The notes beneath the pieces were generated by a model. It searched no databases, was not told the origin of the DNA, and saw only the letters and a list, made by a program, of their open reading frames with translations. Below are positions 1-64,000 of a stretch of 64,000 nt of DNA, piece by piece. The translations under genes were made by a program, and so were the position numbers. Positions within the stretch are counted from its first letter, which is position 1; the number at the start of each line of letters is the position of its first letter. Source of the DNA: an uncultured Chloroflexia bacterium (GTDB taxonomy: Bacteria; Chloroflexota; Limnocylindria; Limnocylindrales; CSP1-4); NCBI GenBank assembly GCA_963768655.1, contig CAVYIM010000007.1, positions 160,001 to 224,000 on the forward strand, read 5' to 3'.

Positions 1-810
1 GGCATGGACCGCTTTCGGCGCGAGCCGGCCGCCGATCTCGACTACGACCTTCTGGTCGTGGGCGACTGCGGCGAGCTGGAGCGGATCGGGCCCGTGCTGG
101 AATCGCACCGGGCGCTCTTCGAGCGGGTGCCGATCCTCGACATCGACCACCACGTGTCGAACCGGCATTTCGGCGCCTTCGATTGGGTCGATCCGCGCAG
201 CTCGGCCACGTGCGAGATGGTGACCCTCCTGGCCTGGCGAATGGGCGTCCCGCTGACGGCGGCGGACGGGACGCTCGCGTCGGCCCTTGCGGCAGGCGTG
301 GTCATGGACACCGGCAACTTCCAGCACACCAATACGACGCCGCGCACCCTCGTAGTGGCCGCGGCCCTGCGCGAGGCGGGCGCGCCACTCAGCGAGATCG
401 CCCGCCGGATCTACCGCACCAAGCCCAACAGCCAGCTCGTTCTCTTCGGCCGCGTCCTGTCGAGGCTCGAGTCAGACTGCGGTGGCAGGCTGGTCTGGTC
501 CACGCTCGAACTGGCCGACCTGGCCGCGGCGGGGGCCGGCTCGGACGAGTCCGAGGGTCTCGTCGACATGCTCGCCCAGGCCCGCGACGCCGACGTCGCA
601 ATTCTCTTCAAGGAAGCTGACGGGGCGACACGCATGAGCGTCCGAACGCGCGACGGCGTGGATGCCACCGTGCTGACCGGCACGTTCGGCGGCGGCGGGC
701 ATGCTCGCGCCGCCGGGGCGACCGTCCGCCTGCCGCTGATCGAGGCGCGCCGCGTGGTGCTGGCTCGTGCCGTCGAACTGGTGGAAGCTGGCGGGCCGAA
801 GGCGCAATGA
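1..810 (+). CDS. nrnA: DHH/DHHA1 phosphoesterase (nanoRNase/pAp phosphatase), 5'-truncated by window edge
   Basis: IDHH, DTGNF and C-terminal GGGHARAAG motifs; usual position upstream of truB. Confidence 0.9.
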   Translation, partial: GMDRFRREPAADLDYDLLVVGDCGELERIGPVLESHRALFERVPILDIDHHVSNRHFGAFDWVDPRSSATCEMVTLLAWRMGVPLTAADGTLASALAAGVVMDTGNFQHTNTTPRTLVVAAALREAGAPLSEIARRIYRTKPNSQLVLFGRVLSRLESDCGGRLVWSTLELADLAAAGAGSDESEGLVDMLAQARDADVAILFKEADGATRMSVRTRDGVDATVLTGTFGGGGHARAAGATVRLPLIEARRVVLARAVELVEAGGPKAQ

Positions 811-2642
811 GCGACTTCGGCCGCGCCACGGAAGGCGGGATGGACGGGGTTCTCGTCCTGGCCAAGCCATCCGGCCCCACTTCACACGATATGGTCGGCC
901 TGATACGTCGCCTGAGCGGCACTCGGCGCGTTGGACACGGCGGCACACTCGATCCCTTCGCGTCCGGCGTCCTGCCCGTCTTTCTGGGACTCGGGACGCG
1001 CGTCGTCGAATACCACATGGGCGATGACAAGGCGTATCGAGCCACGATCTGCTTCGGTGCCAGCTCGCCCACGGACGATCGAGACGGGGAGCTCGTCCCC
1101 GGCGATGGGCCGGCGCCGGCTCGCGAGGCGGTCGTGGAGGCGCTCGCCGGATTCCGCGGGTCGGTCGAGCAGCGTCCGCCGGCGTTCAGCGCCATGAAGG
1201 TGGGCGGGCGGCGTGCCTATCAGCTGGCTCGACAGGGTCAGCCAGTCGCGCTCGCTTCTCGGACCGTCAGGATCGACCGACTCGAACTGGTCGAGTGGGA
1301 CGGCTCGGACCCGGATCGCCCCACCGCGGTCCTGGAGATCGAGTGCGGGGCCGGCACCTACGTCCGGTCGCTGGCGCGCGACCTCGGGGAGCGGCTGGGC
1401 TGCGGCGCCTATCTGGGAGCTCTCACGCGAACCCGCAGCGGGCCGTTCCGCCTGGAGGCGGCGCACGATCTCGACGCCGTGCGGGCCGCAGCCGCAGGCG
1501 GGCGAGTGGCCCTGGCCGGACTCCTGCTGCCGGTAGACGTCGGCCTCGAGTCGATCCCGGCCGCGCCCCTTGCCGACGACGAGGTGACGGCGACGGCGCG
1601 CGGCCAGCAGGTGAAGCCCGCGCAGCGGCCCCATGTCGAGCAGGGATCCAGGGTCAGGCTGGTTGATGCGCGCGGAGCACTCGTCGGCATCGGGTCATGG
1701 CGGTCAGGGCGGATCGTGCCGGAGAAGATGTTCGTCGTCCCGACCTCGGCGAATCGCCAGGTCGATGCCGAAGCGCCCGCTTCGCGGAGCCTGCCCGGCG
1801 AGCCGCGGCTGCAATACGCTCGAGCCGGTGTACCGCACGAGGTCGTCCCCGGAGTGGATGCGCTTCGGGCGGAGATGGGCCGGCTGTACGTTGCAGTGGG
1901 CGTCTTCGACGGCCTGCATCGGGGCCACCTCTACCTGCTGCGGGAGCTTCGTCATGCCGCGGCGCGTACAGATGCGAGGCCGGCCGTGATCACGTTCGAT
2001 GCTCATCCCGAAGAAGTCGTGATGGGGCTCGCACCGCCGCTGCTGTGCGATCCGGACGAGCGTCTCGTCCGACTTAGCGCCGCGGGCGCGGAGGTCACCG
2101 TCGTCCAGCATTTCGACCATTCGCTTCGCACGACCACGTATCAGGAGTTCGTCGCCCGCATCCGCGATCGAGTGGACCTGGCCGGCTTCGTGATGACGCC
2201 CGACGCCGCGTTCGGCTACGAGCGCCGCGGGACGCCCGAGGCGCTGACCGCACTGGGTCGGGAAGCGGGCTTCGAAGTCACCATCGTTCACTCGCTGCTC
2301 CTCGACGGCGAGCAGGTCCGCAGCTCGGAGATTCGAAGGCGCGTCGCTGCCGGCGATCTGGCGGCCGCCCAGCGGATGCTCGGCCGGCCGCTCTCGGTCA
2401 CGGGTTGCGTTGACGCGGCTGCGGGCCGCACAGGCGCGGTTCGCATCCGATTCGACCTGCCCGTCGTGCTGCCGCCGCCAGGCCGCTATGCGGTATTGGT
2501 CGGCGCGCCGTGGCAGGCGGATGCCCCGGCCCTCCGTGCCGACAGGCCCGCGACGGGCGTGGTGGACGCCGACGGGCTGACGCTCGAGGATGGGGCCTGG
2601 GAAGATCTGCCGGATCGTTTGAGAGTCGTCTTCAGCGCTTAA
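807..2642 (+). CDS. truB: tRNA pseudouridine(55) synthase fused in frame to an FAD synthetase (FMN adenylyltransferase) domain with degenerate kinase part
   Basis: GHGGTLDP and GTYVRSLARDLG (TruB); GVFDGLHRGH and VRSSEIR (RibF N-domain); single 611-aa ORF; no PTAN kinase motif. Confidence 0.85.
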   Translation: MSDFGRATEGGMDGVLVLAKPSGPTSHDMVGLIRRLSGTRRVGHGGTLDPFASGVLPVFLGLGTRVVEYHMGDDKAYRATICFGASSPTDDRDGELVPGDGPAPAREAVVEALAGFRGSVEQRPPAFSAMKVGGRRAYQLARQGQPVALASRTVRIDRLELVEWDGSDPDRPTAVLEIECGAGTYVRSLARDLGERLGCGAYLGALTRTRSGPFRLEAAHDLDAVRAAAAGGRVALAGLLLPVDVGLESIPAAPLADDEVTATARGQQVKPAQRPHVEQGSRVRLVDARGALVGIGSWRSGRIVPEKMFVVPTSANRQVDAEAPASRSLPGEPRLQYARAGVPHEVVPGVDALRAEMGRLYVAVGVFDGLHRGHLYLLRELRHAAARTDARPAVITFDAHPEEVVMGLAPPLLCDPDERLVRLSAAGAEVTVVQHFDHSLRTTTYQEFVARIRDRVDLAGFVMTPDAAFGYERRGTPEALTALGREAGFEVTIVHSLLLDGEQVRSSEIRRRVAAGDLAAAQRMLGRPLSVTGCVDAAAGRTGAVRIRFDLPVVLPPPGRYAVLVGAPWQADAPALRADRPATGVVDADGLTLEDGAWEDLPDRLRVVFSA

Positions 2643-2756
2643 CGGAGTGGCCCGGGGTCTCGCCCGTCTGGCGCGGGGCGGCGAAGCCTGCTACCATCCG
2701 CCAGGCATTTAGAGAGAAGAATCATCCACGTTCTAGAGAGCTAGTCGGAGGATCGT

Positions 2757-3026
2757 GTGCCGCTCGCGCGGGAAGCGAAGGAACAGGTGATCTCGGATTA
2801 CGCCGTCCATGAGGGCGACACTGGCTCCGCAGAGGTGCAGATTGCGCTCCTGACCGAAAGGATCAAGGAGCTCACGGAGCATCTGCGGGGCTTTCCGAAG
2901 GACAACCAGTCCCGCCGCGGCCTCCTCAAGCTCGTCGGACAGCGAAGGCGCCTTCTTGCTTACCTGATCAAGAAGGACAACGCCCGCTATCGCGCCGTCA
3001 TCGCACGGCTCGGACTTCGCCGCTAG
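2757..3026 (+). CDS. rpsO: 30S ribosomal protein S15
   Basis: [16 protein letters not shown]...[19 protein letters not shown]; GGAGG RBS before GTG. Confidence 0.98.
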
Positions 3027-3033
3027 CGCTGCA

Positions 3034-3083
3034 GCCGAGGCGCGGGGCAGAGACCTCGCGCAGGTGCGGCTCACGCGCTCGGC
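3034..3083 (+). promoter_or_regulatory. Stem-loop in rpsO-pnp intergenic region (possible processing/autoregulatory leader)
   Basis: GCCGAG-G-CGCG (3034-3044) pairs with CGCG-CTCGGC (3074-3083). Confidence 0.4.
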
Positions 3084-3142
3084 CGGTCCAGGCGAGTTTC
3101 GGAACACCGTCCGTCCTCCTGGCTCAGGAGGAATACAAGCCC

Positions 3143-5731
3143 GTGTCTCAAACATTCGAGACGCAGTTCGCAGGACGCACCCTCAGCATCGAGACCGGCA
3201 AGCTGGCCATGCTCGCCGGCGGTGCCGTCACGGTCCGCTTCGGCGACACGATGGTGCTCGGCACCGCAAACCGGGCCGATCCGCGGCCCGGCCTCGACTT
3301 CTTCCCCCTCACGGTCGAGTTCGAAGAGCGCATGTACGCCGCCGGCAAGATCCCGGGCGGTTTCATCAAGCGTGAGTCGCGTCCGTCGGAGCAGGCCATC
3401 CTGGCCTGCCGCCTGACCGACCGCCCGATCCGGCCGCTCTTCCCCGAGGGCTACAAGGACGACATCCAGATCGTGATCACGGTCCTTTCCACGGACCAGG
3501 AGAACCAGACCGACGTCCTCGGCACGTTTGCCGCGTCGTGCGCTCTGACGATCAGCGCCATCCCGTTCCTCGGACCCATCGGCGCCGTCCGTATCGGCCG
3601 CATCGACGGCGAGTTCGTCGTCAATCCGACGATCAGCGACCTCGAGCGCTCCGACATCGACCTCATCGTGTCGGGGACTCGCGACGCGATCATGATGGTC
3701 GAGGCCGGTGCCTCGATCGTCCCCGAAGACGTCATGGCCGACGCCATCCTCTTCGGCCATCGCGCCCTCCAGCCGCTCATCGACATCCAGGATGAGATGC
3801 GCGCGGCCGTCGGCAAGCCCAAGACGGTGGGTTACCTCGAGCCGGGCACCGCTTCGGTCCTCGAGTTCGTCCACAAGGTGAGCGAACGTGGCGCCGAGTT
3901 CGTCGTCCTGGACACCGAGACGACCGGCCGCGACGCCAAGATGGCGGACCTCGTCGAGATCGGCGCAGTGCGTGTCCGCGACGGCGAGATAGTCGACCGC
4001 TTCTCCACCTTCGTGAACCCGGGCCGCACGATCTTCGGCGCCCAGATGCACGGCATCACGGACGCGGACGTGGCCGGCGCCCCGGCCCCGCGCGACGCCG
4101 CGCTGCGTTTCCTCGAGTTCGCCGGCACGAGCAGCCTGATCGGGCACAACGTCGGCTTCGACCTGGGCTTCATCGAGCAGGCGCTCGGCGAACCCGGCAA
4201 GTTCGCCGAGGCGAGCTACTTCGACACTCTGGCCATCGCCCGCGAAGGCTACCCGGATCTCGAGTCGTACAAGCTTGGCGACATCGCCCGCTTCTTCAAT
4301 CTCACGGTCGAGACGGCCCATCGCGGTCTTGCCGACGCCGAGACCACGGCCGCCATTCTGGCCGAGTTCGCCAGGGATTTGCCGCCGCGCATCCAGCTGC
4401 TCGAAGACGCCATCGCCGTCTCCATCCGGGCCAACCGCCAGGAAGGCCAGGACTCGGCGGCCCTGCTCGAAGCCGCACGTCGCCAGGCGCGCGTCAGCAA
4501 GAGCCTCTTCCAGCTCGTCCAGAAGAAGACCGTCCGCAAGCTGATCTTCGACGAGGGCATCCGCATGGATGGCCGCGGCGTCGACGACATTCGCCCGATC
4601 TCCGTTGAGGTCGGCGTGCTGCCACGAGCCCACGGCTCCGGTCTGTTCACGCGCGGCCAGACCCAGGCCCTGACGGTGGCCACGCTGGGTCCCGCTTCGG
4701 ACGTCCAGCGGATCGACACGATCAGCCCCGAGACGGAGAAGCGGTATCTACACCACTACAACATGCCGCCGTACAGCACCGGCGAGAACAAGCCGATGCG
4801 CGGTCCCGGTCGGCGCGAGATCGGTCACGGCCACCTCGCCGAGCGGGCACTGCTGCCGGTCCTGCCGTCGGAGGACGAGTTTCCGTACGTCATCCGCCTC
4901 GTCAGCGAGTGCGTGACCTCGAACGGTTCGACCTCGATGGCCTCGACCTGCGGTTCCAGCCTGGCCCTCATGGACGCCGGCGTGCCGATCAAGGCCGCCG
5001 TCGGCGGCGCCGCGATGGGCCTGATCAGCGAGCCGGACGGACGGTTCGTGATCCTGACCGACATCCTCGGCAAGGAAGACGCCTTCGGCGACATGGATTT
5101 CAAAGTGACCGGCACCCGCGAGGGCGTGACGGCGCTGCAGATGGACATCAAGGTCAAGGGCATCAGCGAGGCGATCATCCGCCAGGGCCTGGAGAAGGCC
5201 CACGCCGCTCGAATGGCGATCCTCGACAAGATGGATGCGGTCATCCCGGCGAGCCGCACGGAGATGAGCAACTTCGCGCCTCGCATCATCACCATCAAGA
5301 TCAATCCCGAGAAGATCCGCGACATCATCGGCAAGGGCGGCTCCGTGATCCGCAAGATCCAGGAGGAGACCGGCACCGAGATCAACGTGGAGGATGACGG
5401 CACGGTCCAGATCGCCGCGGTGTCGGGTGAGAACTCGCGCAAGGCGGTCCAGTGGATCGAGTCGCTCACTCGCGACGTGGAGATCGGCGGCCTGTATCTG
5501 GGCAAGGTGACCCGGATCATGGGCTTCGGCTGCTTCGTGGAAATCCTGCCGGGCAAGGAGGGCCTGGTCCGGATCGGAGAGCTGGCCGACTACCACGTGC
5601 CCACAGTCGAGGACGTGGTTTCAGTCGGCGACGAGGTCATGGTCGTGGTCACCGAGATCGACAGGCAGGGCCGCGTCAATCTCTCCCGCAAGGCCGCGAT
5701 GCAGCGTCATCTGGCCCGCACCGAGAGCTGA
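3143..5731 (+). CDS. pnp: Polynucleotide phosphorylase with internal DEDDh exonuclease domain
   Basis: FFPLTV, KIPGGFIKRE, RREIGHG, SNGSTSMAS, GDMDFKV, KH (IIGKGG) and S1 motifs; insert ~3896-4369 with VLDTETTG / GHNVGFD / HRGLAD. Confidence 0.97.
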   Translation: MSQTFETQFAGRTLSIETGKLAMLAGGAVTVRFGDTMVLGTANRADPRPGLDFFPLTVEFEERMYAAGKIPGGFIKRESRPSEQAILACRLTDRPIRPLFPEGYKDDIQIVITVLSTDQENQTDVLGTFAASCALTISAIPFLGPIGAVRIGRIDGEFVVNPTISDLERSDIDLIVSGTRDAIMMVEAGASIVPEDVMADAILFGHRALQPLIDIQDEMRAAVGKPKTVGYLEPGTASVLEFVHKVSERGAEFVVLDTETTGRDAKMADLVEIGAVRVRDGEIVDRFSTFVNPGRTIFGAQMHGITDADVAGAPAPRDAALRFLEFAGTSSLIGHNVGFDLGFIEQALGEPGKFAEASYFDTLAIAREGYPDLESYKLGDIARFFNLTVETAHRGLADAETTAAILAEFARDLPPRIQLLEDAIAVSIRANRQEGQDSAALLEAARRQARVSKSLFQLVQKKTVRKLIFDEGIRMDGRGVDDIRPISVEVGVLPRAHGSGLFTRGQTQALTVATLGPASDVQRIDTISPETEKRYLHHYNMPPYSTGENKPMRGPGRREIGHGHLAERALLPVLPSEDEFPYVIRLVSECVTSNGSTSMASTCGSSLALMDAGVPIKAAVGGAAMGLISEPDGRFVILTDILGKEDAFGDMDFKVTGTREGVTALQMDIKVKGISEAIIRQGLEKAHAARMAILDKMDAVIPASRTEMSNFAPRIITIKINPEKIRDIIGKGGSVIRKIQEETGTEINVEDDGTVQIAAVSGENSRKAVQWIESLTRDVEIGGLYLGKVTRIMGFGCFVEILPGKEGLVRIGELADYHVPTVEDVVSVGDEVMVVVTEIDRQGRVNLSRKAAMQRHLARTES

Positions 5732-5749
5732 GACCGAACCTGGTTCAGT

Positions 5750-5790
5750 GGCCGGTGGATCAGCCGCGAGGCCGGTCCACCGGTCGTTCT
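5750..5790 (+). terminator. Probable terminator hairpin after pnp
   Basis: GGCCGGTGGATC / GGTCCACCGGTC stem with inner GCC-GCGA-GGC (GNRA loop); weak GTTCT tail. Confidence 0.55.
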
Positions 5791-5908
5791 ATACACGGGG
5801 TGCATATCCATCCGCATCGCAGTCAGCGTATGCACGTCCGGACCAGCCTGACCCGGTCCGCTGGTATACTTCTGGGCGTGCCCGCAAGCCCAGAAGAGTA
5901 GTGGAGCC

Positions 5909-6982
5909 ATGTCCCGAGAAGCTCAACCGCTGACCGTCGCGGTCGTCGGCGCCACTGGAGTCGTCGGACGGACGATGATTCAAGTCCTCTCCGAGCGGCA
6001 CTTTCCCGTCGGTGAGCTTCGCTTGCTCGCCTCCGGCCGATCCGCCGGATCGACCGTCAGCGCGGACGGGCGGACTCTCACGGTGGACGAGGCGGTCCCC
6101 GAGGCCTTCGACGGTGTGGACATCGCCCTCTTCTCGGCCGGGACGGACGTGTCGAGGCAGCTGGCCCCTGAGGCGGCGAAGCGGGGCGCCACCGTCATCG
6201 ACAACTCCAACGCCTGGCGGATGGATGCCGCGGTGCCGCTCATCGTCAGCCAGGTGAACCCGGAGGACGGGGAGTGGCACGAGGGCATCGTCGCCAACCC
6301 CAACTGCTCGACGATGCAGCTCGTGCCCGTTCTGATGGCGCTGCGGGATACGGTCGGCCTGGAGCGAGTCGTGGTCGACACGTATCAGTCGGTTTCGGGC
6401 ACCGGCGCCGAGGCGCTGGCCGAGCTCGAGAACCAGATCCGCGCTCACGTCGCGGGGCAGCCCAAAGTCGCGTCGGTCTACCCGCACGCGATCGCGTTCA
6501 ACGCGCTGCCCGAGATCGACGTCTTCCTCGACAACGGCTACACCCGCGAGGAGTGGAAGGTCGTCACCGAGAGCCGCAAGATCCTCCATCTGCCGGAGTT
6601 GCGGGTCTCGTGCACGGCTGTCCGTGTGCCCGTCTTCGTGAGCCACTCGGAAGCGGTCCACGTCGAGACGACCCGCCCCATAACTCCGGACGAAGCGCGG
6701 CGAGCCTTCGCGGCTGTCCCCGGCGTCGTGGTGATCGACGATCCGGCGAGCCACGCTTATCCGATCGCCACTCAGGCCGCCGGCTCGGACGACGTCTTCG
6801 TCGGCCGAGTCCGAACCGATCCCTCGGTCGAGCGCGGCATTGCGTTCTGGGTGGTCAGCGACAACCTGCGTAAGGGCGCCGCCACGAACGCCGTGGAGAT
6901 CGCCGAGACCCTTCTGGAGCGTGGCTGGGTGCAGGCACGCTCCCGACGGGCGGCCCCGAGCGGGGCCGGGGGAGCCTCATGA
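5909..6982 (+). CDS. asd: Aspartate-semialdehyde dehydrogenase
   Basis: VVGATGVVG, ANPNCST, SDNLRKGAATNAV; extended -10 TGGTATACT upstream. Confidence 0.97.
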   Translation: MSREAQPLTVAVVGATGVVGRTMIQVLSERHFPVGELRLLASGRSAGSTVSADGRTLTVDEAVPEAFDGVDIALFSAGTDVSRQLAPEAAKRGATVIDNSNAWRMDAAVPLIVSQVNPEDGEWHEGIVANPNCSTMQLVPVLMALRDTVGLERVVVDTYQSVSGTGAEALAELENQIRAHVAGQPKVASVYPHAIAFNALPEIDVFLDNGYTREEWKVVTESRKILHLPELRVSCTAVRVPVFVSHSEAVHVETTRPITPDEARRAFAAVPGVVVIDDPASHAYPIATQAAGSDDVFVGRVRTDPSVERGIAFWVVSDNLRKGAATNAVEIAETLLERGWVQARSRRAAPSGAGGAS

Positions 6983-7737
6983 GGGATGCCGAGCGTCAGG
7001 CGGCGCTCGACGCAATAGGGGCGGAGGTCGCGACGTGCGCGCGCTGCCGCCTCCACGAAGGTCGGACGCGGGCGGTGCCGGGGGAGGGCACGGCTGCAAC
7101 CGAAGTCATCTTCGTGGGCGAGGGCCCGGGCTTCAACGAGGACCGCCAGGGCCGCCCGTTCGTTGGTCAGGCCGGCTCGCTCCTCGACGAGTTGCTGGCC
7201 TCGGTCCTGTGGTCGCGTGACGAGGTCTTCATCACCAACGTGGTCAAGTGCCGCCCGCCCGGCAACCGCGATCCGGAGCCCGACGAGATCGCGGCCTGCG
7301 CGCCCTACCTGACGCGCCAGCTCGAGGCTCTCGATCCGGCTCTCGTGGTCACGCTCGGCCGTTTCTCGATGGCTCGTTTCAGCCCCGGCGCGCGGATTGG
7401 GCAGGTCCATGGCACGTTCCGGCCCGCCGACGCCGCGTCCGGCGCGCCGAAGGCGCTGACCTTCGCGATGTACCATCCGGCGGCCGCGCTGCATCAGGGG
7501 TCGCTGAAACAGACCCTGGTCGCCGACATGCAGGGCGTGCCCGGCGCGCTGACCGAGGCCCGCGCCCTGCGGGCCGCCCGCCAGGACCAGGATGAACTAT
7601 CCGCAACGAATGCCCCGGCGCTGTCTCCGGTCGCTGAGGCCGCCACGGCCGCCACAGCGAACCCGGAATCTTCACGGGCCGTTGCCGCCGAGCCGGGCGT
7701 CGAATTCGACCCGACGGCCCAGCTCGGCCTCTTCTAG
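6979..7737 (+). CDS. Uracil-DNA glycosylase family 4 (Fe-S)
   Basis: CARC, GEGPG, GRPFVG, NVVKCRPPGNR, YHPAA. Confidence 0.93.
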   Translation: MRDAERQAALDAIGAEVATCARCRLHEGRTRAVPGEGTAATEVIFVGEGPGFNEDRQGRPFVGQAGSLLDELLASVLWSRDEVFITNVVKCRPPGNRDPEPDEIAACAPYLTRQLEALDPALVVTLGRFSMARFSPGARIGQVHGTFRPADAASGAPKALTFAMYHPAAALHQGSLKQTLVADMQGVPGALTEARALRAARQDQDELSATNAPALSPVAEAATAATANPESSRAVAAEPGVEFDPTAQLGLF

Positions 7738-7775
7738 GATGGACAGAACCGTTACGTCCCGTCACTCGAGCACCG

Positions 7776-9444
7776 ATGCCTGAATCACAGATACCGCTTC
7801 GAATCATCCCCCTCGGAGGCGTGGGGGAGATCGGCAAGAACATGTACGTCTTCGAGTATGGCGACGACATCGTCGTCGTCGACTGTGGACTCATGTTCCC
7901 CGATGAGGAGATGTTCGGGATCGATCTGGTGATCCCCGACGTCACCTACCTGCGCGAGAACCGAGAGAAGGTCCGCGCCTTCCTGATCACTCACGCCCAC
8001 GAGGATCACGTCGGCGGGCTGCCATACGTGCTCCCGTACTTCCCCGGCGTGCCCGTGTATGCGTCAACGCTGGCCCGCGGCCTGCTCGGCATCAAGATCA
8101 AGGAGCACAAGCTCCACAACAACCCGCTCTTGCCCCTGGATCCGGGCGACAACCTCGAGATCGGGCCGTTCCGCGTCGAGCCGTTCCGGATCAGCCACTC
8201 GAATTCCGGACGCGATGGGAATCGCCCTCCACACGCCGATCGGGACGGTCGTCACGACGGGCGACTTCAAGTTCGACCACACGCCGGTCGACGGCCGCCG
8301 GTCCGACTTTGCCATGCTTTCGCGCCTGGGCGAGGACGGCGTGGTCTGCCTGCTCTCAGATTCGACTCGGGCCGAGAGTCCCGGCTACACGCTCTCTGAG
8401 CGGACCGTCGGTGAGACCTTCCGCGAGATCATGGAGCCGCTGGACGGCCGGGTCATCGTGGCCACGTTCGCCAGCAACATCGCCCGCATCCAGCAGGTCA
8501 TCGACGCCGCCGCGACGTTCGACCGCAAGGTCGCGGTCGTGGGCCGCTCCATGGAGCAGAATTTTCGCATCGCGACTGACCTTGGGTACCTGACGTATGC
8601 CCCAGGCCAGATCGTGGGCAAGGATCAGATCGGGTCCACGGCGGCGGACAAGATCGTCATCGCCACGACCGGCGCCCAGGGGGAGCCAATGGCCGGCCTG
8701 GCCCGCATGGCCAACCGCGACCACCGCTTCGTTGAGATCCAGCCGGGCGACACCGTAATCGTCAGCGCCAGCCCGATCCCCGGCAACGAAGAGTATGTGG
8801 CTCGGACCATCGACAACCTCTTCAAGGCCGGCGCCAATGTCTACTACCACACCGTCAAGCACGCCCACGTTTCGGGCCACGCCAGCCAGGAAGAGCTGAA
8901 ACTGATGCTGGGCCTGACCAGGCCGAAGTACTTCATCCCGATTCACGGCGAATTCCGGATGCTTGTCCAGCACGGCCGCCTCGCCGTGGAGACCGGGGTG
9001 GCCCCTGAGAACGTGTTCATCATCGAGAACGGCCAGGCCATCGAGTTCTTCGCGGACGGCACCGCCCGGCGCGCCGCCCCCGTAACCTCCGGCTACGTGC
9101 TCGTGGACGGGCTGTCCGTCGGCGACGTCGGCGAAGTGGTCCTGCGCGACAGGCGGGCGCTCGCCAGCGACGGCATGTTCATCATCGTCGTGACCGTGGA
9201 TAAGCAGACCGGGAAAGTGGTGGCTCGGCCCGAGATCGTGACTCGCGGCTTCATACACGGGAACGAGCGAGACCCGCTCATCGACGGGGCGGTGGAGCAC
9301 ATCATGGCCGCGGTCGAGAGCCCGGGCGATCGGACCAGCGAGGTGGGCCTTCTCAAGAGCCAGATCAAGGACGAAGTGTCGCGGTATCTCTACGAGCAGA
9401 CGCGGCGGCGGCCGCTCGTCTTCCCGGTCGTGGTGGAGGTCTGA
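7776..9444 (+). CDS. rnj: Ribonuclease J, split by one extra A at ~8202 (probable sequencing error)
   Basis: PLGGVGEIGKN and THAHEDH in ORF 7776; TGDFKFD and HVSGHA in ORF 8059; removing one A restores ISHSIPDAMG. Confidence 0.93.
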
Positions 9445-11814
<2,370 letters not shown>

Positions 11815-11818
<4 letters not shown>

Positions 11819-13665
11819 CGACGAACAGACAGCCGCGCCAGCTGAGGCGCCAGGTGGGGGAGGGGGCTGTGCCCGGCGCTGAGGGCGCCGCGGCCGATCT
11901 TCCGATCTCGGAGCGACTGCGAGCCGCCCGCGAGGCGAGGGGCGTGGATCTGTTCCGTGTCGAGCGCGACACCAAGATCCGCATCAAGTACCTGGCCGCC
12001 ATGGAGCAGGGCGAGTTCTCGGAGCTGCCGGCGGACGTCTATGCGCGCGGGTTCCTGCGCAACTACGCCAGCTATCTTGGGCTGGATCCTGACGAGGCCG
12101 AGAGCGAGTGGCGTCGGGGCAACTTCCGAGTCCCTCCAAAGATGCCCGCGGCCAAGCCGCCAGCCGCGATGCCTGCGGCCAAGCCACCCGCGGTCAAGCC
12201 ACCCGCGGTCAAGACGCCCGCGGTCAAGACGCCCGCGGTCAAGACGGCGACAGAGCCGCTCGGCGCGGCCGCGGCCGGCGCCTCGGTCGTTCCGGCGCAG
12301 GGTGGAGCGCCCGCCGGAGTCAGGCGGGCCTGGTTCAAGCTGCCCGGGGTGAAGTGGCCGCCGTCCAGGACGGCCGATGCGCTGCCTGCCGCTCCGGACC
12401 CGGCTCCAGGGGTGTCCAGGTCGGTTCAGTCCGACCCGTCCATGCTCGAGTCGCCTCGCTGGCAGCGGCGATCTATCTCGGGGAGGATTGCGGCACTGCG
12501 CAAGCGCGATGCGAAGACGGCAGGGGAGCCGATCCTCGGTGGGCCGCAACCGATCGCGATGCCGGGACGATCCCTGGTGCTTCAGCCGATCCACGTCGTG
12601 CTGTTGCTGCTCGCCGTCGTGATCGTTGCCGTCTTGCTCTTCTTCGGCAATCAGGCCCAGCGGGTCGTGCAGAACCCGACACTGACGGTCATCGCGCCCG
12701 TTGGCGGACTGCAGAACGTTCCTATCGGGTCGACGGCCTACACACTCCAAGGCAAGGCCACGCCCAAGGCCGAGATCAACATCTCCTGGGATCTCGGCGA
12801 CCCGATGCACACCCAGGCGGACGCGTCGGGCAATTGGAGTTTCGTCGTCGCATTGCACAGCGGGAACAACCAGTTCGACGTCTGGTCGACCGACATGGAG
12901 ACCACGCACAATTCGGCGACCGTGACGCGGGTCATCAACGTCCCGACGCCGACTGCGTCGCCGGTCGCATCTTTCCTGCAGGTCGACACGCCGACGGATG
13001 GCCAGGGATTCGTAAACGGCAACATCACCGTCAGCGGGACCACCGTCGCCATCACGGCCGTAACGGTGACGGCCACGTACGTGGGCCCGGCGCCATCTTC
13101 GTTGCCGACGCCGAAGCCGGTGAAGTCGCCGGGGCCCATCCCGACGGAGCAGCCCACGATCATGCCGGTGCCAACCGAAACTCCGCTGTTGGCGCCGACG
13201 ACGCCGCCCAAGCCGGCTCCGACCTCATCGATCAACCCGGCGCCCGTGCAGGTGATGCCGAAGATCGATGGCAGTTTCACGGCCCAGCTGCAGCTGGCGT
13301 CCGGTCGATGGCAGCTGTCGGTCGTCGGCACGACCATCGACGGGATAACCACTGCGCCGGTCGTACGCAACGTGATCGTGACAGCCGGCTCCCTCGTCGT
13401 GCTGTTGCAGATCCGGAGCGGTGACACCGTCATCAAGATCTGGCAGGACGGCAAGGTCATGGGTTCGTACAACAACATCGTGGTAACGAACGGGAAGGAC
13501 ATCAAGATCGTGGCCAACCAGTCCGTGTGGTTCTACGCGAATTGGCCGAATCACGTTCTGGTGACCGTGAACGGGGTCCCGTTTGGCCGGCTGACTACCG
13601 GCCACACTGCCACGAGCTGGCGCATCACCGCCTTCGGGGCGCCGATGCCTTCCAACGACAGGTGA
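11815..13665 (+). CDS. RodZ-like membrane protein: N-terminal HTH, TM helix, extracytoplasmic Ig-like and Pro/Thr-rich regions
   Basis: ERLRAAREARG...TKIRIKYLAAME...YARGFLRNYASYLGLD; hydrophobic segment; position after ftsK. Confidence 0.8.
12181..12246 (+). repeat. In-frame 15-bp tandem repeat (K[P/T]PAV x4)
   Basis: AAGCCACCCGCGGTC x2 then AAGACGCCCGCGGTC x2 plus a partial unit. Confidence 0.9.
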
Positions 13666-13672
13666 TTGGATC

Positions 13673-14281
13673 GTGGGGGAATATCCGCTGGCTGTCCTGG
13701 TCGAGCGATTGCAGGAGTTGTGTCTGCGGCTGGGCTTGACGGTGGCGACTGCGGAGTCCTGTACCGGTGGCCTCGTCGCCAGCGCCATTACGGATCTGAG
13801 CGGCTCGAGTGCGTATTTCCGGGGCGGTGTGGTCGCGTACTCCAACGAGGCCAAGATCGGGCTCCTGGGAGTCCCCCAGGAGGTGCTGGAGACTCATGGC
13901 GCAGTCAGTGCCCAGGCCGCGAAGGCGATGGCCGTGGGAGCGCGCGCAAGTCTGTCGGCTGATCTTGCGGTCGCCGTGACCGGTGTTGCCGGGCCCGGCG
14001 GCGGCAGCGCGTCCAAGCCTGTCGGCCTGACGTACGTCGCCGTCGCCGACGCTGCCGGCGTGGAGGTCAGGCGCCTCGCATGGGCCGGGGACCGCCTCGG
14101 CAACAAGGAGTCGAGCGCCCGAACCGCTCTGGAGATGTTGCTCCTGCGGGCGAGCGCGGGCGCGGCATCCGCCGGCTCTGGCACTGCCGAGGGCGGAGCC
14201 GAGCACTGGGCGCCCGAGCGCGAGGCACCTGAGGGCGCCGCACCCGCGAGCGGAGAGGCCGAGGCCGGGGCGGCCGGGTGA
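13673..14281 (+). CDS. pncC: CinA C-terminal / NMN deamidase
   Basis: VATAESCTGG, GSSAYF, HGAVS, TGVAGPGG. Confidence 0.88.
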   Translation: MGEYPLAVLVERLQELCLRLGLTVATAESCTGGLVASAITDLSGSSAYFRGGVVAYSNEAKIGLLGVPQEVLETHGAVSAQAAKAMAVGARASLSADLAVAVTGVAGPGGGSASKPVGLTYVAVADAAGVEVRRLAWAGDRLGNKESSARTALEMLLLRASAGAASAGSGTAEGGAEHWAPEREAPEGAAPASGEAEAGAAG

Positions 14282-15852
14282 GCGGCGTCAGGGGCGCGGC
14301 TTCGGTCGGTTTCGGGCTCGCTGCTGCGCGCCCGGCTCGCGCCATCCGGATCGGTGAACGGATCCATGTCGTCGGTGCGGCTGGTGCCGGAGCGAGCGCC
14401 GCGGTCATCCTGGCGGACGACCAGAAGGCTGCCGTGAGCGGCTGTGACGCCTCCGGGCACTCGCCGTATACGCCGCCGATCGAGGCCCGAGGCATTTGGC
14501 TGGCGGGCAGCCACGATCCAAGCCACGTGACGAATTGGCCCGCGCCGGAGCGGCTGGCGGTCACCAAGGCGCTGACGGCGATCGATCCCCACAACGCCGA
14601 GCTGGAGGCGGCCCGAGCGGCCGGCATCCCGATCGAGCCCTGGCAGCAGGTCGTCGCCGACGCGGCCGTGGGGCGTCGTCTCGTCGGCGTGGCCGGGACT
14701 CATGGGAAGAGCACGACCTCGGGCTGGCTCGTGCACGTGCTGGTTCAGGCGGGGCTCGATCCATCGGCGTTCGTCGGGGCTTTGCTTCCGGCGTCGATCA
14801 CTGGCGGTTTGCCCTCGACTGCCCGATCCGGAACAGGGAAGCCGTTCGTTGTCGAGGCGGACGAATACGCCGGCAACTTCGATCCATACCGGCCCGGCGT
14901 GGCCGTCCTGACGTCCGCCGAGTGGGATCACCCCGACGTGTTCGCAGACAGCGCTGCCGTCGTCGATGGCTTCGTCGACTGGCTGGCGAGCGCCGCCGGC
15001 TCTGTCGTCGATCCTGTGCTCGTCGCCAACGTTGGCGACGAGGGTGTGGTGGCGGTCGTCGAGAGGCTGCAACGTGACGGCTGGCGCGGGCGGCTGCTCT
15101 GCGTGGGCATTGAGGGGCCGGCGCACAACGAACTCCGGCCTGGCGCCCGTTCCGGTGTCAGAGGAGGGTATTCGCCGCCGGGCGGAGCCGTGGAAATGCT
15201 TCTCGGCCGGGTCACGCAGGTGGCCCCGGATGGGACGACGCTGGAGGTGGAAGGGTCGGCGCTATCTGCGCCGCTGACCGCCAGACTGCGCCTGGCGGGG
15301 CGGCACAACGCCGCCAATGCCCTTGGAGTCGTCGGCGCCGCGCTGGCTCTCGACGTAGCGCCGGATGCCATCGCTGCCGGCCTCGCGAGCTTCGATGGCG
15401 TCGGGCGACGCCTGGAGCGGAAAGGGGAGGGGAGGGGCGTCGTCGTCTATGACGACTACGGCCACCACCCGACCGCGATCCGGGAGACTCTCGCGGCCAT
15501 CCGCCAGAGAGAGCCCGGAAGGCGCATCTGGGCGGTCTACGAGCCACTCACCTACCATCGGACCGCGGCCATGCTCGAGCAATTCGCGGAAGTGCTAGCC
15601 GCCGCGGATGGCGTCGCCATTGCGGACATATGGGCGGGCCGGGACCCGGATACCACCGTCACCTCGGCGGCAGCGCTGGCCGATGCGGTCGCCCGGCGCA
15701 ACCCGCGGATTCCGGCTGCGGCCCCGGGTTCTGTCGAGGCGACGGCCGGCTGGCTGGCCGGCCAGGTTCGATCAGGCGACGCGGTCCTGGTCATGGGCGG
15801 CGGGCGGAGCTATCGCATTGCCGAGCTGCTGGTGGAGGCGCTGGGGCACTGA
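14278..15852 (+). CDS. murC: UDP-N-acetylmuramate--L-alanine ligase (MurC/Mpl family)
   Basis: VAGTHGKSTT, VEADE, DHPD, GVGRRLE, DDYGHHPT. Confidence 0.82.
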   Translation: MSGVRGAASVGFGLAAARPARAIRIGERIHVVGAAGAGASAAVILADDQKAAVSGCDASGHSPYTPPIEARGIWLAGSHDPSHVTNWPAPERLAVTKALTAIDPHNAELEAARAAGIPIEPWQQVVADAAVGRRLVGVAGTHGKSTTSGWLVHVLVQAGLDPSAFVGALLPASITGGLPSTARSGTGKPFVVEADEYAGNFDPYRPGVAVLTSAEWDHPDVFADSAAVVDGFVDWLASAAGSVVDPVLVANVGDEGVVAVVERLQRDGWRGRLLCVGIEGPAHNELRPGARSGVRGGYSPPGGAVEMLLGRVTQVAPDGTTLEVEGSALSAPLTARLRLAGRHNAANALGVVGAALALDVAPDAIAAGLASFDGVGRRLERKGEGRGVVVYDDYGHHPTAIRETLAAIRQREPGRRIWAVYEPLTYHRTAAMLEQFAEVLAAADGVAIADIWAGRDPDTTVTSAAALADAVARRNPRIPAAAPGSVEATAGWLAGQVRSGDAVLVMGGGRSYRIAELLVEALGH

Positions 15853-15999
15853 CCGGTCGACGCTCCACTCGTGACTCCGTCGCCGCGTGCCGCCCTGAGT
15901 GCGACCCACGCGGCCGGGGGTCCCCAAAGTCGTTCGTTCTGCTGCACAATCTGCGTGCCCCGGCGGCGTTAGCCCCAGAGGAACAAGTCAGGAGGCCAG

Positions 16000-16491
16000 A
16001 TGGCCGGCGAGTCATCGTTCGACGTGGTCAGCGACTTCGACGACCAGGAGATGCGCAACGCGCTGGACCAGGTGAGGCGCGAGGTTCAGCAGCGCCACGA
16101 CTTCAAGGGGGCAACATTCGAGCTGACTCAGGCCAAGACCGAGCTCGTGCTGCTTACCGATGACGAGTTCCGCGCGAAGGCGATCAAGGAGCTGATCGAA
16201 AGCAAGGCTGTTCGGCGAAACCTGTCGCTCAAGATCTTCGACTGGGGCAAGATCGAGCCCGCCGGAGGTGACAAGGTCCGCCAGCACATCACGCTGCGCC
16301 GGGGTCTGGACGAGGATCTGGCGCGGAAGTTGAGCAAGCTCGTTCGAGAGGAATTCCCGAAGGTGAAACCGCAGATCCAGGGCGACGCCTTGCGGGTCTT
16401 CGGAAAGAACAAGGACGACCTCCAGCGGGTCATCGCCCGGCTGAGGGAGCTCGATGAACCGGTGGCACTGCAATTCACGAACTACCGATGA
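16000..16491 (+). CDS. yajQ: YajQ family nucleotide-binding protein
   Basis: SFDVVS...NALDQ...QIQGD.LRV.GK.KDDLQ...LQFTNYR; AGGAGG RBS. Confidence 0.95.
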   Translation: MAGESSFDVVSDFDDQEMRNALDQVRREVQQRHDFKGATFELTQAKTELVLLTDDEFRAKAIKELIESKAVRRNLSLKIFDWGKIEPAGGDKVRQHITLRRGLDEDLARKLSKLVREEFPKVKPQIQGDALRVFGKNKDDLQRVIARLRELDEPVALQFTNYR

Positions 16492-16577
16492 GACCCACCC
16501 GGGAAGTGCTGAGGCATCGATCGAAGGCGATCGGTGCATACGGGCCGAATCCGGCGCGGTGATCTGAAGGAGAGGCA

Positions 16578-18497
16578 ATGTCGATGAGTGAAGGCCAGAG
16601 CGCCACCGTCACGGTCGGCGAGGCTATGGCCGAAGCGTTGGCTCGGGCCGGCGTGAAGATCGCCTTCACTGTCCCCGGCGAGAGTGTTCTTGGACTACTC
16701 GACCGCCTGGCTGCACACAAGATTCGGGTTGTCACGGCGCGTCACGAGGGAGCGGCGTCATTCATGGCCGAAGCAGTCGCCCAGCTGACCGGACGGCCGA
16801 CGCTCGTCCTCGCCGGGCGGGCGCCCGGAGCGGCCAACCTCATGATCGGTCTGCAGGCCGCCCAATCCGATTCGGCGCCCGTGATCGCGATCGTCGGCCA
16901 GGTGAGGCGACAGGTTCGGGGACGCGAGGCCTTCCAGGAGATGGACCTGGTCCGGACCTTCGAGCCCATCGTCAAGTGGGCGGGCGAGGCGAAGGACGCC
17001 GGCGATGTGGCCGTGATGGTTGAGAAAGCCGTCACGACCGCGACGAAGGGCCGGCCCGGGCCTGTGCTCCTATCTGTGCCGGAAGACGTGCTCGACCTGC
17101 CCGCGGAGGGCGGACAGGTAGTCGGTCTTCATCTGGAGCACCCCGCCGATCCGGATCAGGTCCTCGTCCGGAAGATCCTCCATGTCCTCCTCGGGGCGCA
17201 GCGGCCGCTCATCGTCGCCGGCGCCGGAGTTCTGAGGAGCCGCGGCACGGACGCCCTGGTCCGTTTCGCCGAAACAGTTCAGGTCCCAGTCGTGGCCTCG
17301 TGGCGTCGAGGTGACGTCTTCCCCAACGACAACGCCCTCTATCTGGGCATGACCGGTCTCGGGTCTCCGGCGAGTGTCAGGACGAGGATGGAGCAAGCGG
17401 ACGCGCTGCTCGTGCTGGGCTGCCGGATGGGTGAGATGACGACATACGGGTACGCGATTCCCGTCGGCGGGACACGCTGGGCGCAGGTCGATGTGGATCC
17501 GCGAGGGGCGGCGCTGGCCAATCGCCCGGAGATCGTGCTGGCTGCCGACGCGTCGGCGTTCCTGCGGATGACCCAGCGGGTGCTCGGGAATGCGGCACTC
17601 GACGCTGCGACTCTTGATGCTCGGCGCCTCCGGAACGTAGCCGACCGGGAGGCCTTCGAGATGGCATCGACGGTCGACGCGGAGCCGTGGGACGGGCCGG
17701 GTGTGCACCCAGGCCGGGTCGTTGCGACCCTCGGGCGCGTCCTGCCGGCCGACTCGATCGTTGCCACCGATGCCGGCGATTTCGGGACCTGGGCCGCCCG
17801 CGGATACAGGTTCCGCCGGCCCGGAACCTTCCTCGGCTCGACCTCGGGAGCGATGGGGTTCGGGCTGCCGGCAGCGATAGGGGCGACGCTGGCCCGGCCC
17901 GGCAGGCTCGGTGTGGCCCTCGCCGGTGACGGCGGTTTCGCGATGACGATGGCGGAACTGGAGACGGCGGTACGAGAGCGGGCGCGCGTCATCGCGATCG
18001 TCTTCGACAACGCCCGCTACGGGACGATCTGGCGGCACCAGGCGCTCCGTGGCGGTCCGAGTGGCCCCGTGGCCAGGCTCGGCGCCGTGGACTTCGCTGC
18101 GATCGCCGAGGCGTGCGGGGCGCTTGGGCTGTCGGTCAATTCCGATGACGAGTTCGAGCCGGCGCTGCGGCAGGCTCTGGAAGCCGGACGGCCGGCGCTT
18201 CTGCACCTGGCCATGGATGCGCACTGGACCACGCCCGACGGTATCCCTTCATCCGACGAGGCTCCGGTGACGCTCGAGACGCGAATGGAGGCGGAAGACG
18301 AGGGAGGCGGCGCCCTCGAAAGCGCGGCTGAAGAGCTTGTCGAGGCCTATGTCGAAGTTGCCGTGGAGGCGGCGCTCGAAGCCACCCTCGAGGAGGAGCT
18401 CGAAGTCGAGCTCATCGAGGCGGCCGAAGGACTCGCCGACGAACTCGCCGCGGCCCGTCCGATGGACGCGCCGCAGGAGCTCCCTCCGGCAGAGTAG
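16578..18497 (+). CDS. Thiamine-diphosphate-dependent enzyme (acetolactate synthase-like) with acidic C-terminal tail
   Basis: VPGES, RHEGAA, FQEMD, GDGGF...FDN ThDP motif. Confidence 0.88.
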   Translation: MSMSEGQSATVTVGEAMAEALARAGVKIAFTVPGESVLGLLDRLAAHKIRVVTARHEGAASFMAEAVAQLTGRPTLVLAGRAPGAANLMIGLQAAQSDSAPVIAIVGQVRRQVRGREAFQEMDLVRTFEPIVKWAGEAKDAGDVAVMVEKAVTTATKGRPGPVLLSVPEDVLDLPAEGGQVVGLHLEHPADPDQVLVRKILHVLLGAQRPLIVAGAGVLRSRGTDALVRFAETVQVPVVASWRRGDVFPNDNALYLGMTGLGSPASVRTRMEQADALLVLGCRMGEMTTYGYAIPVGGTRWAQVDVDPRGAALANRPEIVLAADASAFLRMTQRVLGNAALDAATLDARRLRNVADREAFEMASTVDAEPWDGPGVHPGRVVATLGRVLPADSIVATDAGDFGTWAARGYRFRRPGTFLGSTSGAMGFGLPAAIGATLARPGRLGVALAGDGGFAMTMAELETAVRERARVIAIVFDNARYGTIWRHQALRGGPSGPVARLGAVDFAAIAEACGALGLSVNSDDEFEPALRQALEAGRPALLHLAMDAHWTTPDGIPSSDEAPVTLETRMEAEDEGGGALESAAEELVEAYVEVAVEAALEATLEEELEVELIEAAEGLADELAAARPMDAPQELPPAE

Positions 18498-18521
18498 GGG
18501 ACCGCGGGGAGCCGGTCCGCT

Positions 18522-20006
18522 CTAGCGGACCGGCTGCGGCAGCCTGAGCTCGAGGACCAGCTGAGTGCGGCGCTCGTGGAGACGGCGCTCGAGGCCGACC
18601 GGGTAGACGTGCGGGTTGAGCAGGCGGCGGATGGCGGGATGCAGAGCGCCTATCTGGCTGCGGGCTCTGGCGCGGATCTCGTCGAGGGTCGGGGAGGCGG
18701 CAACGCGACGGCCGGCGCGCAGTGCTGGAAGGACGAGCTCGGAGGCGGCCCACGCGTCGTCGATGGAGCGCATGTGCAGGGCGTCCGCCGGGTCGACGAT
18801 CACGCCTCCCGGCCCGTCAGGTGGCATGGCCTCGTCGTAGATCATGTCGGCCCGGAGACGGCCGGTCGTATCGGTGAAGCGGCGGACTCCGAGGATGCCG
18901 GGAGTGGAGATCTTGGCGGTCTGCTCCGAGAGCTTGACCGGGAAGCGCCACGAACCGGCGTAGTCGCGGACGGCTGTCAGCTTGTAGACGGCGCCGAGAG
19001 CGGGCTGGTCGAAGGCCGTGTCCAGCTTCGTGCCCACGCCCCAGACGTCGATTCGGGCACCCTGCTCGCGCAGCGACTCGATGAGGTGCTCATCGAGATC
19101 GTTGGAGGCGACGATCTTCGTGTCCTGGAACCCGGCCGCGTCGAGCATGCGACGGGCCTCGATGGATAGATACGCCAGATCGCCCGAGTCGAGCCGGATG
19201 GCATCGAGGGTCCGGCCGCGAGCGCGCAACCTCTGGCCCGTTTGAATGGCCCGAGCGACCCCGGCGAGCGAATCGTACGTGTCGACCAGGAGCGTGATGT
19301 TGTCCGGCTGGGCGTCGGCGTAAGCGTCGAAGGCCGCCTGCTCGTCGCCGAAGACCTGGACCCAGGAATGGGCGTGAGTGCCGCGAACGGGGATTCCATG
19401 GAGCCGCCCCGCCAGCACGTTGGACGTGGCCGACACGCCGCCGATGTACGCGGCGCGGGCTGCGGAAACCGCGCCGTCGGGACCCTGGGCGCGCCGCAGC
19501 CCGAACTCCAGGATGTCTCCACCACCGGCTGCCTCCACTACACGGGCCGCCTTTGTGGCGATCAAGGTCTGGAATCCAATGATCGTGAGAAGCATGCTCT
19601 CGACCAGCTGGGCCTGTAGTAGCGGCCCGCTCACCCGCACCAGCGGCTCGTTGGCGAAGACGACCGTGCCTTCCGGAATGGCGTCAACGTCGCAGCTGAA
19701 ACGCAAGGAGCCGAGGAGCTCCAGAAACTCCCCTGAGAAGAGGGGCTGCCCGGTGACCCCGCGCATGTCCCGCAGGTGGTCGATGTCCTCGGGCGAGAAG
19801 CGCAGGTGCTCGAGGATCTCGAGGGCATCGTCGAGGCCGGCCGCAACGGCATATCCGCCGCCGAACGGCAAGCTGCGGAAGCTCAGCGTGAAGACCGCCT
19901 GCCGTTCGGCCAGACCCGTCGCGAGATACCCGGACCCCATCGTCAGCTCGTAGAGATCGGTCAGAGTGGCAAGGCTGGGTCTATACAGGTCTCGGATGGC
20001 GGACAT
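18522..20006 (-). CDS. pncB: Nicotinate phosphoribosyltransferase
   Basis: LTDLYELTM, EFGLRRAQG, GTHAHS, LVDTYD, RLDSGD; start chosen at MSAIRD. Confidence 0.95.
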   Translation of the reverse strand: MSAIRDLYRPSLATLTDLYELTMGSGYLATGLAERQAVFTLSFRSLPFGGGYAVAAGLDDALEILEHLRFSPEDIDHLRDMRGVTGQPLFSGEFLELLGSLRFSCDVDAIPEGTVVFANEPLVRVSGPLLQAQLVESMLLTIIGFQTLIATKAARVVEAAGGGDILEFGLRRAQGPDGAVSAARAAYIGGVSATSNVLAGRLHGIPVRGTHAHSWVQVFGDEQAAFDAYADAQPDNITLLVDTYDSLAGVARAIQTGQRLRARGRTLDAIRLDSGDLAYLSIEARRMLDAAGFQDTKIVASNDLDEHLIESLREQGARIDVWGVGTKLDTAFDQPALGAVYKLTAVRDYAGSWRFPVKLSEQTAKISTPGILGVRRFTDTTGRLRADMIYDEAMPPDGPGGVIVDPADALHMRSIDDAWAASELVLPALRAGRRVAASPTLDEIRARARSQIGALHPAIRRLLNPHVYPVGLERRLHERRTQLVLELRLPQPVR

Positions 20007-20234
20007 CTTCGCTCGCTTGCAGGCTTGTGTGCTTTGCCCCAACGTTACCCGGTTTGGAGCCATCTCGAGCATGCAGGCCGGTCGGGCGGAACGCACCGAT
20101 GGCGTAGCCTCGGCGCGACCCGGGCCGAGTCGCGCGTAGAATCGTGGCGTCGGCCACCCGCGCTGGCTCGTCCGCGCGATCGGCAGCGGAGCGCTCGGGC
20201 GGTTGCGTGGACCACAGGATCTGGATGGGGACTC

Positions 20235-20615
20235 GTGAAGCCGTTCGATCCGTCAACCGATCCGTCTGGCGATCCGGACCAGACGCAGGACGGGCCTGCG
20301 ACCAACCCGGCCGGCGTCTGCCACGGCGCCGGGCTGATCGTCGTGCACGGCAATCCGGCCTTCAAGCGCATCTTCGGGGTGGGGTCCGTGGGCCTCCCGG
20401 CACGCGAGGGGATGCTCGGGCTGTCCCGCACCGGGTTCACTCTGATGGACGCCGTCATTCGAGAAGGGCGCCCGCTGGCTCGCTGGGTTCGCCTGGCGGG
20501 TGAGACGTGGCGCATGACCGCCGCCCCGCGGATCGACCCTGGCAGCGGCGAGGTCTACGGCGTGGCTTTCCACCTCCGGCCTCGCGATCCCGAGACGCCG
20601 CTGACCGCCGACTGA
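20235..20615 (+). CDS. Small stand-alone PAS-fold-like protein
   Basis: IVVHGNPAFKRIFG...GLPARE...V.REG...P.ID..GEVYGV pattern resembles PAS; start uncertain. Confidence 0.55.
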   Translation: MKPFDPSTDPSGDPDQTQDGPATNPAGVCHGAGLIVVHGNPAFKRIFGVGSVGLPAREGMLGLSRTGFTLMDAVIREGRPLARWVRLAGETWRMTAAPRIDPGSGEVYGVAFHLRPRDPETPLTAD

Positions 20616-21008
20616 GCGGGCTGGCGCCGGGCGTGCGGGCGGACGCTGCTCTTCGTCGCTACTCTTCGTCATTGAGCCGGCCGGCATCGCTCACGTCCGA
20701 GGTCGAGATAGACTGGCGACAAAGAGGAAGAGTGCTGTCGCATCCAGCGGTGGTGGGCAGGTCGACCACCGGGGGCCTGGCTTCGATGGCGCCGTCGATG
20801 ATTCGAAGGAGACCAGCGGCATGTCCGAGGAAGCCGTAATCATTCGGAGGGCCCCATCCTTGTTCGCCTGTTCCTTCCTGGTCGGAGGGACCGGACGTGG
20901 AGAGCGCGTCCCGCTCTGCAACGAAGCCGCGGCGGATGGGCTTTCCGGTGTGACAGTCGGCTTCACCTGGTGCCGCAGATCCGGGACGGGCAAGCGAAGT
21001 TGCGCGCG

Positions 21009-21905
21009 ATGAACGTCAGAGACGCAGGCGGCAGGTGGATCGAGATTGCCGAGATCGGCGCTGCCGGTCTGCTGATCGTTTCCTTCCTGCTGCCCTGGTT
21101 TCAGGCTCGCAATTCCGACGCGGCGACGTCCTCGTGGCTGTACCTCCTCCTCAATTCCGGTTGGATGAGGGCCCTCGAGGCCGATCTCATCACGTTCGGA
21201 TCCCTCGTCGCGCTTCTGGCGGCTATCGGAGGCCTTGTGAAGCTGCGAGACCGATTAGCGTCTGTGGTCGCAGCGATCGCCGTCGGTGGGTTCGCGGCGT
21301 CGCTGGTCGGGGTGGCCTGGACTCTCACGGAGTCGGGGAACGCGGCGTTCGTCTGGGGCCCATGGGGCGACGACATCGACCGGGGCCCCGGTCTGCTGCT
21401 GTTCCTGGCAGCCGCCCTGGCTGGCACCGCACTTGCCGTTGCCAGAGTCGTCCTGCCCGCATCCGGAGCGGAAGACTCTCCTTCAGGCCCATCGCTAAGC
21501 GCCCCGATCACGGCCGGCGCGCGGCCGCCCTTGCTGCGGTATGGGAGCGTTCGGCCGACGACCGTGCCCGCAGGCGAACCCGTGGCAGGCGTGGCGGGCC
21601 GTATCACAGTGTTCGAATCAGGCCGGTCTTCGACGCTCAGTGTGGGCGAAGGCGAGCGTGTGATCGTCGGGCGAGATCTGGGTGCCGATATTCGCGTCTC
21701 GGATGCGAAAGTCAGTCGGCGGCACGCCATGATCGAGTGGAGCGCCGGCAGCTGGATCGTGCGCGATCTTGCGGCCAAGGACCCGACCCGTCTACTCGAT
21801 GCCTCGGGCGCAGGTCAGATTCTGGCCGGGCAGATTCGGATCCCCTCAGGGCAGCTCGTCATCGGCGAGGTGCTCATCACGCTCCACGCGACAGGGGAAC
21901 CATGA
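21009..21905 (+). CDS. Membrane protein with C-terminal FHA domain
   Basis: About four hydrophobic helices, then IVGRD...VSRRHA...VRDL. Confidence 0.78.
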   Translation: MNVRDAGGRWIEIAEIGAAGLLIVSFLLPWFQARNSDAATSSWLYLLLNSGWMRALEADLITFGSLVALLAAIGGLVKLRDRLASVVAAIAVGGFAASLVGVAWTLTESGNAAFVWGPWGDDIDRGPGLLLFLAAALAGTALAVARVVLPASGAEDSPSGPSLSAPITAGARPPLLRYGSVRPTTVPAGEPVAGVAGRITVFESGRSSTLSVGEGERVIVGRDLGADIRVSDAKVSRRHAMIEWSAGSWIVRDLAAKDPTRLLDASGAGQILAGQIRIPSGQLVIGEVLITLHATGEP

Positions 21906-21940
21906 GCTCGCCCGAGGCGAGGTAGCCCTCTGCGCGCCGC

Positions 21941-23380
21941 CTACGCCTGTGCGGCCGTCTTGTCCGCGAAACTGGCCGCGAACTCGACGAAGCGGTACAC
22001 GTCGGCGAAGGTCGTGACCAGGCCCAGAGACACGCGAACGGCGCCCGTGCTCTTGTCGTCGATGCAGCGCCGAAATTCATCGAGCGCGAGCCGATCGGCC
22101 ACGCCGACGAAGCACGACGAGAGCTCGTCCGCGGACAGGCCCAGAGCAACTTCGCCGCCGCCGGGGTTGCAGAAGCAGCCGGTGCGGAGCGAGATCCCCG
22201 CCCGATTTGCGCGCTCCTCGACGATCCGGTGGTCGATGAAGTGACCACCGGCGTCGTACACGTTCAGCGCGATCGTCCCGCCGCGGTCGGTGGCGTCGAC
22301 AGGGCCGTAGACGCGCACGATGGGCTTCCCATCGCTGTGGCAGAGCGTCGCCAGCGCGCCCAGCAGCCATTCGGTCAGGGACTGGACCCGCGTATGGATG
22401 AGGTCCAGGCCCAGCCGGTCGATGTGACGCAGGCCGATCTCCACGGCCGGCAGCGAGAGGTAGTCGAGCGTCCCATCTTCGAACGCGGCCGGCCCTTCGG
22501 CCATGAAGTATCGGTCGCCCTGAACCGACGCGACGGTGATCGTTCCCCCCGCGAACCAGGGGCGGTGGAGCTTCCGAAGCGCCGCCTTGCGGGCGATCAG
22601 GACGCCGACGCCGGTCGGGTAACCGAAGATCTTGTAGAACGAGATCGGTACGAAGTCGGGGTGCCAGCGGCTCAGATCCAACCTGTTCGTCGGCACGAAG
22701 GCCGCCGCGTCGAGCAGGACGTCCCAGCCTCGCTCCTGCGCTCGGGCGATCCATTCGAGCGAGTGCTGGACGCCCGAGAAGTTCGACTGGGCCGGGTAGG
22801 CGAGCAGATTCGAAGCCCCGGCAGCGGCCTCGCCGAGGCAGGCGGCCAGGCGTCCCTCGTCGATCCGCATGTCCGGCGGAATGACCGGCGCGTAGGTCAC
22901 GCGCGCGCCCCTCGCGCGGGCGAACTCGCGAATGCCGTTGACCGAGTTATGGTTATCGAAGGTCAGCAGATAGTGCCCGCCCGGCGAGAAGGGGTAGGCC
23001 TCGCCGACCAGGCGCAGAGCGCCGCTGGCGTTCTGCGTGAAGCACGCCACGTATTCGTCGGGTGAAGCATTGAAGTGCTCCAGCACGGATGCGCGGGCGC
23101 GCTCCACCCAGTGCGACATGGCGAGCGACGCCGGGTTGGTCGAGTGCGGGTTGCCGAACACGCCGCTCATCAGCAGCTCCGCATGGGCTCGAACCTGCGA
23201 GTCGGCGTAGACGCCTCCCGCGGTGTAGTCGAGGAAGACGTGGCCGTCGCGGTCCAGGCGCGCGTAGTCGGTCGCCCGCAGCTCATCGAGTGAGTGAGTC
23301 GCGTCGAACTCGGGATGTGCCTGCCGGAAGCTGGTCTGGGCATCGGCGAACGGGACAAGCTGACCGGGCTGGAATGCCAT
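21941..23380 (-). CDS. Class V PLP enzyme (molybdenum cofactor sulfurase / cysteine desulfurase-like)
   Basis: FLDYTA, GNPHS, PAQSNFSG, SFYKIFGYPTG, LRTGCFCNPG. Confidence 0.88.
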   Translation of the reverse strand: MAFQPGQLVPFADAQTSFRQAHPEFDATHSLDELRATDYARLDRDGHVFLDYTAGGVYADSQVRAHAELLMSGVFGNPHSTNPASLAMSHWVERARASVLEHFNASPDEYVACFTQNASGALRLVGEAYPFSPGGHYLLTFDNHNSVNGIREFARARGARVTYAPVIPPDMRIDEGRLAACLGEAAAGASNLLAYPAQSNFSGVQHSLEWIARAQERGWDVLLDAAAFVPTNRLDLSRWHPDFVPISFYKIFGYPTGVGVLIARKAALRKLHRPWFAGGTITVASVQGDRYFMAEGPAAFEDGTLDYLSLPAVEIGLRHIDRLGLDLIHTRVQSLTEWLLGALATLCHSDGKPIVRVYGPVDATDRGGTIALNVYDAGGHFIDHRIVEERANRAGISLRTGCFCNPGGGEVALGLSADELSSCFVGVADRLALDEFRRCIDDKSTGAVRVSLGLVTTFADVYRFVEFAASFADKTAAQA

Positions 23381-23547
23381 GCGGTTCTCCGGAACGTGTG
23401 GACGTGAGCTTGCGGCTGGCGGCAGCGGCAGTCAAACGGTGCGTCGGGCGCACGTGGCACCGCGAATTGGCGACCGGTGGGCCGTGCCGGCGACTGCGAT
23501 GCCGGCTCCGCGCCGGCGTCCAGGCCGGAACTGGCTTCGAGGCGGAG

Positions 23548-25224
23548 CTAGGAGTGCCCCGGGTCGACGAGTGCCACGTAGACGGCCGAGCGGCCCGGGT
23601 ACGCGGCGGCCAGGCGTCCGTCGCCGTAGGCATAGCGCACGATGCCGTCAGGCCCGAAATCGGCTCGCTCACGCAATCCGACCCCGTTGGAGTCGGCGGC
23701 CACATCAGCCGGATACCAGCGCGCCGTCGTGATCCGAGCCGGTGCCATGAATGTCTCGCCGGCGTCGTAGGAGACGGAGTAGTAGGTGCCGACGGTCGCG
23801 CGGAGGCTGGCGCCCTTCGGCACGTCCGTCAGCCCGTGGAAGCCGACGAAGACCGTGCCATCCCGGACAGCGAGCGTCGGCTTGAAGGCGGACTGCGGCA
23901 GCCCGCCAATCTCGGGCAGGGCCGGGAGCGTCCGCCATTCCCAATCGGTGCCGTCGTCGCTGTAGCCGACCTCGATGGTGCCGTGGGCACCGCCGGCGCC
24001 CGCCGCGGCCGTGTAGTTGGAAACGGCGAGCAGTATGCGTCCGCTGGACTGGTCGATGTCGAAGCCCATGTCCCACTTGGGATCGGGGCGCAGGGCGTCC
24101 GTCGTCCCCGGGGCCGGGACACCGTTCACGGTGTAGGTGTTGCGGGCAAGCGTAATCGCCCAGACTGCTGGTTCTGCTGTCAATCTTTTGGCGATGCGGT
24201 CGTAGTGGAGGTGGGCAACAGCGAAGCCGACCCGCCCGACGTTGTCGAGCCCGCCCGAAGCGAAGGGTTCGCGGTCGTTCCACCGGCGCATGTCTTCTTC
24301 GTAGAAGGCAACGTAGGCAGATCCGTCGGGCGCTGTTCGCACCCGATAGTCGATCCTCCAGGCGGCCGGGAATCCGTTCAGGCCCACCCGCGCGACCTGC
24401 GCGATCTGCCAGCTACGGCCGCCGTCTGCCGATGCCAGGACGGCCAGGCCCGGCCCGGCTTGGGCATCCGCCTGCCAGTTGTAGGCAACGTAGACCGTAC
24501 CGAAATTGGGGCTGGCGGCGTTGCAGTCAACCGTGATGTCCGGATAGCCACCGATCCAGGGCGGTGTGCGTCGCTCCACATGCAGCGGCGCCCAGGTCTT
24601 TCCAAAGTCGTCGCTGTAGGACACGCTCACCGAATGCGCGCCGTAATTGCAGTTGGGTACGGTGGTGTCCGCCCACCAGAGACGGGACGACCCGGCAGTG
24701 GGCCCAGGTCCCCAGGCTACGACTCCGTGATAGTTGGGCCCACGCCCCGTCCCCGTCCAGGGGCGCCCGGGGGCGTTCTGCCACGTCCGCCCTCCGTCAT
24801 GTGAGATGCGGATTCCGGTGTCGAGACCGCAGGCGGAGCTTGCCGTCAGGCGCTGATAGACGAGCGCGACCAGATCGGGGTCGAATGGACTGACGGCGAC
24901 GGTCGGCTCCGTCACGGAATCTGACGGGAAGCTAGTGCCCACCGACGAAACTGCGTCTACGTCTGCCAGCACGCGCGGCTTCGGGGCCTGCGTCTGAGTC
25001 GGCAGCGCCGACGGCAACGGAGAACTCGTCTGCAGAGGCGGCGGCGGTTCGGTAGAAAGCGTCGTGGTGGCCGTGGCCCCGGGCTCAGCCGTGGTCTGCG
25101 CGAGCGGCGCCGGCTGTGAGGCGCGGGTCGCCTCGGCCAGGGATCCCGGGTACATGAACAGGACGCCGGCCGCTCCGATGGTGACGACCAGTACCCCGAC
25201 GATTCGTTTCGCCAGACGCCTCAT
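23548..25224 (-). CDS. Secreted/anchored BNR (Asp-box) beta-propeller, sialidase-like
   Basis: N-terminal basic+hydrophobic leader; Asp-boxes SHDGGRTW, SDDFGKTW, SADGGRSW, SDDGTDW, SYDAGETF. Confidence 0.75.
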   Translation of the reverse strand: MRRLAKRIVGVLVVTIGAAGVLFMYPGSLAEATRASQPAPLAQTTAEPGATATTTLSTEPPPPLQTSSPLPSALPTQTQAPKPRVLADVDAVSSVGTSFPSDSVTEPTVAVSPFDPDLVALVYQRLTASSACGLDTGIRISHDGGRTWQNAPGRPWTGTGRGPNYHGVVAWGPGPTAGSSRLWWADTTVPNCNYGAHSVSVSYSDDFGKTWAPLHVERRTPPWIGGYPDITVDCNAASPNFGTVYVAYNWQADAQAGPGLAVLASADGGRSWQIAQVARVGLNGFPAAWRIDYRVRTAPDGSAYVAFYEEDMRRWNDREPFASGGLDNVGRVGFAVAHLHYDRIAKRLTAEPAVWAITLARNTYTVNGVPAPGTTDALRPDPKWDMGFDIDQSSGRILLAVSNYTAAAGAGGAHGTIEVGYSDDGTDWEWRTLPALPEIGGLPQSAFKPTLAVRDGTVFVGFHGLTDVPKGASLRATVGTYYSVSYDAGETFMAPARITTARWYPADVAADSNGVGLRERADFGPDGIVRYAYGDGRLAAAYPGRSAVYVALVDPGHS

Positions 25225-25496
25225 CTCGCCGGCCCTCGTGCGGACCGCGTCCCTGCGGGACGGCCGCGGGACGAGCATAGCGCCCCGCGCTTGCCTGTAT
25301 TCGCCGACGTTCGCGTGCGTTACAGGCCTGATCTATGGGCTAGACGTACCGCCCCCGGCCGTTGTGCCGGCGGCGGGGTAGGGGACCAAGCCCGGCGCGC
25401 CCGCCTCGGCCGCCCGGCTCTCGGCTCTCGGCTCCATCTTCACCCCCGGCGTGCCCCTGGCTCCGGGCAGTCCCACTCCAACCCCGGCTGCCCGCC

Positions 25497-27900
25497 CTAC
25501 GTCGCCCGGTTTTCGATCGTGCTCGGGGTCAAGTAGCGCCTGCGATCCGTAATCTCCAGGGGCGTGCCCGTCAGCTCAAGGTCGGCCGTCAGCTTCAGGT
25601 CGCCTGACGAACTCCCCGCCCAGATCCGGACGTGACCCGGCTCGATCACCTGTCGGAACGCTCGATCGAGCAAGCCGAGCTGCTCGCTGGCGAGCCGGAA
25701 GGCGACCGTGCATGCGTCGCCGGGACCCAGCCTGACTCGCTTGAAGCCGCGCAGCTCCTCGATCGGCCTCGTCACGCTCGCCTCCAGGTCGTGAACATAG
25801 AGCTGCACGACCTCGTCGCCTGAACGTTCGCCGACGTTGCGGATGTCGACCCGAACCGTCGTCTCTCCGGCCAGGGTAGGAATGCAGGCTGGGTCGAGCC
25901 GCAGATTCGAGAGCTCGAACCGGGTGTAGGACCGACCGAACCCGAACGGCCAGAGTGGCGTGGCCGGCCCGTCCACGTAGTCGCCGTGCCAGTGGGACAT
26001 GCCACCAGACGCTTTGTGGCGGTAGCAGACCGGCACCTGGCCGACGTGGCGGGGCACGGTGAAGGGAAGCTTGCCGCCTGGATTCTGGTCGCCGAAGAGG
26101 GCACCGACGATGGCTTCCGCGCCCTCGTCACCCGGAGCCCACGCCAGCAGGATGGCCCGGCAGCTTCGGGCCGCCGATTTCGAGCGCCAGCGGTCGACCG
26201 CTCATGACGACCAGCACGACTGGCGTACCGGTCGCGGCGACCGCGTCCAGCAACTCCTGCTGGCGGCCCGGCAGGCCGATGTCGAGCCGGTCGCGCGATT
26301 CGCCGGTCGTGCACGGCATCGAGAAGCCGGATCGTTCGCCCAGGACAAGGACGGCGACTTCGGCACACCGGGCGAGCTCCACGGCCGCCTCGATCTGCGC
26401 CGGCGTGCCGTCGGTCAGGCCACAGCCCTTCTCACAACGGACGTCGGCACCTGGCAATCGATCCCGCAGTGCGTCGAAGACCGTGCGCCGGCTCGCCAGC
26501 TCATCGGTCAGGAGGTTCTCGCCCCGTTCTATGTACTGCCGCCCGAGTGGTTCATCGGCCGCCTCCAGGAGAATCTCGAGTGTCGCCACGTAGCTGTAGT
26601 CGCCGAGCAGCTCGCGGCTGCTGTCGGCCAGGGGACCGATGACTGCGACCGACCGGACGCCGGCCGGCAGCGGCAACAAGTCGCGATTCTCGACGAGCAC
26701 AAGCGAGCGGCCGGCGAGTTCGCGACCCAGCCGACGCTCGTCCTCCGTCGGCCGGAGAAACGCCGAGGACGCCTGCTCATCTACATAGGGATCCTCGAAC
26801 AGCCCGAGTCGGAACTTGGTCGACAGCGTTCGAGCCACTGCTCGATCCAGCAGCGACTCGGGCACGGCCCCGCCGTCCAGCCGCGCGGCCAGAGGCTCAG
26901 CGTATGCCGCGGGCGCCGGGGTCTCGACGTCGACCCCGGCGCGAAGGGCGAGTTCGGCTGCGACGCCAAGGTCCGCCGTCATCCGGTGCTGGGTGACCAG
27001 TTGCTCGATGCCCTCGAAGTCGGCTACGACCGCGCCATCGAAGCCCCATTCGTTGCGGAGGATGCGCGACAGCAGTTCCTCGGACGCGACGCACGGGACG
27101 CCGTCGAGGTCGGTATAGGCGTGCATCACGCTCGCCATGTCCGCCTCCCGCACGGCGGCCTCGAAGGGCAGGAGGAACTCCTCGCGGATCTCTCGCGGCC
27201 CGAGGTGAGCCGGAGCCTGGTTGAGTCCGCCTTCGGGGACCCCATGACCGACCATGTGCTTGCCTGTGGCGACCACCCCGTCTCTCAGATCGCCTCGATC
27301 GACTCCCTGGAGGCCTCGCACGTAGGCACATCCCATCGCCGAGGCGAGATAGGGGTCTTCGCCGAAGGTCTCCTCGATCCGGCCCCAACGCGGGTCGCGA
27401 GCCAGGTCGAGGACCGGCGCCAGTGCCTGCCGCAGCCCGAGTGCCCTCATGCGGCGGCGAATCGAATCGGCGATGGACTGGAGCAGCTCCGGGTCCCACG
27501 CGGCGGCCGCGCCGATGGACTGCTGGAAGCAGGGCCCCGAACGGGCCATCAGGCCGTGAAGCGACTCCTCGTGCAGGATGGCGGGAATGCCCAGGCGCGT
27601 CTCTTCGACCAGGAACCTCTGGATCGCGTTGCCGGCTCGCGCTACGTCGCGGGCGTCCAGGGTTGATGCGCCGGCCAGGCGGGTGATCTGGCCGACTCCG
27701 TACTGGAGCCGCGTGCGGGCGGCGGGCCCGGCGAGTTGGGCGCCATGGAGAACGTCTGCCGCCCAAACCGACACGACCTGCGCCAGCTTTTCCCGACGGG
27801 TCATTCGGCCCAGGAGATCAGCGGTACGGACCTCGATCGGCAGATCGGGATCGCGATACGGCGTGTTCGCCAGTTGTCCGCCGGGAGCGACAGTGCTCAC
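25497..27900 (-). CDS. GH3 beta-glucosidase/xylosidase, split by one extra base at ~26178 (probable sequencing error)
   Basis: RLGIP, RDPRWGRIEETFGEDP, C-terminal Fn3-like GDEVVQLY; removing one A restores LALESAARSCRAILLAWAPG. Confidence 0.9.
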
Positions 27901-28050
27901 TCCGATGGGCTCCTTCGAACTTGGAATGACCCGCTCGAGATGCCAGGATCGGCAAGGTGGGGCGATGATATCCTCACGGGCCGTCGCGGCGGAGCCCGTG
28001 TCTGGGCTCGGCCGGCGGTGGGGCCCGCCCGGCGCGACCAGCGCGCCCCT

Positions 28051-28740
28051 CTACCGATAGTCCTGGGCGCTGAACCACCTGCCGCAGCTGCCATCCTCCA
28101 GGAGCACCGGCACGAGGGCTCCGGGAAGCACCGTCTCCACGGCGTTGGGGGCTTGAGGCCCACCCAGATCCGTTCGCAGCCAGCCCGGATCGAGCAGGTT
28201 CATGGTCACGCCGGTTCCGTGCAGGTGGGGCGCCATGTCGTAGACGTATTTGTCGAGCGCAGCCTTCGACGCGGCGTAGGCCATCAGCTGGGGCTGATCC
28301 TTGATCCCCGAGGTCACGTTCACCACCCGACCGAACTTGCGCGCGATCATGCCCGGCAACAGGAGGTTGCACAGCGTGATGGGTGCAAGGGTGTTGACCT
28401 GAAAGCAGAGCCGGTACTCGTCCGGCTCGGCGGCGAACATGTCTTCGTGCCAGGCTGACTGGACGGCCGCGTCGTTGTAGAGGATGTCGATGCCGCCGGA
28501 GATGCGAAGGGCTTCCTCGGCCAGGGCGATCACCTGCGCCTGGTCCGACAGCTCGGCCTGCAGCCCGTGCACGGTCAGGCCGCGCGCTCGAAACTCGGCC
28601 ACCAGCGCGGCGGTGTGCTCGCGTTTGCGACTCTGGAGGAGGAGACGGCAGCCCTCGTCGGCCAGCGCCCCGGCCACCTGCCTGCCGATGCCACGGCTGG
28701 CACCGGTGAGCAGCACCCATTTGCCTGAAATGTCCAGCAT
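28051..28740 (-). CDS. Short-chain dehydrogenase/reductase
   Basis: TGASRGIG; YAASK. Confidence 0.93.
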   Translation of the reverse strand: MLDISGKWVLLTGASRGIGRQVAGALADEGCRLLLQSRKREHTAALVAEFRARGLTVHGLQAELSDQAQVIALAEEALRISGGIDILYNDAAVQSAWHEDMFAAEPDEYRLCFQVNTLAPITLCNLLLPGMIARKFGRVVNVTSGIKDQPQLMAYAASKAALDKYVYDMAPHLHGTGVTMNLLDPGWLRTDLGGPQAPNAVETVLPGALVPVLLEDGSCGRWFSAQDYR

Positions 28741-28931
28741 GCGAACCTCCCTGGCCAGGCCATCTGCGGCCCACGCGATGATGACACGGCCGGCGTGCGC
28801 GAAGAGCCATCGCCGGAAGCGGTCAGGGTCGCAGTGGCGAACGCGCGGCGATGTGACACCATGCGCACGGCGGACCCAGACCCCGTCAGTCTCGAAGTAC
28901 CGCCAGAGATACCCGCTCGCGGAGAGGTTCG

Positions 28932-29894
28932 ATGTTCGCCCACATTCCGACGCCTCTGGAGCCGGCCGATCGCCTCGGGGCGGCGCTCGGCCTCGAGCCG
29001 GGCCGCCTCTGGGTCAAGCGAGACGACTGCACGGGCCTGGCTACCGGTGGGAACAAGGCGCGCAAGCTCGAGCTCCTCGTCGCCGACGCCCTCGCCGGCG
29101 GCGCCGACGTGCTGGTGACCGCCGGCGGGCCTCAGAGCAACCATGCTCGTCAGACGGCGGCCGCCGCAGCCCGCATCGGAATAGGATGCGTCCTGGCGTT
29201 CAACAGCGATCGACCGAGCGGGACGGAATCCAACCAGCTCCTTGACGTGATCTTCGGTGCCGAGCGCCGCTTCCTTGGGCCGATCGCGATGGACGATCTC
29301 AATGCCGCCGTCGAGCGCATCGCCGGCGAGCTCCGCGCCGCGGGCCGCAGACCCTACACGATCCCGATCGGTGGCTCGTCGCCGCTTGGCGCCAGCGCGT
29401 ATGTCACGGCCGCCGACGAGATACTGGCCGACCTCCGTCACGACGATGCGCTCGTGGTCACCGCGATGGGCTCCGGCGGCACTCAGTCAGGCCTGGCGGC
29501 GCGGCTGGGCCACGAGCGTGTCATCGGGATCGACGTGGGCGCCGTGGCGGACCCCATCGGGACCGTTCGCCGCCTGACCATCGAGGTGGCCGCCTTGCGC
29601 GGCCTTCCTGCGCCCACCGGCGAGCCCCGGATTGCCGGGGACCAGGTCGGCGATGGCTACGGCGCCGCCACAGGGGCGTGCCTCAGCGCGATCCGCCTGG
29701 CCGCTCGCACGGAAGGCCTCGTCCTCGATCCCGTCTATTCGGGCAAGGCGATGGCCGGCTTGATGGCTCTGCCTCGGTCGGAGTTGCAGGCCAGGGCGGT
29801 CGTCTTCCTGGCCACCGGCGGCGTTCCCGCTCTCTTCGAGTCCCGCTATGAGGACTGGCTGTCCGGACCCGAACAGCGCACTTCGGGCGACTGA
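28932..29894 (+). CDS. D-cysteine desulfhydrase / ACC deaminase family PLP enzyme
   Basis: VKRDD, GGNKARKL, QSNHAR, LDPVYSGKA. Confidence 0.9.
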   Translation: MFAHIPTPLEPADRLGAALGLEPGRLWVKRDDCTGLATGGNKARKLELLVADALAGGADVLVTAGGPQSNHARQTAAAAARIGIGCVLAFNSDRPSGTESNQLLDVIFGAERRFLGPIAMDDLNAAVERIAGELRAAGRRPYTIPIGGSSPLGASAYVTAADEILADLRHDDALVVTAMGSGGTQSGLAARLGHERVIGIDVGAVADPIGTVRRLTIEVAALRGLPAPTGEPRIAGDQVGDGYGAATGACLSAIRLAARTEGLVLDPVYSGKAMAGLMALPRSELQARAVVFLATGGVPALFESRYEDWLSGPEQRTSGD

Positions 29895-30001
29895 TCGAGT
29901 CCATCCCCGCGCCCGTCGGTGTCGACGCGACAGGCGTCGACGATGAGCGCAGAATGGCATCCGCATCGGCGGAGTTGCCGGGCATCCCAGACGAGGGCCA
30001 G

Positions 30002-30259
30002 ATGACGAAAAGGTCTAGACACGAACGCGAACAGCGAGCGGCGGAGAATGTGCGCGTCAAGCAGATCACTGCCGACTGGGAGCGCGCCGTTCCGGCTGAG
30101 CGCGCAGCGTCCTTCGCGGCCCAGGTAGAGGCGGCCCGCGCCCGAGGACCGTTGCCCCCTCAGCCGGACATGGCCCCCGGAACGGCTCCGAATCCGCCTC
30201 GCCCCGGCAACGAACCGCGCCCGCCGAAGAAGGAAGAGACGCGCCGCACGCGGTACTAG
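30002..30259 (+). CDS. Small hypothetical protein
   Basis: GAGGG RBS, 85-aa ORF filling the gap. Confidence 0.55.
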   Translation: MTKRSRHEREQRAAENVRVKQITADWERAVPAERAASFAAQVEAARARGPLPPQPDMAPGTAPNPPRPGNEPRPPKKEETRRTRY

Positions 30260-30265
30260 GCGGCG

Positions 30266-30682
30266 TCAGGGCAGCCGCGCGTCTGTCGCCTCGTCCGCCA
30301 GGCCGCCGTAGAACCGGCCCAGAACCTGCGCGAACACAGGTTCATTGGGCGCGGCGCGGTGGAACAGCGTCATGCACGAGCGGAGCTTCATCGCGTCGAT
30401 CGACCCGAAGATCTGCTCCGCGGTGCGTCCCTCTGTCTCCAGGACGATCCCGGCGCACTCGCGCAGGCGAGCACCAAGCAGCGGGTGGGCGAGATACTCG
30501 CGCGCCTCATCCAGCGAGCCAATGGCGAAGCGCTGGGACATGTAGCTGTACCCGAGGCCGGCGATCTGAGGGAAGATGAACCACATCCAGTGGCCGGTCT
30601 TGCGCCCGCGCCGCAGCTCTTCGAGCACGCCGGCGTAGACGTCCTGCTGCTCCACGAGGAACCGGTCGAGGTCGTATGGCAT
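30266..30682 (-). CDS. DUF1810 family protein
   Basis: DLDRF...GRKTGHWMWFIFPQIAGLG...DAMKLRSCMTLF. Confidence 0.9.
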   Translation of the reverse strand: MPYDLDRFLVEQQDVYAGVLEELRRGRKTGHWMWFIFPQIAGLGYSYMSQRFAIGSLDEAREYLAHPLLGARLRECAGIVLETEGRTAEQIFGSIDAMKLRSCMTLFHRAAPNEPVFAQVLGRFYGGLADEATDARLP

Positions 30683-30845
30683 GGGGCCATTGTGGCGAGG
30701 ATTCGCCCGCGCGGTGGGGCATGGGACAGCAGGCAGGCCGAACACCAGAACAAGGCCGCGCCTCGACGACGGCCCCGTTGTGCGCGGCCAACGGCTTCCG
30801 CGGGCGAGCCTTACGGAACCGGTCCGGTCGACCGAAGGCTCAAGA

Positions 30846-31214
30846 ATGGACGGCATCCTCGCGATCGGCTCGTCTCTGCCTTCGCTGCCTTCGCTGCAGG
30901 CGCGGTCGCTCGCGAACCGCGACTCGGAGCCGGCTTCCTGCGACCCGGGCGTCTCGCCGGCGGAGCCGGACCCGATGCCGGCGCTGGGCGCCGTGGAAAG
31001 CAGCGGTCCGGCCGCCGAACAGCAGCGGATGCTGCAGTTCATCAGTCACGTCGACGCCAATTGCTTCATCTCCCTGCTCCAGATGCAGGATCCGATGCCG
31101 GATGACCCTCGGGCCCGGGCCGAGTACAAACGCTTCTACCGGGAGCTTCACGAAACCCTCGAAGTCCCGTTGCCGCCTCAAGACCCCCAGCCGGTCCGCC
31201 TGCCGACTGAGTGA
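30846..31214 (+). CDS. Hypothetical protein
   Basis: 122-aa ORF in otherwise empty gap; no family recognised. Confidence 0.45.
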   Translation: MDGILAIGSSLPSLPSLQARSLANRDSEPASCDPGVSPAEPDPMPALGAVESSGPAAEQQRMLQFISHVDANCFISLLQMQDPMPDDPRARAEYKRFYRELHETLEVPLPPQDPQPVRLPTE

Positions 31215-31452
31215 GGTCGCAGGGGTCGATGGAAGCGTTGGCCTTCGGCCCGATTGATGGCAGGGCGCCGGCGCCCGGTCTGCCTCCGCGCGAACCTTCT
31301 GGCGAAGCGGACCCGTCGGATCGATAGTGCCGGGACGGCAGGAGTCGCGCTCACTTCGCCTCTGGCCAGCGTGGGCGCCTCGTAACCGGGTCTGCGTCTA
31401 CCCCTGACTCCTGGCTCGGCCAGTAGGGCTACGCCGCGCGAGCGCGCCGGCG

Positions 31453-32268
31453 TCAGGGAAGGATGTTCGCCAGGCAGGTCGGGCCGCCGTCGGCGAGCGC
31501 GAACTCGTCCAGCTCTAGCTCGTGAACTGCCATCCCAGTTTCACGCAGGAGCCGGGCTCCGGTCGGGCTTCCCAAGCCCAGGAACGCGTGCCCCCCGAGC
31601 GCGAGGACGTTGGCCCCCAGCAGTTCGTCGTCGGGCAGCAGCAGGCGGCGGACCTCGCCCGCGGGTGCGGCGTCAGGGCCGGCCGCGTCGAGCGAGGCGA
31701 AGCCGGCGGCCGTGCCGATGAGCGTGTCCGGCGTTACGGCGGTGACGGCCGTGGCGAGGTGAAGGCGATCCGCCACGGGGCAGAGGAGCGGCCGGTATCC
31801 GAGGGATCGAGCGGCGTCGGCGAGGACCCGCGCGCCCAGGACGTTGGTCCGGCCGCTGAGGCCGATCGCAATGCGGTCGCCATAGACGACCACGTCGCCG
31901 CCCTCGAGCGTCCCGGGATCCTGCACTCGCACGACCTGCGTGTCCGCCGTCAGGTGCGCGAGGGCGGACCGGAGCACGGAATCGACCTCGAGGCGCCGGG
32001 ATGCGACAGCAGGCCGCGCCACCACCACTACCGGCGATCGATCGGGCAGGATTGGCACGAGCGCGACGAGCGAATCCGAGACGAACGCGGCGTCGGGGAG
32101 GTCCGGCTCCTCAGGAAGGCGCAGCAGCGGCAGGCCGGCGTCCTCGAGCGCCGCGCAGAACGCGGCGTGCTGCGCTCGCGCCCGTGAAACGTCGATCGAG
32201 TGATGGGCCGGGTGCGTCGAGAGCGCGTCGCGGAAGGCGGCATCTGGGGGCCGAACGATGACAAGCAT
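31453..32268 (-). CDS. Dimethylarginine dimethylaminohydrolase / amidinotransferase family
   Basis: PDAAFVSD, LEGGDV, GLSGRTN, HL, C-terminal DGGPTCL. Confidence 0.85.
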   Translation of the reverse strand: MLVIVRPPDAAFRDALSTHPAHHSIDVSRARAQHAAFCAALEDAGLPLLRLPEEPDLPDAAFVSDSLVALVPILPDRSPVVVVARPAVASRRLEVDSVLRSALAHLTADTQVVRVQDPGTLEGGDVVVYGDRIAIGLSGRTNVLGARVLADAARSLGYRPLLCPVADRLHLATAVTAVTPDTLIGTAAGFASLDAAGPDAAPAGEVRRLLLPDDELLGANVLALGGHAFLGLGSPTGARLLRETGMAVHELELDEFALADGGPTCLANILP

Positions 32269-32418
32269 CTGCGAAGGGTAGCGGGTTGCGGGCCTGGAGG
32301 ACGAACAGAAGCGGCGCCGCTCCGGTCGGCCTGGAGGCGCTCGACCGGCCCGACAATGGCCGCTAGAGCTAGCCGGGGCCCCTTGCCTGCCACAGCCAAC
32401 AGGGGTAGGCCTGCAAAG

Positions 32419-32515
32419 GTGCATCGCCTCTGATTCCTCCGACAGATCGCACGTGCGGCTGCCGAGAGGGGAGTCGAGTGGGAGTTGGTTCGGTGAAGGT
32501 TGGTGACGGCAATGA
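32419..32515 (+). pseudogene. Remnant of HicA-like toxin gene
   Basis: LRQIARAAAERGVEWELVR in one frame, FGEGW*RQ* in another; last stop overlaps hicB ATG (ATGA). Confidence 0.5.
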
Positions 32516-33035
32516 AGACCCAATATCACGTGACGGCGACAAGGGTCGGTCGATGGTGGGCGATCGAGGTTCCCGAGCTGCCTGGCGTGCATTCGCAGTC
32601 GCGCCGACTGGACCAGGTCGAGTCGATAGCCAGGGAGGCGATTGCTTTGTTCCTTGCAGTGGGGGAGGACGCCTTCGACGTCACGGTCGAACCCGACCTG
32701 GAGTCGCTCGGCCCGCTGAAGGACTCGATAGAGGAGGCGCTTGCAGCCCGAGATGCGGCCGAAGTGCTCAGTCGAAGGCTTCCGCCGCCATCCGACATGC
32801 CGTGCGAGAGATCCGGGACTCCGGCTATACGTCACGCGACACGGGGATGCTTCTAGGCATGAGCAACCAGCGCGTGAGCCAACTCGAGAGCGCCGCTGAG
32901 CGCACCATCGACGCCGACACCCGCGACGTCATCGAAAAGTCCGACTTCGACGATTGGGGTGGCGGTCAACAACCTGCCGCCGTAGGCGTCCGAAAGGCCA
33001 CTGGCGCCGGGACCTCACGGAGCGTAGGTTCCTGA
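32512..33035 (+). pseudogene. HicB-like antitoxin with C-terminal HTH, frameshifted at ~32763
   Basis: RVGRWWAIEVPELPGVHSQSRRLDQVESIAREAIA; continues in another frame as GYTSRDTGMLLGMSNQRVSQL. Confidence 0.7.
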
Positions 33036-33255
33036 ACGCTGGCCACCTTCCTTCACCACGCTGACCAGTTGGTCCAGGTATGTATGCGTACAATCGAGGC
33101 TGGCGTGCCATGAGCCGAAGAGTGGACTGTAGGAGCCAGGCAACGGTCATAGCCCAGCGGGGCTGGGTGCAGCACAAGCTGCTCCGGGTCCTGGCGGCTG
33201 GGGTCGGCTGTGACGGTTGGCGGTGACCATCGTGGCCGCCCACAGGGAGTCGTCG

Positions 33256-33618
33256 ATGCAACTGAACCACCTGTACCTGCTGGTTCGAGACCTCGAACGT
33301 TCGCGCGCCTTCTACGAACGCTACTTCGGCTTCGACGGGCCGTCCGAATGGCAGGCTGAAACCTTCGTCGTGCGCAACGCCGAAGGCTTCGCGCTGGCGC
33401 TCACCCCCGACCCCAACCCGCCCGAATGGCCGTCGAGCCTGCACTTCGGCTTCCTGCTCAACGACGTCGAATTCGTGCGCGCTCTCCAGGCCCGAATGGA
33501 GGCCGATGGCGTCCCGCTAGTCGAATCCATCTCGGAACCCGGCTTCGCAGTCTTCAAGTGCCTGGACCCGGACGGCTATGTCATCGAGCTCGAAGCGGGC
33601 CACCCGGGCGGCGCCTAA
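33256..33618 (+). CDS. VOC/glyoxalase family protein
   Basis: LNHLYLLVRDLERSRAFYE, HFGF, DPDGYVIEL. Confidence 0.92.
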   Translation: MQLNHLYLLVRDLERSRAFYERYFGFDGPSEWQAETFVVRNAEGFALALTPDPNPPEWPSSLHFGFLLNDVEFVRALQARMEADGVPLVESISEPGFAVFKCLDPDGYVIELEAGHPGGA

Positions 33619-33853
33619 CGACCCCCGGTTAGTCGCCGATACGCGCACAACGGTTGCCCAGTCGCCGGACCTGCCGCTCTCCCACAAGACGCTGTGGTCC
33701 CTTCCTTTCTGCGCAACGGGCCGAACTCCTCACGGCCGTGTCACCCTCTGCCTGAACGACCAGCGGCGTGATCGAGCAGCAACCTGACCCACGTCCGGTC
33801 GCTGGTGCGGACGAGGAAGGTTAGGTGGGGTTAGGTAACCGTCCGCGCGAGGC

Positions 33854-34597
33854 CTAACTCTGGCGCGTGTAGTAGTCCGCGACCGCCCAGAACGACGCCT
33901 TCGGCTCCCAAGGCACGTCCGGATATGTCGTCCCGTGCCTGCCTCTGCCCAAGGTCTTGACCAGGGTTGAGGCGGCCATGTCGAGATCGTATCGAGGGTC
34001 CTCGTCGTAGGGGTGGATCGCGGACAAGAATGTGCTGACGAAGGCGCCGTCGACCCCGGCCGCATCCAGGATCGCGAGGGTCTCGGCAAGTTCCCGGGCT
34101 TGGAGTTCCTCATCGCGCACGTAGACGCCGTTGAGTCGCGGTCGCACCAGCCGTCCGACGAGCGGTAGGGAGTGAAGGCCCAGCGTGAAGTCGACCATGG
34201 TGCCGAGGTTCCGCATCCGGGCGACGAGGCTCTTGCCAGGCACGATGCCCTGCATGAAGAGCGTCAGTTCCGAGCCGACGACGAACACCAGCCGATCCGG
34301 CCGGCGGAGGCGCAGCTTCTCGGCCGCCTCCGCCGCCGCGACGATGTAGGCGAAAGTCTGGCCGGGGCTCTTGTCCCAGAGCACGGGGGAGAACCAGACT
34401 TCGAGGCCCTGGGCCAGGGCGTCCTCGGACGCCCGGACCACACGCTTCAGATCGCGCCCACCGATCCGCACGGCGTTGCAGTGGAGATCGCCGTGGATGA
34501 TCTCCAGCTCGCGGTGGACCACCGCCATGTCGAAGACCGGGCGCCAGTTGATGCCCATGACATGGCCGACGTCGTAACAGACGCCTCTTCGGTTCAT
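33854..34597 (-). CDS. Glycoside-hydrolase-like hypothetical protein, possibly internally deleted
   Basis: GVCYDVG, DLHCNAVRI, GSELTLF, DLDMAA, WEPK; shorter than the family members I recall. Confidence 0.55.
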   Translation of the reverse strand: MNRRGVCYDVGHVMGINWRPVFDMAVVHRELEIIHGDLHCNAVRIGGRDLKRVVRASEDALAQGLEVWFSPVLWDKSPGQTFAYIVAAAEAAEKLRLRRPDRLVFVVGSELTLFMQGIVPGKSLVARMRNLGTMVDFTLGLHSLPLVGRLVRPRLNGVYVRDEELQARELAETLAILDAAGVDGAFVSTFLSAIHPYDEDPRYDLDMAASTLVKTLGRGRHGTTYPDVPWEPKASFWAVADYYTRQS

Positions 34598-34677
34598 GGC
34601 GCTCGGCAACCTAGTTGACGTTGACTGCCGCCATCTTGGACTGACCGGCGATGGCAAATCAACCGCTTGAAGGACCT

Positions 34678-35394
34678 CTACCAGTCCATCGTTGATGGCG
34701 TCGTCATTGCGCGCGCGGTTGCGCGCCGCAGATATCCCCTTACACCCGGCCCTCGCCGTTGATCTCGCCGGAGCCCGCTCGGGTAGTTGCGGCGCGCAGG
34801 TCGACCGTTCGACGCCGGCGCGCCAGCGCCGAAGCTACCCGGCACGTAGCCGAGATACATGGCGCCCGACGCGAACTGCCGCGTCTCGGTGAGCCGGAGG
34901 CCGACCGGTGTCTCGAGCCCGGGAAAGAACGGCCGGCCCGCCCCGAGGATGACCGGGTGGACGACGACGCGGTATTCGTCGATCAGGCCGCGCCGGACGA
35001 ACTGGGCGGCCAGCGTCGGCCCGCCGACGCTCAACTCGCCGGGAAATTCGGCCCGCAGCCGGGCCAGCACGTCGCCCACGTCGCCGCTTACGAGCCGGCT
35101 GTTCCCCTCGACGCCGGCGAGGCTTGTCGAGAAGACGATCTTCGGCGTCGCGTTCCAGACCCGGGCGAAGTCCAGCATGTAGTCGGTCGCAGACGGGTCG
35201 GACTCCGCGGTCGGCCAGTATGCGTTCATGACCTCATACAGTCGCCGCCCGTAAAGGAACGCATCCGTCTCGCGGGATCGATCGGTGAACCAGCGGTGGG
35301 TCTCTTCGTCGACGATCGTCCAGTCGAGGGAGTGGTCGGGAGTCTCGACATAGCCGTCGAGCGAGACGTTCATCAAGTAGACCAGCTTGCCCAT
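34678..35394 (-). CDS. RibD C-terminal / dihydrofolate reductase family protein
   Basis: MNVSLDGY, LYGRRLY, GGPTLA, GLIDEY, PVILGAG; extended non-conserved C-tail. Confidence 0.88.
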   Translation of the reverse strand: MGKLVYLMNVSLDGYVETPDHSLDWTIVDEETHRWFTDRSRETDAFLYGRRLYEVMNAYWPTAESDPSATDYMLDFARVWNATPKIVFSTSLAGVEGNSRLVSGDVGDVLARLRAEFPGELSVGGPTLAAQFVRRGLIDEYRVVVHPVILGAGRPFFPGLETPVGLRLTETRQFASGAMYLGYVPGSFGAGAPASNGRPARRNYPSGLRRDQRRGPGVRGYLRRATARAMTTPSTMDW

Positions 35395-35552
35395 CGTCGC
35401 CTCCGATGCAGTGCGTGCCGTTCCCCTTATCTTGACGAACCCGGGCGGACGGCTCATCGCTCCGTGGCCGGCGTTGCGGGTGACGCGAGACGTGCCCGGA
35501 CGAGTCGCCGGAGCCGCGCCGACACCACCGACCCCGCGCGCATAAGCGACCG

Positions 35553-35822
35553 ATGCGCGCGTCGTTTCGGCAGCGAAGCATGGGATCGGCGATGAACGAG
35601 CCCGCTACGTGGTGGAGCGGTGCGCATGCCCGTTCTATCCGACAGATGCCGGAGAAGGGGAGCGGGACCTCGTGATCGTTCCTCGGCCCCGATCAACGCG
35701 GAGTGCCACTCGAGGTTGTCGCCGTCGAGACCGAGGGCGGCGATCTGCTGGTCACCCACGCGATGCGATTGAGGGCCAGCTATGGAGAGACGTGCGTGTG
35801 GGTGATGAGATGCCGAGAGTGA
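35553..35822 (+). pseudogene. Frameshifted small toxin-like gene (BrnT/RelE-like)
   Basis: SAAKHGIGDERARYVVE in one frame, shift at ~35678 to FLGPDQRGVPLEVVAVETEGGDLLVTHAMRLR*; no in-frame start; overlaps RHH gene. Confidence 0.55.
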
Positions 35823-36034
35823 AGTCCACGGGCACTTTTCCCAGGAGTGGCCGCCGGCTGTCTGGGGACGATCTCGACCCTTCCTTGAGCGCTGAGCCGG
35901 GTGCGCATTCCCCTCGCATCGAAGCCCGGGTCCCCGAAGCGCTTCATCGCCGCGTCTCGGCGCGCGCCGCCAGCGAAGCCAAAGGCGTGAGCGCCGCATT
36001 GCGGCAGTTGCTCGAGGAGTGCGCGGAGGGCTGA
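35810..36034 (+). CDS. Ribbon-helix-helix (CopG-like) antitoxin candidate
   Basis: PRIEARVPEALHRRVSARAASEAKGVSAALRQLLEE fits the RHH pattern. Confidence 0.6.
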   Translation: MPRVKSTGTFPRSGRRLSGDDLDPSLSAEPGAHSPRIEARVPEALHRRVSARAASEAKGVSAALRQLLEECAEG

Positions 36035-36088
36035 CAGGGACCCAACCGTTGGCGGAGTGGTCGCTGACCTGTCGAGCGGTCGTCTGAC

Positions 36089-36140
36089 GACCATTTCGTG
36101 ACTGGCCATGAATCTTGGTCATCGGTGACCATCTCGTGAC
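36089..36140. repeat. 14-bp direct repeat GACCATYTCGTGAC
   Basis: GACCATTTCGTGAC at 36089-36102 and GACCATCTCGTGAC at 36127-36140. Confidence 0.7.
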
Positions 36141-36343
36141 CAGCCTCTTGGTGGCCGCGCGGTACATCACCGTGGCGTGAGTAGTTCACACCGAACCTGA
36201 ATCGACGGGACTGATCGGGAAGTAGCCCGGTATCATCCTGACATGGACAGAGGGCGAGTAATGGGGGGACGGGGGCGGTCGAAGGCGGCCAAGGACGCTA
36301 AGTCGCTTGTGCCGGCCAAGCTTCTTGGGCATAAGGTCGGGAA

Positions 36344-37096
36344 ATGATCCGCAAGATCCACGGTTTCGTCGTGGCCGCCATCGCCGTTGCTGCGATCGCG
36401 AGCTTCTTGACCGTCTGGGTGCTTGCTTGGACTTACGGCGGGGACGCAACCGGTGGCTTTGAGCGCGCAGGCCACTTCTACATCTGGAATCGCCCCCACA
36501 CCGGCTACCAGGAGGTTTCGGAGACTATCTGGCAGCTGAGCTTGCTCGCGAACCGCACTTTGCCGATCCTGTGGCCTCTGATGCTCCTTGCCGGTGGCTC
36601 TTGGATCGTGGCGACCGAGAACAGGGTCCTCAATGGGACTGCCGCCCGAGAAATCGATAGTCGAGTCAGGTTCGTTAGGCGTTCGGGGCCATTGCTCTGT
36701 TCGCGGCGCCTCTCGGGCTCAAGCGGCCGAGTCTCAGTGTGGGGTCCGCTGTTCCTCGTCGAGGTCTATCCCGCCGGCGTGTTGGTCAAGCCCTGGTTGG
36801 TTCGGCGACACGCAGTTCTTGCGTCGGAGATCCAAGACGTGGTGGTCGGCAAGGAGCGAGGTCATGAATACCTCGACATCCACCACTCCGGTGCGGGCAT
36901 GCCCTCGCCAGTCAGGCTGTGGGAATCGCCTGGCGCTCCCCTAAGCGCGGCGATACGCACGATCGCCCAGGGACCGGCGGCTATGCAGCATCCAATACTG
37001 CCCACGCAGCAGCCCGCCTCCTGGCGACGACTTAGCTTCGCGATCAGGATCAGCCAAGAAGACGATCCGGCTTCTGCCAATCGAGACAAGCCGTAG
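36344..37096 (+). CDS. Hypothetical membrane protein
   Basis: 250-aa ORF, two hydrophobic helices, codon usage looks less GC3-biased than core genes. Confidence 0.65.
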   Translation: MIRKIHGFVVAAIAVAAIASFLTVWVLAWTYGGDATGGFERAGHFYIWNRPHTGYQEVSETIWQLSLLANRTLPILWPLMLLAGGSWIVATENRVLNGTAAREIDSRVRFVRRSGPLLCSRRLSGSSGRVSVWGPLFLVEVYPAGVLVKPWLVRRHAVLASEIQDVVVGKERGHEYLDIHHSGAGMPSPVRLWESPGAPLSAAIRTIAQGPAAMQHPILPTQQPASWRRLSFAIRISQEDDPASANRDKP

Positions 37097-37165
37097 GCCA
37101 TTCTTCCGCAACGGTTGATGCGCTAGTGACCCACCGATGGCGGCTCGACAGACCAGGTTCGCCCG

Positions 37166-37193
37166 AACGGACATAACCTCTCTTATCGGAAGT
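37166..37193 (-). other. dif: dif-like XerC/XerD recombination site
   Basis: Minus strand ACTTCCGATAA-GAGAGG-TTATGTCCGTT: 11-6-11 with ATAA/TTAT core; core genes converge on it. Confidence 0.72.
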
Positions 37194-37371
37194 GCCGAGG
37201 CTAGGCGACGCTCGGGAATTGGCCCATCGACGCGCAGTCGAACCAGAGATCGCCCGGGCACACACCGGCGGCAATGGCAGGTCGCCATCGGCGAAGGAAT
37301 GCGTCAGCGGGCTTGCGCGTGGCGGCCTTCATAGCTGACTGACTTGGAAACGGCTGGCCCGGGGAATCCAG

Positions 37372-37405
37372 GCGGCCCGCCGGCAAAGGGCGCTCGGCGG
37401 GCCGC
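37372..37405. terminator. Perfect 11-bp GC hairpin downstream of the short ncRNA
   Basis: GCGGCCCGCCG (37372-37382) / CGGCGGGCCGC (37395-37405); no U tract. Confidence 0.45.
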
Positions 37406-37434
37406 GAGTGGCGGAGTTGTGGCAGATATGGAAC

Positions 37435-37516
37435 GCCCGGAGGAACCGCGACCCCGCATCGTTCGGCCGATCCGAGAATCGGTCGAGTCGTTCGGTATTT
37501 CGTGGCCCCTCCGGGC
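37435..37516 (-). ncRNA. Candidate short structured RNA (~82 nt), paralog of the 38.6-38.9 kb RNA
   Basis: 5' GCCCGGAGGGGCCACGA pairs with 3' UCGCGGUUCCUCCGGGC; apical UCGACCGAUU-CUCG-GAUCGGCCGA hairpin; promoter directly upstream. Confidence 0.62.
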
Positions 37517-37669
37517 AGGATTGACTGTAGTCGTTGGGCCGCGGCGTGCCAACCGGCTTGTCCACTTTTCCCTGAAGATCGCCGAGGGATGCGGAGTACT
37601 GTCCACGGGCCGTGCACACCGACCGGCGCGACCGACCTGCGTGTCGAAGGCGAACAGAACACCCGTTCT
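37517..37669 (-). promoter_or_regulatory. Sigma70-type promoter, two DnaA-like boxes and a LexA-like box (copy 1)
   Basis: -10 TACAGT 37524-37529; -35 TTGGCA 37547-37552 (17-bp spacer); TTGTCCACT 37558-37566; CTGTCCACG 37599-37607; AGAACACCCGTTCT 37656-37669. Confidence 0.65.
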
Positions 37670-37677
37670 GGTGGCCG

Positions 37678-38463
37678 TCAGGACGGAAGGACGCGTCGCC
37701 GGCGGTGCAGCGTCTTGATGCGAAGCGTCAGCACCAGGCGGAAGGCTTCGAGGAAGATGGCCATGCTCATCTTGGACTGGCCGGCACGACGCTCTTCGAA
37801 CGTGATCGGCACCTCCAAGACGCGCGCGCCCGCGAGGCGAGCCTGGAAGGTTGTCTCGATCTCGAAGGCGTATCCGCCGGCGTGGAGCCGGTCGAGGTCG
37901 ATGGCGCGGAGCACGGAGGCGCGAAAGGCCTTGAAGCCGCCCGTGAGGTCGCGATATGGCATCAGGAGCACGACTGCGGCGAACACGCTGCCACCGAGGC
38001 TGATCAGGCGGCGAAAGATGTTCCAGCGAGGGATCTGCCCGCCCCGGACGTAACGCGACCCAAGGACCAGATCGGCGCGATCCGCCGCCAGCGGCTCTAG
38101 AAGCGCCGGCAGGAACCTGACCGGGTGGCTGAAGTCGGCGTCCATCTGCACGACCACGTCCGCGCCCCGGGCGAGCACGTCGCGGAAGGCGGCCACGTAG
38201 GCCCGTCCCAGCCCCTGCTTGGCCTGGCGGTGCAACACCGCGATCTGTGGGCATTTGCGAGACAGCTCGTCGGCGAGCTCGCCGGTGCCGTCCGGGGAGC
38301 CGTCGTCGACGATGAGCACGTTCGCCTGGGGCACCGTCGCGAGAATGGCATCGGCGATCGGCCCGACGTTCTCGCGTTCGTTGAACGTTGGAACGACAAC
38401 CCAGATGCGGGACGGCGCGGCGGAGATCTGGCTCGGAGTCGCGGACGGGGCGGTGGGCGGCAT
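37678..38463 (-). CDS. Polyprenol monophosphomannose synthase-like GT2
   Basis: VVPTFNERENV, VDDGSPDGT, QMDADFSH, GSRY, DLTGGFK. Confidence 0.92.
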   Translation of the reverse strand: MPPTAPSATPSQISAAPSRIWVVVPTFNERENVGPIADAILATVPQANVLIVDDGSPDGTGELADELSRKCPQIAVLHRQAKQGLGRAYVAAFRDVLARGADVVVQMDADFSHPVRFLPALLEPLAADRADLVLGSRYVRGGQIPRWNIFRRLISLGGSVFAAVVLLMPYRDLTGGFKAFRASVLRAIDLDRLHAGGYAFEIETTFQARLAGARVLEVPITFEERRAGQSKMSMAIFLEAFRLVLTLRIKTLHRRRRVLPS

Positions 38464-38603
38464 CGGCTTCCTGGCTGCGAAAAGGGGTCGCGGCCGAGGA
38501 TACCCTCTGTCTCCCCTACCCTGCTGGCCGCAGCGCGCCGTGCCGGGCCGGACTCGGGTCTCAACGTGGGCCCGCGGGCCGGTTGGGCTTGCTGCCGTCG
38601 GAT

Positions 38604-38887
38604 ACAAAGAAACGCCCGAAGGAACCACTTCGATCGGACTGCGGTTTCGCGCGTACCGGCCGCTTTGACCACCGCAAGCAAGAGGTCCGAGGACTCCTCG
38701 CTCGAACGGCGACCTGCGCTCCGGCCACTGCCGGAACTGCCACCAACCCCTCTACATTCCACCTTCCGCGGCTACGATCTGCGATCCGGGCCGAGAACCG
38801 TTGCGGGCTCCTGGTCTTTCACGTAGATCGGTCACCGTTTCCGTTGAAACCGCTGAGTCGGTGTCGATCTCGCTGGCCCCTTCGGGC
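38604..38887 (-). ncRNA. Candidate long multibranched RNA (~275-285 nt)
   Basis: 14-bp closing stem GCCCGAAGGGGCCA / UGGUUCCUUCGGGC with G-U pairs that work only on the minus strand; several internal helices; U-rich tail GUUUCUUUGU; -10 upstream. Confidence 0.68.
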
Positions 38888-39040
38888 AAGACAGACAATA
38901 GGTCCGGGCCCCCGCTGGGAGAAGTGGCTTATCCACCACTTTCGGTGCCTGGGAAGACAGTTTTGGCAGTTGTCCACTTCCTGCCAACAAGGGTAGGTCG
39001 GCGCGAACCCCTAGTGCGGACGAGTGAGAACGGTTGTTCT
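38888..39040 (-). promoter_or_regulatory. Promoter, two DnaA-like boxes and a LexA-like box (copy 2)
   Basis: -10 TATTGT 38895-38900; TTATCCACC 38929-38937; TTGTCCACT 38970-38978; AGAACGGTTGTTCT 39027-39040; same offsets as copy 1. Confidence 0.65.
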
Positions 39041-39100
39041 AGTACTCCCCCGCCCTGCCGGGTCCGTCCGCGGGCCTTTGACGCGCTTCCCAGTGGACCA

Positions 39101-40441
39101 TCAGGCGTCCTCGGACGCGGCGCCGGCGGGGGTTCCGTTGTCGGCTCGGAGCAATTCGCGGTAGCGCGCGGCGACTGCCTTCAGCTCGCCCGCCAGCGGC
39201 GGGCTGACACGTCCCCGGACGCGCACGTCGAAGGACCGATAGTCGAGATCCACGGTGCCACGCTCGCGGATGCGGGCGATCAGCTCCCCGGCGCGGTATG
39301 GGATCGCCACGTCCACGTCCACCCAGAGCGACGCCAGCAGGGCGGACAGCTCGGCCCTCAGCGTCTCGAGGCCGTATCCGGTCACGGCCGAGATGAGGAC
39401 CGTGCCCGCGATCGCCGGCGCAGGCGTGTCGCCGTCGCGAGCCGCCGCCTCGATCAGGTCGGCCTTGTTGAACGCCACGAGGCGCGGCTTGTCGCCAGCA
39501 CCGAGCTCCTCGAGCACGGTCTGGACGGTCGCGCGATGCTCGGCGAAGTGGCGGTCCGAGGCGTCGACGATCTCGAGCAGGACGTCGGCGCGTGTGACCT
39601 CCTCGAGCGTCGCCCGGAATGCGTCGACGAGCTGATGGGGCAGCTTGTGGATGAAGCCCACGGTGTCAGTGACGATCGCGGTCTGGCCTTCGCCCAGCTT
39701 GACCTGGCGGGACGTCGGATCGACGGTCGCGAACAGCCGGTCCTCGGCCTTGACGACCTCCTGGCCGACGAGCGCGTTCAGCAGCGTTGACTTGCCGGCG
39801 TTGGTGTAGCCGACGATGGCGACCGTCGGGATGAGCCTCCGGTCGCGCGCGCGGGTCGCCGTGCGGCGCTGCTCGGCCACCTGGTCGACGCGCTCCTTGA
39901 GCTTCTTGATCCGTTCACGCACCAGGCGCCGGTCGGTTTCGAGCTGCGATTCGCCGGGGCCCCTCGTGCCGATGCCGCCGCCGGTGCGCGAGAGGTGCGT
40001 CCACATCCGAGTCAGGCGCGGCAGCTGGTATTCGAGCTGCGCCAGCTCCACCTGGAGGCGGCCTTCGTGCGTCTGGGCGTGCAGGGCGAAGATGTCCAGG
40101 ATCAGCCGCGATCGGTCGATCACCTTGGTCCTGACGGCTTCCTCGAGGGCGCGCTGCTGGGCGGGTGACAGCTCGTCGTCGGTGATCAGGAGCGTGTAGC
40201 CGGTCTCTGATCGGGCGGCCACCAGCTCGTCGACCTTGCCCTTGCCGACGTAGAAGTTGGGGTCGACATGGCGGCGGTTCTGCCACTCGGCGCCGACAAC
40301 CTCGGCGCCGGCGGTGTCGGACAGGCTGGCCAGCTCCGCGATCGACTCCTCCGCCGTCCAGCCGGGATCGTCGCCGGTGTCGACCGCGACGAGAAAGGCG
40401 CGCTCCACCGGCGCGGTCAGATCGATCATGTTCCTGGTCAT
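39101..40441 (-). CDS. hflX: GTPase HflX
   Basis: [36 protein letters not shown]. Confidence 0.97.
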
Positions 40442-40631
40442 CACGGGCAGGATAGCCGAACGGCCGGCTGGCACGGTGCGGCTGAACGGCGGCCGGCCGA
40501 TGGCGACCGGCCCCGACGGCGGCGACCGGTGCGCCCGCCCGGCGCGAGCCTATACTCCGTCAGCTGGCTGCGTCCCCAGCACCGAGGTCCGTCACACCCC
40601 TCGGCGATCGGCACAAGGAGGAGAACAGCAG

Positions 40632-40994
40632 ATGGCGGCCCGGACCGTGCGCGACTTCCAGGTTGGATTCGACATCGCGCCACTTGTGGATGCGTGGGCG
40701 CATGCGAATCACTATGGCTTCCGTGGCGTCTCGCCCGACGGGACCCGCACCTACCAACGCGGCAACGGATTCCTTACGGGCGCCATGCCCATGACGGTCC
40801 GTCAGGCCGGCCCGGCCGTTCACCTGGAAGCCTGGATCCACGCCACGCTGCTTGCGCGCATCTGCGCCGTCTTCCTCATCCCGAGCGACATGGGCATCGA
40901 GTCGGGCGGTGTGAGGGGCGTCCTGCCGCGGTCGATGGCGCGCGGATCGGTCAACAACCTGCTCGCGCAGCTCGGCCAGCCGCCGATCGCATAG
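40632..40994 (+). CDS. Hypothetical protein
   Basis: AGGAGG RBS, 120-aa ORF between miaA and hflX on the opposite strand. Confidence 0.7.
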   Translation: MAARTVRDFQVGFDIAPLVDAWAHANHYGFRGVSPDGTRTYQRGNGFLTGAMPMTVRQAGPAVHLEAWIHATLLARICAVFLIPSDMGIESGGVRGVLPRSMARGSVNNLLAQLGQPPIA

Positions 40995-41063
40995 TCGCGG
41001 GCCGCCGGCGGGCGACGGGCCTTGAGCGGCGAGGTCGGCGACCACACCCGGGTCGGGCGTGCG

Positions 41064-42005
41064 TCAAACGGCGAGGTATTCCCGCGTCGCGGATAGCGCT
41101 TCTGCCAGCGGTAACTCGTGCGTGGCGTCGAGCCAGCGGATGTCGGCCTCGCGCCGGAACCACGTGGCCTGGTGGCGGGCGAAGACGATGTTGCGGCGGG
41201 CGTCCTGCGCGATTGCTTCTTCCAGCGGCAGGCGGCGCTCGATGACAGCCAGCGCCTCCGCGTAGCCGATCCCCGAGAAGCTCGGCAGCGTCGGTGAGAA
41301 GCGGGCGACGAGGGCGCGCGTCTCATCGACCAGGCCGGCGTCGAACTGGGCCCGCGCTCGGGCGTGGACGCGCTCGCGCAGGACCGGCGGCTCGACGTTC
41401 ATACCGAGCCACAGCACCGGTCGGCCGTAGCCGCGGGGTTGGGGAAGTGGTGCGTCACCCCGCAGGCGGGCGATCTCGACGGCCCGGACCACGCGGCGTG
41501 GGTTGCGGAGATCCACGGCTGCGGCTCGCGCCGGAGCGCGCTCGCGCAGCTCGCCGACGAGCGCGGGTAATCCATCCGTTGCCAGCCGCGCCTCCACGGA
41601 TGCGCGCACGTCGGCGTCCCAGGGCAGCTCGTCGACCGCGAGGCCACGGGCCACGGAACGGATGTAGAAGCCCGTGCCGCCGACCAGCAGCGCCACGGCT
41701 CCACGCTCGGCGATGCCTGCGAGCGCCTCGCCGGCACAGCCCGAGTAGTCGGCGACGCTGAAGGCCCGGTCCGGATCCACGAGGTCGAGGCAGTGGTGCG
41801 GCACCCGGGCGCGCTCGGCGGCCGTGACCTTGGCGGTGCCGATGTCCATGCCGCGGTATACCTGGCGCGAATCGGCGGAGACGATTTCGGCCGCCACTCC
41901 CCACGTGCGCAGCTCCTCGGCCAGGGCGAGCGACAGGGCCGTTTTGCCGCTGGCGGTGGTACCGGCAAGGACGACCAGGGGCGGGAGGCCGGCGGGCGCG
42001 GCCAC
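41064..42005 (-). CDS. miaA: tRNA dimethylallyltransferase
   Basis: GTTASGKT, SADSRQVYRGMDIGTAK, VGGTGFY. Confidence 0.96.
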   Translation of the reverse strand: MAAPAGLPPLVVLAGTTASGKTALSLALAEELRTWGVAAEIVSADSRQVYRGMDIGTAKVTAAERARVPHHCLDLVDPDRAFSVADYSGCAGEALAGIAERGAVALLVGGTGFYIRSVARGLAVDELPWDADVRASVEARLATDGLPALVGELRERAPARAAAVDLRNPRRVVRAVEIARLRGDAPLPQPRGYGRPVLWLGMNVEPPVLRERVHARARAQFDAGLVDETRALVARFSPTLPSFSGIGYAEALAVIERRLPLEEAIAQDARRNIVFARHQATWFRREADIRWLDATHELPLAEALSATREYLAV

Positions 42006-42017
42006 TTACGCGGCCAC

Positions 42018-43709
42018 CTACGAAGTCGGGGCGACGGCGCGCCCCGGGACGATCCGCCCGCGCAGCGCGAACGGGCCCGCGAACTCGACGCGGACGGTCA
42101 CGGTGCGGCCGACGAGCTCGGGGTCGCCGGACAGGTGGACGAGCTTGTTGTGGCGAGTCCGACCCGCGAGGGCGACGCTGCCGGCCCCGGCGGCGCCATA
42201 GAGACTCGGTACTCGGAGCGAAGCGTCAGCCGGGGGCGGGTCCTCTTCCGCGGCTGAGGCGGAGCGCTTGAGCGGCGTGATCAGCTCCACGAGCACCTCG
42301 ACGTCGCGTCCGAGCCATGCCCTGTTGCACTCCAGGCCGATCGACTCCTGGCAGGCCAGCAGGGCGTTCAGGCGGCGCCGCTTGACCGCCGCGGGCACGT
42401 CGTCGGCCATGCGCAACGCCGGAGTTCCAGGCCGTGGCGAGTAGGCCGCGGCGAAGACCGTATCGAACCGGATCTCCTCCATTACGCGCAGCGTGGCCTC
42501 GAACTGCGCCTCCGTCTCGCCGCAGAACCCGACGATGACATCCGTCGAGACCGCGATCCCCGGCACCGCTTCGCGTATCCCGGCGAGCCGCTCGCGATAG
42601 TGGTCGACCGTGTATTGGCGCCCCATCCGCTGCAGCATGGCGTCGTCGCCCGACTGGATCGGCAGATGCAGGTGCTCGCAGACGCTCGGGCATTCGGCCA
42701 TGGCGTCGATCAATCGGTCCGAGAGATCCCACGGATGGGACGTTATGAAGCGCAGGCGCGGAATGGCCGGGCCGCCCTGAGGGCCTTCGATCGAGTCGAT
42801 CGCGCGCAGCAATTCGGCCAGATCGGGGCGGCCGCGCAGGTCGAGCCTGTGCCCGCTCGATCTTTCCGTCGAGATGTGGCCGAACCGTTCTTCCGCCGGC
42901 AGATCGTGGCCGTAGCTGTTCACGTTCTGGCCGAGCAGGGTCAGCTCCGCGAACCCGGCCGCGGCGATGCTTTCCGCCTCGGCGACGATGTCATCGAATG
43001 GCCGGCTGCGCTCGGGTCCGCGCGAGAACGGGACGATGCAGTAAGTGCAGGTCTTGTCGCAGCCGTAGACGATCGGCAGCCAGGCAGAGCTGGCCGAAGA
43101 GCGGGCGACGCGGCCCTCGGCCAGGGCCGTTGCCCGGCTGGGCGGCAGATTGTCGGCGGCGCTGACCGGCCTGCCGGAGACGACTGTCGTGGCCGCCGTC
43201 GCCGCCGCCCGGAGGCCGACGGGAGCCTGCGCGGAGACCAGGCCCAGCCGCAGCGCCAGCTCGGGTTCCTCGTCGGGCCGCAGGAACATGTCGACCGCCG
43301 GGAAGCGTCGAGCCAGGCCGGCGCGTTCGGACTCGCGGACGCCGCAGCCGGTCAGCACGACCCGCAAACCGGGTTTGGCCCGCTTCAGTTCGGCGAGCTG
43401 GCCCTGGCGGCCGATGACTTTCGCCTCGGCGTGCTCGCGGACGGCGCAGGTGTTGATGACGATCAGGTCGGCCAGCTCCATCGAGGGCGCCCGCTCGCAG
43501 CCGACGGCCAGCAGCTGGCCGGCCATCTCTTCGGAGTCGCTCTGGTTCATCTGGCAGCCGAGGGTCCAGAGAAAGAAGCCGGGCATCTCGTGCAGGCCGG
43601 GCCGGAACTCGGCGACGGCCGGATCCACAGCCGGCGGGACGGCGCGGGGCGCCAGCTCGACCCGTGGGACAGCTGGCGGCGCGAGAGCGCCCTCCGGCCG
43701 CACCGTCAT
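42018..43709 (-). CDS. miaB: tRNA-i6A37 methylthiotransferase
   Basis: TLGCQMN, NTCAVRE, GCDKTCTYC radical SAM motif, TRAM domain. Confidence 0.95.
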   Translation of the reverse strand: MTVRPEGALAPPAVPRVELAPRAVPPAVDPAVAEFRPGLHEMPGFFLWTLGCQMNQSDSEEMAGQLLAVGCERAPSMELADLIVINTCAVREHAEAKVIGRQGQLAELKRAKPGLRVVLTGCGVRESERAGLARRFPAVDMFLRPDEEPELALRLGLVSAQAPVGLRAAATAATTVVSGRPVSAADNLPPSRATALAEGRVARSSASSAWLPIVYGCDKTCTYCIVPFSRGPERSRPFDDIVAEAESIAAAGFAELTLLGQNVNSYGHDLPAEERFGHISTERSSGHRLDLRGRPDLAELLRAIDSIEGPQGGPAIPRLRFITSHPWDLSDRLIDAMAECPSVCEHLHLPIQSGDDAMLQRMGRQYTVDHYRERLAGIREAVPGIAVSTDVIVGFCGETEAQFEATLRVMEEIRFDTVFAAAYSPRPGTPALRMADDVPAAVKRRRLNALLACQESIGLECNRAWLGRDVEVLVELITPLKRSASAAEEDPPPADASLRVPSLYGAAGAGSVALAGRTRHNKLVHLSGDPELVGRTVTVRVEFAGPFALRGRIVPGRAVAPTS

Positions 43710-44803
43710 GAAGGCGAGGCCTCGGTGCGGATCGTCAAACGGCGGCGGCCGAGCAGCGCGTACAGGTTCGTGGCGTCCTCGTCGGGTACGTAGAGAGCGG
43801 CGTGCGCCTCAGCATACGTCTCCCCGTCGCCGTGATAGTCGCTCCCGCCCGTGGGAACCAGGCGCAGCTCACCCGCGACGTCGGCCAGCTCGGCGATGGT
43901 GTCGGAATCGAAGTGGCGGTAGTGGACCTCTAGCCCGCCCAGCCCGACCTTTTTCAGGTCCTCGACCAGTTCGCGGCGCTCGTAGGCATCGGCGAAATGG
44001 GCCAGTGCTGGCAGTCCGCCGGCGGCCCTGATGGCGGAGATGGCCTCGTTCGGACCCAGGCCCTCTCGGGGCACGTATGCCGGCTTGCCGCGGCCCAGGA
44101 GACGCTGCATCGCGTCGTCCACGCTCGAGGCGTACCGCGCGGTCACGAGGCAGCGGGCGATCTGTGGCCTGCCGAGCGCGGCGCCGGACGCGGCCGGCTG
44201 TCCGGCCAGCAGCTCGTGGACCTGATCGTCGACCGAGTAGCCGAGCTGTGCCAGCCGGTCGACGATCCGACTGAACCGGGTCAGGCGAAAGCAGCGCTGG
44301 CGTTCGAGCGTCGCTTCGAAGAAGTCGTCGTTGACGTCTACGCCCAGGCCGAGGATGTGCAGCTCGCCTTCCCACAGCTGGGGGATGCCCATGGCGACGC
44401 TGTTGATCTCGACCGCCGGCAGCAGCTCGAGCGATAGGGGCGGCTGGCCGGGCGCGAGCAGCTCCCTGACGCCTGCCAGCGTGTCGTGGTCGGAGAGCGC
44501 CAGGACCTGCACGCCGGACGTCGCGGCCGCGCCGACCAGCTCGCGCGGCTCGAGAACGCCATCGGAGCGGCAGCTATGCGTGTGCAGGTCCACCCGTGAC
44601 GGATGCGGGGGTACGACCCGATCGCCCTGAGTGGCCCGGTAGGCGGTGCTGCGGTACCGGTAGGAGCCGGTGTCGCCCTTCAGCGGATCGGCCGGTTTGG
44701 GGGCGCGTGCGCGATCGTTCTGCGCGGAGCCCGTCGGGGCCTTCTCGCTCGCGCGGGCTGCCCGCCGGAGAAGCTCGTCTCGGCGCCGCTGGTCGTCGGT
44801 CAC
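43706..44803 (-). CDS. PHP-domain phosphoesterase (YciV/TrpH-like)
   Basis: DLHTHSCRSDG, SDHDT, GGSDYHG; start uncertain. Confidence 0.88.
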   Translation of the reverse strand: MTDDQRRRDELLRRAARASEKAPTGSAQNDRARAPKPADPLKGDTGSYRYRSTAYRATQGDRVVPPHPSRVDLHTHSCRSDGVLEPRELVGAAATSGVQVLALSDHDTLAGVRELLAPGQPPLSLELLPAVEINSVAMGIPQLWEGELHILGLGVDVNDDFFEATLERQRCFRLTRFSRIVDRLAQLGYSVDDQVHELLAGQPAASGAALGRPQIARCLVTARYASSVDDAMQRLLGRGKPAYVPREGLGPNEAISAIRAAGGLPALAHFADAYERRELVEDLKKVGLGGLEVHYRHFDSDTIAELADVAGELRLVPTGGSDYHGDGETYAEAHAALYVPDEDATNLYALLGRRRLTIRTEASPS

Positions 44804-44804
44804 G

Positions 44805-45644
44805 CTAGACCTCGACGACGCGCGCGACCCGCTCGATCGCCAGCGCCCGACCCGTGTCGGGATCGACGTCGATCTGGCAGGCATTGAAGACCACCGGACC
44901 GGTCCCCACTTCGAAGCGCGTCGGCAGGCCGTTCAGAAAGCGAGGGATCACCGTGGCCGGATCGAAGCCGATGACGCTGTGAACAGGCCCGCACATGCCG
45001 AGATCCGACTGGTAGGCCGTGCCCTTTGGCATGATCCGCTCGTCGGCGGTGGCAACGTGGGTGTGCGTCCCTACGACCGCGCTAGCTCGACCGTCGAGGT
45101 AGATGCCAAAGGCGTTCTTCTCGCTGGTCAGCTCGCAGTGGAAGTCCACGACGCGGACCGGCGGCAAGGGCTCGGAGGCCTCGTCGATCAGGCGGTCGAA
45201 GTCGGTGAAGGGATTCTCGATCGGGGTCATGTACGTGCGGCCCTGGAAGTTGAGCACGGCCACGTCCGTGCCGTCGGCGGCGCGGAAGATGCCCCAGCCG
45301 CGTCCCGGGACCCCGTCCGTGCCGTAGTTGTGCGGGCGAAGGATCCGCTCGTCGTGTTCGAGTTCCTGGTACATCTCGCGCTTGTCCCAGATGTGGTTGC
45401 CCGAGGTGATGACGTCTATCCCGGACTTGAACATGCCCTCGGCGGTGGAAGCGGTCAGGCCCATTCCGCCGGCAACGTTCTCGCCGTTGGCGGTGACCAG
45501 GGCGATGTCGCGCTCGTGCCGAAGGCCGGGGAGAAGCGCCTCGACGGCCAGCCTGCCGGGCCGCCCGATCAGGTCGCCGATCATGAGGATGCGGCAGGCA
45601 CGCCGGCCTGCCGGGGTAAGGGGCGGGCCGGCGGGGACGGACAC
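44805..45644 (-). CDS. ymdB: YmdB-like metallophosphoesterase
   Basis: GDLIG.PG, NGEN, TSGNH, DFHCE.TSEK, GTHTHV; downstream of rny. Confidence 0.93.
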   Translation of the reverse strand: MSVPAGPPLTPAGRRACRILMIGDLIGRPGRLAVEALLPGLRHERDIALVTANGENVAGGMGLTASTAEGMFKSGIDVITSGNHIWDKREMYQELEHDERILRPHNYGTDGVPGRGWGIFRAADGTDVAVLNFQGRTYMTPIENPFTDFDRLIDEASEPLPPVRVVDFHCELTSEKNAFGIYLDGRASAVVGTHTHVATADERIMPKGTAYQSDLGMCGPVHSVIGFDPATVIPRFLNGLPTRFEVGTGPVVFNACQIDVDPDTGRALAIERVARVVEV

Positions 45645-45650
45645 GGGCGG

Positions 45651-47186
45651 CTACTTGGCGTATTCGACGGCCCGCGTCTCGCGGATGACCGTCACCTTGA
45701 TCTGGCCCGGGTAGGTGAGGCTGGCCTCGATCTTCTTGACCACGTCGCGGGCCAGGCGGGTGGCGGTGACGTCGTCGATCTGTTCCGGCCTCACGAGGAT
45801 GCGAACCTCGCGACCGGCCTGGACCGCGAAGCTCTTCTCCACTCCCTCGAAGCTCTCCGCGATCGCCTGCAGGTCCTCCAGACGCCGGACGTACGTTTCC
45901 ATCGACTCGCCGCGGGCGCCTGGCCGCGAGGCGCTGATCGCGTCCGCGACCTGGACGATGGGAGCCTCCATGGACGCGTACTCGACTTCCTGGTGGTGGG
46001 CCGCGATGGCGTTCACGACCTTCGGCGAGAGGTTGTGACGCTGCGCGATCTGGGCTCCGATCTGGGCGTGCGGTCCTTCGACTTCGTGGTCGACTGCCTT
46101 GCCCATGTCGTGGAGCAGGCCGCCGACCTTGGCCGCCTGCACGTCCAGGCCCAGCTCCGAGGCGATCATTGCCGCAAGTCGGCTGGTCTCGACGGAGTGG
46201 ACGAGCACGTTCTGGCCGTAGCTGGTCCGATACTTGAGGCGGCCCAGTAACTTCACTATCTCCGAGGGAAGGGCCGGGATCCCGGCGTCGTATATGGCCT
46301 GCTCGCCGGCCTGGCGCATGACCAGGTCAACCTCCGCGCGCGCCTTGGCGACGACCTCCTCGATGCGTCCGGGGTGGATGCGGCCGTCGGCCATGAGCTT
46401 GGTCAGGGCCAGGCGGGCGACCTCTCGGCGGACCGGATCGAAGGCGCTGATGACGACCGTCTCGGGGGTGTCGTCGATGATCAGGTCGACGCCGGTGGCC
46501 TGCTCCAGGGCCCGTATGTTGCGACCCTCGCGACCGATGATGCGGCCCTTCATCTCGTCGTTCGGCAGATGGACGGCGCTGACCGTGTGCTCGGCCGTGT
46601 GGTCCGCCGCGATGCGCTGCATCGTGGTGATGACGATCTCACGGGCGCGATCCTCGGCCTCGTCGCGGGCGGCCCGCTCGATCGCCTTGGCGATGCGGAC
46701 GGCATCGTGCTCGGCTTCGTCACGAACCGCGTCGAGGAGCTGAGCCTTGGCCTCGGCCGCGGTCATTCCGCTCACGCGCTCTAGCGCAGCAACGTGCTCC
46801 TGCTGGGCCGTGGCGAGCTGTTGACGGCTGTTCTCGAGCTCGCGTTCGCGCTCCAGGAGCTTGCGATCGCGCTGCTCGAGCATGTCGGACCGGAGATCGA
46901 GTTGTTCGTCGCGGGCGAGGAGACGGCTCTCCAGGCCGGAGAGCTCCGCTCGTTTGGCACGGGCCTCGTCTTCGGCCTCACGCGCCAGCCTTAGCTTCTC
47001 GTCCTTGGCTTCGAGGATCAGTTCCTTCTGCTGGGCGCGGGCCTCGGCGACGATGCGACCGGCTTTGTCCTGGGCGCTCTTCACCGCCTGATTGGCCAGC
47101 TGCCCGCGAGCCAGGAACCCGACGACCACGCCCACGGCAAGGGCAACCACAGCGGCTGTGGCCACAAGGGCTAGTTCCATATTCAT
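45651..47186 (-). CDS. rny: Ribonuclease Y
   Basis: TM anchor, coiled coil, [32 protein letters not shown]. Confidence 0.98.
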
Positions 47187-47460
47187 TTGCCTCCCGTCCG
47201 GCCGATGACGCGGCCGGAGGTACGTCGAAACTGGCTGGGGCGGCCGTGTCCGGTCTGGGCCCGCTCCCGGGGCGCCATTGGACCAAGCCGCGTTGTAGAT
47301 GATTTCGAGCTGGCGTCGCGGCCAGGGCGTGGCTGGCGACGCATTGTTCGTCTCGCGCGTAGTCTACGGCGGACGGGCCAATCCGGTCACGCGCGCGCGA
47401 AACGGGGAGTTCTCGTTCCGGTTGGCGTGCCGGTGCCGCGCGCCAACCGGCCGCCCGTCG

Positions 47461-48093
47461 TCAGTCTTCCCAGGCCGAGGGATCGTCCCCCGCTTCCGGG
47501 GCGGCCGCGAAGAACCGGCGAGTCGCCTCCCGGCACACGTCGGGGTCGAAGCCGTTGCGGGCTAGCAGTGCGTACGCCCGCTGGCGGCGGGCTCGTGAGT
47601 CGGCGATGCGCGCCAGGACGCGGCCCCGTCGGGCAAGAAGACGCTCGGCTGCGGCCATGTCCGGCCCCTCCCGTGCCTCGCCGACATCGCTGCCACCACC
47701 TTCGTCGGCAGTGCCGGGGCCGAGGTGGCCGGTCCGCCTCTCGCCGAGGACCTCGGCCGCCAGATCTCTGTCGATGCCCTTGAGCGCCAGCTCGCGGCGC
47801 AGGGCAGCCTCGCTGCGTGGCCTGGCTCGGTCGCGCAATTCCACCCACGTGCGGGCGAAAGTGGCGTCGTCGAGCATTCTGAGCTCCGTCAGTCGGACGA
47901 TTGCCGCCTCGACCAGGTCGGCTCGATACCCGGCCCCGGTGAGGTGGCGCCGCAGTTCATCTACGGAGCGGGATCGAGCCTCGAGGAACCGCGCCGCGGC
48001 GTTCAGGACGATGGCGGGGTCGTCTATGAGAGCGCGGCGCTCGCGGCGCTCACGGAGCAATTCCCTGTGGTCCTGCGCGTACGTGCGAGGCAT
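47461..48093 (-). CDS. recX: Regulatory protein RecX
   Basis: RSVDELRRHL, LDDATFA, LARNGF; follows recA. Confidence 0.9.
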   Translation of the reverse strand: MPRTYAQDHRELLRERRERRALIDDPAIVLNAAARFLEARSRSVDELRRHLTGAGYRADLVEAAIVRLTELRMLDDATFARTWVELRDRARPRSEAALRRELALKGIDRDLAAEVLGERRTGHLGPGTADEGGGSDVGEAREGPDMAAAERLLARRGRVLARIADSRARRQRAYALLARNGFDPDVCREATRRFFAAAPEAGDDPSAWED

Positions 48094-48100
48094 GAGCCCG

Positions 48101-49183
48101 CTACTCGGCCTCCTCGATGCCCTCCACCGGCAGCGAGACTTCGGACATCTTGGCCCGGATCTGCTTCTCGACCTCGGCCGCGATGTCTGGATTGGCCTTC
48201 AGGAACTCCTTGGCGGCCTCCCGACCCTGGCCCAGCCGGGTTTCGCCGAAGGTGAACCAGGCCCCGGTCTTCGCGACCAGGCTCATGGCCGTCCCGACGT
48301 CAAGAAGGCCGCCTTCCTTGGAGATGCCCTGGCCGAACATGATGTCGAACTCGGCGGCCTTGAAAGGTGGCGCGACCTTGTTCTTGACGACCTTGACCTT
48401 GACGCGGTTGCCGACAGAGTCCGTGCCCGACTTGATCGTCTCGATGCGCCGGATGTCCAGGCGCACGCTGGCGTAGAACTTCAGGGCCCGGCCGCCCGGC
48501 GTGACCTCGGGATTCCCGAACATGACCCCGATCTTCTCGCGCAGCTGATTGGTGAAGATGAGGCTGGTGTTCGATCGACTGACGACGCCGGCGAGCTTGC
48601 GAAGGGCCTGGCTCATCAGCCGGGCCTGGATGCCCACGAACGAGTCGCCCATCTCGCCTTCGATCTCGGCCTTGGGCACGAGGGCGGCAACGGAGTCCAC
48701 CACGACGGCGTCCACACCGTTGGAGCGAATCAGCGTCTCGGTGATCTGCAGCGCGTCCTCGCCGGTGTCGGGCTGGCTGACGAGCAGTTCGTCCACGTTG
48801 ACGCCGCAGGCGCGCGCGTAGCCCGGATCGAGGGCATGCTCGACGTCGATGAAGGCGACTACGCCGCCCTTGCGCTGAGCTTCCGCCAGGATGTGCTGAC
48901 ACAGCGTGGTCTTGCCCGACGATTCGGGCCCGAAAATCTCGGTGATGCGACCGCGCGGGATTCCACCCACGCCCAGGGCGAGGTCCAGCGCTATCGAGCC
49001 AGTTGGTATGACGTCAACCTGGGCTCGTTCCGACGAGCCGAGACGCATGATCGAGCCTCGCCCGAATTGCTTCTCGATGGCCAGAATCGCCGCGTCGACG
49101 GCCTTGGTGCGTTCATTCGGGCGCTCGGTAGAGCGCTCCGCGCCTGTTGCCCGGGCCTCGGTCCCTCGCTCGATCATCGCCAC
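48101..49183 (-). CDS. recA: Recombinase A
   Basis: [29 protein letters not shown]. Confidence 0.99.
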
Positions 49184-49264
49184 CTAGCTCCTCGCTCCTG
49201 TCCTCGATCGTTGCCACGACTTGGGATTAGCGGAACGGGTCGCCGGACGGCGTCCGCCCGCCTA

Positions 49265-49420
49265 TTAGCTCTCGGTCTCGTCGGTCCGCGGCTTCCGCTT
49301 CGGCTTCCACACCTCGACGTTGGTGGGGGGCTCCAGCATGGGCTGGATCTGGGGGGTCTTCTTCCCAGCGTCCTTGGGCTTCTTCTTTTCTTCACGGTGC
49401 GGGCGGTCTCGGCTCGCCAT
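49265..49420 (-). CDS. Small basic hypothetical protein (51 aa)
   Basis: GGAGG RBS; MASRDRPHREEKKKPK...; between tgt and recA. Confidence 0.6.
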   Translation of the reverse strand: MASRDRPHREEKKKPKDAGKKTPQIQPMLEPPTNVEVWKPKRKPRTDETES

Positions 49421-49460
49421 CGGGTGCGCCTCCGCGTTCCACAGGCTACTGGTGGGCTCT

Positions 49461-50666
49461 TCACTCCGGCTGCACTGGCAATGCACGCGCTCCTGACGGA
49501 GGGGTCCGCGCCCGGAGTCCGGGCAGCCGATCGGAGAACGTGCCTGAGCGCAGCGCGTCGCGGATTTCGGCCATGAAGTCTAGGGTGAAGGTCATGTTGT
49601 GACAAGTTGCCAGGCGGTAGGCGAGAAGCTCCTCGGCACGGAACAGGTGAGCCAGATAAGCGCGCGAGAAGTTGCGACACAGCAGACAGCGGCAGCCCTC
49701 CTGGACCGGCCGGCGGTCCTCCACGAACTGGGCGTTGCGCATGTTCAGGCGGCCGCCGGGGACCCACAGCTGACCGTTGCGGGCGACTCGTGCCGGCAGC
49801 ACGGAGTCGAACAGATCGACGCCGCGATGCACCGCCTCGAGCAGGTCCGCCGGCGAGCCGAGGCCCATCAGGTAGCGCGGCCGCGGATCGTCGGCAAGCA
49901 GGCCGATGGCAACGGCGAGAGCTGCCTCACGCTGGGCGGGTGTCTCATCGCCGGCCAGGCCGCCGATGCAGATGCCGTCGAACGGCTGGCCCGCCATGAA
50001 ACTCGTCGACTCGGCTCGAAGCCGCGGATCGAGGCCGCCCTGGACGACGCCGAAAAGGGCTTGATCGGGTCGCGTGTGCGCGGCGAGCGAGCGCTCGGCC
50101 CAGCGATGAGTGCGAGCCATGGCTTCCGCGACGGCCTGCGGGGTCGACGAGGCGGGCGGCACCGGCTGATCGAAAGCGACGGCGATGTCTGCGCCGAGCG
50201 CCTCCTGCACGGCGATCGAGTGCTCGGGCGTGAAGCGATGGTAGGAGCCGTCGAGATGGCTCTGGAAGGTGACGCCCTCGTCGTCGATCTTGCGCAACTC
50301 GCCCATCGAGGCAACCTGGAACCCGCCTGAGTCGGTGAGGAGCGGCCGGTCCCAGGCCATGAAGCTGTGCAGGCCGCCGAGCCGCGCAATTCGCTCGTGT
50401 CCGGGGCGAAGGTAGAGGTGATACGTGTTGGCCAGGATGATCGTGGCGCCGGCCTCGCGAAGGTCGTCGGGAGCGAGCGCCTTCACCGTCGCGTTGGTGC
50501 CGACCGGCATGAACTGGGGCGTCTCAACGACCCCGTGGGGCAGCGTCAGCCGCCCGACCCGACCTTGAGTGGACCCATCGCCGGGCGGCGCGACCTCGAC
50601 TTCGTAGCGGACCGGAGATGTCTTGGGGATGCGATGGGCGGGCGGGCGATCCGGTGCGTCTGCCAT
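49461..50666 (-). CDS. tgt: tRNA-guanine transglycosylase
   Basis: TPQFMPVGT, NTYHL, TDSGGFQ, Zn motif CRCLLC...HN. Confidence 0.95.
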   Translation of the reverse strand: MADAPDRPPAHRIPKTSPVRYEVEVAPPGDGSTQGRVGRLTLPHGVVETPQFMPVGTNATVKALAPDDLREAGATIILANTYHLYLRPGHERIARLGGLHSFMAWDRPLLTDSGGFQVASMGELRKIDDEGVTFQSHLDGSYHRFTPEHSIAVQEALGADIAVAFDQPVPPASSTPQAVAEAMARTHRWAERSLAAHTRPDQALFGVVQGGLDPRLRAESTSFMAGQPFDGICIGGLAGDETPAQREAALAVAIGLLADDPRPRYLMGLGSPADLLEAVHRGVDLFDSVLPARVARNGQLWVPGGRLNMRNAQFVEDRRPVQEGCRCLLCRNFSRAYLAHLFRAEELLAYRLATCHNMTFTLDFMAEIRDALRSGTFSDRLPGLRARTPPSGARALPVQPE

Positions 50667-51751
50667 CAGCGAGCGGATGCGTCGGGGTCGGTCGTGCCGT
50701 CCCAGAGCGCCGGCTGGTCGGCATCGCTGCGCCGCGGCGGCGGTACTTCGTAACCGAGGCGCGCCAGGTGCTGGCGAGCGCCGTCCGTGGCGATACGACC
50801 CTGTGGGGTCCGGTCGAGGAACCCCAGCCGCAGAAGGAAGGGCTCGTAGACGTCCTCGACCGTTTCCGGCTCCTCTGCCAGAACCGCGGCCAAGGCTTGC
50901 ACTCCCACCGGCCCGCCGCCGAACTTCTGGACGATGGCGGCGAGCAGCTTGCGGTCCGTCCCGTCCAGGCCGGCGTCGTCGATCTCGAGAGCGGCCAGTG
51001 CCTGATCGGCGGTGGCGGCGTCGACCCTGCCATCGCCGTGGATCTGGGCGTAGTCGCGCACGCGACGCAGCAGGCGGTTCACGACGCGTGGAGTGCCGCG
51101 ACCGCGGCGGGCGATCGCGGCGGCCCCGTCCGAGCTGAGCTCCACGCCCAGCAGCCGAGCGGACCGCTCGACGATCGCCGTCAGGTCCGCAAGATCGTAG
51201 AAGTCAAGCCGGTAGGTGGCGCCGAAACGGTCGCGCAGCGGGCTGGATATTCGACCCGCCCGCGTGGTCGCTCCGACGATCGTGAACGGCTTCAGGCTGA
51301 GGCGCAGGCTGCGGGCCGACGGCCCCTTGCCGATCATGACGTCGAGGGCGTAGTCCTCCATCGCCGGGTAGAGGATCTCCTCGACAGCGCGATTGAGGCG
51401 GTGGATCTCATCGATGAAGAGGACGTCGCGCTCGTCCAGCGACGTCAGAATGGCGGCGAGGTCCCCTGCCCGCTCGATCGCGGGGCCGCTGGCATACCGA
51501 ATGTTCGCGCCGAGCTCGCGGGCCACGATCGTGGCCAGCGTGGTCTTGCCCAGGCCGGGCGGGCCGTGGAGCAGGATGTGGTCCGCCGCGTCCCCTCTCT
51601 GGCGGGCGGCTCCGAGCAGGACCGAGAGATTGGCCTTCAGCTCGCGCTGGCCGATGTACTCACCGAGAGTCTTGGGCCGCAGCGTCCGGTCGACGACGAC
51701 GTCGGCGTCTTCCTGGATGTCCGGGGCCAGGATGCGCGAGAAGTCAGTCAC
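50666..51751 (-). CDS. ruvB: Holliday junction helicase RuvB
   Basis: [24 protein letters not shown]. Confidence 0.98.
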
Positions 51752-51774
51752 CGGCGCGCTCGCTCATGCCGCGG

Positions 51775-51800
51775 ATCATACCAGACCGAACGGGTGTTCT
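51775..51800 (-). promoter_or_regulatory. LexA (SOS) box next to extended -10 upstream of ruvB
   Basis: CGAACGGGTGTTCT 51787-51800 (GAAC-N4-GTTC); TGGTATGAT on minus at 51775-51783. Confidence 0.8.
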
Positions 51801-51844
51801 ACCTTCGGAATCGCTCCAGGTTCGAGCCATCCGGAGCGAAGATT

Positions 51845-52048
51845 TCAGTTGGCCGCGTAATCGAATGCCGGGTCCTCTCTCTCGGCCGCCACGATCCGCT
51901 CGAGCACGCTCATGCGGCTCCACGCTTCGGGTCGTGTGAGCGCCACTCTGCGCTCACGAAGTGGCGCTGCGACGGCTGCGGTCTCATCAGTAAGCGCGAC
52001 CAACGCCGTCAGCGAGATCCGGTCCTTTCCTCTGCCGTGTGATCTCAT
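51845..52048 (-). CDS. Small hypothetical protein
   Basis: GGAG just before ATG; 67 aa between ruvA and ruvB. Confidence 0.4.
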   Translation of the reverse strand: MRSHGRGKDRISLTALVALTDETAAVAAPLRERRVALTRPEAWSRMSVLERIVAAEREDPAFDYAAN

Positions 52049-52155
52049 TCTCCAAGCCCCCGGTCTCGGCAAGCCGCGTCCATTTCCCTACTGACGCCTT
52101 GCCTGCCCATGAGACGGCGGCCCCACAGCAGCTGTGATCCGGCTTTCCGTTCGGC

Positions 52156-52747
52156 CTACCCCTTGAGCAGGGTGCGCAACGCGGCCTTGACGCGATCCTC
52201 CAGGCCGGGCCCGACGGAGGTATCGGAGAGCGCGTCACGGGACGCCTGGCGGGCCTCGCCGGCGGAGTAGCCCAGGGCCAGTAGCGCGGCCACCACCTCC
52301 GGCTCGCCGGCTGGAGAACCTGCGGTGGCGCCCGCGGCAACGCCCGCGGCCGCGACCTTCTCCCTGAGCTCCAGCACGAATTCGAGCCGCCAGCTTCTTG
52401 CCGACTCCGGAGACTGCCGTCAGCAGTGCCAGATCCTCCGAGAGAATCGCCAGCTGTAGATCGCCAACGGCACGCGTCCCGACGATCGCGAGAGCGACCT
52501 TCGGGCCGACACCCGTAACGGTCTGGAGGAGTCCGAAGAAGCCGAGTTCCTCGGGCGTACGGAAGCCGTACAGCGCCTGGGCATCCTCACGCACCAGGTG
52601 GTGGGTGAACAGCTTGGTCCGCTCCCCTACTCTCACCGCGGCCAGCACGGCGGGCGCGCAGTACACGCGATAGCCGATCCCCCCCACCTCGACGATCATG
52701 GAATCTGCGAAGACGGCGCCGACCATGCCGTCCAGCGAGGCGATCAC
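52156..52747 (-). CDS. ruvA: Holliday junction protein RuvA, split by one extra base at ~52379 (probable sequencing error)
   Basis: IVEVGGIGY, VREDAQALYGF, GVGPK; removing one base restores KKLAARIVLELREK. Confidence 0.93.
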
Positions 52748-52766
52748 GGAGGCTCTGCTTCCGAGC

Positions 52767-53405
52767 CTAGACGGCGGTCTTGGGCTCGGGCACGCGCGAA
52801 GAGCGCCCGTCTGGATCGAGGCCCAGCCGTTCGCGGCGGAGGGCTTCACGGACCGCTTTCTCGTACGGTGTGACGCCGCTCGGCGCGGGGTTCAGGGCGG
52901 AACGATCCAGCGCCCCGGTCGGGATGCGACTGACGGAGCGCTCGCGGTTGGCGACGCAGATCGCGATCGCAAGGGCGTCTGCGGCGTCGTCCGGGGCCGG
53001 CATCTCGGCCAGGCCGAGGATGGCCTGGACCATCCGCCCGACCTGCTCCTTGGCGGCGCCGCCGTGGCCGGCCGTGGCCACCTTGACCTCGTTGGGCGTG
53101 GCCTCTCGCACTTCCAGATCGTGCTGAGCGGCCGCGAGCAGCGCGACCCCTCGAGCCTGCCCGACGGCGAAGGCCGTCTGGACGTTCTTGGTGAAGAAGA
53201 ACCGCTCCACGCCGACCATGGATGGCGCATGCAACTCGATCAGGTCGGTCAGGGCGAGGTAGATCGACTCGAGGCGCTCGGGCAGGGTGAGGGTCGACGG
53301 AGTCGAGATGACGCCGAAGTCGATGGCCCGGAGCCGGGGCCCGGTTCTCTCGATGACCCCGTATCCGAGCATCGCCGTCCCGGGATCGATGCCGAGGATG
53401 ATCAC
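52767..53405 (-). CDS. ruvC: Holliday junction resolvase RuvC
   Basis: ILGIDPG, VGQARG, DDAADALAIA. Confidence 0.97.
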   Translation of the reverse strand: MIILGIDPGTAMLGYGVIERTGPRLRAIDFGVISTPSTLTLPERLESIYLALTDLIELHAPSMVGVERFFFTKNVQTAFAVGQARGVALLAAAQHDLEVREATPNEVKVATAGHGGAAKEQVGRMVQAILGLAEMPAPDDAADALAIAICVANRERSVSRIPTGALDRSALNPAPSGVTPYEKAVREALRRERLGLDPDGRSSRVPEPKTAV

Positions 53406-54148
53406 CCGCCGACCTCGGCCAGTAGCGCCTCCGGAATCTCGAAGTTGGCGGTCACGCGCTGGACGTCGTCGTGATCCTCGAGCAGCTCGACCAGCCGGAG
53501 TGACTGGCGCGCTCTCGCCTCGTCGAGTTCGACCGTGTTCTTGGGCGTCATCGATAGCTCGGCCGACTCGATCTTGACGCCGGCAGCCTCGAGCTCTCGG
53601 CGGACCGCCTCGAGCTCATGAGGCCTGGTGTAGACCTCGACCTGCTCGCCCGAAGAGTCGACGTCGTCCGCACCGGCATCGATGGCCAGGAGTTCCAGCT
53701 CCTCTGCGTTGCCGCCCGCGGCCAGCGTGATGACGCCGCGCTGCTCGAATTGCCAGGCGACGCTGCCCGGCGCGGCCAGCTGGCCTCCGGCTTTGGTCAG
53801 GATCGATCGGACTTCGGCCGCGGTTCGATTGCGATTGTCGGTGGCCGTCTCGACAAGGATCGCCACGCCGCCCGGGCCGTAGCCCTCATACGTGATCTCT
53901 TCGAACTGCTCGCCTTCGCCACCGCCGGTCGCCTTCTCGATGGCGCGCTTGATGGTGTCGAGCGGCATGTTGAGCGCCCGCGCGCGCTCGACGGCCAGGC
54001 GGAGGCGGAAGTTGCCGTCCGGGTCACCCCCGCCGGCTCGCGCGGCGACGCTGATCTCGCGGCCCATCTTCGTGAAGACGGCGCCGCGCTTGACGTCGTT
54101 CGCGCCCTTCTGGCGCTTGATCTGCGACCACTTGGAGTGTCCTGACAT
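53402..54148 (-). CDS. yebC: YebC/PmpR family protein
   Basis: MSGHSKWSQIK, YEGYGPGG, TDNRNRT. Confidence 0.97.
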   Translation of the reverse strand: MSGHSKWSQIKRQKGANDVKRGAVFTKMGREISVAARAGGGDPDGNFRLRLAVERARALNMPLDTIKRAIEKATGGGEGEQFEEITYEGYGPGGVAILVETATDNRNRTAAEVRSILTKAGGQLAAPGSVAWQFEQRGVITLAAGGNAEELELLAIDAGADDVDSSGEQVEVYTRPHELEAVRRELEAAGVKIESAELSMTPKNTVELDEARARQSLRLVELLEDHDDVQRVTANFEIPEALLAEVGG

Positions 54149-54343
54149 CGGGCGGAGTATAGCGCCCGGCCGGGCCTCCCAGCCGCTCAGGCTGAAGAAA
54201 CCGCCGGCGTCTCGGGCTCCCAAGGCATCACGCCCTCCTCGTCCGGGAACACGCGCCGGGCTATCATGGCCTGACCGCGGCCGGCCCTTCGTCGAGCCGC
54301 TCGTTTGATGCGATCTGAAGCCACCAGAGGATCGATTGAGCAG

Positions 54344-56431
54344 ATGACAACCAAGAGTGTCGACCTCCCCCACCTCCGCAGCGTCGTCATTGCGGCCCAT
54401 GCCGGGGCCGGCAAGACGACGCTAGCCGAGCGCCTCCTTTTCGACGCGACCGCAATCACGCGACTCGGCCGCGTCGACGACGGCACTGCCAGCCTGGATT
54501 ACGAGCCCGAGGAGCAGAAGCGCAAGCAGTCGCTGACTCTCGCGGTCGCCAGCCTGGAGCACGAGGGAACGAGGGTTCAGCTCGTCGACACTCCCGGTTA
54601 CGCCGACTTTGCGGCCGAGGTCGTCGAGGGCTTCGCTGCCACGGACGCGGCCGTCCTGCTGATGGATGCGTCGGGGCATGTGGAAGCCGGTCTCGAGTCG
54701 GCGGTGGCGCTGGCTCGCGCGAACGGCCGGCCGGCGCTCTTCTTCATCAACAAGTGCGACCGCGAGAACGCCAACCCGGGCAGCGCGCTGGACGGGCTCA
54801 GGACCGCGTTTGGTCAGAAGATCGCGCCGCTGCACGTCGCCATCGGCACGGCGGAGTCGTTCAGCGGCTACGTGGACCTGGTCCATCGCAAGGCCTACCA
54901 GGAAGCCGGCGGGAAGGAAACCGAGGTCGCCGTCCCGGCCAGCCTCGCCGCCGAAGTCGCTTCCCGCCGCGATCAGCTGATCGAAGCCGCGTCCGAGGCG
55001 GACGACGACGTCATGACCAAGTACCTCGAGGGCGAGGAGATCACCGACGCGGAGCTGGAGAGCTGCCTCAAGAAGGCCGTCCGGTCCGGCATGGTGGCGC
55101 CGGTCCTGGTCGGCAGCGCGAGCAAGGACGTCGGCGTGCGGGCCCTGCTCGAGGCCATCGTCCACTATCTCCCCTCCCCCGCCGACCTTGGCGAGATCGT
55201 CGCCACGGACGCGAAGGGCAAAGAGGTCAAGATCGTTCCGGACGTGACCGGCCCGCTCGTGGCTCGCGTGTTCAAGACGACAGCCGATCCGTTCGTCGGG
55301 CGGCTGACTTACCTGCGCGTGCTTTCCGGGACGCTGCACGGCCAGGGCCAGTCATGGAACTCCACCCGGAGCGAGCCCGAGCGAATCGGTCAACTGTTGC
55401 TTCTTCACGGCAAGGACCAGGAAACGGTAGGCCAGCTCCAGGCCGGTGAGGTTGGCGCGGTGGCGAAGCTCACGGTGACCGCGACGGGCGACACCTTGTG
55501 CGCAACGCGCGAAGGGGCCGTCACGCTCCCGCCTCTCTCGTTCCCGGTGCCGACCCTCCAGGTCGCCATCGAGCCGCAGACCAAGGCGGACCTGGACAAG
55601 ATGGGCTCGGCCCTGCAGCGCATGCTCGAAGAGGAGCCCTCCGCGCGCGTCGAGCGCTCCGACACCGGCGAGCAGATCCTGCTGACCATGGGGGACGCCC
55701 ACGTCGCCGTGCTCGGCGAGCGCCTCAAGCGCAAGTTCGGCGCCGCGATCGTGACCAAGACCCCCAGAGTGGCCTACAGGGAAACGATCCGAGGCAAGAC
55801 GCAGAGCCACGGGCGCTACAAGAAGCAGACCGGCGGCCACGGCATGTTCGGCGACGTCTGGATCGAGATCGAGCCGAACCCGGGCGGCGGCGTCGAGTTC
55901 GCCGAGAAGGTCGTCGGCGGCACCGTGCCCAAGAACTTCTTCCCCGGCGTCGAGAAGGGCGTCCGCGAGACGGCGGCCGAAGGTGTGCTGGCCGGCTACC
56001 CGCTCAGCGACTTCAAGGCGACCCTGTACGACGGCTCCTTCCATGCGGTCGACTCGAACGAGCTGTCCTTCAAGATCGCGGCCTCGATGGCTCTCAAGTC
56101 GGGCGTGCTCGAGTGCAAGCCGGCGCTGATGGAGCCCATAATGACGGTCGAGATCCGGATCCCGGAGGCCTTCATGGGCGACGTGAACCGCGATCTCAAC
56201 GGCCGCCGCGGCCGGGTTCTCGGTATGGACACCAAGGACGGTCAGCAGGTCATCACCGCCACCGTGCCCCAGGCCGAGCTCTTCACCTATGCCACCGAGC
56301 TGCGCTCTCTCACGGGCGGCCGGGGCACCTTCAAGGCCACGCTGGACCGCTACGAGGACGTGCCCGCCCACATCGCTGAGAAGGTCATCGAGGCTCATCG
56401 CAAGGAAGTGGAGGCCGCGCACAAGGAGTAG
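54344..56431 (+). CDS. Elongation factor G-like protein (EF-G2)
   Basis: AHAGAGKTT, DTPG, NKCD, KKQTGGHG, HAVDS; RGITI replaced by RKQSL; outside the str operon. Confidence 0.9.
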   Translation: MTTKSVDLPHLRSVVIAAHAGAGKTTLAERLLFDATAITRLGRVDDGTASLDYEPEEQKRKQSLTLAVASLEHEGTRVQLVDTPGYADFAAEVVEGFAATDAAVLLMDASGHVEAGLESAVALARANGRPALFFINKCDRENANPGSALDGLRTAFGQKIAPLHVAIGTAESFSGYVDLVHRKAYQEAGGKETEVAVPASLAAEVASRRDQLIEAASEADDDVMTKYLEGEEITDAELESCLKKAVRSGMVAPVLVGSASKDVGVRALLEAIVHYLPSPADLGEIVATDAKGKEVKIVPDVTGPLVARVFKTTADPFVGRLTYLRVLSGTLHGQGQSWNSTRSEPERIGQLLLLHGKDQETVGQLQAGEVGAVAKLTVTATGDTLCATREGAVTLPPLSFPVPTLQVAIEPQTKADLDKMGSALQRMLEEEPSARVERSDTGEQILLTMGDAHVAVLGERLKRKFGAAIVTKTPRVAYRETIRGKTQSHGRYKKQTGGHGMFGDVWIEIEPNPGGGVEFAEKVVGGTVPKNFFPGVEKGVRETAAEGVLAGYPLSDFKATLYDGSFHAVDSNELSFKIAASMALKSGVLECKPALMEPIMTVEIRIPEAFMGDVNRDLNGRRGRVLGMDTKDGQQVITATVPQAELFTYATELRSLTGGRGTFKATLDRYEDVPAHIAEKVIEAHRKEVEAAHKE

Positions 56432-56787
56432 CGGCGCCGGAAGGGCGGCGGCGTCGGGTCAGGGCCTCTGCGACCCGAAACGCGCAAGCGCGTCCGTCGC
56501 GAGCGGCTGGGCCGGCGGTCAGCGCCTCGGCGGCGACGGGTGGCTGTCTTGCCCGGGCGGAGACACGAATAGCGGGCCCCGTACCGGCCGGCAAGGGGCC
56601 CGCGTGCCTGTCTGTGGTTGTGCGGACCGGCACACGGCCGTTCCTCGCGCCGGGTCCGCAGAGAACCGCAGGGTGACGTCCCAAGATGCCGGGGCCGAAG
56701 CCCGTGAAGACCGACCCCAGAGCCGACGCCTCCAGCTCAGTCGTCGGCGAGCCCGACCTACGGCTTGAGCCTATCGTTGCCTGCGCG

Positions 56788-57561
56788 CTACGCCGTCAGT
56801 CGGATCGCCTCGGCCAGGTCGAGGCGGTCCGAGTAGATCGCTCGGCCGACGATCGCACCAACGCAGCCGAGGGCGCGGACGGCCGCAATGTCGGCCAGCG
56901 ACGAAACCCCGGCCGAGGCGACAATTCCGCCCCGGCCAGGCTCGACCATGCGGCGCAGGAGATCGAAGTCCGGGCCCATCAGCAGGCCGTCGCGCTCGAT
57001 CGCGGTGACGATGAAGGTTCGCGCGCCGCGATCCGCCAGCGACGCCAGCGCCTCCTCGGCCGGCATGCCCGAGGCGCCCGGGACCCAGCCCTGGCCCACG
57101 GCCATGCCGTCGCGGACGTCGAGAGCGATCGCGATGCGCTCGACACCGAAACGGGCGACGAGCCGACCGGCGAACGCGGCATCCCGCAACGCCGCGGTGC
57201 CGACAACGACCCGCGCCGCCCCCGCGTCAAGAGCAGCCGCCACCGCTTCCTCGTCTCGCAGCCCGCCGGCCACCTCGCAGGCCGCGCGTCCCCCCACAGC
57301 ACCGACTATGCGGCCGACCAGCTCAGTCTGGCGCCCCGCACCGTCCCGGGCGCCGTCGAGGTCGACGATGTGGATCCACCGCGCCCCGGCGGCCACGAAG
57401 CCACAGGCGACCTCGACGGGCTCTGCAGCGAAGCGAGTCTCCCGAGCGAAGTCGCCTTCCGCCAGCCGGACCACCTGGCCGCCCCGGAGGTCGATGGCAG
57501 GCATGACCTCGAACTTTCGGGGTCTCCTGGACGCCTCCTCGGCTTGCGTCTCTTCTAGCAT
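56788..57561 (-). CDS. hisA: ProFAR isomerase
   Basis: PAIDLRGGQVVRL, HIVDLDGA, GGLR, ASAGV; start uncertain. Confidence 0.93.
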   Translation of the reverse strand: MLEETQAEEASRRPRKFEVMPAIDLRGGQVVRLAEGDFARETRFAAEPVEVACGFVAAGARWIHIVDLDGARDGAGRQTELVGRIVGAVGGRAACEVAGGLRDEEAVAAALDAGAARVVVGTAALRDAAFAGRLVARFGVERIAIALDVRDGMAVGQGWVPGASGMPAEEALASLADRGARTFIVTAIERDGLLMGPDFDLLRRMVEPGRGGIVASAGVSSLADIAAVRALGCVGAIVGRAIYSDRLDLAEAIRLTA

Positions 57562-57576
57562 GCTACTATGCTACTA
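57544..57576 (+). promoter_or_regulatory. his operon promoter overlapped by putative TrpR-family operator
   Basis: TTGCGT-17-TATGCT; palindrome TAGCATGCTA 57556-57565; TGCTACTA x2 at 57561-57576. Confidence 0.6.
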
Positions 57577-57620
57577 CACGACAACGGGCCGTGAGAGGCC
57601 GTCAAGAAGGGGAACCGATC

Positions 57621-57950
57621 ATGAGCTCGATGGAAGGCTGGCGCGACGAGGCCACGGGCGAACTGTTCGAAGCCGTGCTGCGTCTCGCCACGGTGGACGA
57701 AGCCTCGGCGTTCTTCCGCGACCTGTGCACTCTCGGCGAGCTGCACGACATGGCGCAGCGCTGGGCGGTCGTTCGGCTCCTCGACCAGGGCATGCACTAC
57801 GCCGAGATCTCGCACCGGACCGGTGCGAGCACGGCCACCGTCACCCGCATCGCCCAGTGGCTTCACCACGGCGAGGGTGGCTACCTGCGCGCCCTGGAGC
57901 GCCTCCGCGAAGGCGGCGCGCCAGCCAATCCGGGAGAGAAGACACGATGA
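57621..57950 (+). CDS. TrpR-like YerC/YecD regulator (probable histidine repressor)
   Basis: FFRDLCTLGEL..MAQRW.V..LL, TGASTATVTRIA, GEGGY. Confidence 0.9.
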   Translation: MSSMEGWRDEATGELFEAVLRLATVDEASAFFRDLCTLGELHDMAQRWAVVRLLDQGMHYAEISHRTGASTATVTRIAQWLHHGEGGYLRALERLREGGAPANPGEKTR

Positions 57951-58807
57951 CGCGCCGGCTGCGCCTGGCAATCCCGAACAAGGGCCGGCTGGTCGAGCCG
58001 ACCGTCCGCCTGCTGCGCGATGCCGGGCTCGTCTTCGAGGCCGGCGAGCGAGCGCTCGTGGCGCGCGTCCAGAACTTCGATCTCGACATCCTCTTCGTGC
58101 GGACCAACGACGTCGTCGAATTCGTGAGCGACGGCGTCGCCGAGCTGGGCGTGACCGGGCTCGACCTGCTGGCGGAGGCGGGCTCGGATGCTCCGCAGCT
58201 GCGCAGCCTCGGGTTCGGGAAGTGCCGCCTCACCATCGCCGTCCCGAACGACTCGCCGTACCGCGTGCCGGAGGATCTGGCGGGCCTCCGCGTCGCCACG
58301 TCGCACATGAACCTCACGAAGGGCTTCTTCTCGGGTCGTTCCATTCCCGTCGACGTCATTCCAGTTTCGGGCGCGGCTGAAGTCGCGCCGCGGCTTGGCC
58401 TCGCGGAGGCGATCGTCGATCTGGTGTCGACCGGCTCGACCATGGTTGTGAACGGCCTGCGGCCGATCGAGGAGGTCTTCGCCTCGGAGGCGGTGCTGGT
58501 GGCCAACCCGACGGCGCTGCGCGACCGCTTCGACGCCCTCGACACGATCCAGACGATGCTCAGCGCCACGCTGGCCGCGCGCGATCGCAAGTACCTGATG
58601 ATGAACGCCCCCGAAACCAGGTTGATCGAGCTGGAGGATCTCCTGCCCGGATTGGAGTCGCCGTCCATCATCCCGCTGGCACACAAGGGCATGGTCGCCA
58701 TTCACTCGGTCGTCGAGGCCGACGCCGTCTGGTCGCTGTTGCCCCGCCTCAAGGCCGCCGGCGCGTCCGGCATCCTGATCCTGCCCATCGAGAAGCTCGT
58801 CCAATGA
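57947..58807 (+). CDS. hisG: ATP phosphoribosyltransferase (long form)
   Basis: LAIPNKGRL, IVDLVSTGST, C-terminal regulatory domain. Confidence 0.96.
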   Translation: MTRRLRLAIPNKGRLVEPTVRLLRDAGLVFEAGERALVARVQNFDLDILFVRTNDVVEFVSDGVAELGVTGLDLLAEAGSDAPQLRSLGFGKCRLTIAVPNDSPYRVPEDLAGLRVATSHMNLTKGFFSGRSIPVDVIPVSGAAEVAPRLGLAEAIVDLVSTGSTMVVNGLRPIEEVFASEAVLVANPTALRDRFDALDTIQTMLSATLAARDRKYLMMNAPETRLIELEDLLPGLESPSIIPLAHKGMVAIHSVVEADAVWSLLPRLKAAGASGILILPIEKLVQ

Positions 58808-60138
58808 GCGCAACGTCCGTAGCTATTCGCCGCCTCGATCTGGCCGCCGCCGACACGGATCCGACCGTGGCCGCCGAGATCCAGGCGCTGCTGCGCCGCG
58901 GCGCCGTACCGGATCAGCAGGTTCGTGAGGGCGCAAGGGCGATCCTCGCCTCGGTGAAGGCCGGCGGCGACGCCGCGGTGCGCGAGGCCAACGCCCGCTT
59001 CGGCGGCGGCCGCGCCGACGGCTCGCTGCTCGTCAGCCGGGCGGAGATGGAGGCCGCGCGCGATACCCTTCCGCCGCGCATCCGGGCCGGACTCGAGCAG
59101 ATGATCGAGAACATTCGCCGCTTCGCGGAGACTCAGCGACCCCAGACTCGTGTCACGACGATCGTCCCCGGTGTTGAGATCGAACGGCGTTGGGCGCCGC
59201 TGGCTCGTGTCGGTGTATATGCCCCGGGCGGTTCCGCGGCCTATCCGAGTTCCCTGTTGATGGGCGTGGTGCCGGCACGGGTCGCCGGCGTCGGCACCGT
59301 CGTGGTGGCCTCGCCCGCGGACGCAGAGGGCGGGCTCAACCGGACGCTCCTCGGCGCTGCCGCGCTTGTCGGAGTGGACGTCTTCATCGTCGCGGGCGGC
59401 GCTCAGGCCGTCGGCGCGATGGCGTACGGGCTGTCGGAACTTGGTGTGTCGCCGGTGGACCGCATCGTGGGGCCGGGCAACTCCTGGGTGACGGCCGCCA
59501 AGCTGGAAGTCTTCGGTGAGTGCGGGATCGACCTGCCGGCCGGTCCGTCCGAGGTCATGGTCGTCGCCGACGGCACCGCCGACCCGGTTGACGTCGCTGC
59601 GGACCTGCTCTCCCAGGCCGAGCACGGGCCGGACTCCCCTGCCCTGCTTGTCACCTGGGACGCAGTCTTCGCGAGCGCGGTCGAGGCGGAGCTGGGGCGC
59701 CAGCTCGAGACCGCTGCCCGGCGCCCGATCCTGGAGCGCTCGCTCGCGATGGGTGCGCTCGCCGTCCTGGCGCCGGACCGCGACGCTGCCCTCCGGTTCG
59801 TGAACGACTACGCGCCGGAGCATCTGTCCGTTGTCGTAGATGATGTGGAGGAGGCGGTCGTGCGCCTCCGAAACGCGGGCTCGCTGTTCGTCGGTCCCTA
59901 TGCGCCCGAGTCGGCCGGCGACTATGCCTCCGGAGCCAACCACGTCCTGCCTACCGGCGGGCTGGCGCGCTCGTGCGGCGCCCTCTCCACCGAGGACTAC
60001 GGCAAGTTCGTGCAGGTCCAGAGGATCAGCCGAGAGGGTCTGGCGGCAATCCGTGACTCGGTCGAATCGATCGCCGAGGCCGAGGGTCTGATCGCCCACA
60101 AGCGCGCGGTCGAAGTCAGATTCGAGGCCCGGCCATGA
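58804..60138 (+). CDS. hisD: Histidinol dehydrogenase
   Basis: GPGN, AGPSE, SQAEH, APEHL, GANHVLPT. Confidence 0.97.
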   Translation: MSATSVAIRRLDLAAADTDPTVAAEIQALLRRGAVPDQQVREGARAILASVKAGGDAAVREANARFGGGRADGSLLVSRAEMEAARDTLPPRIRAGLEQMIENIRRFAETQRPQTRVTTIVPGVEIERRWAPLARVGVYAPGGSAAYPSSLLMGVVPARVAGVGTVVVASPADAEGGLNRTLLGAAALVGVDVFIVAGGAQAVGAMAYGLSELGVSPVDRIVGPGNSWVTAAKLEVFGECGIDLPAGPSEVMVVADGTADPVDVAADLLSQAEHGPDSPALLVTWDAVFASAVEAELGRQLETAARRPILERSLAMGALAVLAPDRDAALRFVNDYAPEHLSVVVDDVEEAVVRLRNAGSLFVGPYAPESAGDYASGANHVLPTGGLARSCGALSTEDYGKFVQVQRISREGLAAIRDSVESIAEAEGLIAHKRAVEVRFEARP

Positions 60139-61286
60139 GCGCGTCGACCGAACGGCCGGCCGAACAGGCAGCCAGCCAGCCGCTCCCAACCTACGTCTGG
60201 GAGCCCACGACGGACTTCCTCGCGGCCAAGTACGGGCTGCCGCGCGAGTCGATCGTGCAATTCGACGTGAATACCTCGCCGGTTCCGCCCGACCTTCGCG
60301 ATGTCCTGGCCGGCCCATTCGACCCGCCGCTGTCGGAGTACCCGCCGAGTGACTATGCCGGACTCGTGGCCGCAGCCGCCGAGTCCTACGGCGTCGCTCC
60401 GGACGAGATCCTGCCCACGGCCGGCGCCGACGAGGCCCTGGACCTCACGGCTCGGGCGTTTCTGCGCGAGGGCTCGGTCGCGGTAGGCGCGGTGCCCACG
60501 TATGCGATGTACCAGATCGTGACCGAGCAACGCGGCGCGCGGTTCCGATCCGTCTCGCGGCTGCCCGCGGATGCCGGGTTCGAGCTGGACATGCCGGCGC
60601 TCGCCGAGGCAGCACGCGGCGCGGACCTGGTATGGCTGTGCGAGCCCAACAACCCCACCGGCACAGCGGAGCCGCCGGAGCGTATTGCCGAACTGCTCGA
60701 CCTGCTGGCGACGGACGCGACCCGAGAAGGACGGCCCGCCCCGGCGGTGGCCGTAGACGAGGCCTACGCCGAGTTCGTCGGCCGCTCGGTGCTGCCGCTC
60801 CGGGCCCGGTATCAAGGTCTGGTCGTCGTCCGGACGCTGAGCAAGGCGCACGCTCTGGCCGGGGCCCGCGTGGGCTTCGCTGTGGCGCGGCCCGAAACAC
60901 TGGCACCGATCCTGTCGTATCGCGCTCCGGCCTCGGTCGCGACGGTTTCGGCGGCCCTCGCGACTGCCGCCCTGCGCCGCCCCGACCTGGCCGTGGCGAA
61001 CGTCGCCCGGATCGCGGGGCAGCGTGCCCGCCTCATCGGGGAGCTGACCCGCCTCGGCTGGCGTCCGTATCCCTCGCAGGCCAGCTTCATCCTGGTCCGC
61101 TTCGGCTCTGTGGAGATCGCGGCGCAAGCCGCCGAGTCGCTGCTGCGCCGGGGCCTCGTCCCGCGGACCTTCGGCCCCGATCATCCGCTGGCCGACTGTC
61201 TCCGCCTGACCGTTCGGTCGGTCCAGGAGAACGACCGTCTGATCCGCGCCGCGAAGGAGATATCACCGAGGGAGATACCGGCATGA
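60135..61286 (+). CDS. hisC: Histidinol-phosphate aminotransferase
   Basis: PNNPTG, VDEAYAEF, RTLSKAHALAGARVG. Confidence 0.95.
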   Translation: MSASTERPAEQAASQPLPTYVWEPTTDFLAAKYGLPRESIVQFDVNTSPVPPDLRDVLAGPFDPPLSEYPPSDYAGLVAAAAESYGVAPDEILPTAGADEALDLTARAFLREGSVAVGAVPTYAMYQIVTEQRGARFRSVSRLPADAGFELDMPALAEAARGADLVWLCEPNNPTGTAEPPERIAELLDLLATDATREGRPAPAVAVDEAYAEFVGRSVLPLRARYQGLVVVRTLSKAHALAGARVGFAVARPETLAPILSYRAPASVATVSAALATAALRRPDLAVANVARIAGQRARLIGELTRLGWRPYPSQASFILVRFGSVEIAAQAAESLLRRGLVPRTFGPDHPLADCLRLTVRSVQENDRLIRAAKEISPREIPA

Positions 61287-61903
61287 GCAACCAGATCGGC
61301 ACCGTGGTCGAATCGGGCGATCGGTGGGCCACGGTGGCCCGCGCCACGCGCGAGACTCAGATCACCGTCACCCTGCGACTCGACGGAACCGGCGAGAGCA
61401 AGATCTCGACCGGCGTCGGTTTCTACGACCATCTGCTGCACTCGCTCGCCCACCATGCGCTCTTCGACCTCGACGTCGACGCCACCGGCGATCTGGCGAT
61501 AGACGAGCACCACACGGTCGAGGACGTGGCGCTGGTCCTGGGCGCCGCGCTCGCGCAAGCCCTGGGCGACCGCTCCGGCATCGTCCGCTTCGGCGATGCG
61601 GCCGTGCCCATGGACGAGGCGGTGGCCACGGCCGTGGTCGACGTCGGCGGACGCCCCTACGCCGTCGTCGACCTGCCGTTCAGGGGCAAGCGTGTCGGCA
61701 AGCTGCCGCTGCAGCTGATCGAGCACGTCCTTGCGTCGTTCGCCCGCGCGGGTGGGGTCACGCTCCACGTTACGGGCAGAGGTCGCAACGATCATCACCT
61801 GGCAGAGGCGGCGTTCAAGGCGCTGGGCCGATCGCTGCGCGCCGCGTGCGCCGTCGATCCACGCCGCGCCGGCGTCGCCTCAACGAAGGGGTCTCTGGGC
61901 TGA
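61283..61903 (+). CDS. hisB: Imidazoleglycerol-phosphate dehydratase
   Basis: DEHHTVED, PMDE, NDHHLAEA. Confidence 0.97.
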   Translation: MSNQIGTVVESGDRWATVARATRETQITVTLRLDGTGESKISTGVGFYDHLLHSLAHHALFDLDVDATGDLAIDEHHTVEDVALVLGAALAQALGDRSGIVRFGDAAVPMDEAVATAVVDVGGRPYAVVDLPFRGKRVGKLPLQLIEHVLASFARAGGVTLHVTGRGRNDHHLAEAAFKALGRSLRAACAVDPRRAGVASTKGSLG

Positions 61904-62598
61904 TGGCCACCGGCCAACCGACCGTGGCGGTCCTCGACTACGGTGCCGCGAACATGGTCAGCATCGGCCAGGCGCTCGTGACTGCGGGCGCTCGGGTGGT
62001 CGTGGCCGTCGACGCGGCCGGGCTTGACGGAGTCGACGCGATCGTTGTCCCGGGCGTTGGAGCGGCCGCCCCGGCCATGGCTCATCTGCGCGAGGCGGGG
62101 CTGCTGGAGCCGTTGCGCGATTGGGTTCGGGCGGGCCGTCCGTGCCTGGGTATCTGCCTGGGCTATCAGCTCTTCTTCGAGCGAAGTTCCGAAGGCGGCG
62201 CCGAGACGCTGGGTCTTCTGGCCGGACGGACGATTGGCCTCGAAGGTGCGCCAACGTTGCCCCATATCGGCTGGAACACCGTCGACCTGACCCGGCAGCA
62301 CCCTCTCTTCGACGGCATCGCGGATGGGTCGCACTTCTATTTCGTGCATTCGTTCGCGCCGGTGCCGGAGGACGAGAGCGTCGTCGTCGCCCGCACGACG
62401 CACGGTGGCACCTTCGTGAGCGCTGTCGCAGCAGGCTCGCTGTACGGGCTTCAGTTCCATCCTGAGAAGTCCGCCGAGACCGGCCAGCGGCTGCTCGCCA
62501 ACTTCCTGCGGCTGGTCTCCACGAGCGATGGCGAGGCGGGCGCGGGTCGCGCCACGACCGCGGCTTCCGCCGGCTCGGCCGCGTCGGGAGTGGCGTGA
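61903..62598 (+). CDS. hisH: IGP synthase glutaminase subunit
   Basis: PGVG, GICLG, FYFVHS, QFHPEKS. Confidence 0.96.
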
Positions 62599-63401
62599 TG
62601 CTTGCCCGCCGAGTCATCCCCTGCCTTGACGTGGCCAACGGCCGCGTTGTGAAGGGCACCAGGTTCGTGGATCTCACCGACGAGGGCGACCCGGCCGAGC
62701 TGGCGGAGCGCTACGCCCGGGAAGGTGCGGACGAGATCGTCTTCCTCGACATCGCCGCCGCTCCTGAGGGCCGTGGCACCATGCTGGAGGTCGTTCGGCG
62801 AACGGCCAGCCGGGCATTCGTGCCAGTCACGGTAGGCGGCGGTGTCCGCAGCGTGGGCGAGATGCGCGACGTACTACGCGCCGGCGCGGACAAGGTTTCG
62901 TTCAACACGGCTGCGGTGGCCCAGCCGGATCTGCTCACGGCCTGTGCGCGGCGCTTTGGCAGCCAGGCGGTGGTCTGCGCGATCGACGCCCGGCGCCTGC
63001 CGGAATCCTCGGGAGCGCGGCTCGAGACGGCGGTTGGCTGGGAGGTCGTCACGCACGGAGGTCGAACGCCTGCCGGCCTGGATGCCGTCGAGTGGGCACG
63101 GCGGGCGGTCGAGCTTGGCGCCGGCGAACTGCTCGTCACCTCGATGGACCGCGACGGCACGCGGAGCGGCTTCGACACGGAACTGTTGAGGGCCATCTCT
63201 TCTCGAGTGCGCGTGCCGGTGATCGCATCAGGTGGCGCATCCGGCCCGGAGGATTTCGTGGCCGCCGTCCGGGACGGGGGCGCCGACGCCGTGCTCGCGG
63301 CCTCGGTCTTTCACAGACGGATCTACTCGATCGACTCGGTCAAGAAGGCCATGGCCGCGGCCGGGTTGCCGGTCCGGCCCGTTCGGGAGGCCGCCGCATG
63401 A
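62595..63401 (+). CDS. hisF: IGP synthase cyclase subunit
   Basis: VIPCLDV..GRVVKG, TSMDRDG, IASGG. Confidence 0.97.
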
Positions 63402-64000
63402 CAGCCAGACGGGCGCTCGAAGAACTGATTTCGTGGGGGCCGAGCGGCCTCGTGCCGGCGGTGGTTCAGGACGTCGCCGACGGCCGCGTCCTGATGGTCG
63501 CCTATATGGACGCCGAAGCGCTCGCCGCGACGATGACCAGCGACGAGGTGCACTTCCACTCGCGCTCCCGCGACCGCCTCTGGCGCAAGGGCGAAACCAG
63601 CGGCAACGTGCTGCGCCTGGTCGACGTCGACCTCGATTGCGACGGCGACGCGCTGCTGATCCAGGTGCAGCCCGTCGGGCCGACCTGCCACCGCGGCACG
63701 CGTAGCTGCTTCGACCCGGCCGACGGCGAGGCCGGCAGGCGTCCTCTCGGCCCCAACGCGCCCGGCATCCAGGGCTTCGCCTGGCTCGAAACGCTCTGGT
63801 CCACGATCGACGCCCGCGCCGCCGCCGACCCGGCCGCGTCCTATACGGCCCGCCTGCTGGCCGCTGGCGTCGACGGTCCGGCGCGCAAGATCGCCGAAGA
63901 GGCCACCGAAGTGCTGATGGCGGCCAAGGACGACGCCTCGGCCCCTGCCGACCGCCGGGACGCGACGCGTGCGGCGCTTGCCGGCGAGGTGGCGGATCTC
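63398..64000 (+). CDS. hisIE: Bifunctional PR-AMP cyclohydrolase / PR-ATP pyrophosphatase, 3'-truncated by window edge
   Basis: Own translation: [46 protein letters not shown]. Confidence 0.93.

Follow-up and report, generated by a model that had tools for sequence, protein, structure and literature searches.

The open reading frame at 3143..5731 of the window (the whole stretch of 64,000 nt analysed here) encodes a PNPase that contains a complete DEDDh exonuclease domain. This architecture is far beyond chance, because the whole 862-aa protein reaches 944 bits with the PNPase profile TIGR03591 (cutoff 525.05), and the insert alone reaches 79.2 bits with TIGR00573, 'exonuclease, DNA polymerase III epsilon subunit family' (cutoff 71.5). 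Few enzymes of RNA decay have been studied as thoroughly as PNPase, whose layout of five domains is, to our knowledge, considered universal. A full-text literature search found neither a description nor a characterization of a PNPase-DEDDh fusion, the latter being a refuting condition in the preliminary description of this DNA, and the nested arrangement is apparently undescribed. The main text of a study on Limnocylindria genomics (PMC13212565) likewise makes no mention of PNPase or exonuclease. The protein is a lineage-wide PNPase variant in which a second, putative nuclease of different chemistry is nested within the presumed gating domain of the active site. With both sites active, it would be a naturally occurring covalent model for an exosome-like partnership between a PH ring and a DEDD exonuclease, and it would bear on the clearing of PNPase limit products and on decay at low phosphate.

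Domain architecture of the fused PNPase

The features of the gene are collected in Table 1. The in-frame insert had been placed earlier at 3896-4369, corresponding to codons 252-409 of an 862-aa PNPase, and the present reading agrees with it. The start codon is GTG, and a GGAGG sits 11 nt 5' of it in the spacer sequence. A Pfam scan of the protein returned two RNase_PH and two RNase_PH_C matches, RNase_T, KH_1 and S1, the best RNase_PH_C stretch being aa 144-208. [quoted passage not shown] Regarding the phosphorolytic site, the S/T-rich loop SNGSTS and the metal-site motif DAFGDMDFK, which we take to be catalytic by analogy with PNPase structures, are both read intact in the sequence, as had been claimed, and are kept in the homologues: N594-S598 in all 74 non-gap rows of the 80-row alignment, and D646, D650, D652 and K654 in all 72.

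Table 1. Coordinates of pnp, its domains and motifs, and the adjacent rpsO gene in the window
Feature	Residues	Position	Strand	Evidence or location
rpsO (ribosomal protein S15)	89 aa	2757..3026	+	sequence reading and synteny
pnp, PNPase with nested DEDDh domain	862 aa	3143..5731	+	TIGR03591, 944 bits
First RNase PH-like domain	1-230	3143..3832	+	Pfam RNase_PH (2 stretches), RNase_PH_C
α-Helical domain, N-terminal remnant (helix 237-247)	231-250	3833..3892	+	AlphaFold2 secondary structure
DEDDh (DnaQ-like, RNase_T) 3'-5' exonuclease domain	251-409	3893..4369	+	PF00929, TIGR00573, model
Exo I motif, D257-x-E259 (VLDTETTG)	257-259	3911..3919	+	D in 80/80 rows, E in 80/80 rows
Exo II aspartate, D340 (GHNVGFD)	340	4160..4162	+	D in 80/80 rows
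Exo III motif, H393-x4-D398 (HRGLAD)	393-398	4319..4336	+	H in 80/80 rows, D in 79/80 rows
α-Helical domain, C-terminal part	410-465	4370..4537	+	predicted helices, partial PF03726
Second (catalytic) RNase PH-like domain	466-705	4538..5257	+	Pfam RNase_PH, aa 483-615
SNGSTS	593-598	4919-4936	+	second RNase PH-like domain
DAFGDMDFK	646-654	5078-5104	+	second RNase PH-like domain
KH domain	716-773	5288..5461	+	PF00013, E 3.4e-12
S1 domain	780-850	5480..5692	+	PF00575, E 8.6e-16

The DEDDh domain and its insertion site

The RNase_T profile (PF00929) matches aa 254-406 over its full length, positions 1-164 of 164, with 104.3 bits (E 1.3e-29; cutoff 24). All the DEDDh residues listed in the preliminary description, D257, E259, D340, H393 and D398, are present, and their conservation, which it had set as a refuting test, holds in 79-80 of the 80 homologue rows (the best 80 of 542 relatives). 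The sole exception is a histidine at D398 in one row (L050), while position N336, before D340, is asparagine in 31 rows and serine in 49. From these conserved residues we infer a hydrolytic 3'-5' exonuclease fused to a phosphorolytic ring, that is, a putative two-chemistry nuclease.

The domain is nested in the α-helical domain, which it splits and does not replace. It had been suggested that the insert sits where the α-helical domain normally lies; the insert is indeed inside that domain but does not take its whole place, as helices flank it on both sides. In the AlphaFold2 prediction, one helix precedes it (237-247), and helices at 395-430, 438-449 and 453-471 lie at and beyond its C-terminal end. 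No continuous α-helical linker domain (PF03726) was found in the 862-aa protein, since the DEDDh insert interrupts it: the match is confined to profile positions 49-80 of 81, at aa 447-478, with 21.4 bits (below the cutoff of 24.6). The helices 3' of the insert also match residues 269-348 of the PNPase 8zaw weakly (E 0.022). Judging from these two partial matches, the helices at aa ~410-471 probably represent the C-terminal portion of the helical domain of PNPase. R446, R447, R450, K453 and R465 are invariant basic residues in this part, and the length of aa 231-465 is nearly constant, with 232-236 residues across the 80-row alignment.

The insert model reaches a pLDDT of 91.9 and a pTM of 0.88, and the full-length model is only moderate (pLDDT 71.7), with TM values normalized to the target of 0.63-0.85 against solved PNPases. 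In published structures, the helical domain of PNPase lies on the face opposite KH/S1. It is also reported to regulate the access of phosphate/NDP to the active site (PMC6181284, excerpt).

Gene neighbourhood, spread and evolution of the fusion

The spread of the fusion was examined by a scan of species-representative genomes, with the best 80 of 542 relatives being analysed. Chloroflexota MAGs account for 78 of these loci, and 16 of the 78 bear the name Candidatus Limnocylindrales. In the window, rpsO lies directly 5' of pnp, in the canonical rpsO-pnp arrangement, and a tblastn match to rpsO occurs upstream of the fused gene in 78 of the 80 loci, the contigs of the other two beginning inside pnp. 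Downstream, asd (70/80), udg (67/80) and RNase J (65/80) are recurrent. Since it keeps rpsO upstream and asd, udg and RNase J downstream, the fused gene can be regarded as the orthologue of pnp. A DHH/DHHA1 NrnA-like gene (72 bits, against an NrnA cutoff of 350) is located two genes upstream of pnp in the same cluster and is present in 49 of the 80 loci; therefore, the finishing of oligonucleotides may already be covered.

The DEDDh stretch was found inside a PNPase-colinear open reading frame in all 80 loci, at 74-95% identity, although frameshifts break ten of these frames into 2-4 pieces. Among 1130 protein clusters, with JGI, ENA and NCBI as sources, the best 120 likewise all combine PF00929 and RNase_PH. 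The junctions are thus not chimeric, the point on which the preliminary description had asked for caution, as the same architecture recurs in many independent assemblies. When aa 440-862 were used as a query for a close unfused PNPase within this lineage, the best 120 matches (81-96% identity) consisted without exception of fragments or truncated gene calls from the fused family, a list that bears neither way on the existence of an unfused pnp paralogue. A recent mobile insertion of the DEDDh domain was considered and rejected, since no flanking repeats were found around the insert, GC3 is uniform along pnp (0.85-0.91) and all 80 loci carry the fusion.

The insert is under purifying selection, and its rate of evolution is roughly twice that of the PNPase core. 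Its identity to the window protein is 65%, falling to 57% among the 80 rows, compared to 83-92% for the PNPase core domains. The median dN/dS (Nei-Gojobori, 602 usable of 800 sampled pairs) is 0.40 for the insert and 0.18-0.21 for the PNPase domains, values that are crude, because this method probably underestimates dS at a GC3 of ~0.9.

In a tree of 131 DEDDh domains, the eight known fused rows all fall into one 14-row clade with an SH-like support of 95%, suggesting a single origin of the fusion. The next neighbours outside this clade are two DEDDh-DinG helicases (P0226 and P0199).

Closest relatives of the insert

By sequence and by predicted fold, the insert is closest to the exonucleases of PolC, DinG, Pol III epsilon and Cas2-DEDDh, and neither Orn nor RNase T is among its close relatives. 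Among PDB sequences, it matches the PolC exonuclease (E 4.8e-22), the DinG exonuclease (3.9e-15) and Cas2-DEDDh (1.1e-13), followed by epsilon (8e-11) and ExoX (1e-7). Its model has the DnaQ/RNase H-like fold, as seen in Foldseek by the matches to the PolC exonuclease 9qpc (E 6e-12, rmsd 2.0 over 171 columns) and to epsilon (TM 0.81-0.82, rmsd 1.9-2.5; 0.82 for 2gui).

RNase T gives only a partial sequence match (E 0.0069), with no stretch passing, and ranks 33rd in the fold search. No Orn chain was found at E <= 0.01 among PDB sequences, no Orn model occurs among 25 of the 29 NCBIfam families matched by the insert, and the best Orn fold match ranks 42nd, with a TM of 0.57. The features specific to Orn are a leucine wedge, a 5'-phosphate cap, a 3' lobe and a homodimer (PMC9779919). 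The insert also remains below the equivalog cutoffs of Pol III epsilon proper (dnaQ_proteo, TIGR01406; 86.5 vs 222.7 bits), PolC (NF001688; 122.3 vs 873 bits) and the DinG-exonuclease fusion (NF005981; 127.9 vs 789 bits).

Comparison with known systems

[quoted passage not shown] The phosphate- and metal-binding motifs are intact, and rpsO stands upstream here too. Besides these similarities, the helical domain of the fused protein contains ~160 additional residues; none of the solved bacterial PNPase chains (705-784 aa) has an alignment that spans the insert. In addition, the FFRR-type loop reads GGFIKRE in the fused protein.

The exonucleases of PolC (9qpc, 2p1j) and Pol III epsilon (1j53, 2gui) are the best sequence and fold matches and possess the same Exo I, II and III motifs; however, the host here is a phosphorolytic RNase and not a DNA polymerase. 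In PolC, RNase_T lies within the PHP span (P0167, P0189 and P0194), and therefore the nesting of a DEDDh fold has a precedent. The same DEDDh subfamily is fused to a nucleic-acid machine in DinG (S. aureus 8zef; B. subtilis DinG) and Cas2-DEDDh (8fy9). DinG-type enzymes are described to degrade ssDNA, and that of S. aureus also RNA (PMC12525004, excerpt). Both are terminal fusions, to a helicase and an integrase subunit, compared to the internal insertion in PNPase, and the insert shares only 26-31% identity with them.

In the exosome, a PH ring works with the hydrolytic Rrp6 and Rrp44. The parallel with exosome-Rrp6 drawn in the preliminary description is functional, but it does not extend to the type of enzyme or its attachment: Rrp6 and RNase D are DEDDy enzymes, REXO2 is Orn-type, these being different DEDD subfamilies, and Rrp6 is bound to the exosome non-covalently. 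The pairing of PNPase with a hydrolytic DEDD-type exonuclease is also described for the C. crescentus degradosome, with PNPase and RNase D, and for human mitochondria, where PNPase is followed by REXO2 (PMC4245959 and PMC7261184, excerpts). The partners in the exosome, the degradosome and the REXO2 pathway are separate proteins, whereas the fused PNPase would hold both chemistries in one polypeptide, its PH ring itself being catalytic.

Proposed function and alternative explanations

The explanation that we favour, with moderate confidence, is that of a pnp whose inserted DEDDh exonuclease acts on the 3' ends left by the ring. The gene would be a housekeeping gene of an uncultured Chloroflexota lineage, its named genomes being Candidatus Limnocylindrales, in which one ancestral event may have placed a complete DnaQ-like DEDDh domain into the α-helical domain linking both RNase PH domains. 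The fused protein would still assemble as a PNPase trimer, with three metal-dependent hydrolytic 3'-5' sites beside three phosphorolytic ones, and the DEDDh sites would hang on the helical domain, the reported gate of phosphate/NDP access. Their most likely targets would be free single-stranded 3' ends that the PNPase ring neither finishes nor admits, such as tails or the short oligonucleotides left by PNPase, which is reported to leave 'a short oligonucleotide product' (PMC11572968, excerpt). The DEDDh action would release NMPs, making decay partly independent of phosphate. The finishing of short products, put forward in the preliminary description, keeps its place as a candidate target but is weakened by the DNA-exonuclease relatives of the insert and by the NrnA-like gene. 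Against the favoured explanation as a whole stand the activity of the closest characterized relatives on DNA 3' ends, the faster evolution of the insert compared to the core, the histidine at D398 in L050 and the DHH/DHHA1 gene nearby.

A broader version of this explanation can only be offered tentatively. The main 3'-5' RNA-decay machine of the lineage may be a single-polypeptide 'bacterial exosome', a catalytic PH ring that bears three hydrolytic DEDDh sites on the face of its helical domain and degrades the polymer to mononucleotides, in a lineage that would also be environmentally abundant. If so, RNA decay would continue under scarce phosphate, and RNA turnover would have co-opted, in the nested DnaQ-type domain, a fold of DNA proofreading.

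It is somewhat unlikely, but deserves consideration, that the DEDDh module works as an exonuclease on DNA 3' ends, with the fusion serving the secondary role of PNPase in DNA repair and recombination, through resection or trimming of ssDNA 3' tails. All the strong sequence and fold neighbours are DNA-end enzymes (PolC exo, DinG exo, Pol III epsilon, ExoX, Cas2-DEDDh, ExoI and TREX1/2), the two DEDDh-DinG helicases adjoin the fused clade in the tree, and PNPase of B. subtilis is cited as a 3'-5' exonuclease able to process DNA 3' tails (PMC12525004, excerpt). However, DinG-type DEDDh domains are said in the same excerpt to degrade RNA too, and the fused protein retains all of its RNA-handling parts, namely KH, S1 and the phosphorolytic site, while its gene still stands next to rpsO. 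The neighbouring udg, as well as recA/recX, which lie ~43 kb from pnp in the window, are ordinary housekeeping genes that provide no specific link.

A mainly structural or regulatory insert, acting as a lid that gates phosphate/NDP access or as a site of partner binding while exonuclease chemistry is minor, seems improbable. It would fit the insert's place in a domain for which a role in regulating access to the active site is reported (PMC6181284, excerpt), the faster evolution of the insert relative to the core, and the invariant R446, R447, R450 and K453 in the helices after it, which could serve binding and not catalysis. Nevertheless, 79-80 of the 80 rows retain the five catalytic residues, down to 57% insert identity, a retention difficult to account for unless catalysis is selected for. 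Finally, an assembly or binning artefact joining a dnaQ-like gene to pnp is extremely improbable: although the related records are all MAGs and one apparent frameshift exists elsewhere in the window, splitting ftsK at ~11141-11157, the same in-frame architecture recurs in all 80 loci, which stem from many independent assemblies and include contigs >1 Mb, as well as in the best 120 listed protein clusters, and codon composition is uniform over pnp.

Minor observations

A regulatory RNA in the rpsO-pnp spacer (3024-3150) was considered and rejected, as no Rfam family reaches its gathering score anywhere in the 64,000-nt window and the predicted fold of the spacer is not unusual (z -1.17). Regarding annotation, the names given to the fused protein are inconsistent among databases: 'polyribonucleotide nucleotidyltransferase' is the NCBI name, whereas most JGI-named rows have 'DNA polymerase III epsilon subunit family exonuclease', a name that could mislead counts of replication genes in these MAGs.

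Domain architecture of the fused PNPase

According to Pfam, the window protein matches RNase_PH twice, RNase_PH_C twice, KH_1 and S1, and the RNase_T (DEDDh) match found between both PH halves is complete, covering profile positions 1-164 of 164. Against TIGR03591, the NCBIfam equivalog for PNPase with a cutoff of 525, the whole protein reaches 944 bits; for TIGR00573, the "exonuclease, DNA polymerase III epsilon subunit family", the cutoff is 71.5 and the insert alone reaches 79.2 bits. The DEDDh domain inside PNPase, which the preliminary description had read from the sequence, is borne out by the position of RNase_T and the TIGR03591 score, and the motifs VLDTETTG, GHNVGFD, HRGLAD, SNGSTS and DAFGDMD are all found as given there. 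This pnp codes for a housekeeping PNPase in which no part is missing and which has, in addition, a conserved DEDDh domain that is apparently catalytically competent.

Coordinates of the fused pnp, its domains and other genes of the window
Feature	Position	Strand	Remarks
DHH/DHHA1 phosphoesterase	1..810	+	cut by window start; DHH and GGGH motifs, NrnA-like
TruB + RibF ORF	807..2642	+	611 aa; TruB (TIGR00431, 215 bits) aa 12-223; RibF FAD-synthetase part (PF06574) aa 358-507
pnp ORF	3143..5731	+	GTG start, 862 aa, GGAGG 11 nt upstream
RNase_T/DEDDh domain	aa 254-406 of window protein	+	Pfam, E 1.3e-29
Insert as first delimited	3896-4369		codons 252-409 of pnp ORF
Residue 336	4148..4150		ahead of the Exo II motif glycine, in GH-N/S-VGFD
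KH_1	aa 716-773 of window protein	+	Pfam
S1	aa 780-850 of window protein	+	Pfam
RNase J	8059..9444	+	515 bits on RNase J1 model; called ORF begins at profile position 136
ftsK, first ORF	9445..11157	+	FtsK_SpoIIIE profile positions 15-136
ftsK, second ORF	11141..11818	+	FtsK_SpoIIIE profile positions 173-221
PHP-domain protein	43706..44884	-	resembles 3',5'-bisphosphate phosphatase/RNase RNM; 145 and 134 bits, below cutoffs
RNase Y	45651..47186	-	same 64 kb as pnp
HisG ORF	56888..58807	+	ATP phosphoribosyltransferase at aa 405-636

Integrity, genomic position and distribution

In a protein search, scoring was done over aa 215-470, a span that includes both junctions; of 8000 scored, 1130 clusters reached E <= 1e-5, and the best 120 of these, from JGI, ENA and NCBI, all combine PF00929 with RNase_PH at 72-100% identity across this region, most being 861-863 aa long. 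A four-row alignment of the insert was also used to scan one genome per species, where at least 597 stretches matched and at least 542 encode a relative; the locus counts given here rest on the best 80 of the latter. In all 80 loci, the DEDDh stretch lies inside an ORF colinear with the entire window protein (66-95% identity), with frameshifts breaking this ORF into two to four pieces in 10 of them. GC3 along the window pnp is uniform (0.85-0.91), and repeats flanking the insert were looked for in this gene and none were found. A chimeric assembly of the two parts, named at the outset as what could refute the fusion, is excluded by these observations.

The gene is preceded directly by rpsO in 78/80 loci, the remaining two contigs starting within pnp, and is followed by asd (70/80), a UDG-family gene (67/80) and RNase J (65/80). 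Due to this canonical position, the fused pnp is taken as the lineage's pnp orthologue, as synteny suggests, and no stray paralogue.

All related records are MAGs, and 78 of the 80 loci are titled as Chloroflexota, comprising 16 Candidatus Limnocylindrales, 37 "uncultured Chloroflexia" and 25 unspecified Chloroflexota/Chloroflexi. In a tree of 80 fused proteins, the "Chloroflexia" and "Limnocylindria" labels are fully mixed (15-16 changes vs a shuffled mean of 14-15), and this interleaving therefore points to a single lineage under differing submitter labels. Two short contigs labelled Actinomycetota (L034, 1279 nt) and Verrucomicrobiia (L063, 2200 nt) also have this fused pnp (66-71% identity) and are most likely binning errors rather than transfers.

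Fused PNPase sequences are already public, under inconsistent names: "polyribonucleotide nucleotidyltransferase" at NCBI and, for most of those named by JGI, "DNA polymerase III epsilon subunit family exonuclease". No description of a PNPase with a DEDD/DnaQ domain was found in the openly accessible full texts searched, and the main text of a 2026 Limnocylindria genomics paper mentions neither PNPase nor exonuclease.

Insertion point in the helical domain

The insert had been proposed to occupy the place of the alpha-helical domain; its location there stands, but the domain is not replaced, as about 20 + 56 helical residues remain. Of the Pfam helical-domain model, only the last third (profile positions 49-80) is matched, by aa 447-478 and below threshold, and residues 406-486 align weakly with residues 269-348 of the solved canonical PNPase 8zaw (E 0.022). 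In the AlphaFold2 models, the DEDDh fold is preceded by a helix at aa 237-247 and left by a long one at 395-430, after which come helices 438-449 and 453-471. The full-length model reaches a pLDDT of 85-95 over aa 240-480, against 71.7 for the entire chain, and the insert-only model 91.9 (pTM 0.88). By the partial match, the alignment and the modelled helices on either side, the DEDDh domain is nested in a split but largely kept helical domain. PolC likewise nests the same fold within its own PHP domain by Pfam scan, so that nesting has precedent. Four basic residues of the post-insert helices, R446, R447, R450 and K453, are invariant in 80/80 rows and possibly form a nucleic-acid path; the 8zaw residues facing them in the weak alignment are not basic.

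Conservation and selection

Conservation was counted over 80 rows, the window and 79 loci, leaving out L068, a locus whose best ORF piece begins at aa 250. D257, E259, D340 and H393 are each present in 80/80 rows and D398 in 79/80, with H in the remaining locus, L050. On the PNPase side, N594-S598 are kept in 74/74 non-gap rows and D646, D650, D652 and K654 in 72/72, and position 593 varies between S (48 rows) and G (26 rows). Residue 336 is N in 31/80 rows and S in 49/80, forming two family groups.

The segment aa 231-465 stays within 232-236 residues. Compared with the window protein, the DEDDh domain averages 65% identity and the helices after it 67%, as against 83% for PH1, 85% for PH2 and 92% for KH-S1. 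The median Nei-Gojobori dN/dS (602 usable pairs out of 800 sampled) is 0.21 for PH1, 0.40 for DEDDh, 0.49 for the post-insert helices, 0.21 for PH2 and 0.18 for KH-S1, absolute values being probably inflated by extreme GC3 and the ranking alone being safe. The insert evolves faster than the PNPase core, under purifying selection that is weaker than that on the core.

Affiliation and origin of the DEDDh domain

Among PDB sequences, the insert is closest to PolC exonuclease (9qpc, E 4.8e-22; 2p1j, E 5.7e-22), followed by S. aureus DinG (3.9e-15), Cas2-DEDDh (1.1e-13), Pol III epsilon (8e-11) and ExoX (1e-7), with RNase T at E 0.0069 and no match to Orn at E <= 0.01. The fold ranking is similar: PolC exonuclease comes first (rmsd 2.0 over 171 columns), then DinG, a Streptococcus DnaQ domain and epsilon (TM 0.81-0.82), RNase T being at rank 33 and Orn at rank 42. 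The top NCBIfam matches are PRK07883, "DEDD exonuclease domain-containing protein" (150.7 bits), DinG-exo and PolC, none of which reaches the equivalog cutoff set for the whole protein.

Searching 1.84 billion representatives exhaustively with aa 215-470 gave 28,655 matches at E <= 0.001, only 43 of them at E <= 1e-30. When 24 top matches were scanned with Pfam, five were fused PNPases or fragments thereof, including P0125, a full-length one of 864 aa with 51% identity over the junction region. The other 19 were non-PNPase DEDDh proteins (28-45% identity), mostly tandem DEDDh+BRCT proteins, PolC-type polymerases or fragments of these; the rest were DEDDh-only proteins, a DinG-like helicase and a triple DEDDh with a UVR motif. 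A FastTree of 131 DEDDh domains puts all eight known fused rows into a single clade of 14 rows (95% SH-like support), completed by five fragments and P0149, a free-standing 273-aa DEDDh protein. As the fused rows share one clade and DEDDh-DinG helicases are nearest outside it, this pattern fits one acquisition event, with the PolC/DinG/epsilon branch of the superfamily as source.

Possible function

The exosome with Rrp6 is a functional analogue built from separate proteins, and the helical domain of PNPase is on the opposite face to KH/S1. This domain has been described as controlling how phosphate and NDP reach the active site (PMC6181284, excerpt), and the KH domains sit on top of the ring (PMC3351181, excerpt). 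If the fused PNPase trimerises as others do, three hydrolytic sites would be displayed. Because a short oligonucleotide remains as the product of PNPase (PMC11572968, excerpt), the preferred mechanism is that these sites would hydrolyse free single-stranded 3' ends, either of limit oligonucleotides or of tails and fragments that fail to thread the ring, releasing NMPs without phosphate. Further analogues as separate proteins are PNPase and RNase D in the Caulobacter degradosome (PMC4245959, excerpt), and, in human mitochondria, PNPase with REXO2 acting after it (PMC7261184, excerpt).

This role in RNA decay is tempered because the insert's close relatives are all DNA-end enzymes, and DNA 3'-end processing, tied to the reported DNA role of PNPase, is a somewhat unlikely alternative; DinG-type domains also cut RNA (PMC12525004, excerpt), so homology leaves the sugar unfixed. 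It is further tempered by the NrnA-like DHH/DHHA1 gene, located two genes upstream of pnp, upstream of truB and in the same direction, and present in 49/80 related loci, by which the lineage may already have a nanoRNase, the gene scoring only 72 bits on the NrnA model (cutoff 350). That the insert is mainly structural or gating is quite improbable, as its five catalytic residues are near-perfectly retained.

Other genes in the window

Of the 53 related loci with both the TruB and the RibF part, 20 have them in a single ORF and the other 33 have them unjoined (separate ORFs, partial or frameshift-split), so the fusion looks limited to part of the related set or due to a lost stop. About 400 N-terminal residues of the HisG ORF have no Pfam match at E <= 1e-5, and this extension could reflect either a fusion or an ORF called too long. 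The ftsK gene is apparently split into two overlapping ORFs, the second beginning with the Walker-B-like VIIVDELADLMM; the split is a frameshift, real or an assembly indel. RNase J, RNase Y and the RNM-like PHP protein, all within the same 64 kb as pnp, together make up a Bacillus-like RNA-decay toolkit.

Follow-up and report, generated by a model that had tools for sequence, protein, structure and literature searches.

Rod-like, protein-binding RNAs such as 6S RNA, Ms1 and Y RNAs have their 5′ and 3′ ends paired in a conserved stem and carry their own promoter and terminator. The known DnaA-regulated promoters and box clusters, including dnaA, nrdAB, datA and DARS, drive protein genes or are pure DNA elements. 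DARS, as well as the distinction between high- and low-affinity boxes, is mentioned in PMC4285127. The CcnA RNA of Caulobacter crescentus is encoded by a free-standing noncoding RNA gene at a replication landmark, inside the origin; its promoter carries a box of a master cell-cycle or replication regulator, CtrA, DnaA boxes lie in the locus, and the 182-nt RNA pairs through single-stranded loops with the ctrA and gcrA mRNAs (PMC8959179). In Mycobacterium tuberculosis, LexA ChIP peaks were found at the small-RNA genes MTS1082 and MTS2823, with SOS boxes of the GAAC-N4-GTTC type and binding without obvious induction (PMC3381160); further LexA-associated cases are tisAB/IstR, 6C RNA and DinR. A literature search judged on titles and abstracts returned no report of a small-RNA family with dedicated DnaA-box promoters.

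Here we analyze a 64-kb stretch of DNA (the window) that belongs to an uncultured bacterium of the Limnocylindria, a class of Chloroflexota. Like 6S RNA, Ms1 and Y RNAs, the RNAs encoded there have paired ends, a rod shape and their own promoter and terminator, but the short RNA lacks a central bubble, is far smaller (82 nt), and gave no match to these families in Rfam even at E-values up to 10. As in DnaA-regulated promoters and clusters, high-affinity and weaker boxes share one orientation and helical phase, with a site adjoining the −35 region; here, however, they precede small-RNA genes. In contrast to CcnA, to which the Rfam search of the window RNAs detected no sequence relation, the genes are located next to a dif-like site, with DnaA-type boxes preceding their promoters, and encode nearly fully double-stranded rods. 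An SOS-type box by a small-RNA gene is shared with the M. tuberculosis loci; compared with LexA-associated small RNAs, the box here precedes the start by ~150 bp, keeps a constant distance to the other boxes, is confined to one clade, and is accompanied by no toxin ORF.

Two small-RNA genes and their family

An earlier note on this sequence proposed two unannotated minus-strand RNA genes with a common promoter layout and a covarying closing stem. Our analysis bears this out, and all of its coordinates and offsets hold on re-examination. The RNA 5′ G residues are at 37516 and 38887, both on the minus strand and 1371 bp apart. Both RNAs begin with GCCCG(G/A)AGGGGCCA and end with GGUUCCU(C/U)CGGGC, with a G-C/A-U swap between them. 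The transcribed features and their neighbors are as follows.

37435..37516, minus strand: short RNA, 82 nt; a rod-like hairpin whose closing stem, 13 bp long, includes tandem G·U pairs
37423..37434, minus strand: U-rich tail of the short RNA, GUUCCAUAUCUG, after the closing stem; weaker than the family consensus GUUUynUUGU
38614..38887, minus strand: long RNA, 274 nt; closing stem as in the short form, multi-branched conserved interior, window's clade only
38602..38613, minus strand: U-rich tail of the long RNA, GUUUCUUUGUAU, identified by sequence, a terminator-like match and the tail logo
37678..38463, minus strand: family-2 glycosyltransferase (GT2) gene between the two cassettes (context); Pfam PF00535, 4.3e-27; ATG start at 38463 inferred
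39101..40474, minus strand: hflX, conserved upstream neighbor (context); Pfam GTP-bdg_N, GTP-bdg_M and MMR_HSR1; anchor for 80 loci

The interior of the short RNA contains CGAACG/CGAACG internal repeats and an apical tetraloop. Its predicted fold (−48.6 kcal/mol, z −3.85) is better than those of all 200 shuffles, as is that of the long RNA (z −3.32; 200 shuffles). Scored with the covariance model R1, the short RNA reaches 69.5 bits on its own strand versus 37.7 on the opposite strand.

Relatives were gathered by an hflX-anchored genome scan, which yielded 80 loci, all from Limnocylindria or Chloroflexota metagenome-assembled genomes, with 1.25 Mb of related-locus sequence searched in total. 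Every family copy was collected via this anchor, and all counts refer to hflX neighborhoods only: 114 copies were found, and where the sequence continues for 1500 nt or more beyond the downstream end of hflX, 64 of 70 loci hold one to three. The RNA 5′ motif occurs 114 times on the hflX strand versus twice on the opposite strand, and 110 of the 114 motif sites have the matching 3′ arm. The usual form is the 82-nt short RNA; the 274-nt form is confined to the window's own clade. The family is conserved throughout the class Limnocylindria (Chloroflexota). The earlier note had described a twin RNA pair with a long and a short member. Both genes are present, but they are no one-off: they belong to a class-wide family with one to three copies per genome, within which the long/short pairing is specific to the window's clade.

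Among 88 distinct short RNAs, pairing amounts to 94.7% versus 82.7% in shuffles, with compensatory change in 253 cells versus 88, and 15 of the 25 pairs changed on both sides; a 17-sequence alignment of the long RNA contains 78 pairs, 95.6% paired, of which 17 show compensatory change, and pairing in these counts is inflated since the underlying alignment was fitted to the model. The covariation score of 0.379 exceeds the values for slid partners (at most 0.091) and was equaled by none of 500 shuffles. The closing stem joins the 5′ and 3′ ends of the RNA over 13 bp; it is nearly invariant and includes two invariant G·U pairs, both retained in 88/88 short RNAs. Across the family, the RNA strand scores about twice the bits of the opposite strand, and 12/12 relatives' RNAs fold as single rods. 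Conserved pairing with compensatory changes, together with the higher score of the RNA strand, identifies these loci as structured noncoding RNA genes.

The RNAs match no Rfam family. Rfam 15 gave no match at the gathering threshold in the 64-kb window, nothing better than E 1.6 in 36800–39300 (all far under the gathering threshold), and nothing under E 7.9 in positions 3900–4700 of one related locus (L023); in 10 loci with 19 copies, the sole match was an unrelated c-di-GMP-II riboswitch. In the comparison that the earlier note had called for, Rfam searched at E-values up to 10 gave no relevant match for either RNA. The window contains no tRNA or tmRNA genes, Pfam finds nothing, hence no hfq, in the miaA-hflX gap, and no Ro/Rsr gene is among the Pfam-scanned ORFs of the window. 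In distant clades, a 200-aa protein without a Pfam match is encoded between hflX and the cassette; it is missing from the window's clade and was dropped as a candidate RNA partner, being unrelated to RNA. An atlas search for look-alikes of this protein gave a weak pointer to a glycolipid-binding family, with recognition below a useful level.

Promoters, terminators and DnaA-box-like sites

When the 181 nt upstream of each RNA are aligned without gaps, 86 of 181 columns are identical, and these are clustered in motif blocks. Across all 127,640 windows of the 64 kb on both strands, the mean was 50.6 identities (sd 6.0), and the partner locus was the top non-self match. An unrelated coding stretch (26132–26312) nevertheless scores 82, with its matches scattered; therefore, raw identity does not by itself decide, and we set it aside as proof and relied on conservation. 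The decisive evidence is the block pattern together with its conservation across the 80 related loci. The layout recurs at fixed spacing in relatives, and the inter-motif sequence has no information content in the family upstream logo, which supports the earlier suggestion of selection acting on the motifs and on their spacing. RNAalifold found 0 pairs in 57 upstream stretches; we thus rejected the upstream region as part of the structured RNA, and it is predicted to act as DNA rather than RNA.

37524..37552, minus strand: short-RNA promoter, TTGGCA, 17 nt, TACAGT; promoter scan, 9/12 matches
38895..38900, minus strand: long-RNA −10 hexamer TATTGT, from sequence and family logo; −35 region weak (TTCTCC)

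The −10 hexamer of the short RNA, TACAGT, occupies 37524–37529. In the logo of 113 distinct upstream regions, T at −13 (102), A at −12 (103) and T at −8 (107) are strongly conserved, as is T at −1 (111/113), whereas the −35 is conserved in part only (T at −36 in 90/113). This pattern is that of a predicted sigma-70-type promoter (−10 TAnnnT about 7 nt ahead of the start, −35 TTGnnn 17–18 nt upstream of the −10) with a strong −10 and a weak −35, and the G of GCCCGRAGGGGC is the probable transcription start. At the other end, the family tail reads G-U-U-U-y-n-U-U-G-U in 107 distinct copies, with T at +2, +3, +4, +8 and +10 in 82–105 of them. Because this U-rich tract follows the closing stem, the stem is predicted to serve also as an intrinsic terminator, an atypical one in that it closes the whole RNA. 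With a TAnnnT −10, a G start, a rod-like hairpin and a U-rich terminator tail, both loci are free-standing small-RNA genes.

37558..37566, plus strand: proximal DnaA-box-like 9-mer of the short RNA, TTGTCCACT; offset 42, 8 of 9 to TTGTCCACA
37599..37607, plus strand: distal DnaA-box-like 9-mer of the short RNA, CTGTCCACG; offset 83, 41 bp from the proximal box
38929..38937, plus strand: proximal DnaA-box-like 9-mer of the long RNA, TTATCCACC; offset 42, 8 of 9 to TTATCCACA
38970..38978, plus strand: distal DnaA-box-like 9-mer of the long RNA, TTGTCCACT; offset 83, 8 of 9 to TTGTCCACA

Two boxes, reading TTATCCAC(G/C) and TTGTCCACA, are conserved near −50 and −91. Of the 113 upstream regions, 104 have a proximal GTGGA at −51 to −48 and 108 a distal one at −93 to −89 (9 and 5 regions, respectively, are without the box), and the two are spaced 41–42 bp apart in 99/100. 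In 44/108, the distal 9-mer is exactly complementary to TTGTCCACA (9 of 9), and most of the others match at 8 of 9. At the proximal site, 96/104 read TTATCCAC(G/C) or TTGTCCACG, 8 of 9; this box never carries the consensus last base (61 CGTGGATAA and 24 GGTGGATAA of 104). The 8-mer GTGGAYAA occurs 184 times inside cassettes versus 11 times outside them (both strands, 1.25 Mb). In more distant clades, a third box is present exactly 11 bp further upstream (56/56 where present). At least one copy, at position 9999 of locus L060, keeps the RNA though the boxes are missing. TTATCCACA and TTGTCCACA are listed as high-affinity DnaA boxes in Table 1 of PMC4285127. The match to DnaA boxes claimed earlier stands, and as motifs both conserved boxes fit the canonical DnaA box TT(A/G)TCCACA.

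A clade-specific LexA-like palindrome and a dif-like site

37656..37669: LexA-like palindrome of the short RNA, AGAACACCCGTTCT (plus-strand reading), −152 to −140
39027..39040: LexA-like palindrome of the long RNA, AGAACGGTTGTTCT (plus-strand reading), −152 to −140
37166..37193, minus strand: dif-like site ACTTCCGATAA-GAGAGG-TTATGTCCG (context, outside the cassette); sole match in the window, 0.07 expected

AGAAC-N4-GTTCT is found at offset 140 in both loci, with GAAC-N4-GTTC exact at 37657 and 39028; the LexA consensus given in PMC3381160 is TCGAAC(N4)GTTCGA. In the close clade, the box is exact in 16/18 long-form and 5/16 short-form cassettes, with 9 more carrying one mismatch, and its position is −151 to −154 from the RNA start throughout. 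Outside the close clade, it is present in 0/80 cassettes. Of the base-for-base conserved DnaA-like/LexA-like cassette described earlier, the DnaA-like boxes are therefore conserved, but the LexA-like box is found in the window's clade only. The palindrome thus appears to have been added in this clade alone. Its position at −152 precludes occlusion of the mapped promoter and would be too distant for ordinary repression. Inspection of the window showed no conserved promoter overlapping or adjoining the box. A second promoter overlapped by the box was considered; a TACAAT-like hexamer follows the box in some relatives but is missing from the window. Elsewhere in the window, the motif AGAACACCCGTTC also occurs upstream of ruvB, 6 nt ahead of a TATGAT −10 and inside the ruvB promoter, as the earlier note had observed. 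No exact LexA-like box lies upstream of the window's recA, and no lexA gene is among its Pfam-scanned ORFs.

A dif site is defined as a single-copy element of ~28 bp in which a 6-bp spacer separates two inverted arms (PMC3025954). Downstream of the short RNA, at a distance of 247 nt, is a putative dif (XerCD) site that matches this definition in sequence, which agrees with the proposal that dif adjoins the RNA genes. The core pattern occurs once, on the same strand, in 46/80 loci, where the arms ACTTCCGATAA and TTATGTCyG are conserved and the spacer is variable. GC skew has no clear reversal at 37 kb; on the 64-kb scale, it neither shows nor excludes a terminus.

Proposed regulation and competing explanations

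Based on these data, we consider it fairly probable that the loci are free-standing structured small-RNA genes of one Limnocylindria family whose transcription is controlled via DnaA-type boxes. Transcription would be controlled from two DNA sites on one helical face, a distal near-perfect box (TTGTCCACA) and a proximal weaker box (TTATCCACG/C) abutting the weak −35. We infer from motif identity that DnaA is the most likely reader; its nucleation would occur at the distal box, and the proximal one would serve for promoter activation. The long form stems from one copy that has gained a branched interior of 190 nt in the window's clade, where the LexA-type palindrome 60 bp further upstream may add a second, SOS-linked input. 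The earlier note's suggestion that expression integrates replication status and DNA damage at the terminus is a tentative reading of this layout. The RNA product probably acts in trans, either through a protein that reads the invariant stem or through base pairing of the variable interior.

The RNA genes may be real and their GTGGAYAA boxes read by a protein other than DnaA, for instance a response regulator on 11-bp-periodic direct repeats, an explanation we regard as rather unlikely. Direct repeats 11 bp apart (56/56) and a site abutting a weak −35 are typical of OmpR/PhoB-type activators too, the last base of the proximal box consistently differs from that of the DnaA consensus, and neither the window nor the related loci contain a dnaA gene (Pfam-scanned ORFs) or an origin nearby. 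However, a 9-mer, a 2-bp gap and a second 9-mer in a single orientation is also the geometry of DnaA arrays, as at E. coli oriC, and we know of no other regulator with a GTGGAYAA-type recognition sequence. Moreover, the 9-mers equal published DnaA boxes at 9 of 9 (44 distal) or 8 of 9 (PMC4285127). It is improbable, in our assessment, that the hairpins are instead cis-acting leaders or attenuators, in which stem and U tract terminate transcription unless a factor or a 5′ hairpin (GCCC-GAAG-GGGC) intervenes, so that a downstream gene is controlled, such as GT2 after the long form. A same-strand gene is indeed next in 68/110 cassettes, often ~60–170 nt away (median ~62 nt, longest ORF); GT2 orthologues (251–311 aa) come after the long RNA in 10 related loci and make up 10 of 62 scanned downstream genes, all in the close clade, in addition to the window; and the invariant 5′ arm, as read from sequence, could fold on itself. 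Yet the next feature is a convergent gene in 16 of the 110 cassettes, another cassette in 16 and nothing in 10, and the window's short RNA precedes the dif-like site rather than a gene. The 62 downstream genes are also unrelated, with 14 PLP enzymes, 10 GT2, 6 acyltransferases, 5 Rce1-like proteins, 4 of the metallo-beta-lactamase fold, and others (15 different Pfam families or domain combinations; 8 without a match), and the 110 cassettes do not hold the constant position before related same-strand genes that marks a riboswitch or leader. The G-C/A-U covariation, too, favors the long-range stem.

More doubtful still is a reading in which the DNA itself is functional and the transcripts are secondary, the units acting near the terminus as DnaA-binding clusters for titration or remodeling of DnaA, in the manner of E. 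coli datA or DARS. The two to three phased DnaA-type boxes per unit, the one to three units per genome and their location beside a conserved dif-like site would suit such elements, but conservation is higher in the transcribed part than in the boxes and extends to the promoter and terminator elements, and strand-specific G·U pairs with compensatory changes are explained only by selection on RNA. We attach almost no weight to the readings in which the similarity arose by chance or through recent local duplication, in which the cassettes are dispersed repeats or mobile elements, or in which they form a type I toxin-antitoxin locus that has a small ORF and is under LexA control. The 82/181 identities of an unrelated window, against 86 for the partner, and the precedent of LexA-controlled small toxin loci in E. 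coli (PMC2577331) speak for such origins, and conservation, model and ORF results have already largely refuted them. The layout is present in 64/70 related loci at fixed spacing with uninformative inter-motif sequence. A mobile or dispersed repeat was rejected because blastn found no match for the short-RNA locus (37420–37680) in plasmids or for the long-RNA locus (38600–39050) in phages, and the covariance model had no match away from cassettes in 1.25 Mb. A toxin-antitoxin locus was rejected for want of a conserved ORF: no frame has a complete ORF of at least 30 aa in more than 37/84 cassettes, and RNA lengths differ by non-multiples of three.

Extending the DnaA-box reading, we tentatively propose, as a scheme unlikely to hold in full, a DnaA-sensing RNA module of Limnocylindria by the replication terminus. 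ATP-DnaA would nucleate on the perfect distal box and a low-affinity neighbor 11 bp off, reach the weaker box four helical turns downstream, and switch on the rod RNAs, whose G·U stem would be read by a common protein; one clade would have added a LexA site and a 274-nt paralogue. If so, this would be the first small-RNA regulon coupled directly to the replication initiator, and it would signal initiation potential, plus DNA damage in one clade, to a downstream process. It would also be the first case found of small-RNA promoters built on phased DnaA boxes, and would provide a testable link between initiator and RNA regulation beyond the model Proteobacteria and Firmicutes. The closing stem, invariant and carrying tandem G·U pairs, points to an RNA-binding partner, and the covariance model and the dif consensus for the class can be used for annotating these genomes. 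The RNAs would then represent an undescribed, class-wide family in an uncultured lineage that ranks among the most abundant Chloroflexota of soil and freshwater.

Two RNA genes beside a dif-like site

On the minus strand of the window, the genes identified with Pfam run in the order ruvB, tgt, recA, recX, rny, ymdB, a PHP protein gene, miaB, miaA, hflX, locus B, a family-2 glycosyltransferase gene (GT2) and locus A. Each locus is a cassette, that is, one RNA gene with its upstream promoter and boxes.

37435..37516, minus strand: locus A, short-RNA gene (82 nt), RNA 5′ G at 37516
38614..38887, minus strand: locus B, long-RNA gene (274 nt), RNA 5′ G at 38887
~37166-37193, minus strand: dif-like site ACTTCCGATAA-GAGAGG-TTATGTCCG, the sole match in the window

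The earlier note, made from the sequence alone, had described one layout repeated on both sides of GT2, and every offset proved exact when read on the minus strand: at both loci the −10 hexamer lies 8–13 nt upstream of the RNA 5′ G, plus-strand TTRTCCAC boxes lie at +42 and +83, and AGAAC-N4-GTTCT lies at +140. Ungapped alignment of the two 181-nt upstream stretches gave 86/181 identical columns, clustered in motif blocks. When the locus A stretch was slid along both strands of the whole window as a control (127,640 positions; mean 50.6, sd 6.0 identities), locus B was the top non-self match. Since a coding stretch (26132-26312) scored 82 with scattered matches, raw identity is little proof, and the case depends on comparison with relatives.

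The dif-like site lies 247 nt downstream of the short RNA. The core pattern ACTTCCGATAA-N6-TTATGTCyG is present as a single copy on the hflX strand in 46 of 80 related loci found via HflX, always downstream and 0.1 to ~7 kb beyond the cassettes, with conserved arms and a variable spacer. These features fit the published definition of dif (PMC3025954), making this a candidate dif, and the pattern is usable as a dif consensus for the Limnocylindria class. The proposed position beside dif thus stands for a conserved dif-like site, but GC skew shows no reversal in the window, so that placement at the terminus depends on that site. About 1.7 kb beside it (35458-37170) has a lower G+C of 0.60–0.64, contains no ORF with the genome’s codon bias and no Pfam match. 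It could be DNA of foreign origin or a non-coding stretch at dif. In two relatives, the interval from the short RNA to the dif-like site contains toxin-antitoxin-type genes (HicB-like antitoxin, PIN domain; L006, 12996-13394; L007, 11648-12040), as would fit a variable region at dif.

Several other features of the window were recorded. The ftsK gene is seemingly split into overlapping plus-strand ORFs, 9445-11157 (FtsK_alpha and the N-terminal part of FtsK_SpoIIIE) and 11141-11818 (the C-terminal end of FtsK_SpoIIIE and FtsK_gamma), the cause being a frameshift or an error in the assembly. The 862-aa polynucleotide phosphorylase (3143-5731, plus strand) has an unusual architecture, in which residues 254-406, flanked by its RNase PH-family matches, form an RNase_T (DEDD exonuclease) domain. 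In many bacteria hfq sits between miaA and hflX; in the window this gap (40475-41063, 590 nt) holds no ORF with a Pfam match.

A class-wide family of hairpin RNAs

The HflX scan of species-representative genomes returned the 80 loci at 73–96% identity, nearly all titled as Limnocylindria, Limnocylindrales or Chloroflexota MAGs. Across these loci and the window, the RNA 5′ motif GCYYGRAGGGGC has 114 occurrences in the orientation of hflX and 2 in the reverse orientation; the matching 3′ arm is present in 110/114 copies. Of the 70 loci whose sequence extends 1500 nt or more past the downstream end of hflX, 64 had at least one copy; where at least 3000 nt were available, 4 loci had none, 24 one, 35 two and 2 three. 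When a genome has two copies, they usually belong to different sequence types. Copies measure 78–88 nt (n = 87), 118 nt (n = 4), 145 nt (n = 2), 190 nt (n = 1) or 272–277 nt (n = 16). Because the longest form is confined to the window’s own clade (L001-L018, HflX 86–96%), the 82-nt RNA is the ordinary form and the 274-nt RNA a clade-specific elaboration. No Rfam family matched in the window, including both RNAs, or in 10 loci with 19 copies; the short-RNA locus had no similar sequence among plasmids, nor the long-RNA locus among phages. The twin genes and the long/short pair noticed earlier are real and unannotated, but not a one-off, and the finding is more general: an undescribed class-wide RNA family.

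In single folds, each copy forms a single long, imperfect hairpin with a tetraloop at its tip, with z-scores of −3.85 and −3.32 for the window RNAs and −3.2 to −8.0 for twelve relatives. A covariance model built on 82 distinct short RNAs matched at cassettes only in 1.25 Mb, which argues against a dispersed repeat, and scored the RNA strand about twice as high as the opposite one (69.5 vs 37.7 bits in a window example). The proposed covariation was supported when 88 distinct sequences were aligned to this model, a fit that itself favours pairing: 94.7% of cells were paired (82.7% in shuffles), 253 were changed on both sides (88 in shuffles), and the covariation score was 0.379 versus at most 0.091 with slid partners, values reached by 0/500 shuffles. 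The 13-bp stem at the base shows hardly any sequence variation, and its two G.U pairs are kept in 88/88, never as G-C or A-U; stem position 6 covaries (A-U 65, G-U 12, G-C 8). The interior varies by type, yet within each type one short word is common to both arms (CGAACG in the window, CUAG or GGACC elsewhere), giving duplex segments of two-fold symmetry that contain A.A mismatches. For the long form, 17 sequences gave 78 predicted pairs in 12 helices, with 95.6% of cells paired, compensatory change in 17 pairs and a covariation of 0.212 versus at most 0.093 slid. Its indels of one and two bases argue against coding. Across cassettes, a conserved small ORF is absent in every frame.

Promoter signals and upstream boxes

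Aligned at the first G of the RNA, 113 distinct upstream regions give a logo with T at −13 in 102, A at −12 in 103 and T at −8 in 107, with three variable middle positions; T at −1 is kept in 111/113, and TTG at −37 to −35 is weak. A simple scan gave TTGGCA-17-TACAGT as the locus A promoter. Among 107 distinct copies, G-U-U-U-y-n-U-U-G-U follows the closing stem and conservation ends ~16 nt downstream. From these conserved promoter and tail signals, each copy is predicted to be a transcription unit. Consensus folding of the upstream 115 nt in 57 copies predicted 0 pairs, indicating that this region works as DNA.

The earlier note had taken the motifs and their spacing as apparently selected, and the boxes and spacing are conserved in relatives: GTGGA occurs at −51 to −48 (proximal) in 104/113 regions and at −93 to −89 (distal) in 108/113, 41–42 bp apart in 99/100. 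On the opposite strand the proximal 9-mer reads TTATCCACG (n = 61), TTATCCACC (n = 24) or TTGTCCACG (n = 11); the distal one is TTGTCCACA in 44, and most others are one base off. The published high-affinity DnaA boxes are TTATCCACA in E. coli and B. subtilis and TTGTCCACA in M. tuberculosis and S. coelicolor (PMC4285127). Over the two strands of the 1.25 Mb, cassettes account for 184 occurrences of the 8-mer GTGGAYAA and all remaining sequence for 11. Outside the window’s clade, 56 of 78 distal-box cassettes carry a third, weaker box, exactly 11 bp further upstream in 56/56 cases, giving a 9-mer, a 2-bp gap and a 9-mer in a single orientation. Low-affinity DnaA arrays of E. coli oriC have this same geometry. 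DnaA arrays are described as running in one orientation from nucleation at high-affinity boxes, with helical phasing important (PMC4285127). At the two window loci, the sequence at this third position is degenerate (TGTGCACGG and TGTTGGCAG, each 6/9). A near-perfect distal site, set four helical turns from a consistently imperfect proximal site that abuts a weak −35, would be the arrangement expected of an activator-dependent promoter, and DnaA would be the protein bound at these candidate boxes.

The LexA-like palindrome GAAC-N4-GTTC lies at −151 to −154. Among close-clade cassettes, 16/18 long forms have an exact copy and the remaining 2 one mismatch, and 5/16 short forms have an exact copy and 9 more one mismatch; exact copies number 0/80 in cassettes of other clades. 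The box proposed earlier is exact at both window loci, but appears to be a clade-specific addition. Of five exact sites in the window, one lies at the classical SOS gene ruvB, with its end 6 nt upstream of the TATGAT −10; none lies upstream of recA (49184-49460, minus strand), where a lysine- and proline-rich small ORF ends at ~49266. The LexA consensus of mycobacteria and of Bacillus has this motif as its core (PMC3381160), and this match together with the ruvB promoter site makes a LexA reading reasonable. At 150 bp from the start, repression by occlusion would be impossible; no conserved promoter adjoining the palindrome was found in the window, and the palindrome keeps a fixed distance from the other boxes. 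Close-clade long-form cassettes also keep CCCGTGTTGGCrG at ~−110 to −100, the position of the third box in other clades, and in the window the distal box is bracketed by TTGGCAG and CTGCCAA, which form an inverted repeat.

Genomic context and known systems

The next downstream feature of 110 cassettes is a same-strand gene in 68, another cassette in 16, a convergent gene in 16 and nothing in 10.

Next genes within 400 nt of a cassette (62 genes, Pfam)
PLP-dependent enzymes: 14/62
GT2: 10/62, all after long forms
AT3-SGNH acyltransferases: 6/62
Rce1-like proteases: 5/62
Metallo-beta-lactamase fold: 4/62
AAA_33 kinases: 3/62, convergent
PMT_2: 2/62
GtrA: 2/62
Usp: 2/62, convergent
Six singletons: 6/62
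Without Pfam match: 8/62

With a same-strand gene so often next, some copies could act in cis as leaders; however, the next genes are heterogeneous, and the window’s short RNA points at dif instead of a gene, which favours reading the cassettes as independent RNA genes.

Upstream of the cassettes, more distant clades (L019-L080) encode a ~200-aa protein between hflX and the first cassette (~9350-9960, plus strand); it has no Pfam match, is absent from the window’s clade, and is weakly linked to a glycolipid-binding family by an atlas look-alike search. One relative (L019) has a c-di-GMP-II-GAG riboswitch just upstream of hflX (7831-7915, minus strand; 72 bits, gathering 40); a match to this family in the window (37599-37646) is noise at 16.9 bits.

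CcnA of Caulobacter is the nearest described system. LexA-associated sRNAs are already known (PMC3381160). Among the papers found on DnaA regulation and noncoding RNA, none, judged by title and abstract, describes sRNA promoters built on DnaA boxes, and the listed items naming Limnocylindria are ecological or genomic. DnaA and LexA would be the regulators acting through the putative boxes. As predicted from sequence, the family has a highly regular, DnaA-box-type promoter architecture beside a dif-like site, to which the window’s clade has apparently added a LexA-type site and a long paralogue.

Follow-up and report, generated by a model that had tools for sequence, protein, structure and literature searches.

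Locus and gene context

The window analysed here is a 64,000-nt stretch of a contig from an uncultured bacterium (NCBI GenBank assembly GCA_963768655.1, contig CAVYIM010000007.1, positions 160,001 to 224,000). Near its middle lies a run of minus-strand genes in the order ruvB, tgt, recA, recX, rny, a PHP-domain gene, miaB, miaA, hflX, RNA A, GT2 and RNA B, in which RNA A and RNA B denote the two RNA genes described below. From ~30 kb to ~53 kb, the called genes that flank the RNA locus are on the minus strand, bar one small plus-strand gene. The protein-coding genes next to the RNAs are:

39101-40474, minus strand: hflX (Pfam GTP-bdg_N, GTP-bdg_M and MMR_HSR1), the conserved neighbour upstream of the RNA cluster
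37678-38463, minus strand: GT2 glycosyltransferase gene (Pfam Glycos_transf_2, E = 4.3e-27), between RNA A and RNA B

The ATG at 38463 was taken as the start of the GT2 gene, which belongs to the context of the RNAs and lies outside them.

The best 80 loci with relatives of the HflX protein (70-96% amino-acid identity) were all from Chloroflexota metagenome-assembled genomes, most of them labelled Limnocylindria or Limnocylindrales and a few carrying other submitter labels. To judge from these relatives, the host is a member of the phylum Chloroflexota, class Limnocylindria, and not an actinobacterium. The comparative sample consisted of these 80 loci, with ~9 kb per genome, and the 64-kb window.

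Several features of the surroundings were recorded. The 590-nt gap between miaA and hflX (40475-41063) has a sole long ORF (40560-41045, minus strand, 161 aa), which was Pfam-negative at 1e-5. The region on the 3' side of RNA B (35454-37434) has a lower G + C content (0.656 over 34-38 kb) and contains the Pfam-negative ORFs 35454-36170 (minus), 36344-37096 (plus) and 36941-37288 (minus). In the 80 loci (L001-L080, positions ~5900-9300), the genes beside and between the RNA copies differ among genomes and often have cell-envelope functions (GT2, PMT_2, GtrA, GT87, AT3-SGNH, GH25 with CWB2, Rce1-like) or encode a PALP enzyme. It appears that a variable region adjoins the RNA cluster.

A conserved ORF of ~190 aa (165-208 aa) is located between hflX and the first RNA copy in 48 loci (e.g. 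L035:5359-5925) and was considered as a linked protein partner of the RNAs. It had no match in Pfam or NCBIfam. Its AlphaFold model (pLDDT 94.3) is nearly all beta, with PDB entry 2h1t (DUF1089, PA1994) as the best match (E = 1.8e-7, TM 0.59). The candidate was dropped because a DUF1089-like fold has no known link to RNA or DNA and because the ORF is absent from the window (tblastn).

Structure and conservation of RNA A

The spacer between hflX and GT2 is conserved over its whole length in ~19 close relatives (69-86% identity), and part of it recurs in many loci and, within the window, at 37458-37565. The RNA encoded in this spacer and its tail are:

38887->38614 (38614-38887), minus strand: RNA A, 274 nt, whose 5' end GCCCGAAGGGGCC pairs with its 3' end GGUUCCUUCGGGC (fold, 18 orthologues of 269-277 nt, covariation)
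38604-38613, minus strand: U-rich tail GUUUCUUUGU, terminator-like, 3' of the closing helix (terminator scan)

The initial annotation had proposed a multibranched non-coding RNA of ~275 nt at this site. All the sequence strings that it quoted are present, on the minus strand (the reverse complement of 38604-38887), and the 14-bp closing stem, the U-rich tail and the location downstream of hflX were correctly described. The minimum free energy of the minus strand was -132.4 kcal/mol (z = -2.90), as good as that of 1 in 200 dinucleotide shuffles; the plus strand had a z-score of -1.32, with 19 of 200 shuffles as good. A terminator-like site was called at the 3' end of RNA A, and the distance from there to the GT2 start is 140 nt.

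The structure is also conserved in homologues. An alignment of 18 long-form orthologues (alignment A2, mean column identity 84%) yielded a multibranched consensus of 74 pairs in 12 helices, without a central bubble, in which 96.9% of the cells were paired versus 36-49% with slid partners. Thirty-two cells had changed on both sides, a number reached by none of 500 shuffles, and 11 pairs were compensatory, a number reached by 12 of 500. The consensus includes the previously proposed helices GGAGCC/GGUUCU and UUCCGG/CCGGAG and the hairpin AGCGAGG...GUC-CUCG-GAC, whose loop alternates between CUCG, UUCG, CUUG and GCAA among orthologues (UNCG/CUUG type versus GNRA type). The helices AGAUCG/CGAUCU, CACCG/CGGUG, GUUUC/GAAAC and UGCGGU/ACCGCA fared less well: they are feasible in most sequences (85.6% paired) and have no covariation support, with 1 compensatory pair, which 451 of 500 shuffles reach. 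In a conserved alternative, GAUCG pairs with CGAUC near the 3' end, CACC with GGUG, and alignment columns 39-44 with part of the purine-rich core; the core, which had been described as apparently unpaired, is therefore partly paired.

Translation of the region as a 61-aa ORF (38561-38746) had been named as an explanation that would compete with an RNA gene. This ORF lacks conservation: of the 18 orthologues, 3 retain its TTG start, 8 contain stop codons in frame and others carry frameshifts. A segment of RNA A (38702-38723) is complementary, at 21 of 23 nt, to the mRNA of a minus-strand gene with a RibD_C domain (34678-35457) at 34790-34812 (blastn within the window, E = 0.033).

A family of RNAs downstream of hflX

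With iterated nhmmer searches, a unit of ~144 nt was recovered in 114 copies, distributed over 68 of the 81 sequences (67 of the 80 loci, and the window). All 114 share the strand of hflX and lie downstream of it, at 1-3 copies per locus; in six of the 13 loci without a copy, the sequence extends less than 750 nt past hflX. The window contains two copies only, both at the hflX locus (blastn, covariance model R1), namely RNA A and a shorter paralogue:

37516->37435 (37435-37516), minus strand: RNA B, an 82-nt single long hairpin after the GT2 gene (nhmmer)

RNA B folds with -46.9 kcal/mol (z = -4.83; none of 200 shuffles as good) and was scored by model R1 with 78.1 bits on the minus strand versus 35.8 bits on the plus strand. 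Thermodynamics alone do not discriminate between its strands (-46.9 versus -48.7 kcal/mol). In the 675 kb of the loci and the 64-kb window, model R1 recovered only copies of the family and no copy without a promoter, as read by eye from the result tables. One extra R1 row in the window (17497-17569, plus strand; 15.8 bits, E = 0.13) keeps the AGGGGC...GUUCCU pairing, lies inside a 639-aa ORF (16578-18497) and is probably a chance match. In the 64-kb window, neither blastn nor R1 found a further copy that would point to a repeat or MITE. As for a plasmid or phage origin, searches of the available collections gave no match.

RNA lengths were measured from the 5' GCCCG to the 3' partner GGUUCCUYCGGGC, allowing up to 2 mismatches; the 3' partner was found in 113 of the 114 copies, and the remaining copy is cut by a contig end. 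The lengths fall into the following classes:

78-88 nt: 86 copies, single hairpins
118 nt: 3 copies
145 nt: 6 copies
269-277 nt: 18 copies, long form

The 9 copies of 118-145 nt have a two-arm interior, and the clade of the window has a multibranched insertion of ~190 nt. The proposal of a ~275-nt non-coding RNA thus holds in so far as a structured RNA is real, but the RNA is not a lone molecule; it is the expanded form within a family that numbers 114 copies. In the loci L061, L063 and L066, which have three copies each, two identical two-arm copies of 145 nt flank an 86-nt copy within ~1 kb, the product of a recent event in which the entire unit, promoter included, was duplicated in tandem.

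The 10 nt that follow the closing helix contain 5.8 T on average in copies with a full 10-nt tail. The next feature after a copy (n = 111, crude gene calls) was a co-directional gene a short distance away in 72 cases, another copy in 18, a convergent gene in 13 and a contig end in 8; the genes after the copies belong to unrelated families (PALP, GT2, PMT_2, GtrA, GT87, AT3-SGNH, Rce1, FAD enzyme). Each RNA might be conceived as a cis-acting leader, in which a regulated promoter and a strong terminator hairpin would gate read-through into the gene behind, often an envelope gene, by attenuation or protein-mediated antitermination. The 72 co-directional genes, the many envelope enzymes among the neighbours (GT2, PMT_2, GtrA, GT87, AT3-SGNH) and the composition of the RNA, a hairpin followed by a U tract, would all agree with such a leader. 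However, the downstream genes have no family in common, 18 copies precede another copy with a promoter of its own and 13 precede a convergent gene, and RNA A is 140 nt away from the GT2 start. Moreover, the hairpin begins with the first base of the transcript and so leaves no room for an alternative antiterminator fold, and we consider a leader function unlikely. RNA A is also not simply the 5' UTR of the GT2 gene, a counter-explanation raised in the initial annotation; it has a predicted promoter and terminator of its own, and the copies are followed by genes of unrelated families.

Structure of the short forms

The short members form a single long hairpin with a stable tetraloop cap (CUUG, UUUA, GCAA or CUCG). 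In 80 distinct short-form sequences, 94.3% of the cells were paired versus 32-49% with slid partners, and 209 cells had changed on both sides versus 69 ± 6 in shuffles, none of 500 of which reached this number. MAFFT did not align the short forms reliably around the middle of the hairpin, where the subfamilies differ; 25 pairs were modelled, of which 14 are compensatory. The closing helix comprises 12-13 bp of nearly invariant sequence with a tandem G·U, both pairs of which are present in all 80 short forms, and it covaries at position 6 (A-U 50, G-C 9, G-U 15). The RNA strand of six representative short and mid-length members had z-scores of -3.5 to -8.0, and R1 scored full-length sense matches in the loci with 47-91 bits and antisense matches with 29-47 bits. 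The RNA was assigned to the hflX strand because of the invariant G·U pairs, which would be A·C mismatches on the other strand, and because of the U tail and the promoter. In the aligned sequences, pairing is under selection throughout; the sequence itself is selected only at the terminal helix, at the apical hairpin that many copies have and at the promoter.

These observations bear on the possibility that the RNAs are trans-acting base-pairing sRNAs, with the variable interior of each paralogue serving as a seed for different mRNA targets. Multiple copies, diverged interiors and a box-controlled promoter are reminiscent of paralogous sRNA sets elsewhere, and the complementarity of RNA A to the minus-strand gene at 34790-34812 (21 of 23 nt, E = 0.033) would provide one such target. 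The RNAs are almost fully paired under stable tetraloop caps, however, and no conserved single-stranded stretch was seen in the family; conservation resides in the terminal duplex and not in the loop, and the single complementarity is marginal. Base pairing as the mode of action is therefore rather doubtful.

Promoter unit and upstream boxes

The RNAs are preceded by a unit in the order GTGGAC, 5 nt, GTGGACAAC, ~30 unconserved nt, GAAAcuc-GTGGATAAG, a -35-like hexamer, a spacer, TANNNT, 6-7 nt and GCCCGRAGGGGCC. Alignment of the 114 copies shows conservation of the boxes and of the -35 and -10 elements, but not of the spacer of 16-18 nt. The elements upstream of RNA A are:

38983-38988, minus strand: box 1, GTTGGC, degenerate (GTGGAC in most copies), starting 11 nt before box 2
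38969-38977, minus strand: box 2, GTGGACAAC (alignment and motif enrichment)
38928-38936, minus strand: box 3, GTGGATAAG, abutting the -35 (conserved block in 114 copies, motif enrichment)
38918-38923, minus strand: -35-like element TTCTCC, 17 nt upstream of the -10, weak (3 of 6 positions match)
38895-38900, minus strand: -10 element TATTGT, 7 nt ahead of the initial G of the RNA

Those upstream of RNA B are:

37524-37617, minus strand: promoter unit with boxes, -35, 17-nt spacer and -10
37612-37617, minus strand: box GTGCAC
37598-37606, minus strand: box GTGGACAGT
37557-37565, minus strand: box GTGGACAAG
37547-37552, minus strand: -35 element TTGGCA, followed by a 17-nt spacer before the -10
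37524-37529, minus strand: -10 element TACAGT

The -35-like hexamers in the family are TTGCCA, TAGCCA, TTGGCA and similar sequences. The -10 element is TANNNT in 111 of the 114 copies and CATAGT in the other 3, and its distance to GCCCG is 7 nt in 101 copies and 6 nt in 10. A scan of 38300-39300 for consensus promoters called none. Given the position of these elements, the transcript probably starts at or next to GCCCGRAGGGGCC; we infer both its 5' and its 3' end from the sequence.

Each unit has 2-3 boxes in the same orientation, which precede the transcript start by ~100, ~90 and ~45 nt. Inside the units, the motif GTGGAYAA was counted 184 times, in every case on the strand of the unit; the remaining 723 kb of the 739 kb contain it 4 times, once in a unit truncated by a contig end. 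A hairpin TTGGCAG...CTGCCAA in the box 2 region of RNA A was rejected, as its pairing is lost in the orthologues (alignment rows read by eye), and the boxes were therefore taken as DNA motifs. They match the complement of the high-GC DnaA box consensus at 8-9 of 9 positions, with the first T of the full box (TGTGGAYAA) in 39 of the 184 boxes only. A winged-helix response regulator would also fit boxes 1 and 2 at their spacing of 11 nt.

With three DnaA-like boxes per unit in the same orientation and up to three units per locus, the cluster could itself be the functional element, a DNA site for titration, reactivation or replication in which the inverted repeat is incidental or acts as DNA. Such an element would not explain why the tandem G·U is kept in 80 of 80 short forms, where the other strand would have A·C, nor the fixed distance of the -10 or a U tail that is present on the RNA strand only; the GC skew, too, shows no switch at 38 kb. 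A purely DNA-level function is highly improbable. The same absence of a skew switch, together with co-directional genes on both sides, led us to reject a replication origin, and since the called genes that flank the locus between ~30 and ~53 kb are on the minus strand, bar the one small plus-strand gene, the locus is not regarded as oriC.

Search for known RNA families

Rfam 15 gave no matches in the whole window at gathering scores. At E<=10, the two window copies and a three-copy locus gave chance-level rows only, the best of which were P17 (E = 0.55), Sso133 (E = 2.6) and NLPC-P60 (E = 3.7). The model of 6S RNA (Rfam RF00013) had no match at E<=10 in 38400-39150, and ARAGORN found no tRNA or tmRNA. 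No TROVE domain was detected by Pfam among 25 proteins of the window (28-52 kb) and 25 proteins of the loci. A literature search for RNA regulators or small RNA in Limnocylindria found no paper, and the extracts retrieved on 6S RNA with Chloroflexi and on DnaA boxes with sRNA promoters held nothing on the family.

The initial annotation had likened the RNA to the RNA-polymerase-binding RNAs Ms1 and 6S, as an analogue in this lineage or else a new class. The latter half of this suggestion agrees with the absence of the class from Rfam. The former half, in which the RNA would sequester core polymerase or holoenzyme, meets with several difficulties, and at the relaxed threshold of E<=10 no Rfam family was matched beyond chance level. 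In the available excerpts of PMC9130861, 6S RNA is described as a hairpin or rod of ~180 nt with a central bubble that resembles an open promoter, the shortest known form having ~160 nt, and Ms1 as an RNA of ~300 nt with a central bubble and short 5' and 3' terminal hairpins, which in Actinobacteria is located between the genes of a HAD-IB hydrolase and an oxidoreductase and whose homologues can be without detectable sequence similarity.

As in 6S RNA, the 5' and 3' ends of RNA A are paired in a long closing stem, and the gene is a stand-alone structured RNA gene of the abundant type. RNA A also resembles Ms1, as described there, in its size (274 versus ~300 nt), its paired ends and its nature as an intergenic non-coding gene; the possible lack of detectable sequence similarity among Ms1 homologues counts in favour of this reading, too. 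Nevertheless, the family is typically a hairpin of ~82 nt without a bubble and, in its long form, a multibranched RNA of 274 nt, whereas 6S RNA in these excerpts is a bubbled rod of ~160-200 nt; 86 of the 114 members, with 78-88 nt, are below the length given for the shortest 6S RNA (PMC9130861). Ms1, with which the comparison is by description, belongs to another phylum, is flanked by HAD-IB hydrolase and oxidoreductase genes instead of hflX and GT2, and has the central bubble that is missing from the consensus of RNA A, in a family whose members mostly have 78-88 nt. The actinobacterial premise of the Ms1 proposal was wrong, since the best 80 HflX loci are all from Chloroflexota. With a taxon, a neighbourhood and a fold that do not match, and with most members far below the expected length, we retain an Ms1 or 6S analogue as a very unlikely alternative.

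Interpretation

RNA A is, as far as comparative sequence analysis can tell, a real and conserved gene for a non-coding RNA that has a promoter and a terminator of its own, and the unusually long member of a previously undescribed family. It is very probable that the family as a whole consists of real, independently transcribed, structured RNAs. The full reading favoured here, a new Limnocylindria family of independently transcribed structured small RNAs that function by binding protein, is assigned a probability of roughly 0.45.

According to this reading, the transcription of each RNA would proceed from a sigma-70-type promoter (-35-like hexamer, spacer of 16-18 nt and TANNNT -10) and would be set by a DnaA-like factor or a response regulator bound at the boxes, and the transcript would end with GGUUCCUYCGGGC and the U-rich tail. 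The RNAs are probably recognised by a protein via the invariant terminal helix, and they would act in trans as stable stand-alone protein-binding RNAs. The terminal helix with its G·U pairs would be the recognition site and the variable interior a scaffold, which seems to tolerate anything from a 20-bp stem to a branched insertion of 190 nt, by analogy much like the interior of Y RNAs.

If the boxes were DnaA boxes, the hairpin RNAs could be an output of the replication initiator, and the family a class-wide multi-copy module that reports or buffers DnaA activity. The RNA would then be a stable product that binds a partner via the G·U helix, or the locus would be a transcribed DnaA-titration site. 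The literature extracts on DnaA boxes with sRNA promoters contained no report that links replication status to such an RNA, and we regard this variant as quite improbable.

Limnocylindria, which abound in soil, peat and fresh water, have to our knowledge no member that is cultured and genetically tractable; the family offers a handle on regulation in an uncultured lineage. It is unusual in that a gene unit of boxes, promoter, invariant terminal helix and terminator is conserved across the class while the RNA body spans 78 to 277 nt and occurs as tandem paralogues, and in its seemingly fixed chromosomal address beside hflX amid variable, often cell-envelope genes. If the boxes prove to bind DnaA, the family would tie replication control to RNA in a new way. 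The family is also a clean case of a lone 'large ncRNA' that can be an expanded member of a much smaller RNA family.

Comparison with known systems

One resemblance to an Rfam entry concerns the NLPC-P60 motif (RF03033), to whose first 12 consensus positions the apical hairpin GGUGCUUGCAUC of many copies (L061:6164-6255) is identical. The remainder of that model does not fit (17.7 bits versus a gathering score of 53.7, E = 3.7) and the family is not a member of it; the likeness may be due to chance or to a shared small module.

Multi-copy sRNA sets with an upstream activator site include the csRNAs (CiaR), Qrr (LuxO), GlmY/GlmZ (GlrR) and RsmX/Y/Z (GacA), all of which expose single-stranded seed or protein-binding motifs. 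The family shares with them the organisation in paralogous, often tandem sRNA genes with a common promoter and repeated factor boxes, but almost the whole length of its RNAs is paired, and conservation falls on the terminal duplex.

The Y RNAs of the YrlA type have a conserved terminal helix formed by both ends and a variable interior, and sometimes occur as several tandem paralogues; their genes adjoin rsr, which encodes the Ro60/TROVE protein, and they carry a tRNA-like domain. The family differs from them in that no TROVE domain occurs among the proteins scanned, ARAGORN calls no tRNA or tmRNA and Rfam gives no match at E<=10. In its general design, however, it is alike, with a terminal helix of the two ends, a variable interior, tandem paralogues and, as proposed here, probable binding by a protein.
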